64,000 bases of DNA from Arcobacteraceae bacterium (GTDB lineage Bacteria > Campylobacterota > Campylobacteria > Campylobacterales > Arcobacteraceae): NCBI GenBank assembly GCA_963662945.1, contig OY759974.1:736001-800000 (forward strand), given 5' to 3'. This document shows, piece after piece, positions 1-64,000 of this stretch (the stretch's first letter is position 1; each line of letters begins with the position of its first letter). Position numbers and translations under genes: made by a program. The notes beneath the pieces were generated by a model. The model was not told the DNA's origin. It saw nothing but the letters and a program-made list of their open reading frames with translations, and ran no database searches.

Positions 1-5261
<5,261 letters not shown>

Positions 5262-5312
5262 TTATGTTAGTTAAAGTTTTTATCGTATATAAAAACGTAA
5301 GAATAAACATTC

Positions 5313-5398
5313 TAACCTATGCTTGAGCAAATACCAGGCATAGGTTAAAAAGCTAATTCACTTTAAATGACTAATGCTCTGTAAAAATACAGAGCATT
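5313..5398 (-). terminator. Two hairpins in the rplL-rpoB spacer (attenuator/leader structures)
   Basis: AATGCTCTGTA-aaaa-TACAGAGCATT (5373-5398) and TAACCTATGCTTG...CAGGCATAGGTTA (5313-5347). Confidence 0.55.
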
Positions 5399-5431
5399 TT
5401 CTAGCCATAATTTAGTAAATATTAAATAAAA

Positions 5432-5803
5432 TTATTTAATTTCTACTTTAGCTCCAGCAGCTTCTAATGCAGCTTTTGCAGCTTCAGCATCTTCTTTTGA
5501 GATACCTTCTTTAACAACTGCACCAGCTTCTTCAGCCATTGCTTTTGCTTCTTTTAATCCAAGACCAGTTAATCCTCTGATCTCTTTAATAACATTGATT
5601 TTTTTGTCACCAGCATCAACGATAACAACGTTGAATTCTGTTTGCTCTTCACCAGCATCTGCAACTGCAACTGCTCCACCAGCAACTGCAACTGGTTGTG
5701 CAGATACACCAAATTTTTCTTCAAATTCTTTTACTAATTCAGAAAGCTCTAATACGCTTAAACCTGAAATATATTCTAATACATCTTCTTTAGAGATTGC
5801 CAT
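5432..5803 (-). CDS. rplL: 50S ribosomal protein L7/L12
   Basis: [18 protein letters not shown] and TGLGLKEAK motifs; canonical position. Confidence 0.99.
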
Positions 5804-5874
5804 TTTATTTCCTTTATTTATTCATTATAAATTATAAATTCAAAGTAGCATAATTGCTACTCAACATGAAGCAA

Positions 5875-6363
5875 TTATGCTGCTTCTCCTTCTTTTTTAA
5901 TTCTAAGTGCATCAAGCCCAATAGTAAAGTTTCTAACAGGAGCCATCCATACAGATGCAAGCATTCCAAGTAATTCTTCTCTACCTGGTAATTTAGCAAA
6001 TGCATTAACAGTAGCTGCATCAGCTGCTTTACCTTCAATAACACCAGCTTTGATACTAAAAGTATCTTTGTTAGATGTAGCAAATTTATCAGCAACTTTA
6101 CACGCATTAATTTGATCTTCAGACCAAATGAATATGTTAGTACCTACAAGTTCAATTTCTTCGTGTCCTGCATTTTTAATAGCAATGTTAACTAAAGAAT
6201 TTTTTGCAACTTGTACTTTAGCACCCACTTCTTTAGCAGCTATTCTTAAAGCTTCTAAATTTTTATGTGATGTACCTCTGTAATCTGCAACTACAATCGC
6301 TTGAGAACCAGTAAATTCATTTGTTAATGTTTCAACAATCTCATTTTTTTGTAATTTAGTCAT
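5875..6363 (-). CDS. rplJ: 50S ribosomal protein L10
   Basis: VVADYRG, VAKNSL and KLPGREELLGML motifs; canonical position. Confidence 0.98.
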   Translation of the reverse strand: MTKLQKNEIVETLTNEFTGSQAIVVADYRGTSHKNLEALRIAAKEVGAKVQVAKNSLVNIAIKNAGHEEIELVGTNIFIWSEDQINACKVADKFATSNKDTFSIKAGVIEGKAADAATVNAFAKLPGREELLGMLASVWMAPVRNFTIGLDALRIKKEGEAA

Positions 6364-6384
6364 ATTTTTCCTCCTTTCAAAACA

Positions 6385-6446
6385 GTAGAACTTCAGTAGG
6401 TTTTACAAAACACTGGAGTTGTGTTTAACCGACTATCTTCAGTTTT
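6385..6446 (-). promoter_or_regulatory. Probable L10 leader (autogenous ribosomal protein control RNA)
   Basis: Minus strand reads CTGAAGATAGTCGGTTAAA...AAACCTACTGAAG just upstream of the rplJ RBS, resembling the L10-leader AAGA.AG.AGG...CCUAC.GA.G pattern. Confidence 0.6.
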
Positions 6447-6517
6447 AATGTAGTGCTTTGAATAACACTCAAACGTGAAGACCAAAGTCTTCACTATTGA
6501 ATATTAAATCAATGTAA

Positions 6518-7210
6518 TTATTTAATATCCATCATCTCTAAACTGTCAATAACAACAGATGGAGACATTGTTAAAGATACTGCAGCTTTAGTTACATATC
6601 TACCTTTAGCAGTTGCTGGTTTTGCTTTATTAACAGCAGCCATAATTGCTTTGATATTTTCAACTAATGCTTCAGCTGTAAAAGAAACTTTACCAACACC
6701 AGCGTGAATATTTCCTTTTTTATCAACTCTATATGTAACTTTTCCACCTTTAGCTTCGCTAACAGCTTTTGCTACATCCATAGTAACTGTACCTGTCTTA
6801 GGGTTTGGCATTAACCCTTTTGGTCCAAGTATTCTACCAATTTTACCTACTAATCCCATTGTATCTGGTGTTGCAATAAGTACATCAAACTCAATGTTTC
6901 CAGCTTGGATAGATTCAACTAAATCATCATTACCAACGATATCTGCACCAGCAGCTTTCGCCTCATCCATTTTAGTTCCCTTAGCCATAACTGCAACTCT
7001 TACAGTTTTACCTGTACCGTTTGGAAGTACTACAGCACCTCTGATCATTTGATCAGCGTGTCTTGGATCTATATTTAAGTTTAATGCAATATCAACTGTT
7101 TCGTCGAATTTTGCTGACTTTAATTCTTTTACTAATGCAACTGCATCAGCTAAAGCGTATTGTTTTGTTGTATCTACTTTTTCTAATAAAGATTTATATC
7201 TTTTGCTCAT
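6518..7210 (-). CDS. rplA: 50S ribosomal protein L1
   Basis: KFDETVD and [19 protein letters not shown] motifs. Confidence 0.99.
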
Positions 7211-7255
7211 TTTTTATCTCCGCAATATTTATTTTTTAAGAGTTATACTCTTTTT

Positions 7256-7283
7256 GCTTCCACTTTTAAAGCCTTGTGGTCGT
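7256..7283 (-). promoter_or_regulatory. Possible L1-binding element between rplK and rplA
   Basis: Minus strand CGACCAC-aaggcttttaaaa-GTGGAAGC: CCAC/GTGG stem with flanking GA/AA, resembling the two strands of an L1 site in permuted order. Confidence 0.3.
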
Positions 7284-7313
7284 TTGGCTGATTATTCTTT
7301 AAAATTTTAAAGA

Positions 7314-7736
7314 TTATGCTATTTCAACACCCATACTTCTACATTGACCAGCAACAATTTTCGCAGCTTGCTCAACATCATTAGTATTTAAATCTGCAAT
7401 TTTTTGATTAACAATTTCCATAACTTGTTCTTTTGTTAATTTTGCAATTTTATTTTTTAGAGCATTATCACTACCTTTTTTAATGTTAGCAGCTTTCATA
7501 ATTAACTCACTCATTGGAGGTTGTTTTGTGATAAATGTAAAACTTTTATCAGTATAAACTGTAATCTCAACTGGAATCTTAAATCCTGCATTTTGCTTAG
7601 TTTTTTCATTAAAAGCCTTACAGAACTCCATAATATTAATACCTCTTTGACCAAGTGCTGGTCCTACAGGTGGTGATGGGTTAGCAGCACCAGCTGGAAT
7701 TTGAAGCTTTAAATATCCTTGTATTTTTTTTGCCAT
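7314..7736 (-). CDS. rplK: 50S ribosomal protein L11
   Basis: [26 protein letters not shown] motif. Confidence 0.99.
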
Positions 7737-7797
7737 TTTTTTTCCTTAAATATAGTGTTAAGTGTCACATTGAACACTTAAAAATTAGTTAGCGAGA

Positions 7798-7849
7798 TGC
7801 TAAGTACTAAATATTACTCCTAATACTTAGCACTTAGCACTTAGCACTT
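7798..7849. repeat. Heptamer tandem repeat (CACTTAG-type, about 3.5 units) with an inverted copy
   Basis: tacttag-cacttag-cacttag-cacttt at 7824-7850, with complementary gctaagta at 7799-7806. Confidence 0.7.
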
Positions 7850-7854
7850 TTAAA

Positions 7855-8382
7855 TTATTCTACTCTTTCTACTTGTGTATATGAAATTTCTACTGGTGTA
7901 TTTCTACCAAAAATCAATACGTTTAATTTTAACATTCCTGAACTCATATCAAATGATTCAACAATACCATTAAAGTTAGCAAATGAACCTTCTTTAATTC
8001 TAAGCATTTCACCTTCATCAAACGAAACTTTTGGTTTAGCTGCTGCTCTATTATTTACTTTTTCTAGAATTTGATTAATATCTTTTTCACTTAAAGGTGA
8101 AGGTTTTTTAGACTCTCCAATAAATCTTCCAACTTTTGGCATAGATTGTATTGCATGCCAAAGCGCTGTATCAAGGTCTATTCTTGCAAATACATATGCA
8201 GAATATAATGGTTTTTCAACTATTACCTTTTTCCCTTTTTTTATCTCAATTAAATCTTCAGTTGGAACTAGAACCTGTTCAATTCTTCCATCTGCCATAT
8301 CTTTTGAAAGCTTTTCAAGAGCATTTTTAATAGTTAATTCACTACCTGAGTGTGTTTGTATTGCGTACCAATTATGTGCCAT
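7855..8382 (-). CDS. nusG: Transcription elongation factor NusG
   Basis: WYAIQTHSGSE N-terminus; C-terminal KOW domain ending IFGRNTPVE. Confidence 0.98.
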   Translation of the reverse strand: MAHNWYAIQTHSGSELTIKNALEKLSKDMADGRIEQVLVPTEDLIEIKKGKKVIVEKPLYSAYVFARIDLDTALWHAIQSMPKVGRFIGESKKPSPLSEKDINQILEKVNNRAAAKPKVSFDEGEMLRIKEGSFANFNGIVESFDMSSGMLKLNVLIFGRNTPVEISYTQVERVE

Positions 8383-8389
8383 ATTAATC

Positions 8390-8572
8390 CTAACTCATTA
8401 TAGATGATAAACTTACTGACATAATTGCATCAATAAGTGCTAAAAATAGTGAAATTACTGTCACTACAACAAAAACTGAAAGAAAAGCACTTCTAATTTG
8501 CTCTTTGATTGGAAAAATTACTTTGTGTAATTCATCTTTTGCTTGTTTATAATAAAAACGTAATTTATTCAA
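8390..8572 (-). CDS. secE: Preprotein translocase subunit SecE
   Basis: ELHKVIFP motif plus a single TM helix; lies between tRNA-Trp and nusG; TTG start. Confidence 0.95.
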   Translation of the reverse strand: MNKLRFYYKQAKDELHKVIFPIKEQIRSAFLSVFVVVTVISLFLALIDAIMSVSLSSIMS

Positions 8573-8653
8573 AATAATACCTTCTATAGTTTTTAAGTAT
8601 TAAGTGTTAAAAAGATAATTATCTACTTAACACTTAGTACTTTTCAATTGATG

Positions 8654-8729
8654 TGGCAGGCCAAGAGGGACTCGAACCCCCAGCACCCGGATTTGGAATC
8701 CGGTGCTCTACCATTGGAGCTATTGGCCT
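8654..8729 (-). tRNA. tRNA-Trp(CCA)
   Basis: AGGCCAA/TTGGCCT acceptor stem, anticodon loop TTCCAAA, GTTCGAG T-loop, encoded CCA. Confidence 0.97.
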
Positions 8730-8740
8730 TTGCATAGTTT

Positions 8741-8766
8741 TGTAAAAAGCCAAAAGGCTTTTTACA
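8741..8766. terminator. Hairpin after rpmG
   Basis: TGTAAAAAGCC-aaaa-GGCTTTTTACA, perfect 11-bp stem. Confidence 0.6.
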
Positions 8767-8775
8767 GTTAAGAAA

Positions 8776-8940
8776 TTAAGATTTTAACTTAACTTCTTTA
8801 TGTGTAGTGTGTTTTTTAAGTCTTGGACTATATTTTTTTACTTCAAACTTTTCAGAATGAGTTTTTGGATTTTTCATTGTTGTGTAGTTGATGTCACCAC
8901 TTTCTACACATTTTAATCCAATTTTAATTCTATCACCCAT
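8776..8940 (-). CDS. rpmG: 50S ribosomal protein L33 (54 aa, absent from the ORF track)
   Basis: [54 protein letters not shown]; canonical position after tuf. Confidence 0.97.
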
Positions 8941-8946
8941 GATTGA

Positions 8947-10155
8947 CTACTCAATAATCTCAGCAACAACACCAGCACCAACAGTTCTACCACCTTCTCT
9001 GATCGCGAACTTTGTACCTTTTTCAAGTGCAACTGGGTTAACTAAAGTAACTGTCATTTCAACATTATCACCTGGCATAACCATTTCTGTACCTTCTGGT
9101 AATTCAACTGAACCTGTAACGTCTGTTGTTCTTACATAGAATTGTGGTCTGTATCCTGAGAAGAATGGAGTATGTCTTCCACCCTCTTCTTTAGAAAGGA
9201 TATATGTTTCACATCTGAATTTTGTATGTGGTGTAATTGATTTTGGTTTACAAAGAACTTGTCCTCTTTCAACTGCTTCTTTAGCGATACCTCTTAAAAG
9301 AATACCACAGTTATCACCAGCTTCACCTTGCTCCATCTCTTTTCTAAACATCTCAACACCTGTTACAGTTGTTGTTTGTGTATCTCTAATACCAACGATC
9401 TCAATTGTTTCACCAACTTTGATTGTTCCTTTTTCAATTCTACCAGTTACAACTGTTCCTCTTCCTGAGATTGAGAAAACATCTTCAACAGGCATTAAGA
9501 AATCTTGATCAGTATCTCTAACTGGAGTTGGGATGTAAGCATCTACTTCAGCCATAAGATTATAAATTTTCTCTGCCCATACACCAGCTGTACCAGCTTT
9601 AGCTTCTTCTAATGCTTGGAATGCAGAACCAGCAACGATTGGAGTATCATCACCTGGGAAATCGTAATCAGAAAGTAACTCTCTAACTTCCATTTCAACT
9701 AATTCTAACATTTCATCTTTATCTTCATCATCTAATTGATCTTCTTTATTTAAGAATACAACGATGTAAGGTACACCTACTTGTTTAGAAAGAAGAATGT
9801 GCTCTCTTGTTTGTGCCATAGGACCATCTGTAGCAGCAATAACTAGGATAGCACCATCCATTTGTGCAGCACCAGTAATCATGTTTTTAACGTAATCGGC
9901 GTGACCTGGACAATCTACGTGTGCGTAGTGTCTTGTTTCTGTTTCATACTCAACGTGAGAAGTAGCAATTGTAATACCTCTTTCTCTTTCTTCTGGAGCA
10001 TTATCAATTTGATCATAATCCATTGTTGCTTGACCATTTTTAAGCCCTAAACACATTGTGATAGCAGCTGTTAATGTTGTTTTACCGTGGTCAACGTGAC
10101 CAATTGTACCTATGTTAACGTGTGGTTTACTTCTGTCAAATTTTTCTTTTGCCAT
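8947..10155 (-). CDS. tuf: Elongation factor Tu
   Basis: [20 protein letters not shown] and [13 protein letters not shown] motifs. Confidence 0.99.
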
Positions 10156-10257
10156 AATTTTTCCTTAAGATTTTGTTTAATTACCCTCTGAGTAGATAAG
10201 CCTTGGGCTAATCTATTCAAAGGGAAAGTTTATTTATTTTTTGTACTCATTTATAAG

Positions 10258-10332
<75 letters not shown>

Positions 10333-10456
10333 GGTATTTTACAATACTTAACCTGAAATTATACTAAAATGATTACATGGAATTACTAAATTATTAAAAT
10401 TATATAAAATGAGTTACGATATGTTCGTATTGAACTCAGCTTCCAGTGTAATTTTT

Positions 10457-10533
10457 TGGAGCGGGAGACGAGACTCGAACTCGCGACAATCTGCTTGGAA
10501 GGCAGAGGCTCTAGCCAACTGAGCTACTCCCGC
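10457..10533 (-). tRNA. tRNA-Gly(TCC)
   Basis: GCGGGAG/CTCCCGC acceptor stem, anticodon loop CTTCCAA, CCA end. Confidence 0.97.
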
Positions 10534-10543
10534 TTAAGTAGTA

Positions 10544-10628
10544 TGGTGGTGGGAGAAGGATTTGAACCTTCGAAGCCGTAGGCGGCGGATTTACAATCCG
10601 CAGGATTTGACCACTCTCCAATCCCACC
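10544..10628 (-). tRNA. tRNA-Tyr(GTA)
   Basis: GGTGGGA/TCCCACC acceptor stem, GCGGA-TTGTAAA-TCCGC anticodon arm, long variable arm, CCA end. Confidence 0.97.
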
Positions 10629-10682
10629 GTAATTACTGGTATAGCGCTGATCTTTTTAAGATGAACACTGAACAATGATAAA

Positions 10683-10758
10683 TGGAGCTTCAAATAGGAC
10701 TTGAACCTACGACCTGCTGATTACAAATCAGCTGCTCTACCAACTGAGCTATTGAAGC
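10683..10758 (-). tRNA. tRNA-Thr(TGT)
   Basis: GCTTCAA/TTGAAGC acceptor stem, GCTGA-TTTGTAA-TCAGC anticodon arm, CCA end. Confidence 0.97.
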
Positions 10759-10825
10759 ATAAAAACAATCACAAAGAACTCAATGTTCTTTAAAAATCTA
10801 ACATCAAGTTAGTTTTTTAAATTCA

Positions 10826-10901
10826 TGGTGGCGCGAGACAGAATCGAACTGTCGACACAAGGATTTTCAGTCCTTTGCTCTACCGACTGAGCTATCGAGC
10901 C
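10826..10901 (-). tRNA. tRNA-Phe(GAA)
   Basis: GGCTCGATAGCTCAGTCGGTAGAGCAAAGGACTGAAAATCCTT...GTTCGATT...CCA. Confidence 0.96.
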
Positions 10902-10924
10902 ATCTTCTTTGTTTTTGGACTGAA

Positions 10925-10960
10925 ATTATATAGAAGTAATACTTAATAAATACTTAATTA
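10925..10960 (-). promoter_or_regulatory. sigma70 promoter of the tRNA-tuf operon
   Basis: TATAAT at 10930-10925, about 24 nt upstream of tRNA-Phe, preceded by periodic TTAAGTA repeats typical of Campylobacterota promoters. Confidence 0.65.
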
Positions 10961-10987
10961 TAAGACAAATTTTTAAATTTTGCAAAA

Positions 10988-12145
10988 TTAAGAATTTTCA
11001 CCAATTATTCGCTTAAATTCTTCCCCTCTATGTACATAAGAATTAAACTGATCTAATGATGCTGCAGCTGGTGAAAGCATATTAATTGATGTACTAATTT
11101 TAAAAAGAGGATTTGTAATAATATTCTTAATCGCTACTTCTAAAGTAAAACAATCAATACATTGAATATTATATGTATGTGACAACTCCACTAATTTTTG
11201 CGTATTTTTTCCAATTGCAAATATTCTTACTTTATATTTTACTATCTCTTGAAATAAAGGATTTAAATCAACACCTTTATCATCTCCACCCAAAATCAGA
11301 TTTATCGAATCCTCTTTATATGTTCGTAAAGCTTGTATCACAGCATCAATATTTGTTGCTTTACTATCATCAACCCATATATTTTTATTTTTATCTTTGA
11401 ACTCTTCTAATTTGTGTGGGTCTTGTATAAAACTATTGATTAGTTCATAATTTATATTTTGATTATAAAGTTTTGTTGCTGCTAAAGCTAATACAGCATC
11501 TTGTAAAAATGGTTCTTTAAAATCAATTTTTGATATATCTATATTAAATTGATTTGCTATGTCACTTGTATTTTCATAAGTGTATACTTGTGCAGCTGTT
11601 TGAAACTCTTTATATTTAGATGGTATTATAGCTATATCATTTTCATTCATCATAGTTAATGGTTTTAACTTAGCATTTTCATATTCACCAAAAGTTCCAT
11701 GCCAATATATATGATCTTCTGTGATTGGTAAAAGAATATAGATATTTGGTTTTACTTTTGAAGTATAATGTAATGTAAAAGAAGATGTTTCTAAGATTGC
11801 TTTTTTCTCTTTACTTATTTTAGCCAAAGGGATACCAATATTTCCACCACAAGCAAAACCATCATTTTTTAAGAGATGATATAACATTGAAGTAGTTGTT
11901 GTTTTTCCGTTAGTACCACTTATCCAAATAGTATATTGTGACTCATCTAAAAATAAATCATAGTCACTTATTGGATTTTTTGTATTCTGTACAAGATAGT
12001 TATGTGGAGGTATTCCTGGGCTTACTACAGTTGGTTCAGAACTTTCTATATCAAATTCATTTTTATCATCATCATCATAAAGTTTTACATCTTTATACAA
12101 CTCTTGTATTGCAAGAGCTGTTTTTCCTTTACCTAAAACTCTCAT
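10988..12145 (-). CDS. murD: UDP-N-acetylmuramoyl-L-alanine--D-glutamate ligase
   Basis: VVSPGIP, SGTNGKTTT, DDSKATN and LSPAAASLDQF motifs. Confidence 0.96.
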   Translation of the reverse strand: MRVLGKGKTALAIQELYKDVKLYDDDDKNEFDIESSEPTVVSPGIPPHNYLVQNTKNPISDYDLFLDESQYTIWISGTNGKTTTTSMLYHLLKNDGFACGGNIGIPLAKISKEKKAILETSSFTLHYTSKVKPNIYILLPITEDHIYWHGTFGEYENAKLKPLTMMNENDIAIIPSKYKEFQTAAQVYTYENTSDIANQFNIDISKIDFKEPFLQDAVLALAATKLYNQNINYELINSFIQDPHKLEEFKDKNKNIWVDDSKATNIDAVIQALRTYKEDSINLILGGDDKGVDLNPLFQEIVKYKVRIFAIGKNTQKLVELSHTYNIQCIDCFTLEVAIKNIITNPLFKISTSINMLSPAAASLDQFNSYVHRGEEFKRIIGENS

Positions 12146-13206
12146 TATCTAATTTTTAAACTAAGGATTGCTAAAAGGTTTGACATAAATGCAATAATCC
12201 AAAACCGTATGATAACTTTATTTTCATGCCAACCTTTCTCTTCAAAATGGTGATGAATAGGAGCCATAAGAAAAACTCGTTTTTTTCGTAATTTAAAACT
12301 TCCTACTTGCAATATAACAGATACTGTTTCCATAACAAATAAAAATCCAATAATAACAAGTAAAATTTCACTTTTTCCTACTATTGCCAAATATCCCATA
12401 AATCCACCAATAGCTAAACTTCCACTATCTCCCATAAAAACTTGTGCTGGATGTGAGTTGTACCATAAAAATGCTATTAATGAACCTACAAAAGCAGAAC
12501 CTACAATAGCAAGTTCTCCTACTGTTTTAATATTTGGTAGTAAAAGATATCCACTAAATATAGCATGACCAGTAATATATACAATTACAGATAATGTAAA
12601 AAATGAAACTATAGAAGGGACAACAGCTAATCCATCAAGTCCATCAGTTAAGTTTACAGCATTTGATGTAGCAACCATAACTAATATCCAAAAAACAACT
12701 GCGAATAATCCCATATCAACTAAAGGATATTTATAAAAAGGGGCATAAAGTTCAGTTGTATGTCCTATATAAAATAAAACTCCAACTACTACCCCTGCAC
12801 TTAGTGTCTGTAATATAAGTTTTCCTCGTGCACTTAAACCTGCACTGTTTTTATTATTTGAAACTTTTGCTAAATCATCTTTAATCCCTATAAGACTAAA
12901 GAGTGCGATAATTAAAACACCGCCTATTACATAAAAGTTATTTAATTTAGCTGTTAATAATGTAGCAAGAATAGTTGTGAAAACAAAGACTACTCCTCCC
13001 ATTGTTGGGGTTCCCACTTTTGTTTGATGAGAATTTGGTGCATGTTCATAAATAGGTTGGCTTTTTTTTCTATTTTGTGCCCAACGAATAAATTTTGGCA
13101 TTATATAAAATGTTAAAAAAAATGCTATAAAAAATGCTAAACCCGCACGAACAGAGATATATTGAAAAATGTTAATATCGAGATGTCTATAGAACCAATA
13201 AAACAA
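12145..13206 (-). CDS. mraY: Phospho-N-acetylmuramoyl-pentapeptide transferase
   Basis: [26 protein letters not shown] and MAPIHHHFE motifs. Confidence 0.98.
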
Positions 13207-13286
13207 TTTGAAACCTTTTTAAGTAGTTATGTGTTAATATATTAAATTAAAAAGGGATTATATCCTAAAGTTTATTAAGGTTATAA

Positions 13287-14765
13287 ATGAGAAATAAAAA
13301 AACTATATTAATCATTACTGATGGAATTGGTCATAACAGTTCTTGCAATTTTAACGCTTTTTGTAATGCTAATAAACCAACATACGATAAATTATTTAAA
13401 GAAGTTCCTTATAGTTTGATACAAACTTATGGAGAATATGTAGGACTTCCTGATGGACAAATGGGAAACAGTGAAGTTGGACATATGAGTATTGGAAGTG
13501 GAAGAGTTCTTTATCAAGATTTAGTAAAAATCAATCTTGCAATTAAAAATGATACATTAAAAGAAAATAAAGTTTTACAAGAGACTTTAAATAGTGCAAA
13601 TAACTTACATATTATTGGACTTTTAAGTGATGGTGGTGTTCACTCTCATATTGATCATCTTATTGCGTTAGCAAAAATAGGAAAAGCCAACAATAAAAAA
13701 GTATTTTTACACCTTATTACAGATGGTAGAGATGTAGCACCAGATAGTGGATATAGTTATATGAAACAGATTGAAGAGATCTGTGATGAAAATATATCTA
13801 TAGCAACTGTTGGTGGTAGATATTATGGTATGGATAGAGATAATAACTGGGATAGAGTTCAAAAAGCTTATGATGTCATAGCAAATGGAACTAACCCTAC
13901 TACATCAACTATTGAACAATTTATACAAGAGCAATATTCAAAGAATATTTTTGATGAGTTTTTAGAACCTACTTCATTTAATAGTTATAATGGAATTCAA
14001 AATAATGATGCTTTAATCTTTGCAAACTTTAGAAGCGATAGAGCAAGAGAGTTAAGTTTTGCATTTGGTTCAAATGATTTTCATGAATTTCCAACAAAAA
14101 ATATAACACTCCATCTTGCAACTATGACACAGTATGATAAAAACTTACCATTACCAGTTCTTTTCCCAAAAGAAACTCCTAAAAATGTTTTAAGTGAAGT
14201 TATTAGTAATGCTGGTTTAACACAACTACATACAGCAGAAACAGAAAAATATGCTCACGTAACATTTTTCTTTAATGGAGGAGTTGAAGAACCTTTTAAA
14301 AATGAACAAAGAGTTTTAATACCATCTCCAAAAGTAGCAACGTATGATATGCAACCGCAAATGTCAGCACCTGAAGTAAGTTTAGCTGTACAACAAGGGA
14401 TGGATGAGCAAAAAGATTTTATTGTTGTAAACTTTGCAAATGGAGATATGGTAGGACATACAGGTGTCTATGATGCTGGAATTAAAGCTGTTGAAGCTGT
14501 TGATAAAGAGTTAGGAACTATTATAGATAAAGCAAAAGTGTGTGGATACAATGTAGTTCTTACATCAGACCATGGAAACTGTGAAATGATGAAAGATGAG
14601 AGTGGAAAAACACTTACAAATCATACGGTCGGAGATGTATACTGCTTTGTTATAGCTGATGGTGTTACAAAAGTAAAAACAGGAGCTTTAAATAATATTG
14701 CTCCAACTGTTTTAAAACTGATGGATTTAGAAATTCCTGCAGATATGGATGAACCACTTATATAA
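13287..14765 (+). CDS. gpmI: 2,3-bisphosphoglycerate-independent phosphoglycerate mutase
   Basis: [29 protein letters not shown] and DMVGHTG motifs. Confidence 0.97.
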
Positions 14766-14767
14766 AT

Positions 14768-15484
14768 ATGTCAAACTTACAAATATCTCAATTAATCGTT
14801 AAAGAGGGCAATAATAATACCCTTGTAAATCTTTTTGAAAATAATGATATCAATTTAGATATTCAATCCTCTTTAGCCCTTGTTGGGCAAAGTGGTAGTG
14901 GAAAATCTTTGAGTTTAAAAACAATTCTTGGAATGTTACCAAAAAATTTAACTACTCAATTTAAATACACAAGTGATTTTGAATTAAGTAAACAAAATAT
15001 AGGTTTTATACCTCAAAATCCATTTACTTCACTCTCTCCAATGACTAAAATATATAAACAGTTTTTTTGTAATGAAGAAAAGATAAAAGAACTGTTTGAA
15101 TTAGTAAAACTGGATATTGAACTTAAAGATAAATTTCCAGTCCAATTAAGTGGTGGACAACTTCAAAGAGTTGTTATAGCAATAGCTTTAAGTAACAATC
15201 CAAAACTTCTTTTGTTAGATGAACCAACAACAGCACTTGACAGCCAAAGTAAAAAAAATATTTTGAGTATTTTAAAAGAGTTGCAAGAAAAACTTGGATT
15301 TTTAATAATATTTGTAAGTCATGATATTCAAAGTGTAGAAAATATTTGTGAAGAGATTGCTGTTTTAAAAAATGGTGTTATTTGCGAATATGGAAAAACT
15401 TTAGATATTATTAAAAACCCACAAAATAGTTATACTCAAGAATTACTTACAAGCAATTTTGAGAACAGAGGATTTAGAGTTTGA
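14768..15484 (+). CDS. ABC transporter ATP-binding protein (DppD/NikD-like)
   Basis: Walker A GQSGSGKS, signature LSGGQ, Walker B LLLDEPT, H-loop SHD. Confidence 0.9.
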   Translation: MSNLQISQLIVKEGNNNTLVNLFENNDINLDIQSSLALVGQSGSGKSLSLKTILGMLPKNLTTQFKYTSDFELSKQNIGFIPQNPFTSLSPMTKIYKQFFCNEEKIKELFELVKLDIELKDKFPVQLSGGQLQRVVIAIALSNNPKLLLLDEPTTALDSQSKKNILSILKELQEKLGFLIIFVSHDIQSVENICEEIAVLKNGVICEYGKTLDIIKNPQNSYTQELLTSNFENRGFRV

Positions 15485-17445
15485 TTAAAAAATTACTTCT
15501 ATTTTTCAGTTTTATTGGTATTGGTGTACTAATATGGCTTTTATATCTTTATTCAGAGATACGATTTGATGTAGATAAAATTGTAGAATATAAACCAAAA
15601 CTTACGACACAGTTTTTTGATAAAAACGGTGTACATGTTGGAAATATCTTTGAAGATGAAAATAGACTTTATGTAAAATATGCAGATATACCTCCAAGGG
15701 TTACAGAATCACTCGTAGCAATAGAAGATACAAACTTTTTTGAACATAGTGGAGTTAATGTTGATGCGATAATAAGAGCACTTATAAAAGATATTAAAGC
15801 AATGGCTTTAGTTGAAGGGGCTAGTACACTTACACAACAACTTGTAAAAACAATGATTTTAACAAGAGATAAAAAACTTATTAGAAAGATCAAAGAGGTT
15901 CTGCTTTCTATGAGATTAGAAGCACTACTTTCAAAAGAAGATATTATAGAAAGATATCTCAATCAAGTATATTTTGGTCATGGATATTATGGTATTAAAA
16001 CAGCTGCTTTAGGATATTTTCATAAAGAGTTAGATCAACTAACTATAAAAGAGATAGCAATGCTTGTTGGACTTCCGAGAGCTCCAAGTTTTTATGACCC
16101 AACACGAAATTTAAAATATTCACTTATTCGAGCAAACCAAGTTATTAGTAGACTGTATACTTTAGGTTGGATTAGTGATGAGGAATACAATAAATCAATT
16201 AATGAATTACCTATTATTTATAATGATACTTTATCTTTAAACAAAGCTCCCTATATTATAGACCATGCTATTAAGCAGTTAAAAGATGATGTTCCAGATT
16301 TACGAACAGGTGGACATAAAATTGTTTTAACTATAGATTTAGAAGCACAAAAAATTGCACGAGAAGCTTTACGATATGGTTATGAAAGAATTAAACAAAG
16401 AGATGAATTTGTAGACACAAACGAAAGTACAACACAAACTTTAAATGGTGCTATAGTTGTATTAGAAAACTCAACAGGTGCAATTTTATCTATGGTTGGT
16501 GGAATTGATTATAAAGAGTCTTCATTTAATAGAGCAACACAAAGTTTAAGACAACCAGGAAGTGCAGTAAAACCATTTATTTATCAAGTTGCTTTAAATC
16601 TCGGTTACTCAACAGCAAGTAATCTTACAGATATTTCAAGAAACTATAAATACACTTCAAAAGACAATGAAGAGAAAATTTGGCAACCTAAAAACTATGA
16701 AAAGAACTTTAAAGGTCTTGTATCATTTAGATATGCACTTGTACACTCAAGAAACCTTGCAACGATTAATTTAGTTACTGATATTGGTATTGATATTCTT
16801 CATAAAGAGTTAGAACGATATGGTTTTAAAGATATCCCATTTGATTTGTCTATTACACTTGGAAGTTTTGGAATCTCTCCTTTAGATTTAAGTGAAGAAT
16901 ACACTATGTTTTCAAATAGTGGTATTGTTGTAACCCCTTACCTTATATCAAGTATAACAAACAGATACAATCAAAAAATTGTGTTCGAACCAGAAGAAAC
17001 TTATCTTAACTCTCCAGAACAAGCATATCTTATGACATCTATTTTAAAAGATGTTGTTAAAAAAGGAACTGGTAGAAGTGCACAAGTTGCAGATATAGAA
17101 CTAGTTGGTAAAACAGGTACAACAAACAACAACGTGGATGCTTGGTTTTGTGGTTATTCACCAACAATCCAAACTGTTATTTGGTATGGAAATGATGACA
17201 ATAAACCTATGGGGAAAAGAGAAACTGGGGGAAGAACAGCAGCTCCTGCTTTTAGATATTTTTACAAACATTGGTTAGAACTTCATCCTGAGATACAAAG
17301 AGATTTTGTGATGCCTCCAAATGTATTTGTGCAAAAATACAATGGAGAAGATGAATTATTTACAGAAACATCAAGAGTTCCAAAAGAACAAACAGATGTA
17401 GAGATACAAACAGATTATCTCAAAAATAAGAATATACTTTTTTAA
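15481..17445 (+). CDS. Class A penicillin-binding protein (PBP1A family)
   Basis: N-terminal TM; transglycosylase EDxxFFEH and GASTLTQQ; transpeptidase SAVK, SRN and KTG. Confidence 0.95.
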   Translation: MIKKLLLFFSFIGIGVLIWLLYLYSEIRFDVDKIVEYKPKLTTQFFDKNGVHVGNIFEDENRLYVKYADIPPRVTESLVAIEDTNFFEHSGVNVDAIIRALIKDIKAMALVEGASTLTQQLVKTMILTRDKKLIRKIKEVLLSMRLEALLSKEDIIERYLNQVYFGHGYYGIKTAALGYFHKELDQLTIKEIAMLVGLPRAPSFYDPTRNLKYSLIRANQVISRLYTLGWISDEEYNKSINELPIIYNDTLSLNKAPYIIDHAIKQLKDDVPDLRTGGHKIVLTIDLEAQKIAREALRYGYERIKQRDEFVDTNESTTQTLNGAIVVLENSTGAILSMVGGIDYKESSFNRATQSLRQPGSAVKPFIYQVALNLGYSTASNLTDISRNYKYTSKDNEEKIWQPKNYEKNFKGLVSFRYALVHSRNLATINLVTDIGIDILHKELERYGFKDIPFDLSITLGSFGISPLDLSEEYTMFSNSGIVVTPYLISSITNRYNQKIVFEPEETYLNSPEQAYLMTSILKDVVKKGTGRSAQVADIELVGKTGTTNNNVDAWFCGYSPTIQTVIWYGNDDNKPMGKRETGGRTAAPAFRYFYKHWLELHPEIQRDFVMPPNVFVQKYNGEDELFTETSRVPKEQTDVEIQTDYLKNKNILF

Positions 17446-17452
17446 TATATTC

Positions 17453-18190
17453 TTATTTATCTGTTAAAAAATACTCTATATTATTCTCTTCTATAAATTT
17501 CACAAACATATCAAAATATTTTTTTGCTTCTAATTCATCATAAGAAGCTATTGAAATTATAACGGCTCTTTTTTCTCCATGAATCTGAGGCAACGATGAC
17601 ATATCAATATGAGAAGGTATTAACTTCATTGTATCTATCAAATCATTTTCACTACATAAAGCTTTCAATGAAAATCTTATTTTTGCTCTATTTGCTGGAT
17701 AATACTTCTCTAAAACTTCCAACACCATAGGATGTGCCATAGAAGGAAATCCAGGTGTAAAAAAATATTTTCCTTCCAAACCAAAACCTGGTACATTTGT
17801 CACTACATTTTTTAGTAAACTTGCATTTATTGGCAGATTTGCCATATTAATACGATGCGGGTAAGATTCATCACCAAATTTATCTATGATACACTTTTTA
17901 GCTTCACTATGTATTTCCATCTTTCCATCAGTAAAAGCATTTGCAGCTGCAACTCTTGTATAGTCATCTGGTGTTGCACCAATTCCACCAAAACAAAATA
18001 ACACTGCATCTGGATCATTTTTCACTAAACGAAAAACATCTTCTATAAAAGGTGGTTCATCTTTTATCACAAAAGAAGCTTTTTGTTCCCAACCTCTTTT
18101 TAAAAGTTCCTCATTAAGAAATGAGAAATGGGCATCTTCTCGACGCCCATTTAATAGTTCTGTACCAATAATTACAGAATAAAAATTCAT
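17453..18190 (-). CDS. CinA-like molybdopterin-binding-domain protein (COG1058 type, no PncC domain)
   Basis: IIGTELLNGRREDAH, GGIGATPDDYT and PGFPSM motifs. Confidence 0.85.
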   Translation of the reverse strand: MNFYSVIIGTELLNGRREDAHFSFLNEELLKRGWEQKASFVIKDEPPFIEDVFRLVKNDPDAVLFCFGGIGATPDDYTRVAAANAFTDGKMEIHSEAKKCIIDKFGDESYPHRINMANLPINASLLKNVVTNVPGFGLEGKYFFTPGFPSMAHPMVLEVLEKYYPANRAKIRFSLKALCSENDLIDTMKLIPSHIDMSSLPQIHGEKRAVIISIASYDELEAKKYFDMFVKFIEENNIEYFLTDK

Positions 18191-18201
18191 AAAAACTCCA
18201 A

Positions 18202-18771
18202 TTACATTTTAGATTGGATAAACTCATCCATCTCAGAAACAATCTCTTCTATTGTTCTTTCACCATTAATCTTTACAAGCATATTTTTTGCTGTATAAAA
18301 GTTTTGTATTTCTGCTAATGGTTCTGTATATACTTTCATTCTGTTATTAAATACTTCATTATTATCATCTGCACCTCGTGAACGACCAAGAACTCTATCT
18401 CGTGCTACTTCTTCTGAAACTTCTACTTCAATAACATTCACCAATTTTACTTCATCTTCATGTACTAAATAGTTATCCAATGCTTCCATTTGTTCTAAAC
18501 TTCTTGGATAACCATCGATAACGATAACTGGTGTTGGTGCTTTTTTTATAGCATTTACAATTGTCTCTATTGCTACTTCAATTGGCACTAAATTTCCAGC
18601 ACTCATATATTTATCTAGTGTCTTTCCTAACTCACTTCCTGTTTTTACTTCTGCTCTAAACATATCTCCTGTTGAATAGTGTGTAATATTTTCGTGGTTT
18701 TTAGCAATAAGTTCTGCATCTGTAGTTTTTCCACTTCCAGGTGCACCAATTATCAAAAATAGCTTTTTCAT
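18202..18771 (-). CDS. adk: Adenylate kinase, short form (no LID insert)
   Basis: [21 protein letters not shown] and RSRGADDN motifs. Confidence 0.92.
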
Positions 18772-18897
18772 AGCATTTTTCCTTCTTTTAAATTAAAAAT
18801 GATTATAACGAAAAGATGTTAAAGAAATTATTGATACATTATCTGTTATTAACTACTTTTTTTATACAATTACAAAAAAGAAAAGTAAGGAATAGAA

Positions 18898-19539
18898 ATG
18901 AATTTAATGCTATTTGGTGCACCTGGTGCAGGAAAAGGTACACAAGCAAAATTTTTAATAGAAAAGTACGGTATCCCACAAATCTCAACAGGAGATATTT
19001 TAAGAGCTGCAATTGCAGATGAAACAGCTATGGGTATGGAAGCAAAAAGATTCATGGATGAAGGAAAATTAGTTCCAGATTCAACTATTATTGGTATTAT
19101 TAAAGATAGATTAGCTGAAGATGATTGTAAAAATGGATTTATCTTAGATGGTTTTCCAAGAACATTACCTCAAGCTGAAGCTTTAAGTGAACTTATGAAA
19201 GAGATGAATATCTCTTTAGATAAAGTTATCTCTTTAAATGTTCCAGATGAACTAATCGTTGGTAGAATCACAGGAAGAAGAGTTTGTTCTAAATGTGGTG
19301 CTTCATTCCATGTAGAATTTAATCCTTCAAAAGAAGAAAATGTATGTGACTACTGTGGTGGAGAACTTATCATAAGAAAAGATGATAATGCTGAAACTGT
19401 AAAAAGTAGACTTGGGGCTTACCATGAGCAAACAGCACCACTTATAGCATTTTACACAAATATGGGTGTGATGGTAGAACTTGATGGAACAAAAGACGTA
19501 TCAGAAGTAACAGCTGATATGATTGCAGCACTGAACTAA
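18898..19539 (+). CDS. adk: Adenylate kinase, long form with Cys4 zinc LID
   Basis: GAPGAGKGT, ISTGDILR, LDGFPR; LID CSKC...CDYC. Confidence 0.96.
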   Translation: MNLMLFGAPGAGKGTQAKFLIEKYGIPQISTGDILRAAIADETAMGMEAKRFMDEGKLVPDSTIIGIIKDRLAEDDCKNGFILDGFPRTLPQAEALSELMKEMNISLDKVISLNVPDELIVGRITGRRVCSKCGASFHVEFNPSKEENVCDYCGGELIIRKDDNAETVKSRLGAYHEQTAPLIAFYTNMGVMVELDGTKDVSEVTADMIAALN

Positions 19540-19592
19540 TATACTCAAATTTTTGAAAAATATTTAAATTTTCTCTTAAATAAAAAAACTAC

Positions 19593-19626
19593 AAACTTCC
19601 CTTTGACGCTAGTAAAAGGGAGGTTT
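19593..19626 (+). terminator. Probable intrinsic terminator after the long adk
   Basis: AAACTTCCCTTT...AAAAGGGAGGTTT stem followed by T residues. Confidence 0.55.
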
Positions 19627-19652
19627 TAACTTTATTTATATATCATTTCTTC

Positions 19653-20861
19653 ATGAAAAAATTTATAACTTACAATGAATCATTAAATATATTAAATACC
19701 ATTTTATATGAAAACAAATCAACACAAAAACTTTTTATAAGTGACAGTTTAGGAAGAGTATTAGCCAAAGATATCGTTGCATCAGAAAACTCACCAGCAT
19801 TTGAAACTTCTGCTATGGATGGATATGCTCTCAAACATGAAGATTTACATCTAGGCAAACTAAAAATCACAGATAAAAATCCAGCTGGTACAATGATAAC
19901 ATCAAAAGTAGAAACAGGAACATGTATCAAAACATTTACAGGTTCACTTATGCCAAAAGGAAGTGATACACTTATACCTATAGAAAATGTTACTGTTGAG
20001 GGTGAATATATTATTATCAATGAAGAGGTTCCAAAAAACTTTGCAGTAAGAGCAGTTGGGGAAAACTACAAAAAAGATGAAGTTCTTATAAATGCAGGAA
20101 CTTTAATCGACTTTGCACAAATCGGTGTAATGGCTAGTTTAAATGTGGCTCAAGTAGAAGTATATACACAACCAACTATTGCTATAGCAAGTACAGGAAG
20201 TGAAATACTAGATGTGGGAGAAACACAAACAAATGACTCACAAATAAGAAGTTCAAATCATCTTACTTTAGAAGCAATAGCTAGAAAAAATGGTGCAGAT
20301 GTTTTGCAAATGGGTGTCGTAAAAGATGATAAAGAATCTATAACTAACCTTCTTAAAAATGCCCTTGAAAACGCTGATATAGTTGTAACTACTGGTGGGG
20401 TTAGTGTTGGAGATTATGATTTTGTAAAAGATGTTATTAAAGAAGATTTACAATGTGAAGTCCTCTTCCAAGGTGTAGATATCAAACCGGGGCAACATAT
20501 ACTTTTTGCTAAAAAAGATGAAAAGTTTATCATAGGACTTCCAGGTTTTGCATACTCTAGTACTGTAACATTCTTGCTTTATGTACTACCACTTATTTAT
20601 AAACTTAAAGGTGCAAATGAAAAACTCAATATAATAGAAGCTATCTGTGATGAAAACTTTCCAAAAAAAGGAAATAAAACTACTTTTACAGCTTGTAATA
20701 TAGAATTTAAAGATGGGAACTATCATATTAACTTTGATGGGAAAAAAAGTGGAAGTAGTGCTATTTTGACAAATATGCTTGGAAATTGTGGATTGTTATT
20801 TCAAGAGGCGGATAGTGGTGCTATATCTAAATGGGATAGAGTTAAGGTTATTTTACTTTAA
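19653..20861 (+). CDS. moeA: Molybdopterin molybdenumtransferase
   Basis: GRVLAKDI, SAMDGYA, TTGGVSVGDYD, IKPG and GLPG motifs. Confidence 0.95.
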   Translation: MKKFITYNESLNILNTILYENKSTQKLFISDSLGRVLAKDIVASENSPAFETSAMDGYALKHEDLHLGKLKITDKNPAGTMITSKVETGTCIKTFTGSLMPKGSDTLIPIENVTVEGEYIIINEEVPKNFAVRAVGENYKKDEVLINAGTLIDFAQIGVMASLNVAQVEVYTQPTIAIASTGSEILDVGETQTNDSQIRSSNHLTLEAIARKNGADVLQMGVVKDDKESITNLLKNALENADIVVTTGGVSVGDYDFVKDVIKEDLQCEVLFQGVDIKPGQHILFAKKDEKFIIGLPGFAYSSTVTFLLYVLPLIYKLKGANEKLNIIEAICDENFPKKGNKTTFTACNIEFKDGNYHINFDGKKSGSSAILTNMLGNCGLLFQEADSGAISKWDRVKVILL

Positions 20862-20886
20862 CTCTATACTAAATTTTCAAAAAATA

Positions 20887-22464
20887 TTACGAATTTCCTC
20901 GTATTATTTCCTCTTTTAAAGCCTGTTTATCGATCTTAGACTTATCTTTAGAATCCATAGGCATATTTGCTTTAAAAATAATCGTTGTAGGTATCATATA
21001 AGATGGAAGATGTTTTTTGAGTTCAAAGATTATCTCATTTTTAGCTAACTCTTTTGTTCCACTATAAACTAAAACTACCTCTTCCTCTATTTTCTCATTT
21101 TCTATCCCAAAAACTGCACACTCTTTTACCTCTGGAATATTTTCATATACAACAGTTTCAATTTCAAGTGGGCTTATTCTATAACCACTTGTTTTAATCA
21201 TATCATCATGTCTACATACAAAATAGATATAACCCTCTTCATCTTTATATACATAATCCCCAGTTGCAACAACAACCTCATCTGTTAAACCTTGTTGTAG
21301 GTCTATGACATTTTCTAGAATTTTAATAGATTTAAAACTATTGTCAGTATCTTCTTGTGAGTTCCAAAATCCACGATAAATTCCTGCACCTCTATGGATA
21401 AGCTGCCCTACTTCTCTTGGAGCACATTCATATCCTTTTTCATTGATAACATAAAGGTCTACATCTGGGATAGCTTTTCCTATAGAGTTTGGTCTTATTT
21501 TTATCTGAGAGGGATCAAGGTATGCTGAACGAAATGCTTCTGTATGTCCACTCATAGAGTAAAACTTCGTTTTAGGAAAATACTCTTGAATTTTTTCAAT
21601 CATTGTCATAGTTACATTTCCACCTGAAGAAGTAATAACTCTTACATGTTCAAGTTGTGAAGGACTTGGAAGTCTATGACTATCTTCATCAAACATTTGT
21701 GAGAAATGTACAGGCATAGCACCTATTACAGTTACTTTATCTTTTAAAATATGTGCAAAAAAATCACTTGGTGTAAAAAATGTATAGATAGCAAAAGTAG
21801 CTCGTGCATAAAATGAAGTAAATATTTGATTTAAACCATAATCAAAACTAAATGAGAGTAATCCACTTAATACATCATCCTCTTTTATCTCTAAATAGTT
21901 ATAGACAACTCTTGCACTATCTATAAGGTTTTTATGTGAGATAACAACCCCTTTTGGAAAACCACTTGAAGCAAAAGAATAAGTTATCGCTGCATTATCA
22001 TGCCCTTTGATACTACATTCATAACTACTACTATAACATTTGTAAATCTCTTTAAAAGAAACTATTTCCTCATCAGAACTTTCCACTGTGATGATTTTTC
22101 CACTATATGAAGTCTCTTTTAGGGTTTTTAACTTTTGCTCATCTGTTATCATACAGCTTATATCACAATCTTTGATGATATACTCAACTTGTTCTGCTTT
22201 TAATAACTTTGTAATAGGAACTAAAACATAATCAGTTGATAACACAGCTAAGATAGAGATAACTTTTTGGTTGTTTTTATTTGAGTAAATACCTATTCTT
22301 GCACCTTTTCCCAACTCTAAAGTTGTGATATAGTGAGCTAGTTTATTTACTTGTTCATACACTTCACTGTATGTAAGCTTCCCAACTTTATCAATAAGAG
22401 CTATTTTATCAGGTGTTTTTTGATTTGCGATTTCTACTAGGTTTCTTATACTATTGATAGACAT
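20887..22464 (-). CDS. Stand-alone adenylate-forming (AMP-binding) enzyme resembling the exosortase A-associated acyl-CoA ligase family
   Basis: SSGFPKGVVISHKNL, FSFDYGLNQ, TEAFRS, RPNSIGKAIP, TGD, DDMIKTSGYRISP and terminal KIDK. Confidence 0.88.
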   Translation of the reverse strand: MSINSIRNLVEIANQKTPDKIALIDKVGKLTYSEVYEQVNKLAHYITTLELGKGARIGIYSNKNNQKVISILAVLSTDYVLVPITKLLKAEQVEYIIKDCDISCMITDEQKLKTLKETSYSGKIITVESSDEEIVSFKEIYKCYSSSYECSIKGHDNAAITYSFASSGFPKGVVISHKNLIDSARVVYNYLEIKEDDVLSGLLSFSFDYGLNQIFTSFYARATFAIYTFFTPSDFFAHILKDKVTVIGAMPVHFSQMFDEDSHRLPSPSQLEHVRVITSSGGNVTMTMIEKIQEYFPKTKFYSMSGHTEAFRSAYLDPSQIKIRPNSIGKAIPDVDLYVINEKGYECAPREVGQLIHRGAGIYRGFWNSQEDTDNSFKSIKILENVIDLQQGLTDEVVVATGDYVYKDEEGYIYFVCRHDDMIKTSGYRISPLEIETVVYENIPEVKECAVFGIENEKIEEEVVLVYSGTKELAKNEIIFELKKHLPSYMIPTTIIFKANMPMDSKDKSKIDKQALKEEIIRGNS

Positions 22465-22474
22465 TCCCTACTCC

Positions 22475-23650
22475 TTATTTACTCATACCAAGTGTCCAGA
22501 TCTCATAATCTTTGTCCACTACAAGTGTTGGTGTTGTATTAAAATGTAAAAGCTTTTTATAAAAAAATGAGATAATATCTTCCATCTCTTCATTATCTAA
22601 AACTTTTGTAATTCCACCTGTTAATACTATAGAATTAAGTGTATCAAGTTTTATATTTAAGTATGATTTATGATGATGTGATATTTTATATAAAACTAAG
22701 AAAATAGAGAGTTGCATAAGAAGTTTTGTAGTCTTTGCATCTTTACTATCTAGCATGTTTTCTGTAGTATTAAGATGTGCTAAAAGTTCATATACAAACT
22801 CATTGTTTTTTGCAGTGTGTACTAAACTTTCTCTTGATTTATAAACACCAAGTTTTTTAAATACTAGTCTATCGTATTCATTCTCTGTAAGGATGTTATC
22901 ATCTACTAAATCTTTAGAGTAATGAATATCTGTCGTAGCCCCACCAATATCTATCACGATAAATGGATCAGCAACATCAAGTTTTGTATGAATCAATGGT
23001 AATGATTGATTTACGATATATGGTGTTGAGTATATCTGATTTGATGTAAGTTCATATAATCTTTTTATATCCTCTTTCCCCATAATATCTGCTTGGTAAA
23101 GGTTAGTTAAATACTCTTTTAAATCATCCTCTACCATTTTAAGTTTATTGTCTATGATATTTGGCAATACAACTAGATTTTCAATATTTTGTGTCAAAAA
23201 TTCAACTTGTGTTTGGCTTCCCACATAAACTATATTTGAGTAGTTTAATTTATCAAGATAGGTTATAAGTGTTTCATCAAATACATTTTGTACACTGTCA
23301 ATCCCACCTACAACAATAACCACATCAAGAGTATCAGTTGGTACTGCATAACTCTCAATTTGAGAATACACAACAGTTTCAATAATATTGATACCAGAAT
23401 TATACGCTATATTTGAAGCATATTTTAAACTAAATGATTCAGTAAGTCCAATAATAAGTGTACTTAATCCACCATTTGCAGAACTACAGATTTGTATCTC
23501 ATCTTTTTGATATTTTTGGATTGTCTCAGCACATTTAAATAGTAAATCATCATAAATATCTTTATCAAAATTTCTAAAATGATGAGAAATATTTCCATCA
23601 TCACATACTTTAAAATAAGTACTTCCTACATCTATTAACATTTTGCTCAT
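22475..23650 (-). CDS. glmL: Glutamate mutase reactivating factor (GlmL/MutL family, ASKHA ATPase fold)
   Basis: IDVGSTYFK, CSSANGGL, IDIGGATTDIH and LTGG motifs; adjacent to the mutase subunits. Confidence 0.88.
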   Translation of the reverse strand: MSKMLIDVGSTYFKVCDDGNISHHFRNFDKDIYDDLLFKCAETIQKYQKDEIQICSSANGGLSTLIIGLTESFSLKYASNIAYNSGINIIETVVYSQIESYAVPTDTLDVVIVVGGIDSVQNVFDETLITYLDKLNYSNIVYVGSQTQVEFLTQNIENLVVLPNIIDNKLKMVEDDLKEYLTNLYQADIMGKEDIKRLYELTSNQIYSTPYIVNQSLPLIHTKLDVADPFIVIDIGGATTDIHYSKDLVDDNILTENEYDRLVFKKLGVYKSRESLVHTAKNNEFVYELLAHLNTTENMLDSKDAKTTKLLMQLSIFLVLYKISHHHKSYLNIKLDTLNSIVLTGGITKVLDNEEMEDIISFFYKKLLHFNTTPTLVVDKDYEIWTLGMSK

Positions 23651-25011
23651 AACATAACTCCAATATCATGGATGATTTGATTTACCACTGAGTTTGGATT
23701 TTCCCCAAGGTCTATTTTTGATTGTTCATATTTAAAACTTTTTTCACTTAAAGGAAGTTTCCCTTTTTTATAAATACGAATATTGCTATCTTTATCTCTT
23801 ACGGTGATAAGTTCATTGTTGTTTATAATATGTGGAGAGAATGGAACATCTATGATACCATTTTTAATAGAGTTGAATACTTTTCTCCAAAGAGTATCTG
23901 CATGGTCATTAAAAATTGCTTCAAATATCTCATCCACTTCTCTTTCTAGATTTTCCTCTTCTTCCTCATCTACAAAAGCAGGAACTCCTCGAAGTGTTTT
24001 AAGAGTATATTGTACATTTGAAACAGCTTGGGCATTGTCCTCTTTTGTAGGAATACCAAAAGCTTCTGCACGTGTTTTTGTGATAATTTTATCTGCTTTT
24101 ACCATACCAGCTATCATAGCACCTATATCTATGAGGCTATCTGATTTAAACTTATCTCGTGGGAAAGCTCCCATCCATTGATGATATACTAGATTTATAG
24201 TTGCATCAGTTACACCTATTTTTGCTGCATATTCATTTGCTTTTTTTCGTAATACTTTTGACATAACTAAATCTTGATTTAAACTTCCACTTTGAGCAAA
24301 ACTTACAGAGAAAGATTTTACACCCTCTTCTAGTGAAAGTAGCATCTCACAGATTTGTATAACTATAGTAATACAAGGTGGCACTAAAGTTGCTGTAAGT
24401 GGTCCAAATGATTCTCTATTGATTGGTTCATTGAGTGTTGAGTATTTTGCACAAACTCTTTCCACATGTTTCCAATATAAAAAAGCTTTATCTTGTGGAA
24501 AGTTTTTTGAATATGGGAGGATATAGGTTATAGGTCCACCCTCTATCTCAAAAACACCACTTGCTATTGCCATCTCTACAAGTAGTCTTGCATCTGGTGT
24601 TCCATGTCGTAAACTCACAGGTGTATTAAAATGTGTAACCATTTTTCGTGTAGTTCTATATCCATGGTTTATAAGTGGATAACCGTTTAAAAGGTCAGTT
24701 TCTGTCTCTTCAGAAAGTCTCAACATCTTTGCAGCACTTCCATAGTCATTAAGTCTTGTATGAGAATCAATTGTCATAGGTAAGATATCTACTACAGGTG
24801 CAAATTGTTCATAGAGTGCATACATTTTTTCAAAAGTTGGAAATCCACCTCTTGGTTGTACTAAAGTCTTATCTCTATTGTTTTTAAACTTATGAGATAT
24901 AAAAAGCTCTTTATTTGCATTTTTTACAAACTCTTCAATCTCAGAAAAATCAAAATTATCAACATATTGGTTTGATACGATTATTTCTCTATCTCTTTGT
25001 AGTAAACTCAT
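23647..25011 (-). CDS. glmE: Glutamate (methylaspartate) mutase E subunit
   Basis: QPRGG, TIDSHTR, LLNGYP, RHGTPDARLL, EGGPITY, INRESFGPL, HQWMGAFP and KTRAEAFGIPT motifs. Confidence 0.94.
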   Translation of the reverse strand: MSLLQRDREIIVSNQYVDNFDFSEIEEFVKNANKELFISHKFKNNRDKTLVQPRGGFPTFEKMYALYEQFAPVVDILPMTIDSHTRLNDYGSAAKMLRLSEETETDLLNGYPLINHGYRTTRKMVTHFNTPVSLRHGTPDARLLVEMAIASGVFEIEGGPITYILPYSKNFPQDKAFLYWKHVERVCAKYSTLNEPINRESFGPLTATLVPPCITIVIQICEMLLSLEEGVKSFSVSFAQSGSLNQDLVMSKVLRKKANEYAAKIGVTDATINLVYHQWMGAFPRDKFKSDSLIDIGAMIAGMVKADKIITKTRAEAFGIPTKEDNAQAVSNVQYTLKTLRGVPAFVDEEEEENLEREVDEIFEAIFNDHADTLWRKVFNSIKNGIIDVPFSPHIINNNELITVRDKDSNIRIYKKGKLPLSEKSFKYEQSKIDLGENPNSVVNQIIHDIGVML

Positions 25012-25415
25012 AGTAAGTATCCTTGTACATGGTTATCAAGAATATTTAAACCTTCCATCAAATCAATTTGATGAAAAACCAAATCAAAACCATACTCTTT
25101 GAATTTTGGTACTATTAAGCTCTCATCACCCTCACCAACACTCAAGTTTCCACCAATAACAAATACTACATCTTTAAGTTTATACTTATCTTTTAAAATC
25201 ATCAAATCTCTACACCACCCTTCGGCTTCACCGTTAAGTGAAGAGATAAGTAAAACCTTCGCATCTGTTTCTATGACTGCATCAATAAACTCTTCTAAAT
25301 AGGTATTAACCCCAAGATTAAATACCTCATATCCCCTACTTTGTAAAGAGATATCAATAAGTCTATTTGCTACAACATGGATATCATTTCCAACTACACC
25401 TGTTACAACTTTCAC
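25008..25415 (-). CDS. glmS: Glutamate (methylaspartate) mutase S subunit, cobalamin-binding
   Basis: GVVGNDIHVVAN (DxH), SSLNG and GGNL motifs; GTG start with AGGA RBS. The symbol refers to the mutase S subunit, not glucosamine synthase. Confidence 0.93.
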   Translation of the reverse strand: MKVVTGVVGNDIHVVANRLIDISLQSRGYEVFNLGVNTYLEEFIDAVIETDAKVLLISSLNGEAEGWCRDLMILKDKYKLKDVVFVIGGNLSVGEGDESLIVPKFKEYGFDLVFHQIDLMEGLNILDNHVQGYLL

Positions 25416-25442
25416 ATCTTATCCTAGTAAAAAAATTGTGTG

Positions 25443-25483
25443 ATTATATCTAAATAGTGATTAAAAGTATTATTTGATATAAT
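25443..25483. promoter_or_regulatory. Back-to-back sigma70 -10 elements for the glm operon and the RraA gene
   Basis: TATAAT on minus at 25448-25443; extended TGaTATAAT on plus at 25475-25483. Confidence 0.6.
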
Positions 25484-25514
25484 CCCATTACTAACATACA
25501 AAATAGGAAAATGA

Positions 25515-25997
25515 ATGAAATCATATACAGCAGATATCTGTGATAAACATCCACATGAAGTACAAGTACTAGACCCAATATTACAATCTTTTGGTGGCGT
25601 TTCAATGTGCCATGGAGAGATTGTAACAGTAAAACTTTTTGAAGATAATAAGGCTTTAGTAGAACTCTTAAGAGATAATAAGGGGCATGGGAAAGTATGT
25701 GTTGTTGATGTTGAAGGTGATTATTGTGCTGTAGTTGGTGAAACACTTATGGGATATGCTTATCATAACGGTTGGGAAGGTATCATCATCAATGGTTATG
25801 TAAGAGACACACACCAAACTACACAAATACCTGTAGGACTTTGGGCTTTGGGAACTTATCCATTTAAAAGCCAAAAGAAACAAGTAGCAGAACACAATAT
25901 TGAACTAAACTTTGGAAATGTTACTTTTAGAGTTGGTGAGTTTTTATATGCTGATAGAGATGGAGTTGTTGTAACAAAAGAGAATATAGTTTTATAG
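25515..25997 (+). CDS. rraA: RraA family / putative 4-hydroxy-4-methyl-2-oxoglutarate aldolase
   Basis: TADICD, TVKLFEDN, GWEGIIINGYVRD and YADRDGVVV motifs. Confidence 0.9.
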   Translation: MKSYTADICDKHPHEVQVLDPILQSFGGVSMCHGEIVTVKLFEDNKALVELLRDNKGHGKVCVVDVEGDYCAVVGETLMGYAYHNGWEGIIINGYVRDTHQTTQIPVGLWALGTYPFKSQKKQVAEHNIELNFGNVTFRVGEFLYADRDGVVVTKENIVL

Positions 25998-26016
25998 GCT
26001 ATATTCCCTTTTCTTT

Positions 26017-27282
26017 TTAAAATCTTCTTGTAGGCCCTACATATCTTTGTCTTGGTCTTACAATTTTATTTGTTTTATCTCTTTTTTGTTCCATCCACTG
26101 TGCTATCCAACCTACTGTTCTTCCTATAACAAAAATTGGTGTAAACATACTTCTTGGTATATTTAATGATGAAAGAATAGTCCCTGAATAAAAATCTATA
26201 TTTGGATATAAGTTTCTACTTACAAAATACTCATCTGTTAAAGCAATATGTTCTATTTTATTTGCTATTTCTATAAGTTTAGAGTTAATTCCAAGCTCCT
26301 CTTGTAGTGAATCTCGAAGCTCTTTTAATACTCTTGCCCGTGGGTCAAAGTTTTTATAAACTCTATGTCCAAATCCCATAAGCTTAAATGGATCATCTTT
26401 ATCTTTAGCTTTTGCGATATATTTATCTACATTACTAACATCACCTATCATCTCTAATTGTGCTATAACTGATTCATTTGCTCCACCGTGAGCTCTTCCC
26501 CAAAGTGCATTTATCCCAGCACTAATAGCAGCATATGGATGTGCACCCGTAGAACATACAAGTCTTACTGTTGAAGTTGAGGCATTTTGCTCATGGTCAG
26601 CATGAAGTGTAAATATTGCATCAAGGGCTTTTACTTCAATATCACTAATAATTTCATGTCCTCCAGGAAATGAACGCATCATATATAAAAAGTTTTCAGT
26701 AAAATATCTATCCATATCAGGATAAACAAGTGGATAACCCATAGAGTTTCTATAAGTATATGCACAAAGGGTTGGTACTTTTGAAATAATTCTTCGTGCC
26801 ATATCTTGATACTCTTCTTCACTATTGATATTTAAGTGTTGATGATGAAAAGCACTTAAAGCTGAAACAGCAGATGATAATACAGACATTGGATGTGCGT
26901 TGTCAGGAAAAGCATCAAAAATCTTTCTAATACCCTCATTTGGATATCTTTTTATCCTCATATCTTGTTCAAAGATTGTAAACTCTTCTTTTGAGGGAAT
27001 ATTCCCTTTTAGTAGTAAATAACACACCTCAAGATAATTATGATTTTTTGCAAGATACTCTATAGGATATCCTCTATAAAGTAGTTCCCCTTTTGCACCA
27101 TCTATGTATGTTATATCTGAAGTACAACCTGCTGTCATACCAAAACCATTGTCATAAGTCCAAAGTCCAAATTCTTTATTTAAAGGAGATATATCAATAA
27201 CACCACTTCCCAATGTTGAATCATAGATATTTAAATCTATCTCTTTATTAGTTTGATTATCTCTTAGTGTCACTGTCTTCAT
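26017..27282 (-). CDS. gltA: Citrate synthase
   Basis: ITYIDG, LLYRGYPI, HADHEQNAST, HGGANE, GFGHRVYK and NIDFYSG motifs. Confidence 0.96.
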   Translation of the reverse strand: MKTVTLRDNQTNKEIDLNIYDSTLGSGVIDISPLNKEFGLWTYDNGFGMTAGCTSDITYIDGAKGELLYRGYPIEYLAKNHNYLEVCYLLLKGNIPSKEEFTIFEQDMRIKRYPNEGIRKIFDAFPDNAHPMSVLSSAVSALSAFHHQHLNINSEEEYQDMARRIISKVPTLCAYTYRNSMGYPLVYPDMDRYFTENFLYMMRSFPGGHEIISDIEVKALDAIFTLHADHEQNASTSTVRLVCSTGAHPYAAISAGINALWGRAHGGANESVIAQLEMIGDVSNVDKYIAKAKDKDDPFKLMGFGHRVYKNFDPRARVLKELRDSLQEELGINSKLIEIANKIEHIALTDEYFVSRNLYPNIDFYSGTILSSLNIPRSMFTPIFVIGRTVGWIAQWMEQKRDKTNKIVRPRQRYVGPTRRF

Positions 27283-27407
27283 AGTCTTTTCCTTATTATA
27301 AAAATTTATATTTCAATCTTATCTTATTTACAATTAGAGTTTGTTTTATTTTAGAATATAGCACCATAAAGAAAGATACTTGATAAATAAATTTGAGAAG
27401 TTATCAA

Positions 27408-29969
27408 TTACTCTTCAAGTTTAAAAATAATTTTAAAACAAGCACCTTTATAATCTTTATCTTGATATTGAAACTCATCATTATAGACATAAATTGTTTG
27501 ATGGTGTCTTTGAGTGATAATTTTATGACTCATTGAAAGTCCCAATCCTGTACCATTTGATTGGTGTTTAGTAGTAAAGTATGGTTCAAAAATTCTTTCA
27601 ATAATAGAAGAAGGAATACCTCCTCCATTATCACAAATTTTTAACTCTAAACTTGCATTATCTAAACTTTTTGTAGAAATAAATATCCTTCTATCACTTT
27701 CTTCTGTATTTTCTATAAGTGCATCTTTAGCATTATTGATTATATTTATTAGTGCCTGTTGTAATTCATTTTTATTTGCATTTATTTGTAAATCATCTTC
27801 TATAGATAAAATTAATTTTATATAATTATTTGAAAGAGAAGCTTTTAAAAGATTTAAGGTATCTTCTAATACTTCACTTACTGAAACTAGTTTAAATGAC
27901 ACATCTCCTTTAATAAAATTTCTAAAATCATCAATAGTTTTAGAAAGATATTGTACATTTTCATTTATAGAATCACATGTTTCATTAAATGTTTTATCAT
28001 CAAGTAGTCCATATTCTTTTTGTACTTTCATACCAGTTGCACTTGTAGAGATCACAGAAAGTGGTTGTCTCCACTGATGTGCAATATTTCCTATCATTTC
28101 ACCCATAGAAGCTAATTTTGACTGTTCTTCTAAAAGTTTGAGTGCCGTTATATCTTTTGTAACTATCAAAATTCTATGTTTATCAGGTAATAAAGAAACA
28201 CTCATATTGATTACTATTCTTTTATTGTCTTTAACAATACATGTTTTCTGATAATTCTCAATATAACCAACTTTGAAGATTAAAGCTAATGCTTCAGTAC
28301 TTCGTTGCTTATCTTCTGGTGCAGTAAGTTCAATACAAGATTTTTCCATTAACTCTTCTCTTGTAAAACCTGTCATTTCTAAATAAGCTTGATTAAAATT
28401 AATAAAATGTGATTCTTTATCTAGTATAGCAATACCATCTTTTGAAGTATTAAAAATTGTTTCAAACTCTAATTTTTGTTCTAATATTTGCGCTGCAATC
28501 TCTTTTTGTTTTGTAATATCTCTTACTGAAGTATAGATATAATCTGTCTCTGAAATAGTAATTTTAATACTTGTTATTGAAGCATCGTATATTGAACCAT
28601 CTTTTCTTTTATGAATTGTTTCTATAGTTGTTTGTGTATTAGAAATATTTTGTATAATATTAAGTAATTCTTTCTTTGAATATTTCCCATCCCAATCATA
28701 GATGTATAATTCTTCCATCTCCCTCTCATCATATCCAAGAAGATGCATAGCCATTTTACTATACTCTAAAAGTTTTCCATCCATATTCAAAATAAAAATA
28801 CCATCTGATGCAAAATCAAGCATTGATTTATATTTGTATTTTTCAAATTCAAATTTTTCTGAAATTTCAGAAATACTATGATAACTAGCTTCTAACTCTT
28901 CATACATCTCTTCTATTTCTCGTGCATTTTCTTGTGCTTTTTCTTGTGAATGTTGCAGTTCTTCATTTAATTTTTTAAGTTTTTCTATATTTAATAAATT
29001 TTTACTAAATAATTTTACAATAATAAGTGTTACAATAAATGAACTCATAAAAGTAAAAAAAGTAACGATGAAAAACTGAAAATTAGAATCTTGATTTTGT
29101 TGTTCTATATATGATTTTTTGAGTTGCAAAATAAGATGTAACCCACCATAAATTGGTACATCTAGTTTTTTAGAAACAAAGTTTTTTGTTTCTAATAATT
29201 CACTATCAAGAATTTGTTTATACATTTTTGGAAAATCAGAAGCAATTGTATATTGAGGTTTAGAATAATATCCCCAACTTTTTGTATCTTGATAATGATG
29301 TAGAGTAAAACCTTCATTATCGCACAATATCATATCATATAAGGGTGTATTTGTAAACTCTTTAAAAAACTCATCCATTAAATAGTTTACTATTAAAACT
29401 CCACCAAATTTTCCGTCTTTACTCACAGGAAGCATGGCTCTAATAGTAGGACGATAAGGAATTTCAACTTTTCCTTGTTCTATATTAAGATCAAGTGCAG
29501 AAAACCAAACTTCTTCTAAAGGTTTTATTTTTGAGTTGAAAAAATAATATCTATTTGATTTATTTTGAAGTTTTTCAAGAGGGATAATATGTGGTTGTAA
29601 CTTTTCTTTGTCTCTATCAATTCTTATTTTTTCAAAACCGTTTTTATCAATAAATCTTAGTTGCATAAATGAAGTTTGAGACATTGCATATGATAAAAAG
29701 ATATTTTCTAAAGATTTTTGTCCTGTTCCATTTTTTAAATATGTTTCAAAACTATTCAATTGTCTGATTGATTGTAATGTTTGTTCTGACTGAAACAAAA
29801 ATTTTTTTATATAATTTTCTCTTTCTTTTGTTTTATAAACTGCATTATGCAATGCTATTCTTTGAGCATTATTTCCAAAAAATAATTTTTCTATAGCTAC
29901 ATCTACTATAGACACAATTATTGCAAAAACAATAAATATTATAAAAAGATTTAATTTTGCTTTATTCAT
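27408..29969 (-). CDS. Membrane sensor histidine kinase (periplasmic Cache-like domain, two PAS domains, HisKA-HATPase)
   Basis: Two TM helices; KSNRYYF Cache motif; two PAS repeats; H-box [27 protein letters not shown] and GTGLGL boxes. Confidence 0.93.
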
Positions 29970-30225
29970 TACAATTCCTAATATATAATGACAACTTATT
30001 ATTATAAAACTATATATTTTAATTTATCTTAAAAAATAAAGTTATTATAATCAACACACAAAGGCAAAAAACTACAATACTGAAATTTGCTGTACTCTAT
30101 ATCTAATGATACTATAACATTGTCACATCTAATGTCACATTTTTATAAAAATTGAATAATTATTAATGTTTGATTTATTTTTCGTTATATGTCATAATAT
30201 AAAAAATAATAAAGAAGGTTGTATT

Positions 30226-30852
30226 ATGTTTGCAATGTATGATGATGATGGATTAAATTTTCGAAGTACTATCGATAATCTTTACACTGTACATGAAATT
30301 GCACCTAGTAAGAGAATAAAAAATGATACTAAAGAAAATAAAAATAGTAGCAAATTTGATACCTTTTATAAAGGAAAAATAGATCAAGAAGCAAAAGATA
30401 AATATAAACAAATAGCAAATCTTGATACGCGTGTTGAAATATTTCATGTTGAACAAATTATGTCACATACTGCTGTTATAATTAGTGATACTCAATCTAT
30501 CAGTGAATGTTATGATATGATGCAAGAAAATGAAGTACAACAACTACTTATACAAGCAGATAACTTCAATCATCTCAAAGGGATGGTAACAAAACATGAT
30601 ATTTTAAACTACTTTATGGAAAATGTTGAAAATAGAAACATTCTAAATACGCCAATATCAGAAATTGCAAAAAACAAAATTATTACAACTGATCCTATAT
30701 CTGATATAAGAAGAGTTGCAAAAGTTATGATAGATTTTAATCTTAATGCAATTCCTGTTGTAGATGGAGAAGAAAATATATTAGGTGTAGTTACTAGACA
30801 TGATATAGTTGATGCTGTATCAAATATACCTCATCTTCAAATTTGGGCTTGA
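30226..30852 (+). CDS. CBS-domain pair protein
   Basis: VEQIMS...GMVTKHDI and AIPVVD...LGVVTRHDI. Start moved to ATG 30226 behind a GAAGG RBS; 3' end overlaps lpxK convergently by 16 nt. Confidence 0.88.
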   Translation: MFAMYDDDGLNFRSTIDNLYTVHEIAPSKRIKNDTKENKNSSKFDTFYKGKIDQEAKDKYKQIANLDTRVEIFHVEQIMSHTAVIISDTQSISECYDMMQENEVQQLLIQADNFNHLKGMVTKHDILNYFMENVENRNILNTPISEIAKNKIITTDPISDIRRVAKVMIDFNLNAIPVVDGEENILGVVTRHDIVDAVSNIPHLQIWA

Positions 30853-31805
30853 TAAGTCTGAATATACTTTTCAATAATTTCTACAGCTTTATTTTCTATA
30901 CGAACTTCTAAATCCATCAAGTAAAGATTTTCTAAATTAAATTGTTCTAGTTTCACCATATCTTTTGCTGTAGTTATTATTGCACTATCTGGGTATTTTG
31001 TAGTTATCATGTTTATATCTTCTTGGGTAAAATTATGATGATCTTCAAAAATAACTGTTGAGATATTTTTTGGCAAATATTCTAAAAGTCTATATGCTTT
31101 TGAAATGGCAGTTACTAAGATGATATTCTCTGGTAATATTTCTACTATTTTTCCATCTTTTTTAAAGGTAACAACTCTTTTGAAATCTTGATTTTCTCTT
31201 AAAACACTATCAGCAAAAGCGTACATCATCTTTGTATCTCTGTATCCTCCACTAGGAAGACAAAATATATTTGTAGGTTCCTCTTTAGGACGAATTAGTA
31301 TATCAAATTTTTTTATCTCATGATGTCTATAACCATCATCTAAAAATACAATTTTTGCCCCTAATTCTCTAGCTTTTAAGACACCATCTGTTCTATTCTC
31401 ACTTACAATGACAGTTGCATTTGGTAAAGACTGAGCTAGCAGCATCGCTTCATCACCACTAGTTTGAATATTTTCTAATATTTTCCCATTGTTAGATATT
31501 ACAGAAAGACCTTTTGATACTCTTCCATACCCTCTTAACACTATAGCAACATTTTCTCTTTCTTTTGCAAGTGCAATAATTACAGGAGTTTTTCCAGTTC
31601 CACCAACTAATAAATTACCAACACTAATAACAGGAATACCTAAGTCTATAGTCTTTTTTGATAATCGTTTGTATGCTGTAATCACACAATATAAAATAGT
31701 AAAAGGGAAAAGTAAAATCCCAACTAACCTTTGAAAAGGTGTTGGGAAAAATAGATATTGTTCAATCCATTTTATAAGAAAGCTTTTGAAAAATGTTAAA
31801 TCCAC
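30837..31805 (-). CDS. lpxK: Tetraacyldisaccharide 4'-kinase
   Basis: SVGNLLVGGTGKTP, RGYG, GDEA, LDDGYRH and EDHH motifs. Confidence 0.95.
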   Translation of the reverse strand: MDLTFFKSFLIKWIEQYLFFPTPFQRLVGILLFPFTILYCVITAYKRLSKKTIDLGIPVISVGNLLVGGTGKTPVIIALAKERENVAIVLRGYGRVSKGLSVISNNGKILENIQTSGDEAMLLAQSLPNATVIVSENRTDGVLKARELGAKIVFLDDGYRHHEIKKFDILIRPKEEPTNIFCLPSGGYRDTKMMYAFADSVLRENQDFKRVVTFKKDGKIVEILPENIILVTAISKAYRLLEYLPKNISTVIFEDHHNFTQEDINMITTKYPDSAIITTAKDMVKLEQFNLENLYLMDLEVRIENKAVEIIEKYIQTYQAQI

Positions 31806-32956
31806 TCTTGTGCTACACTCTTAATAGTATCACATACATACTCAACATCTTCATCGCTCATCGCAGGATAAATTGGTAAAGATAAAATTTGCCCATAAGT
31901 AGTTAAAGCATTGCCAAATGTTGTAATTTTTAATTTATATTTCTTTTTATAATATGTTAAAAGATGTAAAGGAATATAGTGTAATCCAGTTGAAACACCT
32001 TTCTCTTTTAAAACCCTTGCAAAACCATCTCTATTTTTACTTACTCTTATAATATATTGACTAAAAATATGTTCCTCATCAAATTCAGGAAGTGTAATAT
32101 GTTTTAATCCTGCAAGTTTTTCATTATAAATTGCAGCTATCTCTTGTCTTCTTTCACAAAAGCTGTTTGTTTTATAAAATTGTGCAAGGTTAAAGGCAGC
32201 TTCTATCTCAGTCATATCATATTTATAACCAATATCAACCACATCGTAAATATAATCTAAGTTACCAAATTCATCAAAACTACTATTAATAGCATGAGTT
32301 CTTAGAAGTTTTGCTTGAGCTGCTAATTGCTCATCATTTGTAACAATAAATCCACCTCTACTAATAGCTGTTTTACTATTTGAATAATTTGTTGAAAAAA
32401 TTGTCATATCAGCTTGCAGTGATCCTACCATTTGATCTTCATACATAGCACCCAATGCACTTGTAGCATCTTCTATTACTACTATGTCATATTTTTTCGC
32501 TATTGCATAAATTCTATTTAAATCAGGAACTCCTCCACCAACAAAAGTTACCATTAGAGCTCGTAGTTTTTTACTATTATTTTCTTCTAAATATGCTTCT
32601 AATTTATCAAGATCTATATTGAATCCATTTGCTTCAATATCTATAAAAATAGGTTCAGCATCAAAGTGTCTTACTGTTTCAGGAAGATTTACAAAAGAAT
32701 TTACACTCATTAAAACTTTATCTGCTCGTTTTAATTCCATAGCACTTAAAGCTAAATGTAAAGCAGAAGTTGCATTATTTGTTGCTATTGCATATTTTGC
32801 ACCTATAAAACTTTGTAACTCCTCTTCAAGTTCTTCAACTTTACTTGTCATTCCTGTTTCTAAATTAAGTACAGATTGAACTTGATCTCGTTCCTCTTCA
32901 TCTATTGTTGGTCTAAAAAAAGGTATTGTTTTTTTATTTTTTACATTTTTTATCAT
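31796..32956 (-). CDS. DegT/DnrJ/EryC1/StrS-family aminotransferase-like protein with divergent PLP site
   Basis: YAIATNNATSALHLAL, IEDA, TGLHYIPLH and LSLPIYP motifs. Confidence 0.85.
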   Translation of the reverse strand: MIKNVKNKKTIPFFRPTIDEEERDQVQSVLNLETGMTSKVEELEEELQSFIGAKYAIATNNATSALHLALSAMELKRADKVLMSVNSFVNLPETVRHFDAEPIFIDIEANGFNIDLDKLEAYLEENNSKKLRALMVTFVGGGVPDLNRIYAIAKKYDIVVIEDATSALGAMYEDQMVGSLQADMTIFSTNYSNSKTAISRGGFIVTNDEQLAAQAKLLRTHAINSSFDEFGNLDYIYDVVDIGYKYDMTEIEAAFNLAQFYKTNSFCERRQEIAAIYNEKLAGLKHITLPEFDEEHIFSQYIIRVSKNRDGFARVLKEKGVSTGLHYIPLHLLTYYKKKYKLKITTFGNALTTYGQILSLPIYPAMSDEDVEYVCDTIKSVAQEWI

Positions 32957-32969
32957 CTCTTCTCCCCTT

Positions 32970-33734
32970 TTATTTATTAAAATCTATATTCGCTATTGTA
33001 GGAAGTTTTCCTTTAAAAGCATTCGAAACCATTCTGTACTCTAACATATGGATTAACTTTTCATCTACACCATTTAAAATTAAATCTTCTTTACTTTTAC
33101 CATTATCTACAAGCTCTTTTAAAACATCATCCATAGTTTTATAAGAATACCCAAGTTCCTCTTCATCACTTTGACCTTCCCATAAATCAGCGCTTGGTTT
33201 TTTATTGATTATTGACTCAGGCACACCTAAAAATCTTGCGAACTCAAACTCATCACTTTTATACATTTGACCAATTGGATTTATAGCACAAGCTGTATCT
33301 CCAAACAATGTTCCATATCCTAAAAGTATTTCTGATTTATTTGATGTTCCTACAACTAAAGCATTTTCCCTAGCACTTATATCATATAAAACTGACATTC
33401 TCATTCTAGCACTAAAATTTCCCATTCGTAAAGCTGATGCTTCAGGCATATGATCAAAATACCCTTTTACCATAGGTGCTATTTCAACAACCTCATAAGA
33501 GATATTAAATTTATCACAGAGTTCTTTGGCATCAACGATACTTGCGTCACTTGAAAAATGAGATGGTAAAAAAACACCATGTACATTATCACCAAAAGCT
33601 TCTTTACAAAGAACTGCAACTATAGCAGAGTCCAGTCCACCGCTAATACCTACAACAACTTTTTTTAATCCGATATTTGATACTTCATTTTTAAGAAAAC
33701 TAATCATTTGTTCTTTTATTGACTTATAGTTCAT
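32970..33734 (-). CDS. nadE: NH3-dependent NAD+ synthetase
   Basis: GISGGLDSA, NFSARMRM, GTSNKSE and PSADLW motifs; start at 33734 follows a GAGG RBS (33746 is the alternative). Confidence 0.96.
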   Translation of the reverse strand: MNYKSIKEQMISFLKNEVSNIGLKKVVVGISGGLDSAIVAVLCKEAFGDNVHGVFLPSHFSSDASIVDAKELCDKFNISYEVVEIAPMVKGYFDHMPEASALRMGNFSARMRMSVLYDISARENALVVGTSNKSEILLGYGTLFGDTACAINPIGQMYKSDEFEFARFLGVPESIINKKPSADLWEGQSDEEELGYSYKTMDDVLKELVDNGKSKEDLILNGVDEKLIHMLEYRMVSNAFKGKLPTIANIDFNK

Positions 33735-33911
33735 ATCAATCCTCATCTTTTAAATATTGAACGATTATAGCAAATTTATTATTAATCCTAAAAGATTATT
33801 TAACAATAAAGTAAGTAGTATTCAACAGTGCTTCATATTGTACTGTTAGTATATCTTTTTAAGAATAGTCGCAGTACAATATAAGAATAGATTATTTCAT
33901 GAGGTTTATAA

Positions 33912-35735
33912 ATGACAGAGAGTATTTTTTACAAAAAACTCATTACCCCGATTATTGTAAGCATATTATTAATAGCTTTAGTGTTTTTAGGGTTTTATCC
34001 AAATATTAGTATGATATTAGGTGGTATTGCTTTATTCTTAATTGGTATGGAGTACATGGAAAATGGATTTAGAACTTTTAGTGGTGGTATGATAGAACAA
34101 GTTTTAGAAAAATTTACAAATACCACACCAAAAGCTATTACTACTGGTTTTATTGCAACAGCAATCATACAAAGTTCAAGTTTGTTATCTGTCATTATTA
34201 TCTCTTTTTTAAGTGCAGAACTTATTACTTTAGCTTCAGCGATTGGTATAATATTTGGTTCTAATATAGGTTCAACTACAACAGCTTGGCTTGTATCTAT
34301 GTTTGGACTTAAAATCAAAATTTCAGCTTATGCAATGCCTATGATAGTTATGGGAATTGTAATTCCTATTTTTCTTAAAGATAAAGCTTGGAAAGGAATT
34401 GCCTCTATTCTTATTGGTTTAGGAGTTATTTTCCTTGGTATTGGATATATGAAAGATGGTTTCGAAGTTTTAAAAGAAGGAATGAATCTAGCAGAATATG
34501 CAATGGGCGGATATGTTGGTGTATTTGTTTATGTATTAGTAGGTGCAGTTGCAACAGTAATTATACAATCAAGTGCCGCTACAATGGCAATTGTAATTAC
34601 AGCTCTTGCTACTGGACAAATCGAGTATGCAAATGCGTTGGCACTTGCTATTGGAGCTAACTTAGGAACAACGGTAACAGCTGTTCTTGCCTCGTTAAAA
34701 TCAAATGAGAATGGTAAGAGATTAGCAATGGCTCACTTTATATTTAATATGATTACAGGCGTTATTGCAATTGCTTTTATATATCAACTTACAGATTTAG
34801 TTGATTATATTTCTAAATTAATCGGAATTAGACTTGAAGATTATGCTATGAAATTGGCCTTATTCCATACAATCTTTAATATAGTTGGTGTAGTAGTTGT
34901 ATCACCATTTATAAAATATCTTGTTGAGTTTCTTAATAAACTTTTCATACCAAAAAATATTGAAGTTGGAAAAGCAAAATATTTAGACAACTCTATTCTT
35001 ACTATTCCAGAAGTAGCTATGAGTGCAATTACTAAAGAGGTGCAACACTTATTTCAAAATGGTTTTAAAATCATTATCCATGGTATCAATATTAAGAAAA
35101 AGAACCTTCATTCAGATATGGACTTAAAGCAAGTTATTAAAGACACTTATTCTAATGAATATATAGATATTGATGCATTTTATAGATATAAAGTAAAAGG
35201 TATTTATGGACAAATTATTGATTTTGCTACAAGAGCACAGGGTAATATGAATGCTGAAGATAATGCACATAATCTAGAACATCTTTATAAACTAAAAGTT
35301 GCAGCTAGAGATATTGTTGAGGCAGTAAAAGATACAAAACATCTTCAAAAAAATCTCAAAAAATATGCTAAAAGCAAAAATATGTATGTGAAAGAACAGT
35401 ATGATCAACTAAGAGAAGACTTAGCAACACTTCTTAGGGATATTGACTCGCTTTTATATGTGAAAGAACAACATGAAATTGTATTAATACTTTCAAAAGC
35501 AAAAGTCCATTCACAAAAATATGATATGCTTGCAAATGGAAGACTAGATAATCTTATTAGAGAAAACCTCATCACAGCAGAGATGGCAACATCGTTGATG
35601 AATGACAGTACTTATGCTTATGATATAAGTAAAAACCTTATAGATATGGCTGAAGTTATCTTCGTAGACAACAATTTGGCAAACAATATTTTAGTAGATG
35701 ATGATGATATAGATGATTTACTAAACCAAGAATAA
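33912..35735 (+). CDS. Na+/Pi cotransporter family protein with C-terminal PhoU-like region
   Basis: Duplicated QSSS/QSSA...GSNIGSTTT/GANLGTTVT motifs, many TM helices, helical C-terminus. Confidence 0.92.
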   Translation: MTESIFYKKLITPIIVSILLIALVFLGFYPNISMILGGIALFLIGMEYMENGFRTFSGGMIEQVLEKFTNTTPKAITTGFIATAIIQSSSLLSVIIISFLSAELITLASAIGIIFGSNIGSTTTAWLVSMFGLKIKISAYAMPMIVMGIVIPIFLKDKAWKGIASILIGLGVIFLGIGYMKDGFEVLKEGMNLAEYAMGGYVGVFVYVLVGAVATVIIQSSAATMAIVITALATGQIEYANALALAIGANLGTTVTAVLASLKSNENGKRLAMAHFIFNMITGVIAIAFIYQLTDLVDYISKLIGIRLEDYAMKLALFHTIFNIVGVVVVSPFIKYLVEFLNKLFIPKNIEVGKAKYLDNSILTIPEVAMSAITKEVQHLFQNGFKIIIHGINIKKKNLHSDMDLKQVIKDTYSNEYIDIDAFYRYKVKGIYGQIIDFATRAQGNMNAEDNAHNLEHLYKLKVAARDIVEAVKDTKHLQKNLKKYAKSKNMYVKEQYDQLREDLATLLRDIDSLLYVKEQHEIVLILSKAKVHSQKYDMLANGRLDNLIRENLITAEMATSLMNDSTYAYDISKNLIDMAEVIFVDNNLANNILVDDDDIDDLLNQE

Positions 35736-35744
35736 AAGGAAAAT

Positions 35745-35996
35745 ATGATGGGAATAAAAAAATTTATCAAATCTATCAAAGATGCTTTTGATATAAAAGT
35801 ATCAAAAAAAGAGGGTAAAAAAGCAAAAATCAAAGAACTGATTCGAGAACTTAAAACTAAACGAAGAGAGATTAAAGAAAAAATAGAAGATACAAATAAC
35901 AAACATAAATTAGAAGATTTAGAAGAAGATTTTGAGATTATAAAGCTTCAAATTAAAAAAAGTAAAAAAATTCTTCGGAATTTAAATAATGACTAA
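35745..35996 (+). CDS. Small basic coiled-coil hypothetical protein
   Basis: 83 aa, Lys/Glu-rich, AAGGA RBS, coupled to neighbours. Confidence 0.7.
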   Translation: MMGIKKFIKSIKDAFDIKVSKKEGKKAKIKELIRELKTKRREIKEKIEDTNNKHKLEDLEEDFEIIKLQIKKSKKILRNLNND

Positions 35997-36213
35997 AGTT
36001 CTTTTAGTTTGTTTTTTCTTTATACAAGCTGCTTATTGTGTAAACTATAGTGAGATGAGTACGCAAGAACTTCTTGCTATTATGGGATATGTTAAACCTG
36101 AAAATCAATCCAAATTTTTACAAGAACTAGAGAGTCGTAAAAAAAGTATGACTACTCAACAAAAAGAAATTTATAATAAAAACAAACAAAAAATAGACAA
36201 AAAAGAAAAATGA
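35989..36213 (+). CDS. Small exported protein, DUF1104-like
   Basis: Signal peptide followed by NYSEMSTQELLAIMGYV...F..EL..R...M. Confidence 0.72.
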   Translation: MTKVLLVCFFFIQAAYCVNYSEMSTQELLAIMGYVKPENQSKFLQELESRKKSMTTQQKEIYNKNKQKIDKKEK

Positions 36214-36875
36214 AAAGCAAAATACTTCTTCTAGAAGATGATGTTAGTTTAAGTCAAACATTAGAAGAGTTTCTAGATGATAACAATTTTGAAGTTGTAT
36301 GTGCATATGACGGTAAAGAAGCTCAAGAGATTATTTATGAACAAAACTTTGATTTGTTTTTGTTAGATGTAAATGTACCACACATTGATGGTTTTACATT
36401 ATTAAAAGAACAAAGAGAAAACAATATCACTACACCTGCTATTTACATAACATCTTTAAACTCTATAGACTCTCTTGAACTTGGTTATAAAAGTGGTGCT
36501 GATGATTATATAAGAAAACCATTTGAACTCAAAGAATTGCTATTTCGAGTTGAAACTATTTTAAAAAGGGGATATTTTCATAATACTTCACACAATGTTG
36601 AAATTGATAAAAATATATCGTTTGATATTGATACGGATTTACTTCTTGTAAAAGGTGAAAAAATACAACTCAATACAAAAGAGATAAAACTTTTAAAACT
36701 TTTTTTACAAAATCAAAACATACCATTGTCTCATGAAAAAATATATGATACACTTTGGGAATATGATGAAACACCTAGCGAAACATCGTTACGTACATAT
36801 ATAAAAGTTTTGCGAAAATATATAGGGAAAGAAAAAATTGTTAGTATTAAAAAACTTGGATATAGATTTAATTAA
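36210..36875 (+). CDS. OmpR-family response regulator
   Basis: LLEDD, LLDVNVP, ITS and DDYIRKPF; winged helix ending LRTYIKVLRK...GYRF. Confidence 0.95.
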   Translation: MKSKILLLEDDVSLSQTLEEFLDDNNFEVVCAYDGKEAQEIIYEQNFDLFLLDVNVPHIDGFTLLKEQRENNITTPAIYITSLNSIDSLELGYKSGADDYIRKPFELKELLFRVETILKRGYFHNTSHNVEIDKNISFDIDTDLLLVKGEKIQLNTKEIKLLKLFLQNQNIPLSHEKIYDTLWEYDETPSETSLRTYIKVLRKYIGKEKIVSIKKLGYRFN

Positions 36876-38025
36876 AAAAGAAAAAAAAACACTTTTTAGT
36901 TTTTTAGCTTTATACTCTTTTTTAACCATAATTATTATAGCTACTATATCATTTTTATATTATAACTTTCAAAAAGACTTAATGCTTCAAGAAAAAAGAG
37001 TAGTTTTAGAAGACTATTCAAATGACTTAATCACTATTATAAAATATATGCATCTTAATTTTGAAACACAAAAAGATTATCCAAGAGATGGAAGATTTGA
37101 ATCAGCTATTTATGATAGTGATAAAACACAAATATTTTCAACTTTACAATCAAAACAAATAGAATTTGATAAATCTATCTATTTAACAGAAAATAAAATT
37201 CACTTTATCAATCAACCTGAATCTTATTATTTAGGTGCAAAATATATTATAATAGAGGTAAATGATAATAAACTTTGGCTAGATAAAGTCAAACATAATA
37301 TTCTCATATATGGAAGTTTAGCTTTTATTTTTATGACTATTATTGGATATTTTTTATTGCAACTTTTTTTAAAACCACTCAAAGACGCACTTCATTTACT
37401 TGATAGATTTATAAAAGATACAACCCATGAACTCAATACTCCTGTAAGTACGATTGTTACTAATATTGAGATGATTGATAAAACATCTCTTGATGAAAAA
37501 CTGCTAAAAAAAATCAATCGTATTGATATTGGTGCAAGAACAATTTCAAATATCTATCAGGATTTAACTTATCTAACTCTTAACAATAAAATCATCTCTC
37601 AAAATGAAAATCTCAATATCACTGAAACTATCAAACAAAGAGTAGAATACTTTAAAACTCTTGCTAATATAAAAAAAATCAAAATCAATACCTCTTTAGA
37701 AAATGATATAATCCTCTATATTGATAAAATAAAATTCAGTAAACTTATTGATAATCTTCTATCAAATGCGATTAAATACAATATTATTAATGGAACAATC
37801 AATATTGTCTTAACAAAAAATTCTATAACTATAAGCAATACAGGACAAGGAATAAAAAAAGAGCAAATCAAAAAAATGTTTGATAGATACAGTAGATTTG
37901 ATAAAAGTGTTGGTGGATTTGGAATTGGACTTAATATTGTCACAATGATTGCAAACGAATATAATCTTCAAATTGATATAAGTTCCATAGAAAATCAAGA
38001 AACAAAGGTAATAGTCTCATGGTAA
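36838..38025 (+). CDS. Sensor histidine kinase
   Basis: Two TM helices; H-box THELNTP; NAIKY and GFGIGL. Start uncertain (TTG 36838 or 36856), overlapping the regulator. Confidence 0.93.
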   Translation: MLVLKNLDIDLIKKEKKTLFSFLALYSFLTIIIIATISFLYYNFQKDLMLQEKRVVLEDYSNDLITIIKYMHLNFETQKDYPRDGRFESAIYDSDKTQIFSTLQSKQIEFDKSIYLTENKIHFINQPESYYLGAKYIIIEVNDNKLWLDKVKHNILIYGSLAFIFMTIIGYFLLQLFLKPLKDALHLLDRFIKDTTHELNTPVSTIVTNIEMIDKTSLDEKLLKKINRIDIGARTISNIYQDLTYLTLNNKIISQNENLNITETIKQRVEYFKTLANIKKIKINTSLENDIILYIDKIKFSKLIDNLLSNAIKYNIINGTINIVLTKNSITISNTGQGIKKEQIKKMFDRYSRFDKSVGGFGIGLNIVTMIANEYNLQIDISSIENQETKVIVSW

Positions 38026-38348
38026 AAAAAATCATACTGCTTATTCTCATTTCAAATATTATGTTTGGAGAGATTTATCAAACAAACTGTCTTCCTTGCC
38101 ATAAAAAAATTGATGTAACGTTAGAAAAGCTTTTTTTTAGATATCTTTTAAAACATAGTAGTGAAAAAAATATCAAAAAATCACTCATAGCCTATTTAAA
38201 AAATCCAACAATGAAAACAACTATTATGCCTGAAGCATTCATTAAAAGATATGGTATTAAGAAAAAAACAACTTTAAATGATGAAGAGTTACAAAAAGCT
38301 ATAGATATTTATTGGGATACATACAAAGTTTTTGGAAAACTCAAATAA
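38019..38348 (+). CDS. Monoheme c-type cytochrome
   Basis: Signal peptide, CLPCH heme motif, YLKNP...IMP distal Met. Confidence 0.8.
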   Translation: MVKKIILLILISNIMFGEIYQTNCLPCHKKIDVTLEKLFFRYLLKHSSEKNIKKSLIAYLKNPTMKTTIMPEAFIKRYGIKKKTTLNDEELQKAIDIYWDTYKVFGKLK

Positions 38349-38355
38349 ATTTCAT

Positions 38356-38389
38356 ACTTCACAATCACTCCACAATTTTCTTTTATACT
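38356..38389 (+). promoter_or_regulatory. Tandem 11-bp-period box plus -10 element upstream of cytochrome c553
   Basis: ACTTCACAAT (38356-38365), ACTCCACAAT (38367-38376), TATACT (38384-38389). Confidence 0.6.
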
Positions 38390-38418
38390 TCTTATTATAA
38401 AACAAAAAGGAGTTCAAA

Positions 38419-38715
38419 ATGAAAAAGATAATTGCAACAGTGGCACTAATAGCTACAACAAGTTTATTCGCAAACGGTGGAGATGTTCTTTATAAAAAAT
38501 GTGTTGGTTGTCATGGAGTTAAAGCTGAAAAAGCAGCATTGGGAAAATCAAAAATTGTAGCAAATATGTCAAAAGAAGAGATTGTAAAAGCTTTACAAGG
38601 ATACAAAGATGGCACTTATGGTGGAGCTATGAAAGGGATTATGAGAGGACAAGTTGCTAGTCTTGAAACAAAAGATTTTGATGCACTTGCTGAAGACATA
38701 ATAAACAATAAATAA
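38419..38715 (+). CDS. Cytochrome c553
   Basis: Signal peptide, CVGCHG, ALGKSK and GYKDGTYGGAMKGIM motifs. Confidence 0.93.
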   Translation: MKKIIATVALIATTSLFANGGDVLYKKCVGCHGVKAEKAALGKSKIVANMSKEEIVKALQGYKDGTYGGAMKGIMRGQVASLETKDFDALAEDIINNK

Positions 38716-38719
38716 ACTA

Positions 38720-38757
38720 AAACACCTATAGATTTTATCTATAGGTGTTTGTTTTTT
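38720..38757 (+). terminator. Intrinsic terminator
   Basis: AAACACCTATAGAT-ttt-ATCTATAGGTGTTT followed by a T-run. Confidence 0.8.
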
Positions 38758-38864
38758 ATACATCTGTCTAAATTTAAAAAAAGTTCAAAGTTTCATATCT
38801 CTTTACTCTCATTTTTAATACTATTTTTTATATAATATCTCAATATTCAAGAAGAGGAAGATTT

Positions 38865-39932
38865 ATGAATAATGCACTTTCAATAGAGCTTTTTAGGTTT
38901 AATCACAAAACAGATTATTTACCTTATTATAAAAAATATCAAACAACATATAATGAAAACACAACAGTTTTAGACTTATTAAATACTCTGAACAAAAATG
39001 AAAAATTTTGTTTTGATGGTATAGAACATTTTGGAATCAAAATAAACAATATTTTTGTAAAAACAACTGATTTAGTAAATAGAATTGTATTAGCGACATC
39101 AAATGATTTAATAATAGAACCAGTAAGTAACTATAGAGCTATCGAAGATTTAAAAATCAATAATGATGATTTTTTTGAAAAAATTAGTATATTTGATAAA
39201 TATTTATCTAAAGAACAAAAAGAGGAATATACTACAAAATTACAATTTGAATATTATTCTTCAAATACACTCAATATCAATAAAGAGTATATTGGAGATC
39301 ACTGTGTAATTATTGCAAGTGATTTAATGGCACAAAATCCTGAACTAAAAAATGAAATAATACAGTTAATTAGCAATACAAATAATGGTGTATGGTACAG
39401 TACTTCAAAAGATAATAGAATCTTGAATATCAATACAACATATAAAAATCAAATCGATACAATGATACAAGAAGTAACAAAGTATCAAACAAATAATACT
39501 ACTTATGAAGAAAATATTACAGATACAATAGCACAAAAATTCACTAACTTTAATATAGCTGTTTATGACACAATAGATACCCTGACATTAAAAAAAGCTA
39601 TTCTTAACAGTGAAGCAAAATACATAGATATTGTATCCAAAAATGATGATTTAGCACTTCACAGTCAAGTAGTAAATAAAACATTTTCTTATAAGATTGC
39701 AGGAAATATTTTACTTGAAGCAAAGGATAACAATGCTGATTTCATAGTTGTAAAAAGTGAAGATGCTTTTAAATTATTTGATAATAAACAAAAAGATATT
39801 GAAAAAACTATAGGAAGAGATATTCAACTTCCAGTTATTACACTTACACAATTTAATAACATATTACAAGGTGAAAAAGATGCTAAAACTCTAGGTTTTA
39901 ATAACCATAAAGTAGCTGTTTCATTTTTATAA
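38865..39932 (+). CDS. SdhB/SdhE(HdrB)-like fusion protein lacking Fe-S cysteine motifs
   Basis: FRFNHKTDYLPYY, NKEYIG and GVWY segments align with downstream SdhB; LEAKDNNADF...IGRDIQLPV...LGFNNH aligns with downstream SdhE. Confidence 0.75.
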   Translation: MNNALSIELFRFNHKTDYLPYYKKYQTTYNENTTVLDLLNTLNKNEKFCFDGIEHFGIKINNIFVKTTDLVNRIVLATSNDLIIEPVSNYRAIEDLKINNDDFFEKISIFDKYLSKEQKEEYTTKLQFEYYSSNTLNINKEYIGDHCVIIASDLMAQNPELKNEIIQLISNTNNGVWYSTSKDNRILNINTTYKNQIDTMIQEVTKYQTNNTTYEENITDTIAQKFTNFNIAVYDTIDTLTLKKAILNSEAKYIDIVSKNDDLALHSQVVNKTFSYKIAGNILLEAKDNNADFIVVKSEDAFKLFDNKQKDIEKTIGRDIQLPVITLTQFNNILQGEKDAKTLGFNNHKVAVSFL

Positions 39933-39940
39933 AAAATTTT

Positions 39941-39968
39941 CAATGAAAAGTATTTTTACTTTTCATTG
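39941..39968. terminator. Hairpin between the Sdh-like gene and sdhA
   Basis: CAATGAAAAGTA-tttt-TACTTTTCATTG, perfect 12-bp stem. Confidence 0.65.
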
Positions 39969-40096
39969 CTTCAATTTGTAACAAGGTATTTAACACTTTT
40001 TACACACTAATCAAATATTTAATAAACTTATATATAAAACTTCTGTAGAATAATTCTAAATTAATTTTTATCCAAAACAATTCAAAAGGAACAAAT

Positions 40097-41812
40097 ATGA
40101 GTATTCCAATTCATAAATACGACGTTGTTATTGTTGGTGCAGGACTTGCGGGATGTGCTGCGGCTAGAGAAGCTGCGCATGCTGGTTTAAGTGTATGTGT
40201 ACTAACAAAACTTCATCCACTAAGAAGCCACTCAGGTGCAGCGCAAGGTGGTATCAATGCAGCTTTAAGTGCAGAAGATACTGTTGAGCTCCATGAGTTT
40301 GACACAGTGAAAGGGTCTGATTATTTAGGTGATCAAGATGCGATTAAACTTATGTGTGAAAAGGCTCCTGAAACAATTAGATGGGCTGAACGAATGGGGG
40401 CAGTTTTTTCTAGAAACGAAGAGGGTAAAATAGCACAAAGACCATTTGGAGGTCAAAGTAAACCAAGAGCCTGTTATGCAAAAGATAGAACAGGTTTAAC
40501 ACTTCTTCAAACAATTTATGAACAAGCACACAGAGATGGTGTTGATTTTAAAGATGAATATTACGTATCAGATTTAATTTATGAAGATGGAAAAGTAAAT
40601 GGTGTATTTGCTTTTGATTTAGTAGATAGCAAACCTATGATTTTCAACGCACGAGCTGTTATGTTTGCAACTGGTGGATATGGTAGAGCATTTAGAATTA
40701 ACTCAAATGCACATGCAAATACTGGTGATGCATTAAGTATTGTTGCACGTCACGGTCTACCATTAGAAGATATGGAATTTGTACAATTTCATCCAACAGG
40801 AATTGCTGGAAGTGGTGTACTTATTTCTGAAGCAGCACGTGGTGAAGGTGGAATCCTTTACAACTCTTTAGGTGAGAGATTTATGGAAAAATATGCTCCA
40901 AACAAACTTGAACTAGCTTCTAGAGATGTTGTATCAAGAGCAATAACAAAAGAGATATTAGAAGGTAGAGGATGTGGTGAAAATAAAGACCATGTACTTA
41001 TTGACTTAACGCATCTTGGTGAAAAAATCATTATGGAAAGATTGCCAGAGCTTAGAGATTTAGCTATTACTTTCTTAGGTCAAGATATGATAAAAGAACC
41101 AATCTCTATTGCTGCAACTGCGCACTATTCAATGGGTGGAATTCCAGTAAATAAAGATGGACATGTAAGAAAAAATACAAAAGAATTTGTAGAAGGTTTT
41201 TATGCAGCTGGCGAGTGTAGTTGTGTAAGTGTTCATGGAGCAAATAGACTTGGAGCAAACTCAGTACTTGAAGCTTTATTTTTTGGAAGACATGTAGGTC
41301 AAACTATTGTTAAAGATGTAAAAGCTGGAATACCTTTTAAAGATGCAAAAGTAGAAGATGCAATGCCAGCACTTAACAGAATTGAAGCTATTAGAACATC
41401 AAGTGGAAATGAAAAAGTTCCTAATTTACGAACTGAATTACAACAAGGTATGACAGATAATGCTGGTGTATTTAGAACAGAATCTTCTCTTTTAAAACAA
41501 CAAGAAAATATCAAACAATTAAAAGAAAGATTTAAAAATATTAGAATTGATGACAAATCAAAAATATATAATACTGATCTTCAAGAAGCAATAGAATTTA
41601 GTCATATGTTAGATTATAGTGCATTTATCGTTGATGGAGCAATTCATAGAAAAGAGAGTCGAGGTGCACATTATAGAGAAGAATATCAAACAAGAGATGA
41701 TGAAAACTTCTTAAAACACACTATGGCTTATATGGATAAAGAGGGTAATATTACTACAGAATATATGGATGTTGTAATGGGTTACTTTGAACCTCAAGAG
41801 CGAACATACTAG
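40097..41812 (+). CDS. sdhA: Succinate dehydrogenase/fumarate reductase flavoprotein subunit
   Basis: [16 protein letters not shown] (FAD-binding His), [20 protein letters not shown] and HGANRLG motifs; no Tat signal. Confidence 0.95.
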
Positions 41813-41818
41813 GAGATA

Positions 41819-42802
41819 ATGATGAGTCACAAACATGGAATAAAAAAATTAACATTTAAAGTTTTTAGATTTAACAAAGATACAGATTATCTCCCACACT
41901 ATGATACTATAGAGATGGATGTAAATCAAGACGAACTTGTACTTGATGTAATGAATAGAATCAAATGGGAACATGATGGAAGCTTCTCATACAGAAGAAG
42001 TTGTAGACATGGTATTTGTGGAAGCTGTGCAGTAAAAGTAAATCAAAAACCAACGCTTGCTTGTAAAGACAACGTATTTGATCTTGTTGAAATTTTTGGA
42101 GAAGAGTTAACACTTGAGCCTCAAGATATCAAAAGAGCATACAAAGATATGGTAATAGATAAATCAAACTTCTGGGAAAAATATGACGCTGTAAAACCTT
42201 ATGTTGTTACAGATATCGACGAGTTCCCAACACAAGAAAACATTGTAACACAAGAAGAAGCTGAACTTATAGATGAAGCTGATTATTGTATTGCCTGTGG
42301 AAACTGTTTCTTTGCATGTCCTGCTGTTGAAGTAAACAGTGATTATCTTGGACCTATGGCATTAACAAAAGCATGGAGATTTAATGCTGATGTTAGAGAT
42401 AATGCGCAACACGAAAGATTAGATACTTTGCAAAAATTAGGTTCAGGTATTTGGGATTGTGTTAAATGTAATGAATGTGCTGAAGCTTGTCCAAAAGAAT
42501 TAGACCCTATAGGGAAAATTACAAAATTACATCTACAAACATTCCAAGAAGAAAAATCTCTTAATAATGTTGCAGTAAGACATGCAGTTGGATTTAAATG
42601 GTCTATTAAAAAACATGGTATCTTAGATGAAGGTGAACTTGTAAGATATAGTGAAGGTAATATTGGTGTTCTAAAACATATTCCTGAAGCAATACCAATG
42701 TTTTTACGAGGAAAATTAGTAATGCCTTGGAATATGCCAAAATCTAAAAATTTAGATGAAATTAAAAAACTTGTTGAAATTGCTTCAACAGTGAAGTATT
42801 AG
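41819..42802 (+). CDS. sdhB: Succinate dehydrogenase/fumarate reductase Fe-S subunit
   Basis: CRHGICGSC...C (2Fe-2S), CIACGNCFFACP and CVKCNECAEACP (two 4Fe-4S-type motifs), plus a C-terminal extension. Confidence 0.95.
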   Translation: MMSHKHGIKKLTFKVFRFNKDTDYLPHYDTIEMDVNQDELVLDVMNRIKWEHDGSFSYRRSCRHGICGSCAVKVNQKPTLACKDNVFDLVEIFGEELTLEPQDIKRAYKDMVIDKSNFWEKYDAVKPYVVTDIDEFPTQENIVTQEEAELIDEADYCIACGNCFFACPAVEVNSDYLGPMALTKAWRFNADVRDNAQHERLDTLQKLGSGIWDCVKCNECAEACPKELDPIGKITKLHLQTFQEEKSLNNVAVRHAVGFKWSIKKHGILDEGELVRYSEGNIGVLKHIPEAIPMFLRGKLVMPWNMPKSKNLDEIKKLVEIASTVKY

Positions 42803-42811
42803 GAGTAAAGA

Positions 42812-43696
42812 ATGGAAAAATTAAAATATGCATTATACACTGGTTGTACAGCAAGAGAATCAACTCCTGAACTTTTGAAATCAACAATGGCAATTGCTGA
42901 TAAACTTGGTATAGAACTTGTTTTATTAGACGAAGCAAGTTGTTGTGGAGCAAGCCATTTACAAGATTTTGATGATATGTTATCACTCACTTTAAATGCA
43001 AGAAATATTTGCTATGCAGAGAAACTAGGACTTACAATGGTAACTATTTGTAATACTTGTCAATTAAACACAGCACTTACAAAAGATAGACTTGATAGTG
43101 ATCTAGAATTAAAAGCTAAAGTAAATGAAAAATTAGCAGAAATAGGACTTGAATATAAAGGGACTAGCGAAGTAAAACATTTCTTATATGCATTACAAGA
43201 TGATTATGGATATGATAATATTGCTGCTAAAGTTACAAATCCAATCTCAGATATAAATGTTGCATCATTTTATGGTTGTCATAATATTAGACCAAGCCAT
43301 TTACAAAATAAATCAAATGGAACTGAAAACCCATATAAACCAACTTCATTAGATAACTTAGTAGTTGCACTTGGTGGAAATGCAGTTGAATATGAATCAA
43401 AAAACAAATGTTGTGGTTTTCACGTTGAATTACAAAATCCACAAACAGCAAATAGATTAAGTGGAACTGCTATGTTAGATGCAATTGATAACAACGCTGA
43501 TATGATGGTAACACCTTGTCCATTATGTCATTTAAGAATGGACGTACAACAACATGGTATTAGTAAAGAGATGGGAAGACCTGTAGATATTGCAGTACTT
43601 CACTTACCACAAATGGTTGGAATTGCTCTTGGAATTGCACCTAAAGATTTAGGACTAAATCATAATGTTAATCAAACAGGATTAAATGTAAAATAA
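42812..43696 (+). CDS. sdhE: CCG-domain (HdrB-like) subunit of type E succinate:quinone oxidoreductase
   Basis: YTGC...CCG...CNTC and FYGC...CCG...CPLC motifs. Confidence 0.9.
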   Translation: MEKLKYALYTGCTARESTPELLKSTMAIADKLGIELVLLDEASCCGASHLQDFDDMLSLTLNARNICYAEKLGLTMVTICNTCQLNTALTKDRLDSDLELKAKVNEKLAEIGLEYKGTSEVKHFLYALQDDYGYDNIAAKVTNPISDINVASFYGCHNIRPSHLQNKSNGTENPYKPTSLDNLVVALGGNAVEYESKNKCCGFHVELQNPQTANRLSGTAMLDAIDNNADMMVTPCPLCHLRMDVQQHGISKEMGRPVDIAVLHLPQMVGIALGIAPKDLGLNHNVNQTGLNVK

Positions 43697-43699
43697 GCT

Positions 43700-45238
43700 T
43701 TAGTGCAAAGTTTCTAAACTATGCATGGAGTTCATTTTTTCTTCCTCAATATCATAAGTTTTTATATCAAAAGAGACTTCCTCTTTTGATATAATATTTT
43801 GAATCATTTTTCTATCTTGTGCACCATTAATAGCAAATTCATATCTATTTTTTATCTTTTCTATTTCTGTAATATCTGAAAATGTAGCTAAATATCTGAT
43901 TTGATTATTGATTTTTACCTTTGCTACATTTACACTAAATATATACTCTTCTGAATTTTTTAATAAAATGACTTTATGCATTTTTCTTGGATTTTCTATA
44001 ACATATTCAAACCAAAGTTTGTTTCCTATTTGCTTTTGCAAATATCCAACTCTTTTTATAAATAGTTCACAAATTGATTTATATTGTTTTTTAAAAGCAT
44101 CCAAATTATCATAACCTGTAAACTCTAAAAATTCTCTATTTGCTGTAAATACTTCTCCATTATATATTGTAAAAACAAGATTTTTAGAACCATTTTCAAC
44201 CGCTTTTAAATATGATTCATTCTCCTTTATAGTAGCAATAGTTTCTTGATAAAATGTATTTAATTCCCTTGAAAATTTCATAATAGAACCACTTACTAAA
44301 ATAAAAATAATAATTACAAATAAAATAACTATAATAATAATTTGCCATTTTGTACTATTTTGACTATGTAATCTATCTGTAATATCTTCAAAGAAAAGAT
44401 ATTTTCCCAATGTACGACCATCATAATCTCTTAAATTTTCATAATGAATAAAATACGTTCGATCTTTTAAATTAATCTGAATAGAGTCTTCAAAAGCATA
44501 TCCTTTTGGTAAAGCATCCAATAACTCTTTTGTTTTTGCATTTACTTTTGTTTGTAATCTATAGTTTCCAATTTTAAAATCTATATTTGTAGAAAAGAGT
44601 TTTAAATGTTGATCTTCTAAAAATAACATTCCCTGTTCAGTAAGCAATTCTGAAATTTGCTCAATAAAATAATTTGGATTTATACCAATACCTATAGAAC
44701 CTAAAAAATTTGTTCCATCATATAAAGGCATCATAATTCTAAATGCTGTTGCATGAAGTCCTGTTTCATATCCAATTAAAGTACTCTTGGTTTTCATCAT
44801 CTCCTGAACCATAGGTCTTAGTTTCATAATATCATCATTATAATGTTCTTTTGCATGAACTCGTAAAAATGATTTACCATCTTTTGTAATAATATGTAAT
44901 GTTGCAAAATAGGGATTTTCTCTTTTCATAAATTCAAATTTTGGCTTTAATGCTTTATATAGCCCTTCCCTATCTTTATTTGCAACATATTGTGCAACAT
45001 TTTCAATTACTAAAAGTCGTATTAATAAATTTCTATACTGTGTAATATTATGATTAAGTGTATGTTCTATGGTATTGTGGATATGTTTTTGAGATGAAGT
45101 ATTAAATTGTTCAAAACTTTTATTCTGTGCTAAATTTAAAATATAAACTAAAATAATTAAAAGGATTGAAAACACAATAACTAATGTTTTGAATATATCA
45201 GAACGTAATCGAACTGTTGTAAAATTTTCTTTCGTCAA
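43700..45238 (-). pseudogene. Cache-PAS membrane sensor, C-terminally truncated (no output domain)
   Basis: TM, Cache (SFLRVH...GYETG), TM, PAS; breaks after RYEFAINGAQD and the tail runs through a 14-bp hairpin. Confidence 0.7.
43762..43794. terminator. Bidirectional terminator-like hairpin downstream of sdhE
   Basis: TTATATCAAAAGAG-acttc-CTCTTTTGATATAA, perfect 14-bp stem. Confidence 0.7.
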
Positions 45239-45391
45239 TAACTCCTTATATTAAATCATTGTAGCAAAAAAAATATAGAATTAGAATAAAATTACTATTT
45301 ACTTAAAGTTATCTATTAAAGACAATTTTTATCTTATATCTTAAATGTTTTTATAGTATACTTTTCCAAATTAAAAAACAAGGAATTTAAT

Positions 45392-45775
45392 ATGCCAAAG
45401 ATTAATAAATATGTAGATATTGACCAAGTAGAAAGAGAAGCTAAAAAAGATTTAATAGACAGACACAGCCCATTTATTCACTGTGCTAGTACTGCAACTG
45501 CAGGTGAACCTTTTGAAGTAACAGTAAAAATGGGTAACGAATATACTCATCCAGATGATTTTGATCATTATATTGAATCAGTAACACTTTTTGATGGTGA
45601 TACAATGTTAGCAAAAGCTACTTATGTACCAGGAACTTTAGGAAATACTAAGGCACACAATACTACAACTTTTACAATTATTCCAACAGGAAAAAAATTA
45701 AACCTTGTAGCACATGGTTACTGTACAAAACATGGTATCTGGGAAGGTACTCCTGTAGAAGTAACTGTTAATTAA
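45392..45775 (+). CDS. Superoxide reductase-like (class II SORL / desulfoferrodoxin family) protein
   Basis: Metal ligands in RHSP, THPDDFDHYI and YCTKHGIW. Confidence 0.88.
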   Translation: MPKINKYVDIDQVEREAKKDLIDRHSPFIHCASTATAGEPFEVTVKMGNEYTHPDDFDHYIESVTLFDGDTMLAKATYVPGTLGNTKAHNTTTFTIIPTGKKLNLVAHGYCTKHGIWEGTPVEVTVN

Positions 45776-45796
45776 TAGATTATAATTACAGTATTT

Positions 45797-45833
45797 AAAA
45801 AAGGTGAAAGTTAACGTACTTTCACCTTTTTTT
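45797..45833 (+). terminator. Intrinsic terminator
   Basis: AAAAAAGGTGAAAGT-taacgt-ACTTTCACCTTTTTT. Confidence 0.85.
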
Positions 45834-45897
45834 ATTAATTATTATAAAATAAGATTGTTTTAGTATAATCAAAGAAAATAAATTAGGTTTATGCACA

Positions 45898-46521
45898 ATG
45901 CACTTTTTAGGATTAGATTATATTATATCATCAATAGTTTGGCTTAGTGTTATCTTTGCTCTTGTTTTCACTTTTAAGGAGCATATTAAAAAACTATTTT
46001 ATCCAAAAACTTCTCTTGACCTTTTTGTCAGTAAATTAAAACATTATTTGCAAGAAACATATCCTCTTATTAAATTTGATTTATCTATTATAGAAACTAG
46101 TAAAACTGAACAAAATCCTGATATAAGAAAATATACTATTACAGAAAATATACTTAATCAATATAAAAAACTTAAACTTGATCCAAATAAATTTCCACAA
46201 TCCACGCCTACCTCATTACGTTGGGACAGCTATATTTTTAACTGTGAACCAAATAAAGATAAACTTCCTCCAGATTGGGCAAAAAGAAAAAATGCTTTAA
46301 TAATAAGAGATCATAAAAAATGCTTGCGATGTAGCAAAACAGTTACTTTAAATACTATTGAACTTCATTTAATTCGACCAATACAAGAAGGGGGGAAATA
46401 TTATTTAGAGAATTTAATCTCAGTATGTAAAGATTGTGAAAAAATTTTAAGTAATGATCCTAAAAAAATGGCAAACCTCAATATCAAAGATGACCTTGAT
46501 TCAATAGTTCAAAAAACTTAA
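45898..46521 (+). CDS. Membrane-anchored HNH-fold protein, probably catalytically degenerate
   Basis: N-terminal TM; PPDW..R...RD..KCLRC...LHLIRP..EGG...ENLISVCKDCE. Confidence 0.75.
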   Translation: MHFLGLDYIISSIVWLSVIFALVFTFKEHIKKLFYPKTSLDLFVSKLKHYLQETYPLIKFDLSIIETSKTEQNPDIRKYTITENILNQYKKLKLDPNKFPQSTPTSLRWDSYIFNCEPNKDKLPPDWAKRKNALIIRDHKKCLRCSKTVTLNTIELHLIRPIQEGGKYYLENLISVCKDCEKILSNDPKKMANLNIKDDLDSIVQKT

Positions 46522-46607
46522 AATGCTTGTAGAAAATGAAGCATAACCACATTTTTATCAAATTTTAGATAATATCCCCTTATTAATTGAAAAAAGGAAA
46601 TAGTAAT

Positions 46608-47462
46608 ATGACTATACTAGATGGTAAAAAATTATCAGATAAAATTAGGTCAGAAGTAAAAAATGATGTTCAAACTCTTCAACAAAAAGGTATTACTCCC
46701 GGACTTGCGGTTGTTCTAGTAGGAAGTGATCCAGCAAGTGCAGCTTATGTGAATATGAAAAGTAAAGCTTGTAAAGAAGCTGGTATTTATTCAATAGCTC
46801 ATGAAATGCCAGAAACAATTTCTCAAGAAAATATCTTAGAAATTATCCATATGATGAATAAAAATCCAAATATCGATGGAATTTTAGTACAACTTCCTCT
46901 CCCAAAGCATATCGACACAACAGCCATTTTAGAAGCAATTATCCCTGAAAAAGATGTTGATGGTTTTCACCCATATAATGTAGGAAGAGTAGTTGCAGGA
47001 CTTGATGGTTTTATTCCAGCAACTCCTTATGGTGTTATGGAACTTTTAAAAGAGTATGATATTGATCCAAAAGGGAAAAATGTTTGTGTAGTAGGTGCTA
47101 GTAATATTGTAGGAAAGCCCATGGCAACTTTACTTTTAAATGCAAATGCAACTGTTGATATTTGCCATATTTATACAAAAGATTTAAAAGCTCATACTTT
47201 AAATGCAGATATCATTTGTGTTGGTGTTGGTGTTGTAAATTTAATAACAGAAGATATGGTGAAAGATGGCGCAATTATTATAGATATTGGTATCAATCGA
47301 CTTGAAGATGGAAGATTAGTAGGAGATGTAGATTTTGATAATGTATCACCAAAAACTTCTTATATCACTCCTGTTCCTGGTGGAGTTGGTCCTATGACTA
47401 TTGCAATGCTTCTTAAAAATACGATTAAATCAGCACAACTGAGAAAACGGGAAATTAAATAA
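46608..47462 (+). CDS. folD: Methylenetetrahydrofolate dehydrogenase/cyclohydrolase
   Basis: GILVQLPLP, KDVDGFHP and ITPVPGGVGPMT motifs; ATG 46608 follows an AAGGA RBS. Confidence 0.97.
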   Translation: MTILDGKKLSDKIRSEVKNDVQTLQQKGITPGLAVVLVGSDPASAAYVNMKSKACKEAGIYSIAHEMPETISQENILEIIHMMNKNPNIDGILVQLPLPKHIDTTAILEAIIPEKDVDGFHPYNVGRVVAGLDGFIPATPYGVMELLKEYDIDPKGKNVCVVGASNIVGKPMATLLLNANATVDICHIYTKDLKAHTLNADIICVGVGVVNLITEDMVKDGAIIIDIGINRLEDGRLVGDVDFDNVSPKTSYITPVPGGVGPMTIAMLLKNTIKSAQLRKREIK

Positions 47463-48251
47463 ATGGAAAAATTAAAAAAAATATATCACTGGAGTGGTTC
47501 TTGGACTGGTACAATTGTAATAGTTTTAGGAATTATATTTTTCATAGCACAAGCTTTTGTAATACCAAGTGGAAGTATGAAAAATTCACTTCTTATCGGA
47601 GATATGCTTTTTGTAAAAAAATTTACTTATGGAATTCCAACACCAACTATTCCCTGGCTTGAACTTCAAGTTTTACCTGACTTTAATGACAATGGTCATT
47701 TAATTGAAGGAGACAAACCTCAAAGAGGTGACATAGTTGTTTTCAGATATCCTCATAATCCAAAAATTCATTATGTAAAAAGATGTGTTGCCACTGGAGG
47801 AGATATCTTATTTTTACAAAATAAAAATTTATATTTACACCCTAGTGAAGGGAATGATTTTGTAAAAGAAAATTATAAAGATCAAAAAGTAATAGAAATA
47901 AATGGGATGCTATTTGTAGAGAAGCCTTATCAAAAAGAACATCCAGGTATACATCATGATCCAAATATCACAAAAAACGGTATGCAACCATCACAACTTT
48001 TTGATATGATGCCTATCAAAGTACCAGAGGGTGAATTTTTTATGATGGGTGATAATAGAGATCATAGTAACGATAGTAGATTTTGGGGTACTGTAAAATA
48101 TAAATACATTGTAGGTACACCTTGGTTTGTATACTTTAGTTGGGATGAAAATAAAAACATTAGATGGGATAGAGTTTTTCAAACTCCAAAACAATTAGAA
48201 AATTCAAAATATATAACAAGTGAAATTAATCATAAAGAAGGGATATACTAA
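47463..48251 (+). CDS. lepB: Signal peptidase I
   Basis: IPSGSM, YVKRCV and MGDNRDHSNDSRFWG motifs. Confidence 0.96.
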   Translation: MEKLKKIYHWSGSWTGTIVIVLGIIFFIAQAFVIPSGSMKNSLLIGDMLFVKKFTYGIPTPTIPWLELQVLPDFNDNGHLIEGDKPQRGDIVVFRYPHNPKIHYVKRCVATGGDILFLQNKNLYLHPSEGNDFVKENYKDQKVIEINGMLFVEKPYQKEHPGIHHDPNITKNGMQPSQLFDMMPIKVPEGEFFMMGDNRDHSNDSRFWGTVKYKYIVGTPWFVYFSWDENKNIRWDRVFQTPKQLENSKYITSEINHKEGIY

Positions 48252-48252
48252 A

Positions 48253-48708
48253 ATGAAATATTTTATAGGTGCAGACCATGCAGGTGTTGATTTTAAGGCA
48301 TTTGTAAAAGATTTATTTGAGAAAAGAGGACATGAAGTAATTGATATGGGACCTCAAACGAAAGATAGAGTTGATTATCCAGATTTTGCTGCAAAAGTTT
48401 GTGAGCAAGTTTTAGCAAATGAAGGTAGCAAAGGAATTTTGATTTGTGGAAGTGGGATAGGAATGTCTATGGCTGCAAATAAATTTAATGGTATTCGAGC
48501 TGCTCTTTGTCACAATGAATATAGCGCAAGAATGGCAAGAGAACATAATGATGCCAATGTACTTTGTTTAGGTGAGAGAGTAAGTGGACAAGGTATGGTA
48601 GAAGCTATTGTAGATGCTTGGCTATCAAATTCTTTTGAAGGTGGAAGACACGAAGGAAGAGTTGAAAAAATCAATGCCTTAGGTAAAATGGGAAGTTGTA
48701 GAGTATAA
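48253..48708 (+). CDS. rpiB: Ribose-5-phosphate isomerase B
   Basis: GADHAG, VDYPDF, CGSGIGMS and AREHNDANVL motifs. Confidence 0.96.
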   Translation: MKYFIGADHAGVDFKAFVKDLFEKRGHEVIDMGPQTKDRVDYPDFAAKVCEQVLANEGSKGILICGSGIGMSMAANKFNGIRAALCHNEYSARMAREHNDANVLCLGERVSGQGMVEAIVDAWLSNSFEGGRHEGRVEKINALGKMGSCRV

Positions 48709-48890
48709 TGACTAGACAACCACCACATGATGATTGGGTAGTTTATCTTGTAGTTTTAGGTGTCGTTGCGGCTATGATGTTAGGCAAATATCTCATAGGA
48801 AAAGGTGATGAACCTATACAAGATGTTATTCAAGAAGATATTGAAGAGTTAGAACAAATTATTGAAGAGATTGAGGAGAAAATCAAATGA
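48708..48890 (+). CDS. Small single-TM protein with an acidic tail
   Basis: 60 aa, translationally coupled on both sides (TAATG and ATGA junctions). Confidence 0.65.
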   Translation: MTRQPPHDDWVVYLVVLGVVAAMMLGKYLIGKGDEPIQDVIQEDIEELEQIIEEIEEKIK

Positions 48891-50116
48891 TTAATCCCAA
48901 AATAGTAGATTATATATTTAGTTCTGCTTCAATTCAAAGATGGAATGACTATCCAAGAATGGTAGATTTAGTTGAACTTGATAAACAAGCACATAAATTT
49001 ATAATAGCGTTTTTTATAGCAAAACTTGAAGATGATATAGATTTTACTCATCTCATAGAAGCTGGAATTTTTGAGTTTTTAAGAAGAGTTGTTGTTACAG
49101 ATATACGACCTGATGTTTTTAGAAAAGCTTTACAAAAAAAAGGCACAGAGATAAATAACTGGGTACTTGGTAAACTTGAAGATAGTCTGAAAGAGATTGA
49201 TAACGGTCTTTTTTTACAAAAGTTTAAAGAATATTTAACTGACGAAAATATGTATAAAAAAGAACGATTTGTACTCAAAGCAGCTTCATATCTTGCTACA
49301 AAATGGGAATTTGGAATAGTCTACCAAACAAGTCAATTTTTAAATGATATTGAAGAGGTAAAAAAAGAGGTTGATGCAGAGATTGAAGATTACTACGAAC
49401 TTATTGGTGTCAGAAAAATTGCATTAAATCAAAAGTTAGCAAAAATCATAGACTTAAGTGGACGACTTCGATTTCAAAAAAGATGGGCGCAAACACCAAG
49501 AATCCCAGAAACTTCAGTTTTAGGACATATGCTTACTGTTGCAATTTTTGGATATTTTTATTCTATTAAAATTAATGCTTGTGATAAAAGAATCCAAAAC
49601 AATTTTTTTGTAGCTTTATTTCACGATTTACCAGAAGCCCTTACAAGAGATATTATTAGTCCAGTTAAGTATAGTGTAGATGAATTAGCAGATATCATAG
49701 CACAATTTGAAGTAAGTCAAATAGAAGATAAAATTATGCCTTATATTCCAGCAAATTTAAAAAAAGAATTTGCTTATATTTTAGGACTTGACAAAAATAA
49801 TATCAAAGATGAATTTGAAAATAAAATTATAGAAAATAATAATATTGTAACTATCGAAGATATGTCAAAATACAATCTTGACAAATATAATCCAATAGAT
49901 GGAAAAGCATTAAAACAATGTGATAAACTTTCTGCTTTTATAGAAGCAAGTTTATCTATCTCCCATGGTATTAAATCAAAAGAATTAATCAGTGGCAAAA
50001 AACAAATAATGACATCACTGCAAACTGTTCAAGGTATTGATTTTAAAGCTATTGCTACTTCTATTGATGAAGAGTTTTGTACAACAGGGAAAACCCAAAC
50101 AACAATGGAGTTATAA
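48887..50116 (+). CDS. HD-domain protein (tandem YfbR-like domains)
   Basis: Repeated QRW/KRW...H motif; FHDLPE in the second half; CDKLSA. Confidence 0.85.
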   Translation: MINPKIVDYIFSSASIQRWNDYPRMVDLVELDKQAHKFIIAFFIAKLEDDIDFTHLIEAGIFEFLRRVVVTDIRPDVFRKALQKKGTEINNWVLGKLEDSLKEIDNGLFLQKFKEYLTDENMYKKERFVLKAASYLATKWEFGIVYQTSQFLNDIEEVKKEVDAEIEDYYELIGVRKIALNQKLAKIIDLSGRLRFQKRWAQTPRIPETSVLGHMLTVAIFGYFYSIKINACDKRIQNNFFVALFHDLPEALTRDIISPVKYSVDELADIIAQFEVSQIEDKIMPYIPANLKKEFAYILGLDKNNIKDEFENKIIENNNIVTIEDMSKYNLDKYNPIDGKALKQCDKLSAFIEASLSISHGIKSKELISGKKQIMTSLQTVQGIDFKAIATSIDEEFCTTGKTQTTMEL

Positions 50117-50117
50117 A

Positions 50118-50399
50118 ATGGAATTTGTAGTTATATTTTTAGCAACTTTAGTTGTTGCTTACATAGTTTTAAGAAAAACAAATCATAAGATCAAACAAAC
50201 AGCAGCAAAAAAAAGTGAAATTATTGCACAATATGAAACCCAATTAAAAGAAATTTTAGAAAAACATAATGATGATAAAGTTTTACAAATAGAGCAAAAA
50301 AAACGTTATTTAAAACAATGTAATGATGAGTTATCAAGAAATATTTTTTTTACAACTGAAGAAACATCTCAAATTATTCAAAAATTGGCAGATATGTGA
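50118..50399 (+). CDS. Small single-TM hypothetical protein
   Basis: ATG 50118 follows a GGAG RBS; N-terminal TM; ELSRNIFF motif. Confidence 0.7.
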   Translation: MEFVVIFLATLVVAYIVLRKTNHKIKQTAAKKSEIIAQYETQLKEILEKHNDDKVLQIEQKKRYLKQCNDELSRNIFFTTEETSQIIQKLADM

Positions 50400-51007
50400 A
50401 AGAAATCTATTTTGTTACAGCTACAAATACGGATGTAGGTAAAAGTTATGCTTGTGAAGTTTTTCTTAAAAAATTTGCACAAGATAATAAAAATGTAGGA
50501 TATTTTAAACCCATAGAAACAGGAGTTGAGACTCTACCTCAAGATGGATTAAAATTATTAAACTTAGTTCAACAACTTAACCCTTCGTTTATTCCTTCGT
50601 TAAATGATGTTGTACCTTATCAATTTAAATTACCTGCTGCTCCATTTGTTGCCAAAGGTGATAAAAAAATAGATATAAACCTCCTATTTCAGAAAGTAGA
50701 AGAACTATTAGAATATTGTGATGTTTTGATTATAGAAGGGGCTGGTGGGCTAATGGTACCAATTGAAAAAGATTTTTTTATGATTGATTTAATAAAAACT
50801 TTTCAAGATAAATTTCATTCTCAAACAATTTTAATTGCTCCTAGTAATCTTGGTAGTATTAATGATACTATGCTTTCACGTTCAATGTTAGATAAAAATC
50901 AAATTGATTATAAGTGGTATATTAATCTATATAAAGATAAAGAGAGTTTTGAAACTATAACTTTACCTTTTTATCAAGAGTACTTTGATAAAATAAATTA
51001 CCTATAA
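50396..51007 (+). CDS. bioD: Dethiobiotin synthetase
   Basis: TATNTDVGKS, FKPIETG, IEGAGGLMVP and LGSIND motifs. Confidence 0.94.
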   Translation: MKEIYFVTATNTDVGKSYACEVFLKKFAQDNKNVGYFKPIETGVETLPQDGLKLLNLVQQLNPSFIPSLNDVVPYQFKLPAAPFVAKGDKKIDINLLFQKVEELLEYCDVLIIEGAGGLMVPIEKDFFMIDLIKTFQDKFHSQTILIAPSNLGSINDTMLSRSMLDKNQIDYKWYINLYKDKESFETITLPFYQEYFDKINYL

Positions 51008-51232
51008 AACTTTTAAATTTAATAGTATTCACAAAATCACATCATAACTTAAATATCAACAACTAATTATTAGATATTATTATAATATAAGTCAGATTGA
51101 GAGAAAATTCTTTATTGTGCTAATATGATTAATGAAATAAATTTTATCTTCATTATTTTTCATATAGCAATCCTACTTTAATCAACCAAATACAGATATT
51201 GAAGTGTTGATTAATCTTTTAAGGAGATAATT

Positions 51233-51481
51233 ATGAGTATTTCAAAAAGAAGAAACTTTTTCAAATATATGGCTGCTCTTGGCTTAATTTCATTTAGTGT
51301 TTCACCCTTAGAAGCTAAACTTACGAAAGAACAAATTAAATATCAAGATACTCCAAATTTTGATAGAAAATGTTCTGACTGCCTACACTTCTTACCAAAA
51401 ACGAATGAGTGTAAGATAGTCGAAGGGAGCATAAACCCTAATGGATGGTGTAGTGTATATGTAAAAGATCCTAATAAATAA
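51233..51481 (+). CDS. Tat-exported high-potential iron-sulfur protein (HiPIP, Iro-like)
   Basis: KRRNFFK twin-arginine signal; YQDTP...CSDCLHF...CKIVEGSINPNGWC. Confidence 0.9.
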   Translation: MSISKRRNFFKYMAALGLISFSVSPLEAKLTKEQIKYQDTPNFDRKCSDCLHFLPKTNECKIVEGSINPNGWCSVYVKDPNK

Positions 51482-51493
51482 CTCGGATAAAGA

Positions 51494-51518
51494 GCTATTT
51501 CTCTTTTGAAGAAATAGC
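51494..51518. terminator. Hairpin between convergent genes
   Basis: GCTATTTCT-n7-AGAAATAGC. Confidence 0.6.
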
Positions 51519-51528
51519 CTTATTTAAA

Positions 51529-52110
51529 CTATAATAATTTAATATTTTTTGCATCTACAACATTATATTGAATATTATAATTAGTAAGTAAAGAAGTGAT
51601 GTCTAAAAGTTCTTGAATGGCACTATTAGTATACAAATTTTCATCTTTTATAAAAATAGAATCAGTGTCTTCACAATATGAGTAATGACTGAATTTACGT
51701 AATATATCTGATAAAACTGGTTTAATATTTTTAAATGTATCAGTGATCGAATATCTACACTCTTGTATATCAAAATTCTGAATTAAATTATATAATTCAA
51801 TAGTTTGAATTGGTTTGAGTAATCTCTTTTTTCTAAAGTCATTTTTACAATTTTCACAATTTTCCATATTTGCACAATCTAAATTTTCTGCAATAACTAT
51901 TAACTTTTGTTGTGGATTTAATTCTATAATTTGTTTATAAAACTCAAAATATTTCGTAAAATCTATAATTACAATATCAAAACTTTCTTGTCTATACTGC
52001 TCTAGTGTATAGTTTGAAAAAGTTACCTCATATTCAGATTTTTGTTCAATGACTTTTAAAAAATTTTTTATATGTAAATCATCATCAACTAATAATATCT
52101 TCAATTTCAC
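51529..52110 (-). CDS. Atypical receiver (REC) domain protein with a Cys-rich insert
   Basis: ILLVDDD, FDIVIID and LLKP; insert CANMENCENC; GTG start with AAGGA RBS. Confidence 0.75.
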   Translation of the reverse strand: MKLKILLVDDDLHIKNFLKVIEQKSEYEVTFSNYTLEQYRQESFDIVIIDFTKYFEFYKQIIELNPQQKLIVIAENLDCANMENCENCKNDFRKKRLLKPIQTIELYNLIQNFDIQECRYSITDTFKNIKPVLSDILRKFSHYSYCEDTDSIFIKDENLYTNSAIQELLDITSLLTNYNIQYNVVDAKNIKLL

Positions 52111-52272
52111 ATCCTTTATTTATACAATTATTTTATCATAAAGTAGTCTTTAAATAGTCTCAACAAATTTTATTGAATTAAAAACAATAGATTTTCAGAA
52201 ATATAATCATATAAGCTTCTTATTTAGAGTATTTCGATAAAATAATCTACTTAAAAAATAAAGGAATACAAT

Positions 52273-53313
52273 TTGAAAATTATATTTACATTGGTATTAT
52301 TTTTATCAACAATTGTTGCGCAAACTACCTTATGTTATAAAAACAGTACACTAGAAGCCACAATAGAAAATGATGTACTCTTAGATGGTGGTGAATGTTT
52401 AAGTAGCTATTCAAAAAAAGATATGATACGTGATGGTTGGAAACTTACAAGTTATAACTCTGTAAAAAAAGAGGATAAATATAACCATATTTTTGTATTT
52501 TCAAAGCAAGATACATCTACAGTAAGAACATTACCAAAACTTTTTTATAAAAAAACATATACAAAAATTTATGATACAACTGCTGATACTGCAAAAATTG
52601 ATTTAGCATATCTTAAAGTGGGACAAAGTGGTGCAATAGTACAACAAGTTGGTGATAAATATCTTATCGTATCTTCTGCCACAGTTATAGATAGTAATAA
52701 AGATGGTTCTACAATCAAGTTTATAGATATAGACTTACTCAAACAAGAAGCTTTACCTACATCAACTTTAAAACCAAAAGAAGGTGATACATTTGTATTA
52801 AACCATCTTTACAATACAAGCTTATTAATTGTTCCAAATTCAAAAGCAAAAAAAATGATTTTAGAAAATTATAAAAAACAAAATTTCTTAAGTGAAGACT
52901 TCTTTGCTTCTTATTTAAAACTTGAACATACACCAATTCCTTCAAAAGATGATATTACAAATTTTTGTAAAAATCAACAAATAGGAACTATTTATATTGT
53001 TATCAAAAATCAACTTTATATTGTAGATGCACTATCATTTGCAATTATAGATACAATTGATGTAGCTGTTAATGATTCAAGAACGCAAATGCCATTTTAT
53101 ACAAAAATTGAAGAGATTGAAAGTAGTATGTTTGACATAGATTCTACACTTGGAACTGTAACAAATATAGTTAAAAAATTAAATCTTTATGACCCTGATT
53201 ATAAGCCAAATGAAAATCAATATGAAAAACCAAAAGATCCTGCATTACTTGATAAAAATGCAAAACTTGATGATTATAATCAACACTATTTAAATATGTT
53301 AGGTAAACTGTAA
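52273..53313 (+). CDS. Exported protein, PgbA N-terminal-domain family
   Basis: Signal peptide; LKVGQSGAIV, LKQEALP...PKEGD...LNHLY..SLLIVPN and PFYTKI motifs. Confidence 0.72.
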   Translation: MKIIFTLVLFLSTIVAQTTLCYKNSTLEATIENDVLLDGGECLSSYSKKDMIRDGWKLTSYNSVKKEDKYNHIFVFSKQDTSTVRTLPKLFYKKTYTKIYDTTADTAKIDLAYLKVGQSGAIVQQVGDKYLIVSSATVIDSNKDGSTIKFIDIDLLKQEALPTSTLKPKEGDTFVLNHLYNTSLLIVPNSKAKKMILENYKKQNFLSEDFFASYLKLEHTPIPSKDDITNFCKNQQIGTIYIVIKNQLYIVDALSFAIIDTIDVAVNDSRTQMPFYTKIEEIESSMFDIDSTLGTVTNIVKKLNLYDPDYKPNENQYEKPKDPALLDKNAKLDDYNQHYLNMLGKL

Positions 53314-54701
53314 TGATAGAAAAATCACATTTAGATACATTTGTACAAATTGTTGGGGAAGAAAATGTTAAAAGTGATAAAGCACACTTAATAGCATATT
53401 GTTATGATGCTACAAAAACTAGATTTGAACCAGATACTGTATTATTTCCAAAAAATGAAAATGAAATTAGTGCTATTTTAAAATATTGTAATGAACATAA
53501 AATTATCGTAGTGCCAAGAGGTGCAGGAAGTGGCTTTACAGGAGGCGCCCTTCCCGCTAGTGGTGGAATCATTCTCAGTCTTGAACGACATATGAATAAA
53601 TTACTTGAGATTGATATGCAAAATATGGTTGCTGTAGTACAACCTGGACTTATTAATATGCAACTACAAAAAGCTGTTGAAGAAGTTGGATTATTTTATC
53701 CACCAGATCCTGCAAGTGAAGAGTATAGTACACTTGGTGGGAACGTAAGTGAAAATGCTGGTGGTATGAGAGCCGCTAAATATGGTATAACAAAAGATTA
53801 CGTTATGGCATTAAGAGCTGTTTTACCAAATGGAGATATTATCCAAGCTGGTAAAAAAACTATCAAAGATGTTGCTGGATATAATATAGCTGGTATTTTA
53901 ACTGCAAGTGAAGGAACACTAGCTGTTATTACAGAGATTACACTTAAACTTATTCCAAAACCAAAACATAAACAAACATATATGGGAATTTTTCCAGATG
54001 TAACAAGTGCTATGAATGCAGTTTTTAAATCTCTTGCAAGTGGAGCTAATCCTGTTGCTATGGAGTTTTTAGATGCATTAGTTATTCAAGCATTAAGAGA
54101 AAAACTTCATGTGAACTTACCAGAACATGCAGGTGCCGTTTTGGTTGGTGATGTAGATGGAAACTTAACAGATGAAGTAAAATTTCAACTTGAAACATTA
54201 GAAGCCTCATTTAAAGAAAATGGTGCTACTGATTTTATAATTGCACAAGATGATACTCATGCAAAAGAGTTATGGTATGCAAGAAGAAATGCCAGCCCAT
54301 CTATTACAATATTTGGAACTAAAAAATTAAACGAAGATATTTCAGTCCCAAGAAGTAAATTACCAGAAGCCTTGGAAGAAATCTATAAAATAGGTGATAA
54401 ATATGGTTTACAAGTTCCTTGTTTTGGACATGCTGGAGATGGAAATATCCATGTAAATGTTATGGTAAAAGACAAAGATGATGCGAAACAAATGGAAGAA
54501 GGACATAAAGCAATTGAAGAGATTTTCCAACTTGTAGTTGATATGGGTGGTACGTTAAGTGGAGAGCATGGTATAGGTACTGCAAAAGCTCCATATATGA
54601 ATATAGCTTTTAATGAAGCAGAGATGAACCTTTTTAAAAATATCAAAAAAGCTTTCGATCCAAATAATATTCTTAATCCATTTAAAATGGGTTTAGAATA
54701 A
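53313..54701 (+). CDS. glcD: FAD-linked oxidase, GlcD / D-2-hydroxyacid dehydrogenase family
   Basis: PRGAGSG, YPPDPAS, ENAGG..AAKYG, FGHAGDGNIH and SGEHGIG motifs. Confidence 0.9.
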   Translation: MIEKSHLDTFVQIVGEENVKSDKAHLIAYCYDATKTRFEPDTVLFPKNENEISAILKYCNEHKIIVVPRGAGSGFTGGALPASGGIILSLERHMNKLLEIDMQNMVAVVQPGLINMQLQKAVEEVGLFYPPDPASEEYSTLGGNVSENAGGMRAAKYGITKDYVMALRAVLPNGDIIQAGKKTIKDVAGYNIAGILTASEGTLAVITEITLKLIPKPKHKQTYMGIFPDVTSAMNAVFKSLASGANPVAMEFLDALVIQALREKLHVNLPEHAGAVLVGDVDGNLTDEVKFQLETLEASFKENGATDFIIAQDDTHAKELWYARRNASPSITIFGTKKLNEDISVPRSKLPEALEEIYKIGDKYGLQVPCFGHAGDGNIHVNVMVKDKDDAKQMEEGHKAIEEIFQLVVDMGGTLSGEHGIGTAKAPYMNIAFNEAEMNLFKNIKKAFDPNNILNPFKMGLE

Positions 54702-54714
54702 ACTAGGTCTATAA

Positions 54715-55476
54715 TTGAAAGAGTGGTTTTCAAAAATATACAATTTTTTTGATGATGAGATACCTTACCACTCTGCAAGTTTAAGTTTTTTTACAATATT
54801 TTCCATTCTTCCTCTTTTGGCTTTACTTATTGTTGTTGTTTCAAGTTTACCCTCTTTTCAAAGTAATAGTGAACAAATGATGTTATATATATTAGACTTT
54901 ATAAATCCTACTCATTCTCAAAATTTATCAAATTCAATTGATAAGTTTTTACAAAATACTGATAAATTAGGTTCTATTGGTATCTTTTATCTCCTTTTTG
55001 TATTTACTATGTTTTTTCGAGACTATGAATATATTGTCAACAAAATTTATGGTACAGAAACACGTGCTGTCTATAAACTATTTTTTTTATATTTAAGTTT
55101 TTTGATACTTATTCCTATATTTTTTCTTATTTATATTTTTTTATCAACATTCATTAATTTTACATTTTCAGGACACATCATTGCTTTTATTTTTTTATGG
55201 CTATTGTTTATTATTTTATTTATACTCTCTGCTAATACTCATGTAAAAATTTTTGCTGCAGCAACTTCAAGTTTAGTGACACTACTCGCATTAAGTGTTA
55301 CAAAAAGTTTGTTTGGATATTATGTCACTGTAAATACAACCTATACTACTATTTACGGTTCATTTAGTGTTATATTATTTTTCTTTTTATGGATATATAT
55401 TTCTTGGAATATATATTTATATGGAACCAAAATATGTTGTATTTTAAACCAAAGGGAATTAGAAAATGAAAATTAA
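54715..55476 (+). CDS. YihY/BrkB family membrane protein
   Basis: ASLSFFTIFSILP and YTTIYGSF...LWIYISW motifs. Confidence 0.9.
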   Translation: MKEWFSKIYNFFDDEIPYHSASLSFFTIFSILPLLALLIVVVSSLPSFQSNSEQMMLYILDFINPTHSQNLSNSIDKFLQNTDKLGSIGIFYLLFVFTMFFRDYEYIVNKIYGTETRAVYKLFFLYLSFLILIPIFFLIYIFLSTFINFTFSGHIIAFIFLWLLFIILFILSANTHVKIFAAATSSLVTLLALSVTKSLFGYYVTVNTTYTTIYGSFSVILFFFLWIYISWNIYLYGTKICCILNQRELENEN

Positions 55477-56203
55477 ATTTATACTAGTATTATTATCACT
55501 TTTTTCTCTTAGCTTATTTGCAGCAGAAGATACACCACTTGTAAATCTTTCAGTAGCAGCAGTAGAAAACCCAGCACAATTTGTAAAAACAATTAATATT
55601 GCTATTATTTTAATGCTTTTTGTACTTGCACCAACATTACTCCTAATGGTTACAAGCTTTACGAGACTTATTATTGTTTTTGGGCTTTTAAGACAAGCAT
55701 TAGGATTACAACAATCGCCACCAAATCAAATTATTATATCACTGAGTCTTATATTAACTTTTTTTATTATGGAACCTTATGCAAAAAAAGCTTGGGAAAA
55801 TGGGATACAACCATATATGAATGAAACTATCAATTATGAAGTTGCATTTGATGAATCAGTCGGTCCATTTAAAGAATTTATGATAAAAAATACACGAGAA
55901 AAAGACTTAGCATTATTTTACCGTATTAAAAAAGAAGAAAATCCAAAAAACATTGCAGATGTCTCATTAACATTACTTATGCCTGCATTTGTTGTGAGTG
56001 AATTAAGAACTGCTTTTGAAATAGGTTTTTTAGTTTTTTTACCTTTCTTAGTAATTGATATTATTGTTGCTTCTATTTTAATGAGTCTAGGTATGATGAT
56101 GCTTCCACCCGTTATGATCTCCTTACCAATTAAGCTTATTTTCTTCATTATTATAGATGGTTGGCATTTAATTATTGGAAACCTTGCACAGTCATTTAAG
56201 TAG
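55466..56203 (+). CDS. fliP: Flagellar export gate protein FliP
   Basis: TSFTRLIIV, LRQALGLQQSPPNQ, PAFVVSEL and MMMLPP motifs. Confidence 0.97.
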   Translation: MKIKFILVLLSLFSLSLFAAEDTPLVNLSVAAVENPAQFVKTINIAIILMLFVLAPTLLLMVTSFTRLIIVFGLLRQALGLQQSPPNQIIISLSLILTFFIMEPYAKKAWENGIQPYMNETINYEVAFDESVGPFKEFMIKNTREKDLALFYRIKKEENPKNIADVSLTLLMPAFVVSELRTAFEIGFLVFLPFLVIDIIVASILMSLGMMMLPPVMISLPIKLIFFIIIDGWHLIIGNLAQSFK

Positions 56204-56344
56204 CTTTTAAGACTTTTATAAGACTTTTTTCTCTTTTTATTTCTTTTTTATATACTTTAACATTATTTTATACTATTATCTTTACTTATATAATAAAATA
56301 ATATATAATAACTTTATCTTATATATTAACATAAAGGATTTGTC

Positions 56345-56671
56345 ATGAGTATAGATGAAAGTAGTTTTGATTATAAAGTTTCATTAGCATTAAATAGTCA
56401 AGATGTAAATATCTTAAAAAAACTCAAAAATGATTTCTCAGCAGTTATTAGAAAATCAGTGGCACAAAATCTAAATGCTACACAAGAGATATTGCATGAA
56501 CTAGTATTTGATCCTGTACTAAATGTTTCATATTTAGCAAGTAGACATCCTAACTGTACAATTGAAAGAGATTTTGAAAATACAAATCATCCTTGTGTTC
56601 GATGTAAAGATGATTTTATTAAAATTGAAAACTGTAATAATTGTAAAAAACTTTCTTGCTTTAATTACTAA
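56345..56671 (+). CDS. Small LRV/HEAT-like repeat protein with a C-terminal Cys cluster
   Basis: L.KL.ND....IRKSVAQN.N and L.EL..DP...V repeats; HPCVRC-x9-CNNC. Confidence 0.7.
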   Translation: MSIDESSFDYKVSLALNSQDVNILKKLKNDFSAVIRKSVAQNLNATQEILHELVFDPVLNVSYLASRHPNCTIERDFENTNHPCVRCKDDFIKIENCNNCKKLSCFNY

Positions 56672-56674
56672 ATT

Positions 56675-58243
56675 TTATAGTATTTCATCTATTGCTAAGG
56701 GTCTACTAAAATAGTACCCTTGGGAATAATCAATTCCCAATTTTTGAACTAAACCATGTATGGTTTCGTTTTCTACAAACTCTGCAACAGTTTTAATATT
56801 ATACATTTTTGCAAATTCAACAACTGTTTGTACAACGTCAAAATCTTTTTTATTTTCTATATTTCTGATTAAAGAACCATCTATTTTTAAAAAATCAGGT
56901 TCAAGTCTTGCTAAATAGGAAAAATTAGAATATCCTGTACCAAAATCGTCTATTGAAATTTTTGCCCCATAACTTTTGATAGTATTAACAAATTTATGAA
57001 ATAATACATCATCTTCAATACCTTCTGTTTCTACAAGTTCAAACGTAATATTTTGATTATTTTCATTTTTACTTAATAACTCAATAATTAAATTAAATGT
57101 ACGTATATTTGCAATATCTTCTATGGTAATATTAATACTAATACCTAACCCATTTAATTGATTAATAGTGTGAAAACTTTTTTTGAGTATTGCTCTAGTA
57201 ATTTTATGATAGTATTTTATCTTTTTTGATATATCTATAAATGATATTGGTGAAACTATTTTGTTATTTTTAATTAACCTAGCTAAAGCTTCATATTTTA
57301 TAATTTGTCCACTTTTATTATCAATAATAGGTTGAAAATAAGGAATAATTTGATCTTCTTTAATAGCTTTTTTAATATCAGTGGCAAGTTCTTTATTAAT
57401 CTCGAAATTTGCAAACTTTTCTAATAATTCAGTTTTATAAACAGCATAGCTATAGTTTCTGTCTTTTGCATCTTTAAAAGCTAAATTTGCATTTCGTAAA
57501 CAATATCTATCTCCAATACTTATACCAGAAGTTGCTGTGATTAAAATTTCTAAACCATCAATATAATATGTATTTTCAAATATTGATTTAAGTTTATATT
57601 TAAAGACATCAATCAATTTTTGCTCTTCATAATTTTGTGGAACTTGCTTTAAAATGGCAAACTCATCACCTTGTAATCGATATATCAAACTTCCTTTAAA
57701 AACTTTTTTTAATCTATTGGCCGTTTCTTTTATAACATCATCACCTGTAAATCCACCGTAAAACTCTGTTATATCTGAAAAATTGTCAATGTTAACAACT
57801 GCACAGATATAACTTTTTGTCGGATCAAGATCACTCTTAAGCATATCTCTATTACGTAATCCTGTAAGTTGATCAAAAGTGATTAAATCGATATAGTAAG
57901 TAATATCCGAACTAAAAGAAACATATTCTAAAATTTCACCCTGTTCATTTTTAAAAGGATAAATTACAGTATCTAAATAAAAATCTGTTCCATCTTTAGC
58001 AATATTTTTAAAAATACCTTTCCAAATATTTCCTTTAGTTATTGTATTCCACAAATCTTCATAAAATAAAGGTGAGGTATCTTTTGACTTGAATATATTA
58101 TGTGTATTTCCTATAATATCATTTAATTCATAGCCACTTAGCGCAATATAATTATCATTGATAAATTGTATTTTACCATTTAAATCTGTTTTTGTAACAA
58201 ATCCAGTATCATGTATAATATTTTTATATAAATTATTAATCAT
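56675..58243 (-). CDS. PAS-GGDEF-EAL protein, probable c-di-GMP phosphodiesterase
   Basis: Aer/NifL-like PAS; degenerate QGDEF; intact EAL, DDFGTGYS, KIDGS and AEFVE motifs. Confidence 0.92.
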   Translation of the reverse strand: MINNLYKNIIHDTGFVTKTDLNGKIQFINDNYIALSGYELNDIIGNTHNIFKSKDTSPLFYEDLWNTITKGNIWKGIFKNIAKDGTDFYLDTVIYPFKNEQGEILEYVSFSSDITYYIDLITFDQLTGLRNRDMLKSDLDPTKSYICAVVNIDNFSDITEFYGGFTGDDVIKETANRLKKVFKGSLIYRLQGDEFAILKQVPQNYEEQKLIDVFKYKLKSIFENTYYIDGLEILITATSGISIGDRYCLRNANLAFKDAKDRNYSYAVYKTELLEKFANFEINKELATDIKKAIKEDQIIPYFQPIIDNKSGQIIKYEALARLIKNNKIVSPISFIDISKKIKYYHKITRAILKKSFHTINQLNGLGISINITIEDIANIRTFNLIIELLSKNENNQNITFELVETEGIEDDVLFHKFVNTIKSYGAKISIDDFGTGYSNFSYLARLEPDFLKIDGSLIRNIENKKDFDVVQTVVEFAKMYNIKTVAEFVENETIHGLVQKLGIDYSQGYYFSRPLAIDEIL

Positions 58244-58246
58244 ATT

Positions 58247-58819
58247 CTAAAATTTTTTTCTCAATTCAATTCGTAAATATCTTGGAAATTCTTCAATAAT
58301 ATCTTTATCTATTGATAAAGGGAATATTTTTGTTATATTTTCTTTATTATGCTCGAATAATTTTTCATTACCATCCACAAAAGTCAATTGTTCATAATCA
58401 CCAGACTTTAATAATGTAATTCGAATTTTTAAATACTCATTTTCTGTAGTTGCATTAGTATCTAAATTGTAATTTATATTATCTGCAATATTGTTTTCTG
58501 TAGTAGCTATAAATTGTTTTAGTTTTTGTATATCAACTTTTTTTTCAGTATTTTCAAGAATAAGTTTTTCTTCTGGATTAGCTTCTATTTTGACTTCTTC
58601 TTGACTTTGTGTTTGATTTGAATCTTCTGGCTGAATATTTACTAAGGGTTCTTCAATTTGATGATTTATAGTTGTAGATGCAGCATTTTGTTCTGGGACT
58701 ATTTCTTTTTCATTTAACATAGAATTTGAAATAAAGTAATATACAACTGAGATGATAGCAATAACTACAACTGAGATGATTGTATCTTCTACAAAACTTT
58801 TCATTTTACCATTCATCAT
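58247..58819 (-). CDS. Single-TM hypothetical protein with a linker and a possible TonB-C-like C-terminal domain
   Basis: N-terminal TM, Glu/Gln/Pro-rich linker, compact alpha/beta C-terminus. Confidence 0.65.
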   Translation of the reverse strand: MMNGKMKSFVEDTIISVVVIAIISVVYYFISNSMLNEKEIVPEQNAASTTINHQIEEPLVNIQPEDSNQTQSQEEVKIEANPEEKLILENTEKKVDIQKLKQFIATTENNIADNINYNLDTNATTENEYLKIRITLLKSGDYEQLTFVDGNEKLFEHNKENITKIFPLSIDKDIIEEFPRYLRIELRKKF

Positions 58820-58825
58820 AAATCC

Positions 58826-59020
58826 TTAGTGAGAAAGTTCTTGAAACTCTAATTTTGCTTCATCCAAAAGTTTTTGTGCTGCTTCTAATTCTTTTAAACC
58901 AGCTTTATAAACCTCAACACTTGTACTTAATGTTATTTCAGGGTCAATTAACTTTTCAAGTAATTTTTGCGCCTCTTGAATCTTCTGTTCAAATGAAACT
59001 TTTTCTTGATTTTCACTCAT
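58826..59020 (-). CDS. xseB: Exodeoxyribonuclease VII small subunit
   Basis: SFEQKI...LEKL....ITL..SV..YK.G...L..AQKLL..A pattern. Confidence 0.9.
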   Translation of the reverse strand: MSENQEKVSFEQKIQEAQKLLEKLIDPEITLSTSVEVYKAGLKELEAAQKLLDEAKLEFQELSH

Positions 59021-60122
59021 ATTTTCCCTCCAACATTTGTATTATCTTATCTTCAAATTTTTCCACTTCTACCAAAAAAGCATCGTGCCCATAATCACTT
59101 TCTATCATATCATAAGTACACTTATCACCATTACCTATTTTATCCATTACACTTTTTATCTCTTCCATTTCACTAGGGAAAAACAACATATCACCACTAA
59201 ATGAAATTAAATGCAATTTACATTGTATCTTTTTCAATACATCCTCTAGTTTGTCACTACCTCTAGCAGCATCGAATATATTGATTGTTTTTACAATATA
59301 AAGATAACTTAATGGATCAAAATTATGTGGAAAATTATAACCATTGTACTCTAAATATCTTTCAACTTCAAATCTTCCAAAAAGTTCATATAAACCATCT
59401 TGTCCAACATAATTTCGTCCAAATTTATCATTCATCGAACCTGTAGCTAAAAAGGATATATGGCCCGCCATTCTTCCAATGGCTAAACCTTTTAATCCAT
59501 TTTCTTTAATATCTTTTGGATCATAATATCCATCTTTAAAATCTGGATCATTTCTAATAGCTTCTATGCCAATTTTATTAAAAGCTATTGTCCAAGGTCT
59601 TGTATATGCAGTTGTGGCAAGAGGAATAACAATATCAGCAAAAGTAGGATATTCTATAGCATAACAAAGTGCTTGCATTCCACCCATACTTCCACCTACA
59701 ATAGCTTTTACATGCTTTATTCCCAATTTATCCCACAATGTTTTTTGAGCTTTAACAATATCACTAATTGTTAAAACAGGAAATTTAAATCTGTATGGTT
59801 TACCATTTTTATCTAAACTCATAGGTCCTGTTGATCCAAAACAAGAACCTATATTATTTGTAGTAATTACAAAATATTTTGTTGTATCTATAGCTTTTCC
59901 ATCACCAATTAAATCATCCCAATAACCAGGTTTTCTATCTCCTTTATAAAAACCAGCCGCATGATGAGAGCCTGTTAATGCATGAGTGATAATAATAATA
60001 TTTGATTTTTCCTCATTCATTTCTCCATAAGTCTCATACATAATTTCATAAGACTCTAAAAGCCGACCACTTTCAAGGTAAAGTGGTTTATTAAATGATG
60101 CTTTATTGGTTTCTATTTTCAA
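59013..60122 (-). CDS. metX: Homoserine O-acetyltransferase
   Basis: HALTGSHH, GGSMGGMQAL and YGHDAFL motifs. Confidence 0.95.
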   Translation of the reverse strand: MKIETNKASFNKPLYLESGRLLESYEIMYETYGEMNEEKSNIIIITHALTGSHHAAGFYKGDRKPGYWDDLIGDGKAIDTTKYFVITTNNIGSCFGSTGPMSLDKNGKPYRFKFPVLTISDIVKAQKTLWDKLGIKHVKAIVGGSMGGMQALCYAIEYPTFADIVIPLATTAYTRPWTIAFNKIGIEAIRNDPDFKDGYYDPKDIKENGLKGLAIGRMAGHISFLATGSMNDKFGRNYVGQDGLYELFGRFEVERYLEYNGYNFPHNFDPLSYLYIVKTINIFDAARGSDKLEDVLKKIQCKLHLISFSGDMLFFPSEMEEIKSVMDKIGNGDKCTYDMIESDYGHDAFLVEVEKFEDKIIQMLEGKYE

Positions 60123-60125
60123 ATA

Positions 60126-61385
60126 CTAACCTAGTGCTTTTGTTAAATCAGCTATCAAATCCTCAGGATTTTCAAGACCAATACTCAATCGAATCAAACC
60201 TGCTCCAATTTTTGCTTGTGCTAATTCTTCTTCACTTAATTGTTGATGTGTTGTTGATGCAGGATGTGTGATAATTGATTTACTGTCTCCTATGTTCACA
60301 ACCACACTAAAAATATCAACACCATCAACTATTTTTTTTGCAGCCTCTAATGTCTCAACTTCAAAGCTTAATAAGCCGCTATTTCCACCTTGTAAGTATT
60401 TTACTGCTCTTTCATAATTAGTATCAGATTGTAATCCAGGATAATTTACTTTTTTTACTTTTGGATGAGATTCTAGGAATTGTGCAACTTTTAATGCACT
60501 GCTACTATGTTGTTTTATTCGAAGACTTAATGTTTCTAATCCTTGAATCATTAACCATGAATTAAATGGACTAGGTGCTGCACCTAAATCTCTCAGTACA
60601 CACAATAAAATTCTCATAATAAAAGGGGGAAAAGGTAAATCACTGTATACTAAACCATGATATGATTCATCTGGTTCATTAAAATGTCTATATCTATCAT
60701 TTCCTTTGATTTTTTCACCACTTGTTGCACTATCAACAATAATACCACCAAGTGCTAATCCTTGTCCTGTTGTATATTTACTTGTACTATGTACAACTAT
60801 ATCACACCCTAAAGTAATTGGGTTACATAACATTGGTGTTGCAACAGTATTATCAACAACTGTTATAATATTATATTTATTTGCAATAGCTACAATAGTT
60901 TCAAAATCAGCTACTTGTAGATTTGGATTTGATAAAGATTCAAATAAAATCATTTTTGTATCTTCATCAATAATTTCTTCTAACGAAGATGGATTTGTCA
61001 CATCAAATTTTCTTGTTTCTATACCAAACCTTTTAATTGTATGGTCTGTTAAAGTTGATGTTCCACCATATACCGCATTGGCTACAAGTATATTGTCCCC
61101 TACTTCACAAAGATTTACAATACAAGAAAAAATAGCACTCATACCACTAGCTGTTGCTATAGCTGCTACTCCTCCTTCAAGTTCTGCGAATCGTTTTTCA
61201 AATACTGCAGACGTTGGATTCATCAATCTTGTATAGATATTTCCGAGTTCTTTTAATGCAAAAAGATTTGCAGCATGCTCACTATCTCTAAACTCATAAG
61301 CTGTACTCATATAAATAGGTACAGCCATAGTTCCTTGAGTATCTTTTTCATACCCAGCATGAAGTGCTATTGTTTCTTTTTGCAT
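60126..61385 (-). CDS. metY: O-acetylhomoserine sulfhydrylase
   Basis: IYTRLMNPT, VVDNTVATP, HSTSKY (PLP Lys), NIGDSKS and HPASTTHQQL motifs. Confidence 0.93.
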   Translation of the reverse strand: MQKETIALHAGYEKDTQGTMAVPIYMSTAYEFRDSEHAANLFALKELGNIYTRLMNPTSAVFEKRFAELEGGVAAIATASGMSAIFSCIVNLCEVGDNILVANAVYGGTSTLTDHTIKRFGIETRKFDVTNPSSLEEIIDEDTKMILFESLSNPNLQVADFETIVAIANKYNIITVVDNTVATPMLCNPITLGCDIVVHSTSKYTTGQGLALGGIIVDSATSGEKIKGNDRYRHFNEPDESYHGLVYSDLPFPPFIMRILLCVLRDLGAAPSPFNSWLMIQGLETLSLRIKQHSSSALKVAQFLESHPKVKKVNYPGLQSDTNYERAVKYLQGGNSGLLSFEVETLEAAKKIVDGVDIFSVVVNIGDSKSIITHPASTTHQQLSEEELAQAKIGAGLIRLSIGLENPEDLIADLTKALG

Positions 61386-61463
61386 TTTTTCTCTCTTTAA
61401 TAAAATTTAATTCTATTTTATCAAAATAATAATTTATACTAAATAAAAATAATAAAATTATTT

Positions 61464-64000
61464 TTATGCTACATACACACCATCAAGCTCTTTTAATAAT
61501 GTCTCTGCATTACTATTTATATAATATCCACTATCAAGTTCAATATCTCCCAACTTTGACTTTATAGTCAAAGATATTTCCCTTTTCCCTTGATTTTTAG
61601 AAATTATTTCAAAAATATCATATAAGAGTTTATCATCATTACTAAAAGGTATTGATATATGTAAAGGATCTAAAACTTTTTCAACTTTTTTCCCTTTTTT
61701 AAGTTTTTCATTTTTTGCTTCTTTTAATGATTCAATTTTTAAAAGATTGAATTTTACTCCAAAATCATCTATTTTAGCTCTTACTTTAAAAGCAATTGGT
61801 TTACTTAAATCAAAATCTTCATTGAGTTCTTTGATTCTATCTTCAAAAAGCATCAACTCAATATTTCCATGTAAATCCATAATTGTAGCTATTCCAAATT
61901 TATTTCCTTTTTTAGACATTTTTTCTACAATACTTTCAATTCGTCCTATTAGAAGTGCTTCACTTCCATCAGTCAAACTTTCTATTTCACTGCTTAATGT
62001 GTAATTGATTTCGTCTAATGTTTCTCGATATTTATCTAAAGGATGTCCTGATACATAAAAACCTAAACTTGCTTTTTCAAACTCTAATATCTCTTTATCA
62101 TCATATTCAGGCATATTTTTAATAGATATTTCTACTTTTGTCATATCTTCATCATCGCCAAATAAACTTCCTACAGCTTGTTTTTTTGCTTGTGCAGCTT
62201 TACCTGCTGCTTCTACTATATCTTCAATTTGTTCTAACATAGCTCGTCTTGAGTATTCAAAACAATCAAAAGCGCCAGATTTTATCAATGTTTCTATAAC
62301 TCGTTTATTTACTTTTGAACTATCGATTCGACTTACAAAGTCGCTTAAATCTTTAAATTCCCCTGCTTTTCTAGCTTCTAAAATAGATTTAATAGCTACA
62401 TCACCAGCACCTTTAAGTGCTCCCATACCAAACATAACAACTTTATTTCCATCTATAACACTAGAACTAAATACTAAATCTGATTTATTAATATGTGGAG
62501 GAACAAGTTCAAATCCAAGTCGTTTTACTTCATCAACATATTTTACAACTTTATCAGTATTATCTTTTTCACTTGTTAAAAGTGAAGCCATAAAATCTGT
62601 TGGATAATATTTTTTTAAATAACTTGTATAAAAAGTTACCATAGCATACGCCGCACTATGAGATTTGTTAAAACCATATCCGGCAAATTTTACAATTAAA
62701 TCAAAAAGTTCTTCACAGTGTTGACGGTTATAACCTTTTTTTACACCACCATCTGCAAATTCACCTTTTAACCTATCCATCTCTTCTTTAATCTTTTTCC
62801 CCATTGCACGACGAACTAAATCCGCACCACCAAGAGAAAAACCACCAATAACTTGAACAATTTGCATAACTTGTTCTTGATAAACAATAACTCCATAAGT
62901 TGGTTCAAGTATTGGTCTTAAAGGTTCATCAAATTCATCATAAAAATAATTAATCTCCGCTCGACCATGCTTTCTATCAATAAAATCATCAAGCATTCCA
63001 GACTCCATAGGGCCTGGTCTATATAAAGCAAGTACAGCGATAATATCTTCAAAATTTGATGGTTTCAATCGTTTATTCAAATCCTGCATACCTGAAGATT
63101 CTATTTGAAATAATCCAATAGTATGTCCAGTTTGAATTAAATCATACACCTCTTTATCATTTACATCTATTTGCCTAAAATCAATTCTATTTCCATCTCT
63201 TTTTTCAATAAGTTGTAAAGCACCTTCAATAACAGTAAGAGTTTTTAATCCCAAAAAGTCAAATTTGATTAAATCTACATCCTCAACATATTTTCCATTA
63301 TATTGTGTTGCTAATGTGTCTAAACCTGATGGTTTAAAAAGTGGTGTTTTTTTCCATAAAGCTTCGTTTGAAATAACAACTCCAGCTGCGTGAGTTCCTG
63401 CATTTCTATTTAACCCCTCTAAGGCTAATGCATATTCCCATACTCTTGCTGCTTTTGGATCCATTTCACATAGTTCTTTTATCTTAGGTTCTTTTTCCCA
63501 ACTATCTTTTAAGTTAATTCCTAATTCATCAGGAATAAGCTTTGCCATAGCATCTGCCTGTGCATAAGGCATATCAAGAACTCTTGCAACATCTCGTATC
63601 ACCCCTTTTGCTAGTAGTTTACCAAAAGTAATAATTTGTGCCACATTTGCTCGTCCATATTTTTCTACCACATAATCAATAACTTCTTGTCGTCTTGCTT
63701 GACAAAAATCCATATCAATATCTGGCATTGATACCCTCTCAGGATTTAAAAACCTCTCAAAAAGAAGTCCATAAGGGATAGGATCAATATCTGTAATTTT
63801 CAAAGCAAAAGCTACTAAACTTCCTGCCGCTGATCCACGTCCAGGTCCAACAGGAACTCCTATAGATTTTCCATATGCAACAAAATCCCAAACAATCAGC
63901 ATATATCCAGGAAATTTCATATTATTAATAATATCTATCTCTACTTGTAATCTATCTTTATATTCTTGATGTCGTGAAGGATCTACTATTTTTAATCGCT
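61464..64000 (-). CDS. dnaE: DNA polymerase III alpha subunit, C-terminal part (start lies beyond the window)
   Basis: GPGRGSAAGS, PDIDMDF, KFDFLGL and YGFNKSH motifs; the frame stays open from 63920 to 64000. Confidence 0.98.
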   Translation of the reverse strand, partial: RLKIVDPSRHQEYKDRLQVEIDIINNMKFPGYMLIVWDFVAYGKSIGVPVGPGRGSAAGSLVAFALKITDIDPIPYGLLFERFLNPERVSMPDIDMDFCQARRQEVIDYVVEKYGRANVAQIITFGKLLAKGVIRDVARVLDMPYAQADAMAKLIPDELGINLKDSWEKEPKIKELCEMDPKAARVWEYALALEGLNRNAGTHAAGVVISNEALWKKTPLFKPSGLDTLATQYNGKYVEDVDLIKFDFLGLKTLTVIEGALQLIEKRDGNRIDFRQIDVNDKEVYDLIQTGHTIGLFQIESSGMQDLNKRLKPSNFEDIIAVLALYRPGPMESGMLDDFIDRKHGRAEINYFYDEFDEPLRPILEPTYGVIVYQEQVMQIVQVIGGFSLGGADLVRRAMGKKIKEEMDRLKGEFADGGVKKGYNRQHCEELFDLIVKFAGYGFNKSHSAAYAMVTFYTSYLKKYYPTDFMASLLTSEKDNTDKVVKYVDEVKRLGFELVPPHINKSDLVFSSSVIDGNKVVMFGMGALKGAGDVAIKSILEARKAGEFKDLSDFVSRIDSSKVNKRVIETLIKSGAFDCFEYSRRAMLEQIEDIVEAAGKAAQAKKQAVGSLFGDDEDMTKVEISIKNMPEYDDKEILEFEKASLGFYVSGHPLDKYRETLDEINYTLSSEIESLTDGSEALLIGRIESIVEKMSKKGNKFGIATIMDLHGNIELMLFEDRIKELNEDFDLSKPIAFKVRAKIDDFGVKFNLLKIESLKEAKNEKLKKGKKVEKVLDPLHISIPFSNDDKLLYDIFEIISKNQGKREISLTIKSKLGDIELDSGYYINSNAETLLKELDGVYVA

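Follow-up and report, generated by a model that had tools for sequence, protein, structure and literature searches.

A glutamate mutase operon with an adenylate-forming ligase and a divergent RraA-like gene: a candidate mobile module for using 3-methylaspartate without methylaspartase

In the fermentative methylaspartate pathway, known from Clostridium (glmS-L-E/mal) and Escherichia coli O157:H7, glutamate mutase is partnered by methylaspartate ammonia-lyase. The vicenistatin starter-unit pathway lacks a methylaspartase, the mutase (VinH/VinI) feeding instead a stand-alone adenylating enzyme (VinN) that operates with an acyl carrier protein (ACP; VinL) and a PLP decarboxylase (VinO). The locus described here lies in a window of 64,000 nt from the genome of an Arcobacteraceae bacterium (contig OY759974.1, positions 736,001 to 800,000). 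It shares with the fermentative pathway the mutase chemistry, a GlmL-type gene and the active-site residues, but has no methylaspartate ammonia-lyase, its partners being a ligase and an RraA-like gene. With the vicenistatin pathway it shares a mutase coupled to a stand-alone adenylating enzyme; however, it has no ACP, PLP decarboxylase, PKS or other biosynthetic gene nearby. What accompanies it instead is the RraA-like gene, joined in some hosts by one for an aminotransferase, and its hosts are marine Gram-negative bacteria, in which it lies between housekeeping genes. The original prediction, made from the letters alone, was that the operon makes 3-methylaspartate and activates it. The reading preferred here, held tentatively and as somewhat short of probable, is that the operon's four genes belong, together with the divergent RraA-like gene, to a conserved mobile module that would use 3-methylaspartate without methylaspartase, via two branches. 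A search for a published description of this module found none.

The four genes lie on the minus strand and form one translationally coupled operon. The first, glmS (25008..25415; 135 aa, GTG start), codes for the small cobalamin-binding subunit of glutamate mutase (NF002612, PF02310), and the second, glmE (23647..25011; 454 aa), for the catalytic subunit (PF06368, TIGR01503). These are followed by a short, divergent glmL-like gene of the MutL family (22475..23650; 391 aa; PF13941) and by a gene for a stand-alone, NRPS-adenylation-domain-like ligase of the adenylate-forming ANL superfamily (20887..22464; 525 aa; PF00501 plus PF13193). The order of the mutase genes is S-E-L, while in Clostridium it is S-L-E. 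Direct reading of the junctions showed that ATGA overlaps join glmS to glmE and glmE to glmL, and that glmL and the ligase gene are set 10 nt apart, GGAG serving as ribosome-binding site (TAAGGAGTAGGGAATG), in line with the earlier description of four co-oriented genes in a single operon. The RraA-like gene (25515..25997; 160 aa; PF03737, NF006875) is transcribed divergently from glmS on the plus strand. The 99 bp between them (25416..25514), which include a TATAAT-like hexamer and the AGGA preceding the GTG start of glmS, presumably act as a shared control region. The sole terminator-like site found within 20600-25700 was a hairpin (20836..20867) between the ligase gene and the convergent moeA; the stem counts 13 pairs and leads into a T-rich tail. 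A Pfam scan of all 61 ORFs of the window detected no ammonia-lyase, carrier protein, NRPS or PKS, as had been predicted.

GlmS contains a B12-binding domain that passed the NF002612 cut-off (154.3 bits; cut-off 110) and stayed below that of TIGR01501 (94.6 bits; cut-off 135.8). When aligned to MutS (1be1_A; E 4e-21), its D11-x-H13 matched D14-x-H16; the D-x-H of the cobalt-ligand motif DxHxxG is kept, as originally claimed, though the Gly is replaced by Ala. The genome has a single copy of glmE. Its product scored 382 bits against PF06368 (Met_asp_mut_E), far over the cut-off of 26.6, and 370.8 bits against TIGR01503, slightly below the cut-off of 390.1. An HMMER alignment to Clostridium cochlearium GlmE (6h9e_B; E 2.6e-78) confirmed the predicted arginine claw (equivalents of R66 in QPR, R100 in HTR and R149 in RHG), the Glu of EGG (E171) and the Lys/Glu pair of KTRAE (K326 and E330), the equivalent of Y181 being conserved as well. 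GlmS and GlmE look like a catalytically intact coenzyme-B12 glutamate mutase, which would convert L-glutamate into (2S,3S)-3-methylaspartate. GlmL reached 96 bits with the MutL profile PF13941 (cut-off 27), but fell below the cut-offs of NF040745 (77.3 bits; cut-off 475) and TIGR01319 (51.5 bits; cut-off 204); its 391 aa fall short of the 450-459 positions of these profiles, and no relative was found in the PDB. A GlmL-like gene was present in 75 of 80 related loci, and its product is a putative ATP-dependent chaperone or reactivase (accessory ATPase) of the mutase. GlmE proteins of the module type form a divergent clade, with 380-400 bits against PF06368 versus 700 bits for canonical GlmE, a further difference from the fermentative pathway. 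This divergence, the GlmE score under the TIGR01503 cut-off and the GlmL scores far below theirs would fit a mutase homologue that uses another substrate (for example, a substituted glutamate) or works chiefly in the opposite direction, in a module unrelated to free 3-methylaspartate. Every substrate- and cofactor-contacting residue of the solved enzyme 6h9e_B is, however, present in GlmE, and such a role is highly improbable. The supply of cofactor counts against the preferred proposal: in the genome a known ATP:cob(I)alamin adenosyltransferase was not found and, among 25 genomes of the genus, searches gave no CobA-type enzyme and only two marginal matches to the PduO/EutT type.

Methylaspartate ammonia-lyase (TIGR01502) was not found in the complete genome (2.5 Mb), in any of 301 Campylobacterota genomes or in four further module-bearing genomes, while the E. 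coli O157:H7 enzyme, used as a positive control, was recovered at 542 bits. The operon is indeed without a methylaspartase partner, as the original prediction had supposed. The alternative offered with that prediction, a mesaconate-type CoA ligase in a variant of the methylaspartate cycle, fared worse. In such a CoA-dependent variant the ligase would make 3-methylaspartyl-CoA or mesaconyl-CoA, and deamination and hydration would lead to beta-methylmalyl-CoA or citramalyl-CoA, which would then be cleaved. On chemical reasoning only, activation of 3-methylaspartate at C4 could be followed by ammonia elimination to mesaconyl-C1-CoA, and an HpcH/HpaI search of the genome did return one weak CitE-like gene (68.9 bits). 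That gene, however, lies 75 kb past the end of the window, its neighbours being a gene for cytochrome c and an ORF left unassigned rather than hydratase genes, and in no locus was a hydratase or lyase gene linked to the module. Since methylaspartase was not found and, for the later steps, the HpcH/HpaI search gave only the CitE-like gene beside cytochrome c, the methylaspartate-cycle alternative is unsupported; the invariant A4 Asp of the ligase, moreover, does not suit mesaconate as a substrate. We consider this variant very unlikely.

The ligase matched the AMP-binding domains PF00501 (208.6 bits) and PF13193 (AMP-binding_C; 30.9 bits) and contains the core motifs SSGFPKG (P-loop-like), TE, GD and RxD..K..G.R. 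Its best NCBIfam match was TIGR03098 (466.7 bits, below the cut-off of 592.35), the ligase family of the exosortase-A (XrtA) ligase/PLP decarboxylase/ACP triads (TIGR03098/TIGR03099). Its nearest named relatives, with 33-35% identity, sit in these triads and share with it an M-x-G-x-TEAFRS-x-YLDP loop, in which the TEAFRS-x-YLDP substrate loop is identical, as is the A4 Asp. True TIGR03098 members show an adjoining TIGR03099 PLP decarboxylase and an ACP within an XrtA/polysaccharide locus, whereas in the window neither of these partners adjoins the ligase gene and no XrtA/polysaccharide locus was detected; the best TIGR03099 match of the genome reached 229 bits (cut-off 478). The module ligase also differs from the triad enzymes in having Tyr rather than Ala at position 236, Asn rather than Ser at position 239, and an altered A10 motif.

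The substrate pocket was mapped by motifs, not by structure, using an alignment to LgrA and the A4/A5 motif numbering. For a VinN-type pocket, the defining features were taken to be Asp at 235, a bulky side chain at 236 and basic ones at 330/331, in GrsA numbering. According to the VinN report, this enzyme holds 3-methylaspartate via D230, the bulky F231 and K330/R331 (PMC11253843). The motif-equivalent positions in the ligase are occupied by D208, the bulky aromatic Y209 and R312/S313, which provide the Asp, the aromatic side chain and a basic loop residue. D208, Y209, N212, M304 and R312 were invariant in 75 of 75 orthologues, and S313 was kept in 74. Overall similarity to VinN was weak, a further difference from the vicenistatin system, at only 114 bits over the full length and E 1.5e-3 for the pocket fragment, against which 4-chlorobenzoate-CoA ligase scored slightly above VinN. 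The invariant Asp at A4, the position that binds the amino group, and the invariant Arg of the beta13-beta14 loop suggest an enzyme that activates an amino acid, not a mesaconate-CoA ligase. Because the TIGR03098 family is itself uncharacterised, an acidic amino acid may be suggested as the substrate of the module ligase by analogy only. The A10 lysine is poorly conserved, which counts against the catalysis proposed for the ligase: it is Lys in 30 of the 75 orthologues (K510 in the window protein), Gln in 24, Glu in 7 and Arg in 6. K513 was conserved in 70 of the 75.

Among 301 Campylobacterota genomes, the 20 with a ligase orthologue are also the 20 with GlmE, the two genes invariably lying on one strand and about 1.25 kb from each other, which indicates that the coupling of ligase and mutase is not due to chance. 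In related loci with sufficient upstream flank, glmS-E-L preceded the ligase gene in 62 of 66. Five congeners (G010, G011, G015, G020 and G022) have glmSEL and an RraA-like gene without the ligase, so that the latter is dispensable for retention of the mutase. No carrier, condensation or transferase gene was found linked to the ligase, and a carrier, decarboxylase or transferase gene travelling with the module was seen in none of 97 loci examined (the set of 80 related loci plus 17 analysed separately). The sole second ACP of the genome lies in a Dar-type cluster whose distribution does not follow that of the ligase. The acceptor of the ligase product appears to be encoded neither in the module nor nearby.

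These observations bear on a reading close to the original prediction, in which the mutase would serve solely to supply the ligase, the product being loaded on the housekeeping ACP or another carrier on its way to a lipid, small metabolite or polymer of the cell surface, and the RraA-like gene being a bystander. The translational coupling of ligase and mutase, their perfect co-occurrence across the 301 genomes and the association of the nearest relatives of the ligase with an ACP in polysaccharide loci all argue for it. It fits poorly, however, with the lack of a travelling partner in the 97 loci, with the five congeners that lost the ligase yet keep the mutase and an RraA-like gene, and with the linkage of the RraA-like gene in two phyla with an invariant catalytic motif; we regard it as unlikely. 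What stands of the original prediction is the operon, the intact-looking mutase and the amino-acid-type ligase; it did not consider an RraA-like/2-oxobutyrate branch. In the two-branch module preferred here, the ligase would constitute one branch: it would adenylate 3-methylaspartate, probably at the side-chain carboxyl, in a VinN-like binding mode in which Asp208 grips the amino group and the alpha-carboxylate is bound by Arg312. Adenylation could draw the unfavourable mutase equilibrium forward, and the acyl group would be handed to an acceptor outside the module, be it CoA, the housekeeping ACP or an amine.

The divergent RraA-like gene belongs to the module, which is therefore larger than the four-gene operon. 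It was present in 20 of 20 GlmE-positive Campylobacterota genomes versus 7 of 281 GlmE-negative ones and, in 19 of the 20, it adjoined glmS, no more than 2.5 kb from glmE and transcribed from the other strand; it was present and divergent in 53 of the 80 related loci. The protein scored 132.7 bits against PF03737 and 165.8 bits against NF006875 (cut-off 136), and its best sequence matches were proteins named RraA (e.g. P. aeruginosa 3c8o, 135.9 bits). A role as an RraA-type regulator of RNase E was considered and rejected: the sequence passes NF006875, but RNase E/G (PF10150) was not found in the 99.99%-complete genome, while six control genomes gave matches. The protein belongs to the same fold family as the HMG/CHA aldolases (RraA-like class II pyruvate aldolases/oxaloacetate decarboxylases), although no aromatic-degradation context surrounds its gene. 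In these enzymes a Gly-(Asp/Glu) reportedly lies 21-22 residues upstream of the catalytic Arg and metal-binding Asp, a spacing attributed to Mazurkewich et al. 2014. The RraA-like protein has the catalytic Arg, the metal-binding Asp and the upstream Gly-(Asp/Glu): G75, E/D76, R97 and D98 were kept in 52 of 52 module-linked copies, position 76 being E in 47 (including that of the window) and D in 5. The counterparts given for HMG/CHA aldolase are Gly101/Asp102/Arg123/Asp124 (PMC5065237). The protein is a putative metal-dependent beta-keto-acid decarboxylase or class II pyruvate aldolase.

In 11 gammaproteobacterial loci with differing outer flanks, an AspC/TyrB-type gene (NF006719, 576 bits) was found beside the RraA-like gene. 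Between orders, these module-linked copies share 75-78% identity, and further paralogues occur in the same genomes. No AspC-type gene was detected in the Campylobacterota modules, and the genome of the window has only a distant class-I aminotransferase. The RraA-like gene and the gammaproteobacterial AspC-type gene together point to a 2-oxobutyrate branch. An aspartate-type aminotransferase, module-encoded in Gammaproteobacteria and a housekeeping enzyme in the organism of the window, would turn 3-methylaspartate into 3-methyloxaloacetate, and the RraA-like protein, as a Mg2+-dependent enzyme of the oxaloacetate-decarboxylase/aldolase type, would convert this into 2-oxobutyrate, the enolate possibly being trapped. 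The net result would be 2-oxoglutarate to 2-oxobutyrate plus CO2, feeding isoleucine or propionyl-CoA metabolism. The same steps make up the postulated 'glutamate mutase (methylaspartate) route' to 2-ketobutyrate and isoleucine of E. coli W/Crookes, and two reports describe methylaspartate reaching 2-ketobutyrate in vivo via transamination and decarboxylation (bioRxiv 10.1101/2025.08.26.672309; eLife PMC7476758). In E. coli the later steps are put down to promiscuous AspC and spontaneous decarboxylation, and dedicated genes are not known, whereas the module links an RraA-like gene, and in Gammaproteobacteria also an AspC-type gene, to the mutase. Besides the lack of an AspC-type gene in the Campylobacterota modules, three points count against this branch. 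According to the preprint, 3-methyloxaloacetate decarboxylates spontaneously (bioRxiv 10.1101/2025.08.26.672309); in 10 of the 62 loci with glmS-E-L no RraA-like gene was seen within the flank examined; and the genome has IlvA (TIGR01127, 516 bits), so a second route to 2-oxobutyrate would be unneeded.

The chemistry of the RraA-like protein could also be read differently, on the logic of nikkomycin, for which there is the precedent of the NikU/V mutase leading to 2-oxobutyrate. Mutase and aminotransferase would again yield 3-methyloxaloacetate. The enzyme would then add the 2-oxobutyrate enolate to an aldehyde in a decarboxylative aldol reaction, and transamination would yield a branched hydroxy-amino acid which, rather than 3-methylaspartate, the ligase would activate. 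One gammaproteobacterial module does hold mutase, aminotransferase, aldolase-like enzyme and ligase together, and in HMG/CHA-type aldolases aldol cleavage and the decarboxylation of oxaloacetate go through one and the same enolate (PMC5065237). The invariant Arg312, however, common to TIGR03098 ligases, suggests that the ligase substrate bears a second carboxylate, no gene that would supply an aldehyde is linked, and the scheme is purely inferential; it seems to us quite unlikely.

The occurrence of the module in marine Gammaproteobacteria, and trees of the ligase, GlmE and RraA-like proteins in each of which 2-3 changes of phylum label suffice, accompany its presence in Campylobacterota: the module is horizontally mobile across phyla and not specific to Arcobacteraceae. 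If the preferred two-branch reading is true, this would be an undescribed module of marine bacteria with a new use of 3-methylaspartate. As to its setting in the window, the module is located among housekeeping genes.

Direct reading of the gene junctions confirmed the four co-oriented genes of the original prediction. On the minus strand, glmS (25415-25008; 135 aa, with a GTG start preceded by AGGA) is followed by glmE (25011-23647; 454 aa), a glmL-like gene (23650-22475; 391 aa) and a gene coding for an AMP-binding ligase (22464-20887; 525 aa). The glmS/glmE and glmE/glmL junctions are ATGA overlaps, as had been proposed, and the sequence from the glmL stop to the ligase start is GGAGTAGGGA. 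A hairpin (20836-20867) lies between the ligase gene and the convergent moeA. Upstream of the operon, across a 99-bp gap, an RraA-like gene is transcribed divergently (25515-25997, plus strand). Two further ORFs are probably spurious: one of 98 codons (25450-25746, minus strand) that overlaps the RraA-like gene and lacks a family match, and one (23783-24181, plus strand) that overlaps glmE on the opposite strand. As originally described, the remaining content of the window is housekeeping. It comprises rpoB, ribosomal proteins, tuf, cell-wall genes, two adenylate kinases, moeA, citrate synthase, sensor kinases, lpxK, nadE and succinate dehydrogenase/fumarate reductase. Also in agreement with the original description, a family scan of the window ORFs found no ammonia-lyase, carrier protein, NRPS or PKS. 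The two adenylate kinase paralogues lie back to back (18202-18771, minus strand; 18898-19539, plus strand); the lid zinc-ribbon domain is missing from the shorter one (189 aa), and the longer one (213 aa) has an ADK_lid domain.

GlmS scored 154.3 bits against NF002612 (cut-off 110), and its D-x-H motif, previously read as the cobalt ligand, did align to D14-x-H16 of MutS (1be1_A). GlmE matched PF06368 with 382 bits and the TIGR01503 equivalog with 370.8 bits, slightly below the cut-off of 390.1. In an alignment to C. cochlearium 6h9e_B (E 2.6e-78), all seven positions compared were kept (R66, R100, R149, E171, Y181, K326 and E330), upholding the claim that GlmE retains the residues of the clostridial enzyme; the roles of these seven residues are those given in the structural literature. 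The GlmE copies of this type scored about 380-400 bits with PF06368, versus 700 bits for the canonical GlmE of another genome; they form a distinct clade. The GlmL-like protein scored 96 bits with the Pfam MutL model and 77 with the curated GlmL model (cut-off 475), and a structure-database search found no solved relative of it. GlmS and GlmE very probably function as a glutamate mutase.

Among 301 Campylobacterota genomes, ligase orthologues (E <= 1e-60) and GlmE were found in the identical 20 genomes, which represent five families and 12 genera. In these 20 the two genes lay, without exception, on the same contig and strand, some 1.25 kb apart. A ligase-alignment scan of genome contigs yielded 80 loci. 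In 66 of them the upstream flank of the ligase spans 3.6 kb or more, and 62 of these 66 flanks contain glmS, glmE and glmL. Three of the four exceptional loci carried AAA_15/AAA_21 defence-like genes inserted beside the ligase, and a similar case was seen in one relative (G035), in which an AAA_21/RloB pair follows glmS-glmE and the ligase is on a separate contig. The link was looser in the window's own genus, where 21 of 24 genomes have GlmE and 10 have the ligase; in five congeners (G010, G011, G015, G020 and G022) glmS-E-L was intact but was not followed by a ligase. The coupling of ligase and mutase is thus real, a confirmed and statistically robust observation: the ligase depends on the mutase, while the mutase is independent of the ligase. 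GlmE scored above cut-off in two of 161 genomes sampled from the order of Thalassotalea, a distribution too sparse for an analysis of co-occurrence.

The RraA-like gene was present in all 20 GlmE-positive genomes of the Campylobacterota sample versus seven of the 281 GlmE-negative ones, and in 19 of the 20 it lay on the opposite strand within 2.5 kb of glmE. It was found in 53 of the 80 loci, divergent every time and within 700 nt of glmS in 46; in 10 loci with glmS-E-L it was not within the available flank. Since the window's genome has no match to RNase E/G (PF10150), a model that matched six control genomes, the RraA-like protein cannot regulate RNase E there, and that role was ruled out. 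Residues G75-E76 and R97-D98 were kept in the 52 module-linked copies (position 76 being E in 47 and D in five); the spacing rule for this G-(E/D)...R-D motif is reportedly that of Mazurkewich et al. 2014. The counterparts of R97 and D98 in the P. putida HMG/CHA aldolase are Arg123, which stabilises the enolate of pyruvate, and Asp124, a metal ligand; this aldolase can decarboxylate oxaloacetate as well, and RraA homologues are for the most part regarded as class II pyruvate aldolases (PMC5065237). In one genus, an alpha/beta hydrolase gene (L038 7616-8308; L039 8494-9195) coding for 230-233 aa with a weak MenH/BioH-like match lies between the RraA-like gene and glmS.

The five genes were not confined to Campylobacterota. 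Marine Gammaproteobacteria contributed 26 of the 80 loci (Colwellia, Thalassotalea, Litorilituus, Neptuniibacter caesariensis MED92, Reinekea, Halieaceae, Cellvibrionales and many Granulosicoccaceae), 22 of which had all five genes, and one more locus came from a contig binned as Rhodothermales. These copies were 57-60% (ligase) and about 70% (GlmE) identical to those of the window. The gammaproteobacterial ligases formed one group nested among those of Campylobacterota (FastTree, SH-like support 89, midpoint root only). The three phylum labels required three changes on the ligase tree, three on the GlmE tree and two on the RraA-like tree; with so few changes on all three, the genes of the module appear to have moved together. 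The ligase of the Rhodothermales-binned contig (L101) nests inside the Granulosicoccaceae clade, which may point to misbinning of this contig or to a very recent transfer.

Clustering of all ORFs in the 80 loci revealed only one extra recurrent family beside the module, an AspC/TyrB-type aminotransferase of 395-423 aa (Aminotran_1_2, 275 bits; NF006719, 576 bits). In 11 gammaproteobacterial loci, all with different outer flanks, its gene directly adjoins the RraA-like gene, and these module-linked proteins share 75-78% identity across orders. Further paralogues, with 39-69% identity, occur in Thalassotalea, Neptuniibacter and Alteromonadaceae Bs31; in Reinekea the orthologue lies about 5 kb away from the RraA-like gene, and Granulosicoccus lacks it. 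A tblastn search detected no orthologue in the window's genome, where a profile made from the 11 module-linked sequences found one distant class-I aminotransferase (E 4e-7).

A route from methylaspartate to 2-oxobutyrate has been postulated since the 1960s. A mutase, an aspartate-type aminotransferase and an enzyme of the oxaloacetate-decarboxylase type together make up the steps of this route, and on this basis the RraA-like protein is proposed as a 3-methyloxaloacetate decarboxylase. It would be dedicated to this reaction, and in Campylobacterota the transamination would be left to a housekeeping aminotransferase. Two reports describe transamination to methyloxaloacetate followed by loss of CO2 to give 2-ketobutyrate, a route documented at the physiological level by the rescue of an E. 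coli 2-ketobutyrate auxotroph with methylaspartate; there, the later steps are credited to promiscuous AspC and spontaneous decarboxylation (bioRxiv 10.1101/2025.08.26.672309; PMC7476758). That 3-methyloxaloacetate decarboxylates spontaneously argues against a dedicated enzyme, as does the point that the campylobacterotal aminotransferase would have to be a housekeeping one. So does the presence of IlvA in the window's genome (TIGR01127, 516 bits): the methylaspartate route is not required for isoleucine, and the idea that it compensates for a missing IlvA was ruled out. Taken together, we regard the branch through the RraA-like protein and the aminotransferase as plausible, if a shade short of evenly balanced.

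Methylaspartase was sought with TIGR01502, which recovered the enzyme of E. coli O157:H7 Sakai (positive control) with 542 bits. No match was obtained in the window's genome, a single contig of 2,497,315 bp that is 99.99% complete, nor in any of the 301 Campylobacterota genomes (each at least 90% complete; E <= 1e-10) or four further module-bearing genomes (Neptuniibacter, Thalassotalea, Granulosicoccus and Sulfurimonas CS5). The ammonia-lyase found missing from the window in the original prediction is thus missing genome-wide. A methylaspartate-cycle variant was judged unlikely from a search for HpcH_HpaI-type lyases, the CitE-like gene being unlinked to the module. This lone CitE/RipC-like lyase gene (G000:C1:874489-875307; locus L050, 1489-2307) is a weak match (HpcH_HpaI, 68.9 bits), and is preceded by two ORFs of about 143 aa, one matching cytochrome c and the other without a match.

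The best NCBIfam match of the ligase was TIGR03098, 'exosortase A system-associated acyl-CoA ligase' (466.7 bits; cut-off 592.35); the amino-acid-adenylation model TIGR01733 gave 209 bits. Its top single-domain PDB matches were NRPS A domains (100-142 bits), VinN (114) and malonyl-CoA synthetase (113). The 120 closest database proteins bear only the names 'AMP-binding protein' or acyl-CoA synthetase, and a representative-protein search returned only giant multi-domain NRPSs. True TIGR03098 members, 33-35% identical to the ligase, were found on Aureimonas pAU20a, on S. meliloti pSymB and in a Sphingomonas XrtA locus, with a related gene on a Bacillus plasmid. All four loci are ligase/PLP-decarboxylase/ACP triads, three of them within polysaccharide loci; a literature search found no paper on this uncharacterised family. 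The triad arrangement parallels VinN/VinO/VinL (PMC11284099).

These relatives share with the window ligase the loop M-x-G-x-T-E-A-F-R-S-x-Y-L-D-P and the A4 Asp. Pocket positions were mapped by motifs only, from an LgrA alignment and the A4/A5 motif numbering: D208 (235), Y209 (236), N212 (239), M304 (322), R312 (330) and S313 (331). The first five were invariant in 75 orthologues and S313 was kept in 74. At the canonical A10 lysine position just 30 of the 75 have Lys, and the neighbouring K513 was kept in 70. VinN binds 3-methylaspartate as a beta-amino acid through D230 (=235), the bulky F231 (=236), S299 (=301) and K330/R331 (=330/331) (PMC11253843). The putative amino-binding Asp, bulky aromatic residue and loop Arg of the window ligase would fit an acidic amino acid. 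In a PDB search with the pocket fragment, VinN ranked 6th and 7th, below five slightly higher-scoring 4-chlorobenzoate-CoA ligase entries. Where this clade has Tyr209 and Asn212, TIGR03098 members have Ala and Ser, a difference that may be related to the extra methyl group. Given the genetic coupling to the mutase, 3-methylaspartate is the most likely substrate, an assignment from residues and gene context that we hold to be about evenly balanced. Caveats to it are the mapping by motifs, the 4-chlorobenzoate-CoA ligase scores on the pocket fragment, the poorly kept A10 lysine and the lack of an encoded acceptor.

The module encodes no acceptor for the ligase. The original prediction had looked to stand-alone ACPs, and the window's genome does have one stand-alone PP-binding protein, taken to be a putative housekeeping AcpP. 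Its only other carrier protein, an ACP inside a DarB/DarG/DarH cluster, was rejected as acceptor, since the cluster, present in five of 41 relatives, shows no co-variation with the ligase. This dialkylresorcinol/flexirubin-type cluster (G000:C1:998860-1004386; L031), with a BtrH-like acyltransferase (DarH) and a ketosynthase, is unexpected in Arcobacteraceae, and one of its copies is broken by stop codons. The genes 3' of the ligase vary by lineage and are housekeeping or unrelated. On that ground, small c-type cytochromes, yidD-yidC-jag-mnmE, an AcrB pump and the alpha/beta hydrolase of one genus were rejected as partners.

As for the cofactor, the original prediction had named B12 genes as something to look for in the whole genome. 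CobS is present, but neither a CobA/BtuR-type nor a PduO/EutT-type adenosyltransferase was recognised in the window's genome. Across 25 genomes of the genus, that one included, the CobA/BtuR type was found in none, and the PduO/EutT-type search gave only two marginal matches, within frames of about 685 aa. The host either takes up ready-made coenzyme B12 or has an adenosyltransferase that escaped recognition.

Glutamate mutase is known from glutamate fermentation or the methylaspartate cycle and from actinomycete antibiotic clusters; to our knowledge, in fermentation and the cycle it is always accompanied by methylaspartase. The module differs from both settings in lacking methylaspartase and natural-product machinery, and represents a third one: compact, self-contained and mobile between Campylobacterota and marine Gammaproteobacteria. 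The original interpretation was partly right, the unit being larger than four genes and mobile, with a second branch to 2-oxobutyrate indicated. A model combining the mutase, a ligase acting on 3-methylaspartate and the RraA-like/aminotransferase branch is tentative, and somewhat doubtful as a whole. More ambitiously, the module could be the first genetically encoded methylaspartase-independent 'glutamate mutase pathway', in which B12 chemistry would turn glutamate or 2-oxoglutarate into 2-oxobutyrate by way of a dedicated RraA-family 3-methyloxaloacetate decarboxylase/decarboxylative aldolase, and a carrier-less VinN/TIGR03098-type ligase would divert 3-methylaspartate to another product; this joint reading we consider unlikely as it stands. 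Full-text literature searches found no published description of the module, supplementary files and several subscription papers aside. If true, the proposal would identify genes for the long-postulated route to 2-oxobutyrate, assign the widespread RraA-like proteins an enzymatic function in the physiology of RNase E-less bacteria, offer a tractable entry to the TIGR03098 ligases, and mean that marine bacteria have gained a B12-dependent trait, maybe reliant on external cobamides. Because the hosts include named isolates (Neptuniibacter caesariensis MED92, Thalassotalea sp. ND16A, Reinekea marinisedimentorum DSM 15388 and Sulfurimonas sp. CS5), these hypotheses are directly testable.

Selfish or defence-type genes were seen inserted within the operon in several other genomes (L054 2995-3773, L056 5037-5810, L128 5118-6992, L130 5314-6985, L103 3335-3901 and L020 53-2023). 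A zeta-toxin-like AAA_33 gene and a small ORF separate glmE from glmL, and AAA_21/AAA_15 genes, in one case accompanied by RloB, follow glmE or separate glmL from the ligase. The operon is split in some lineages.
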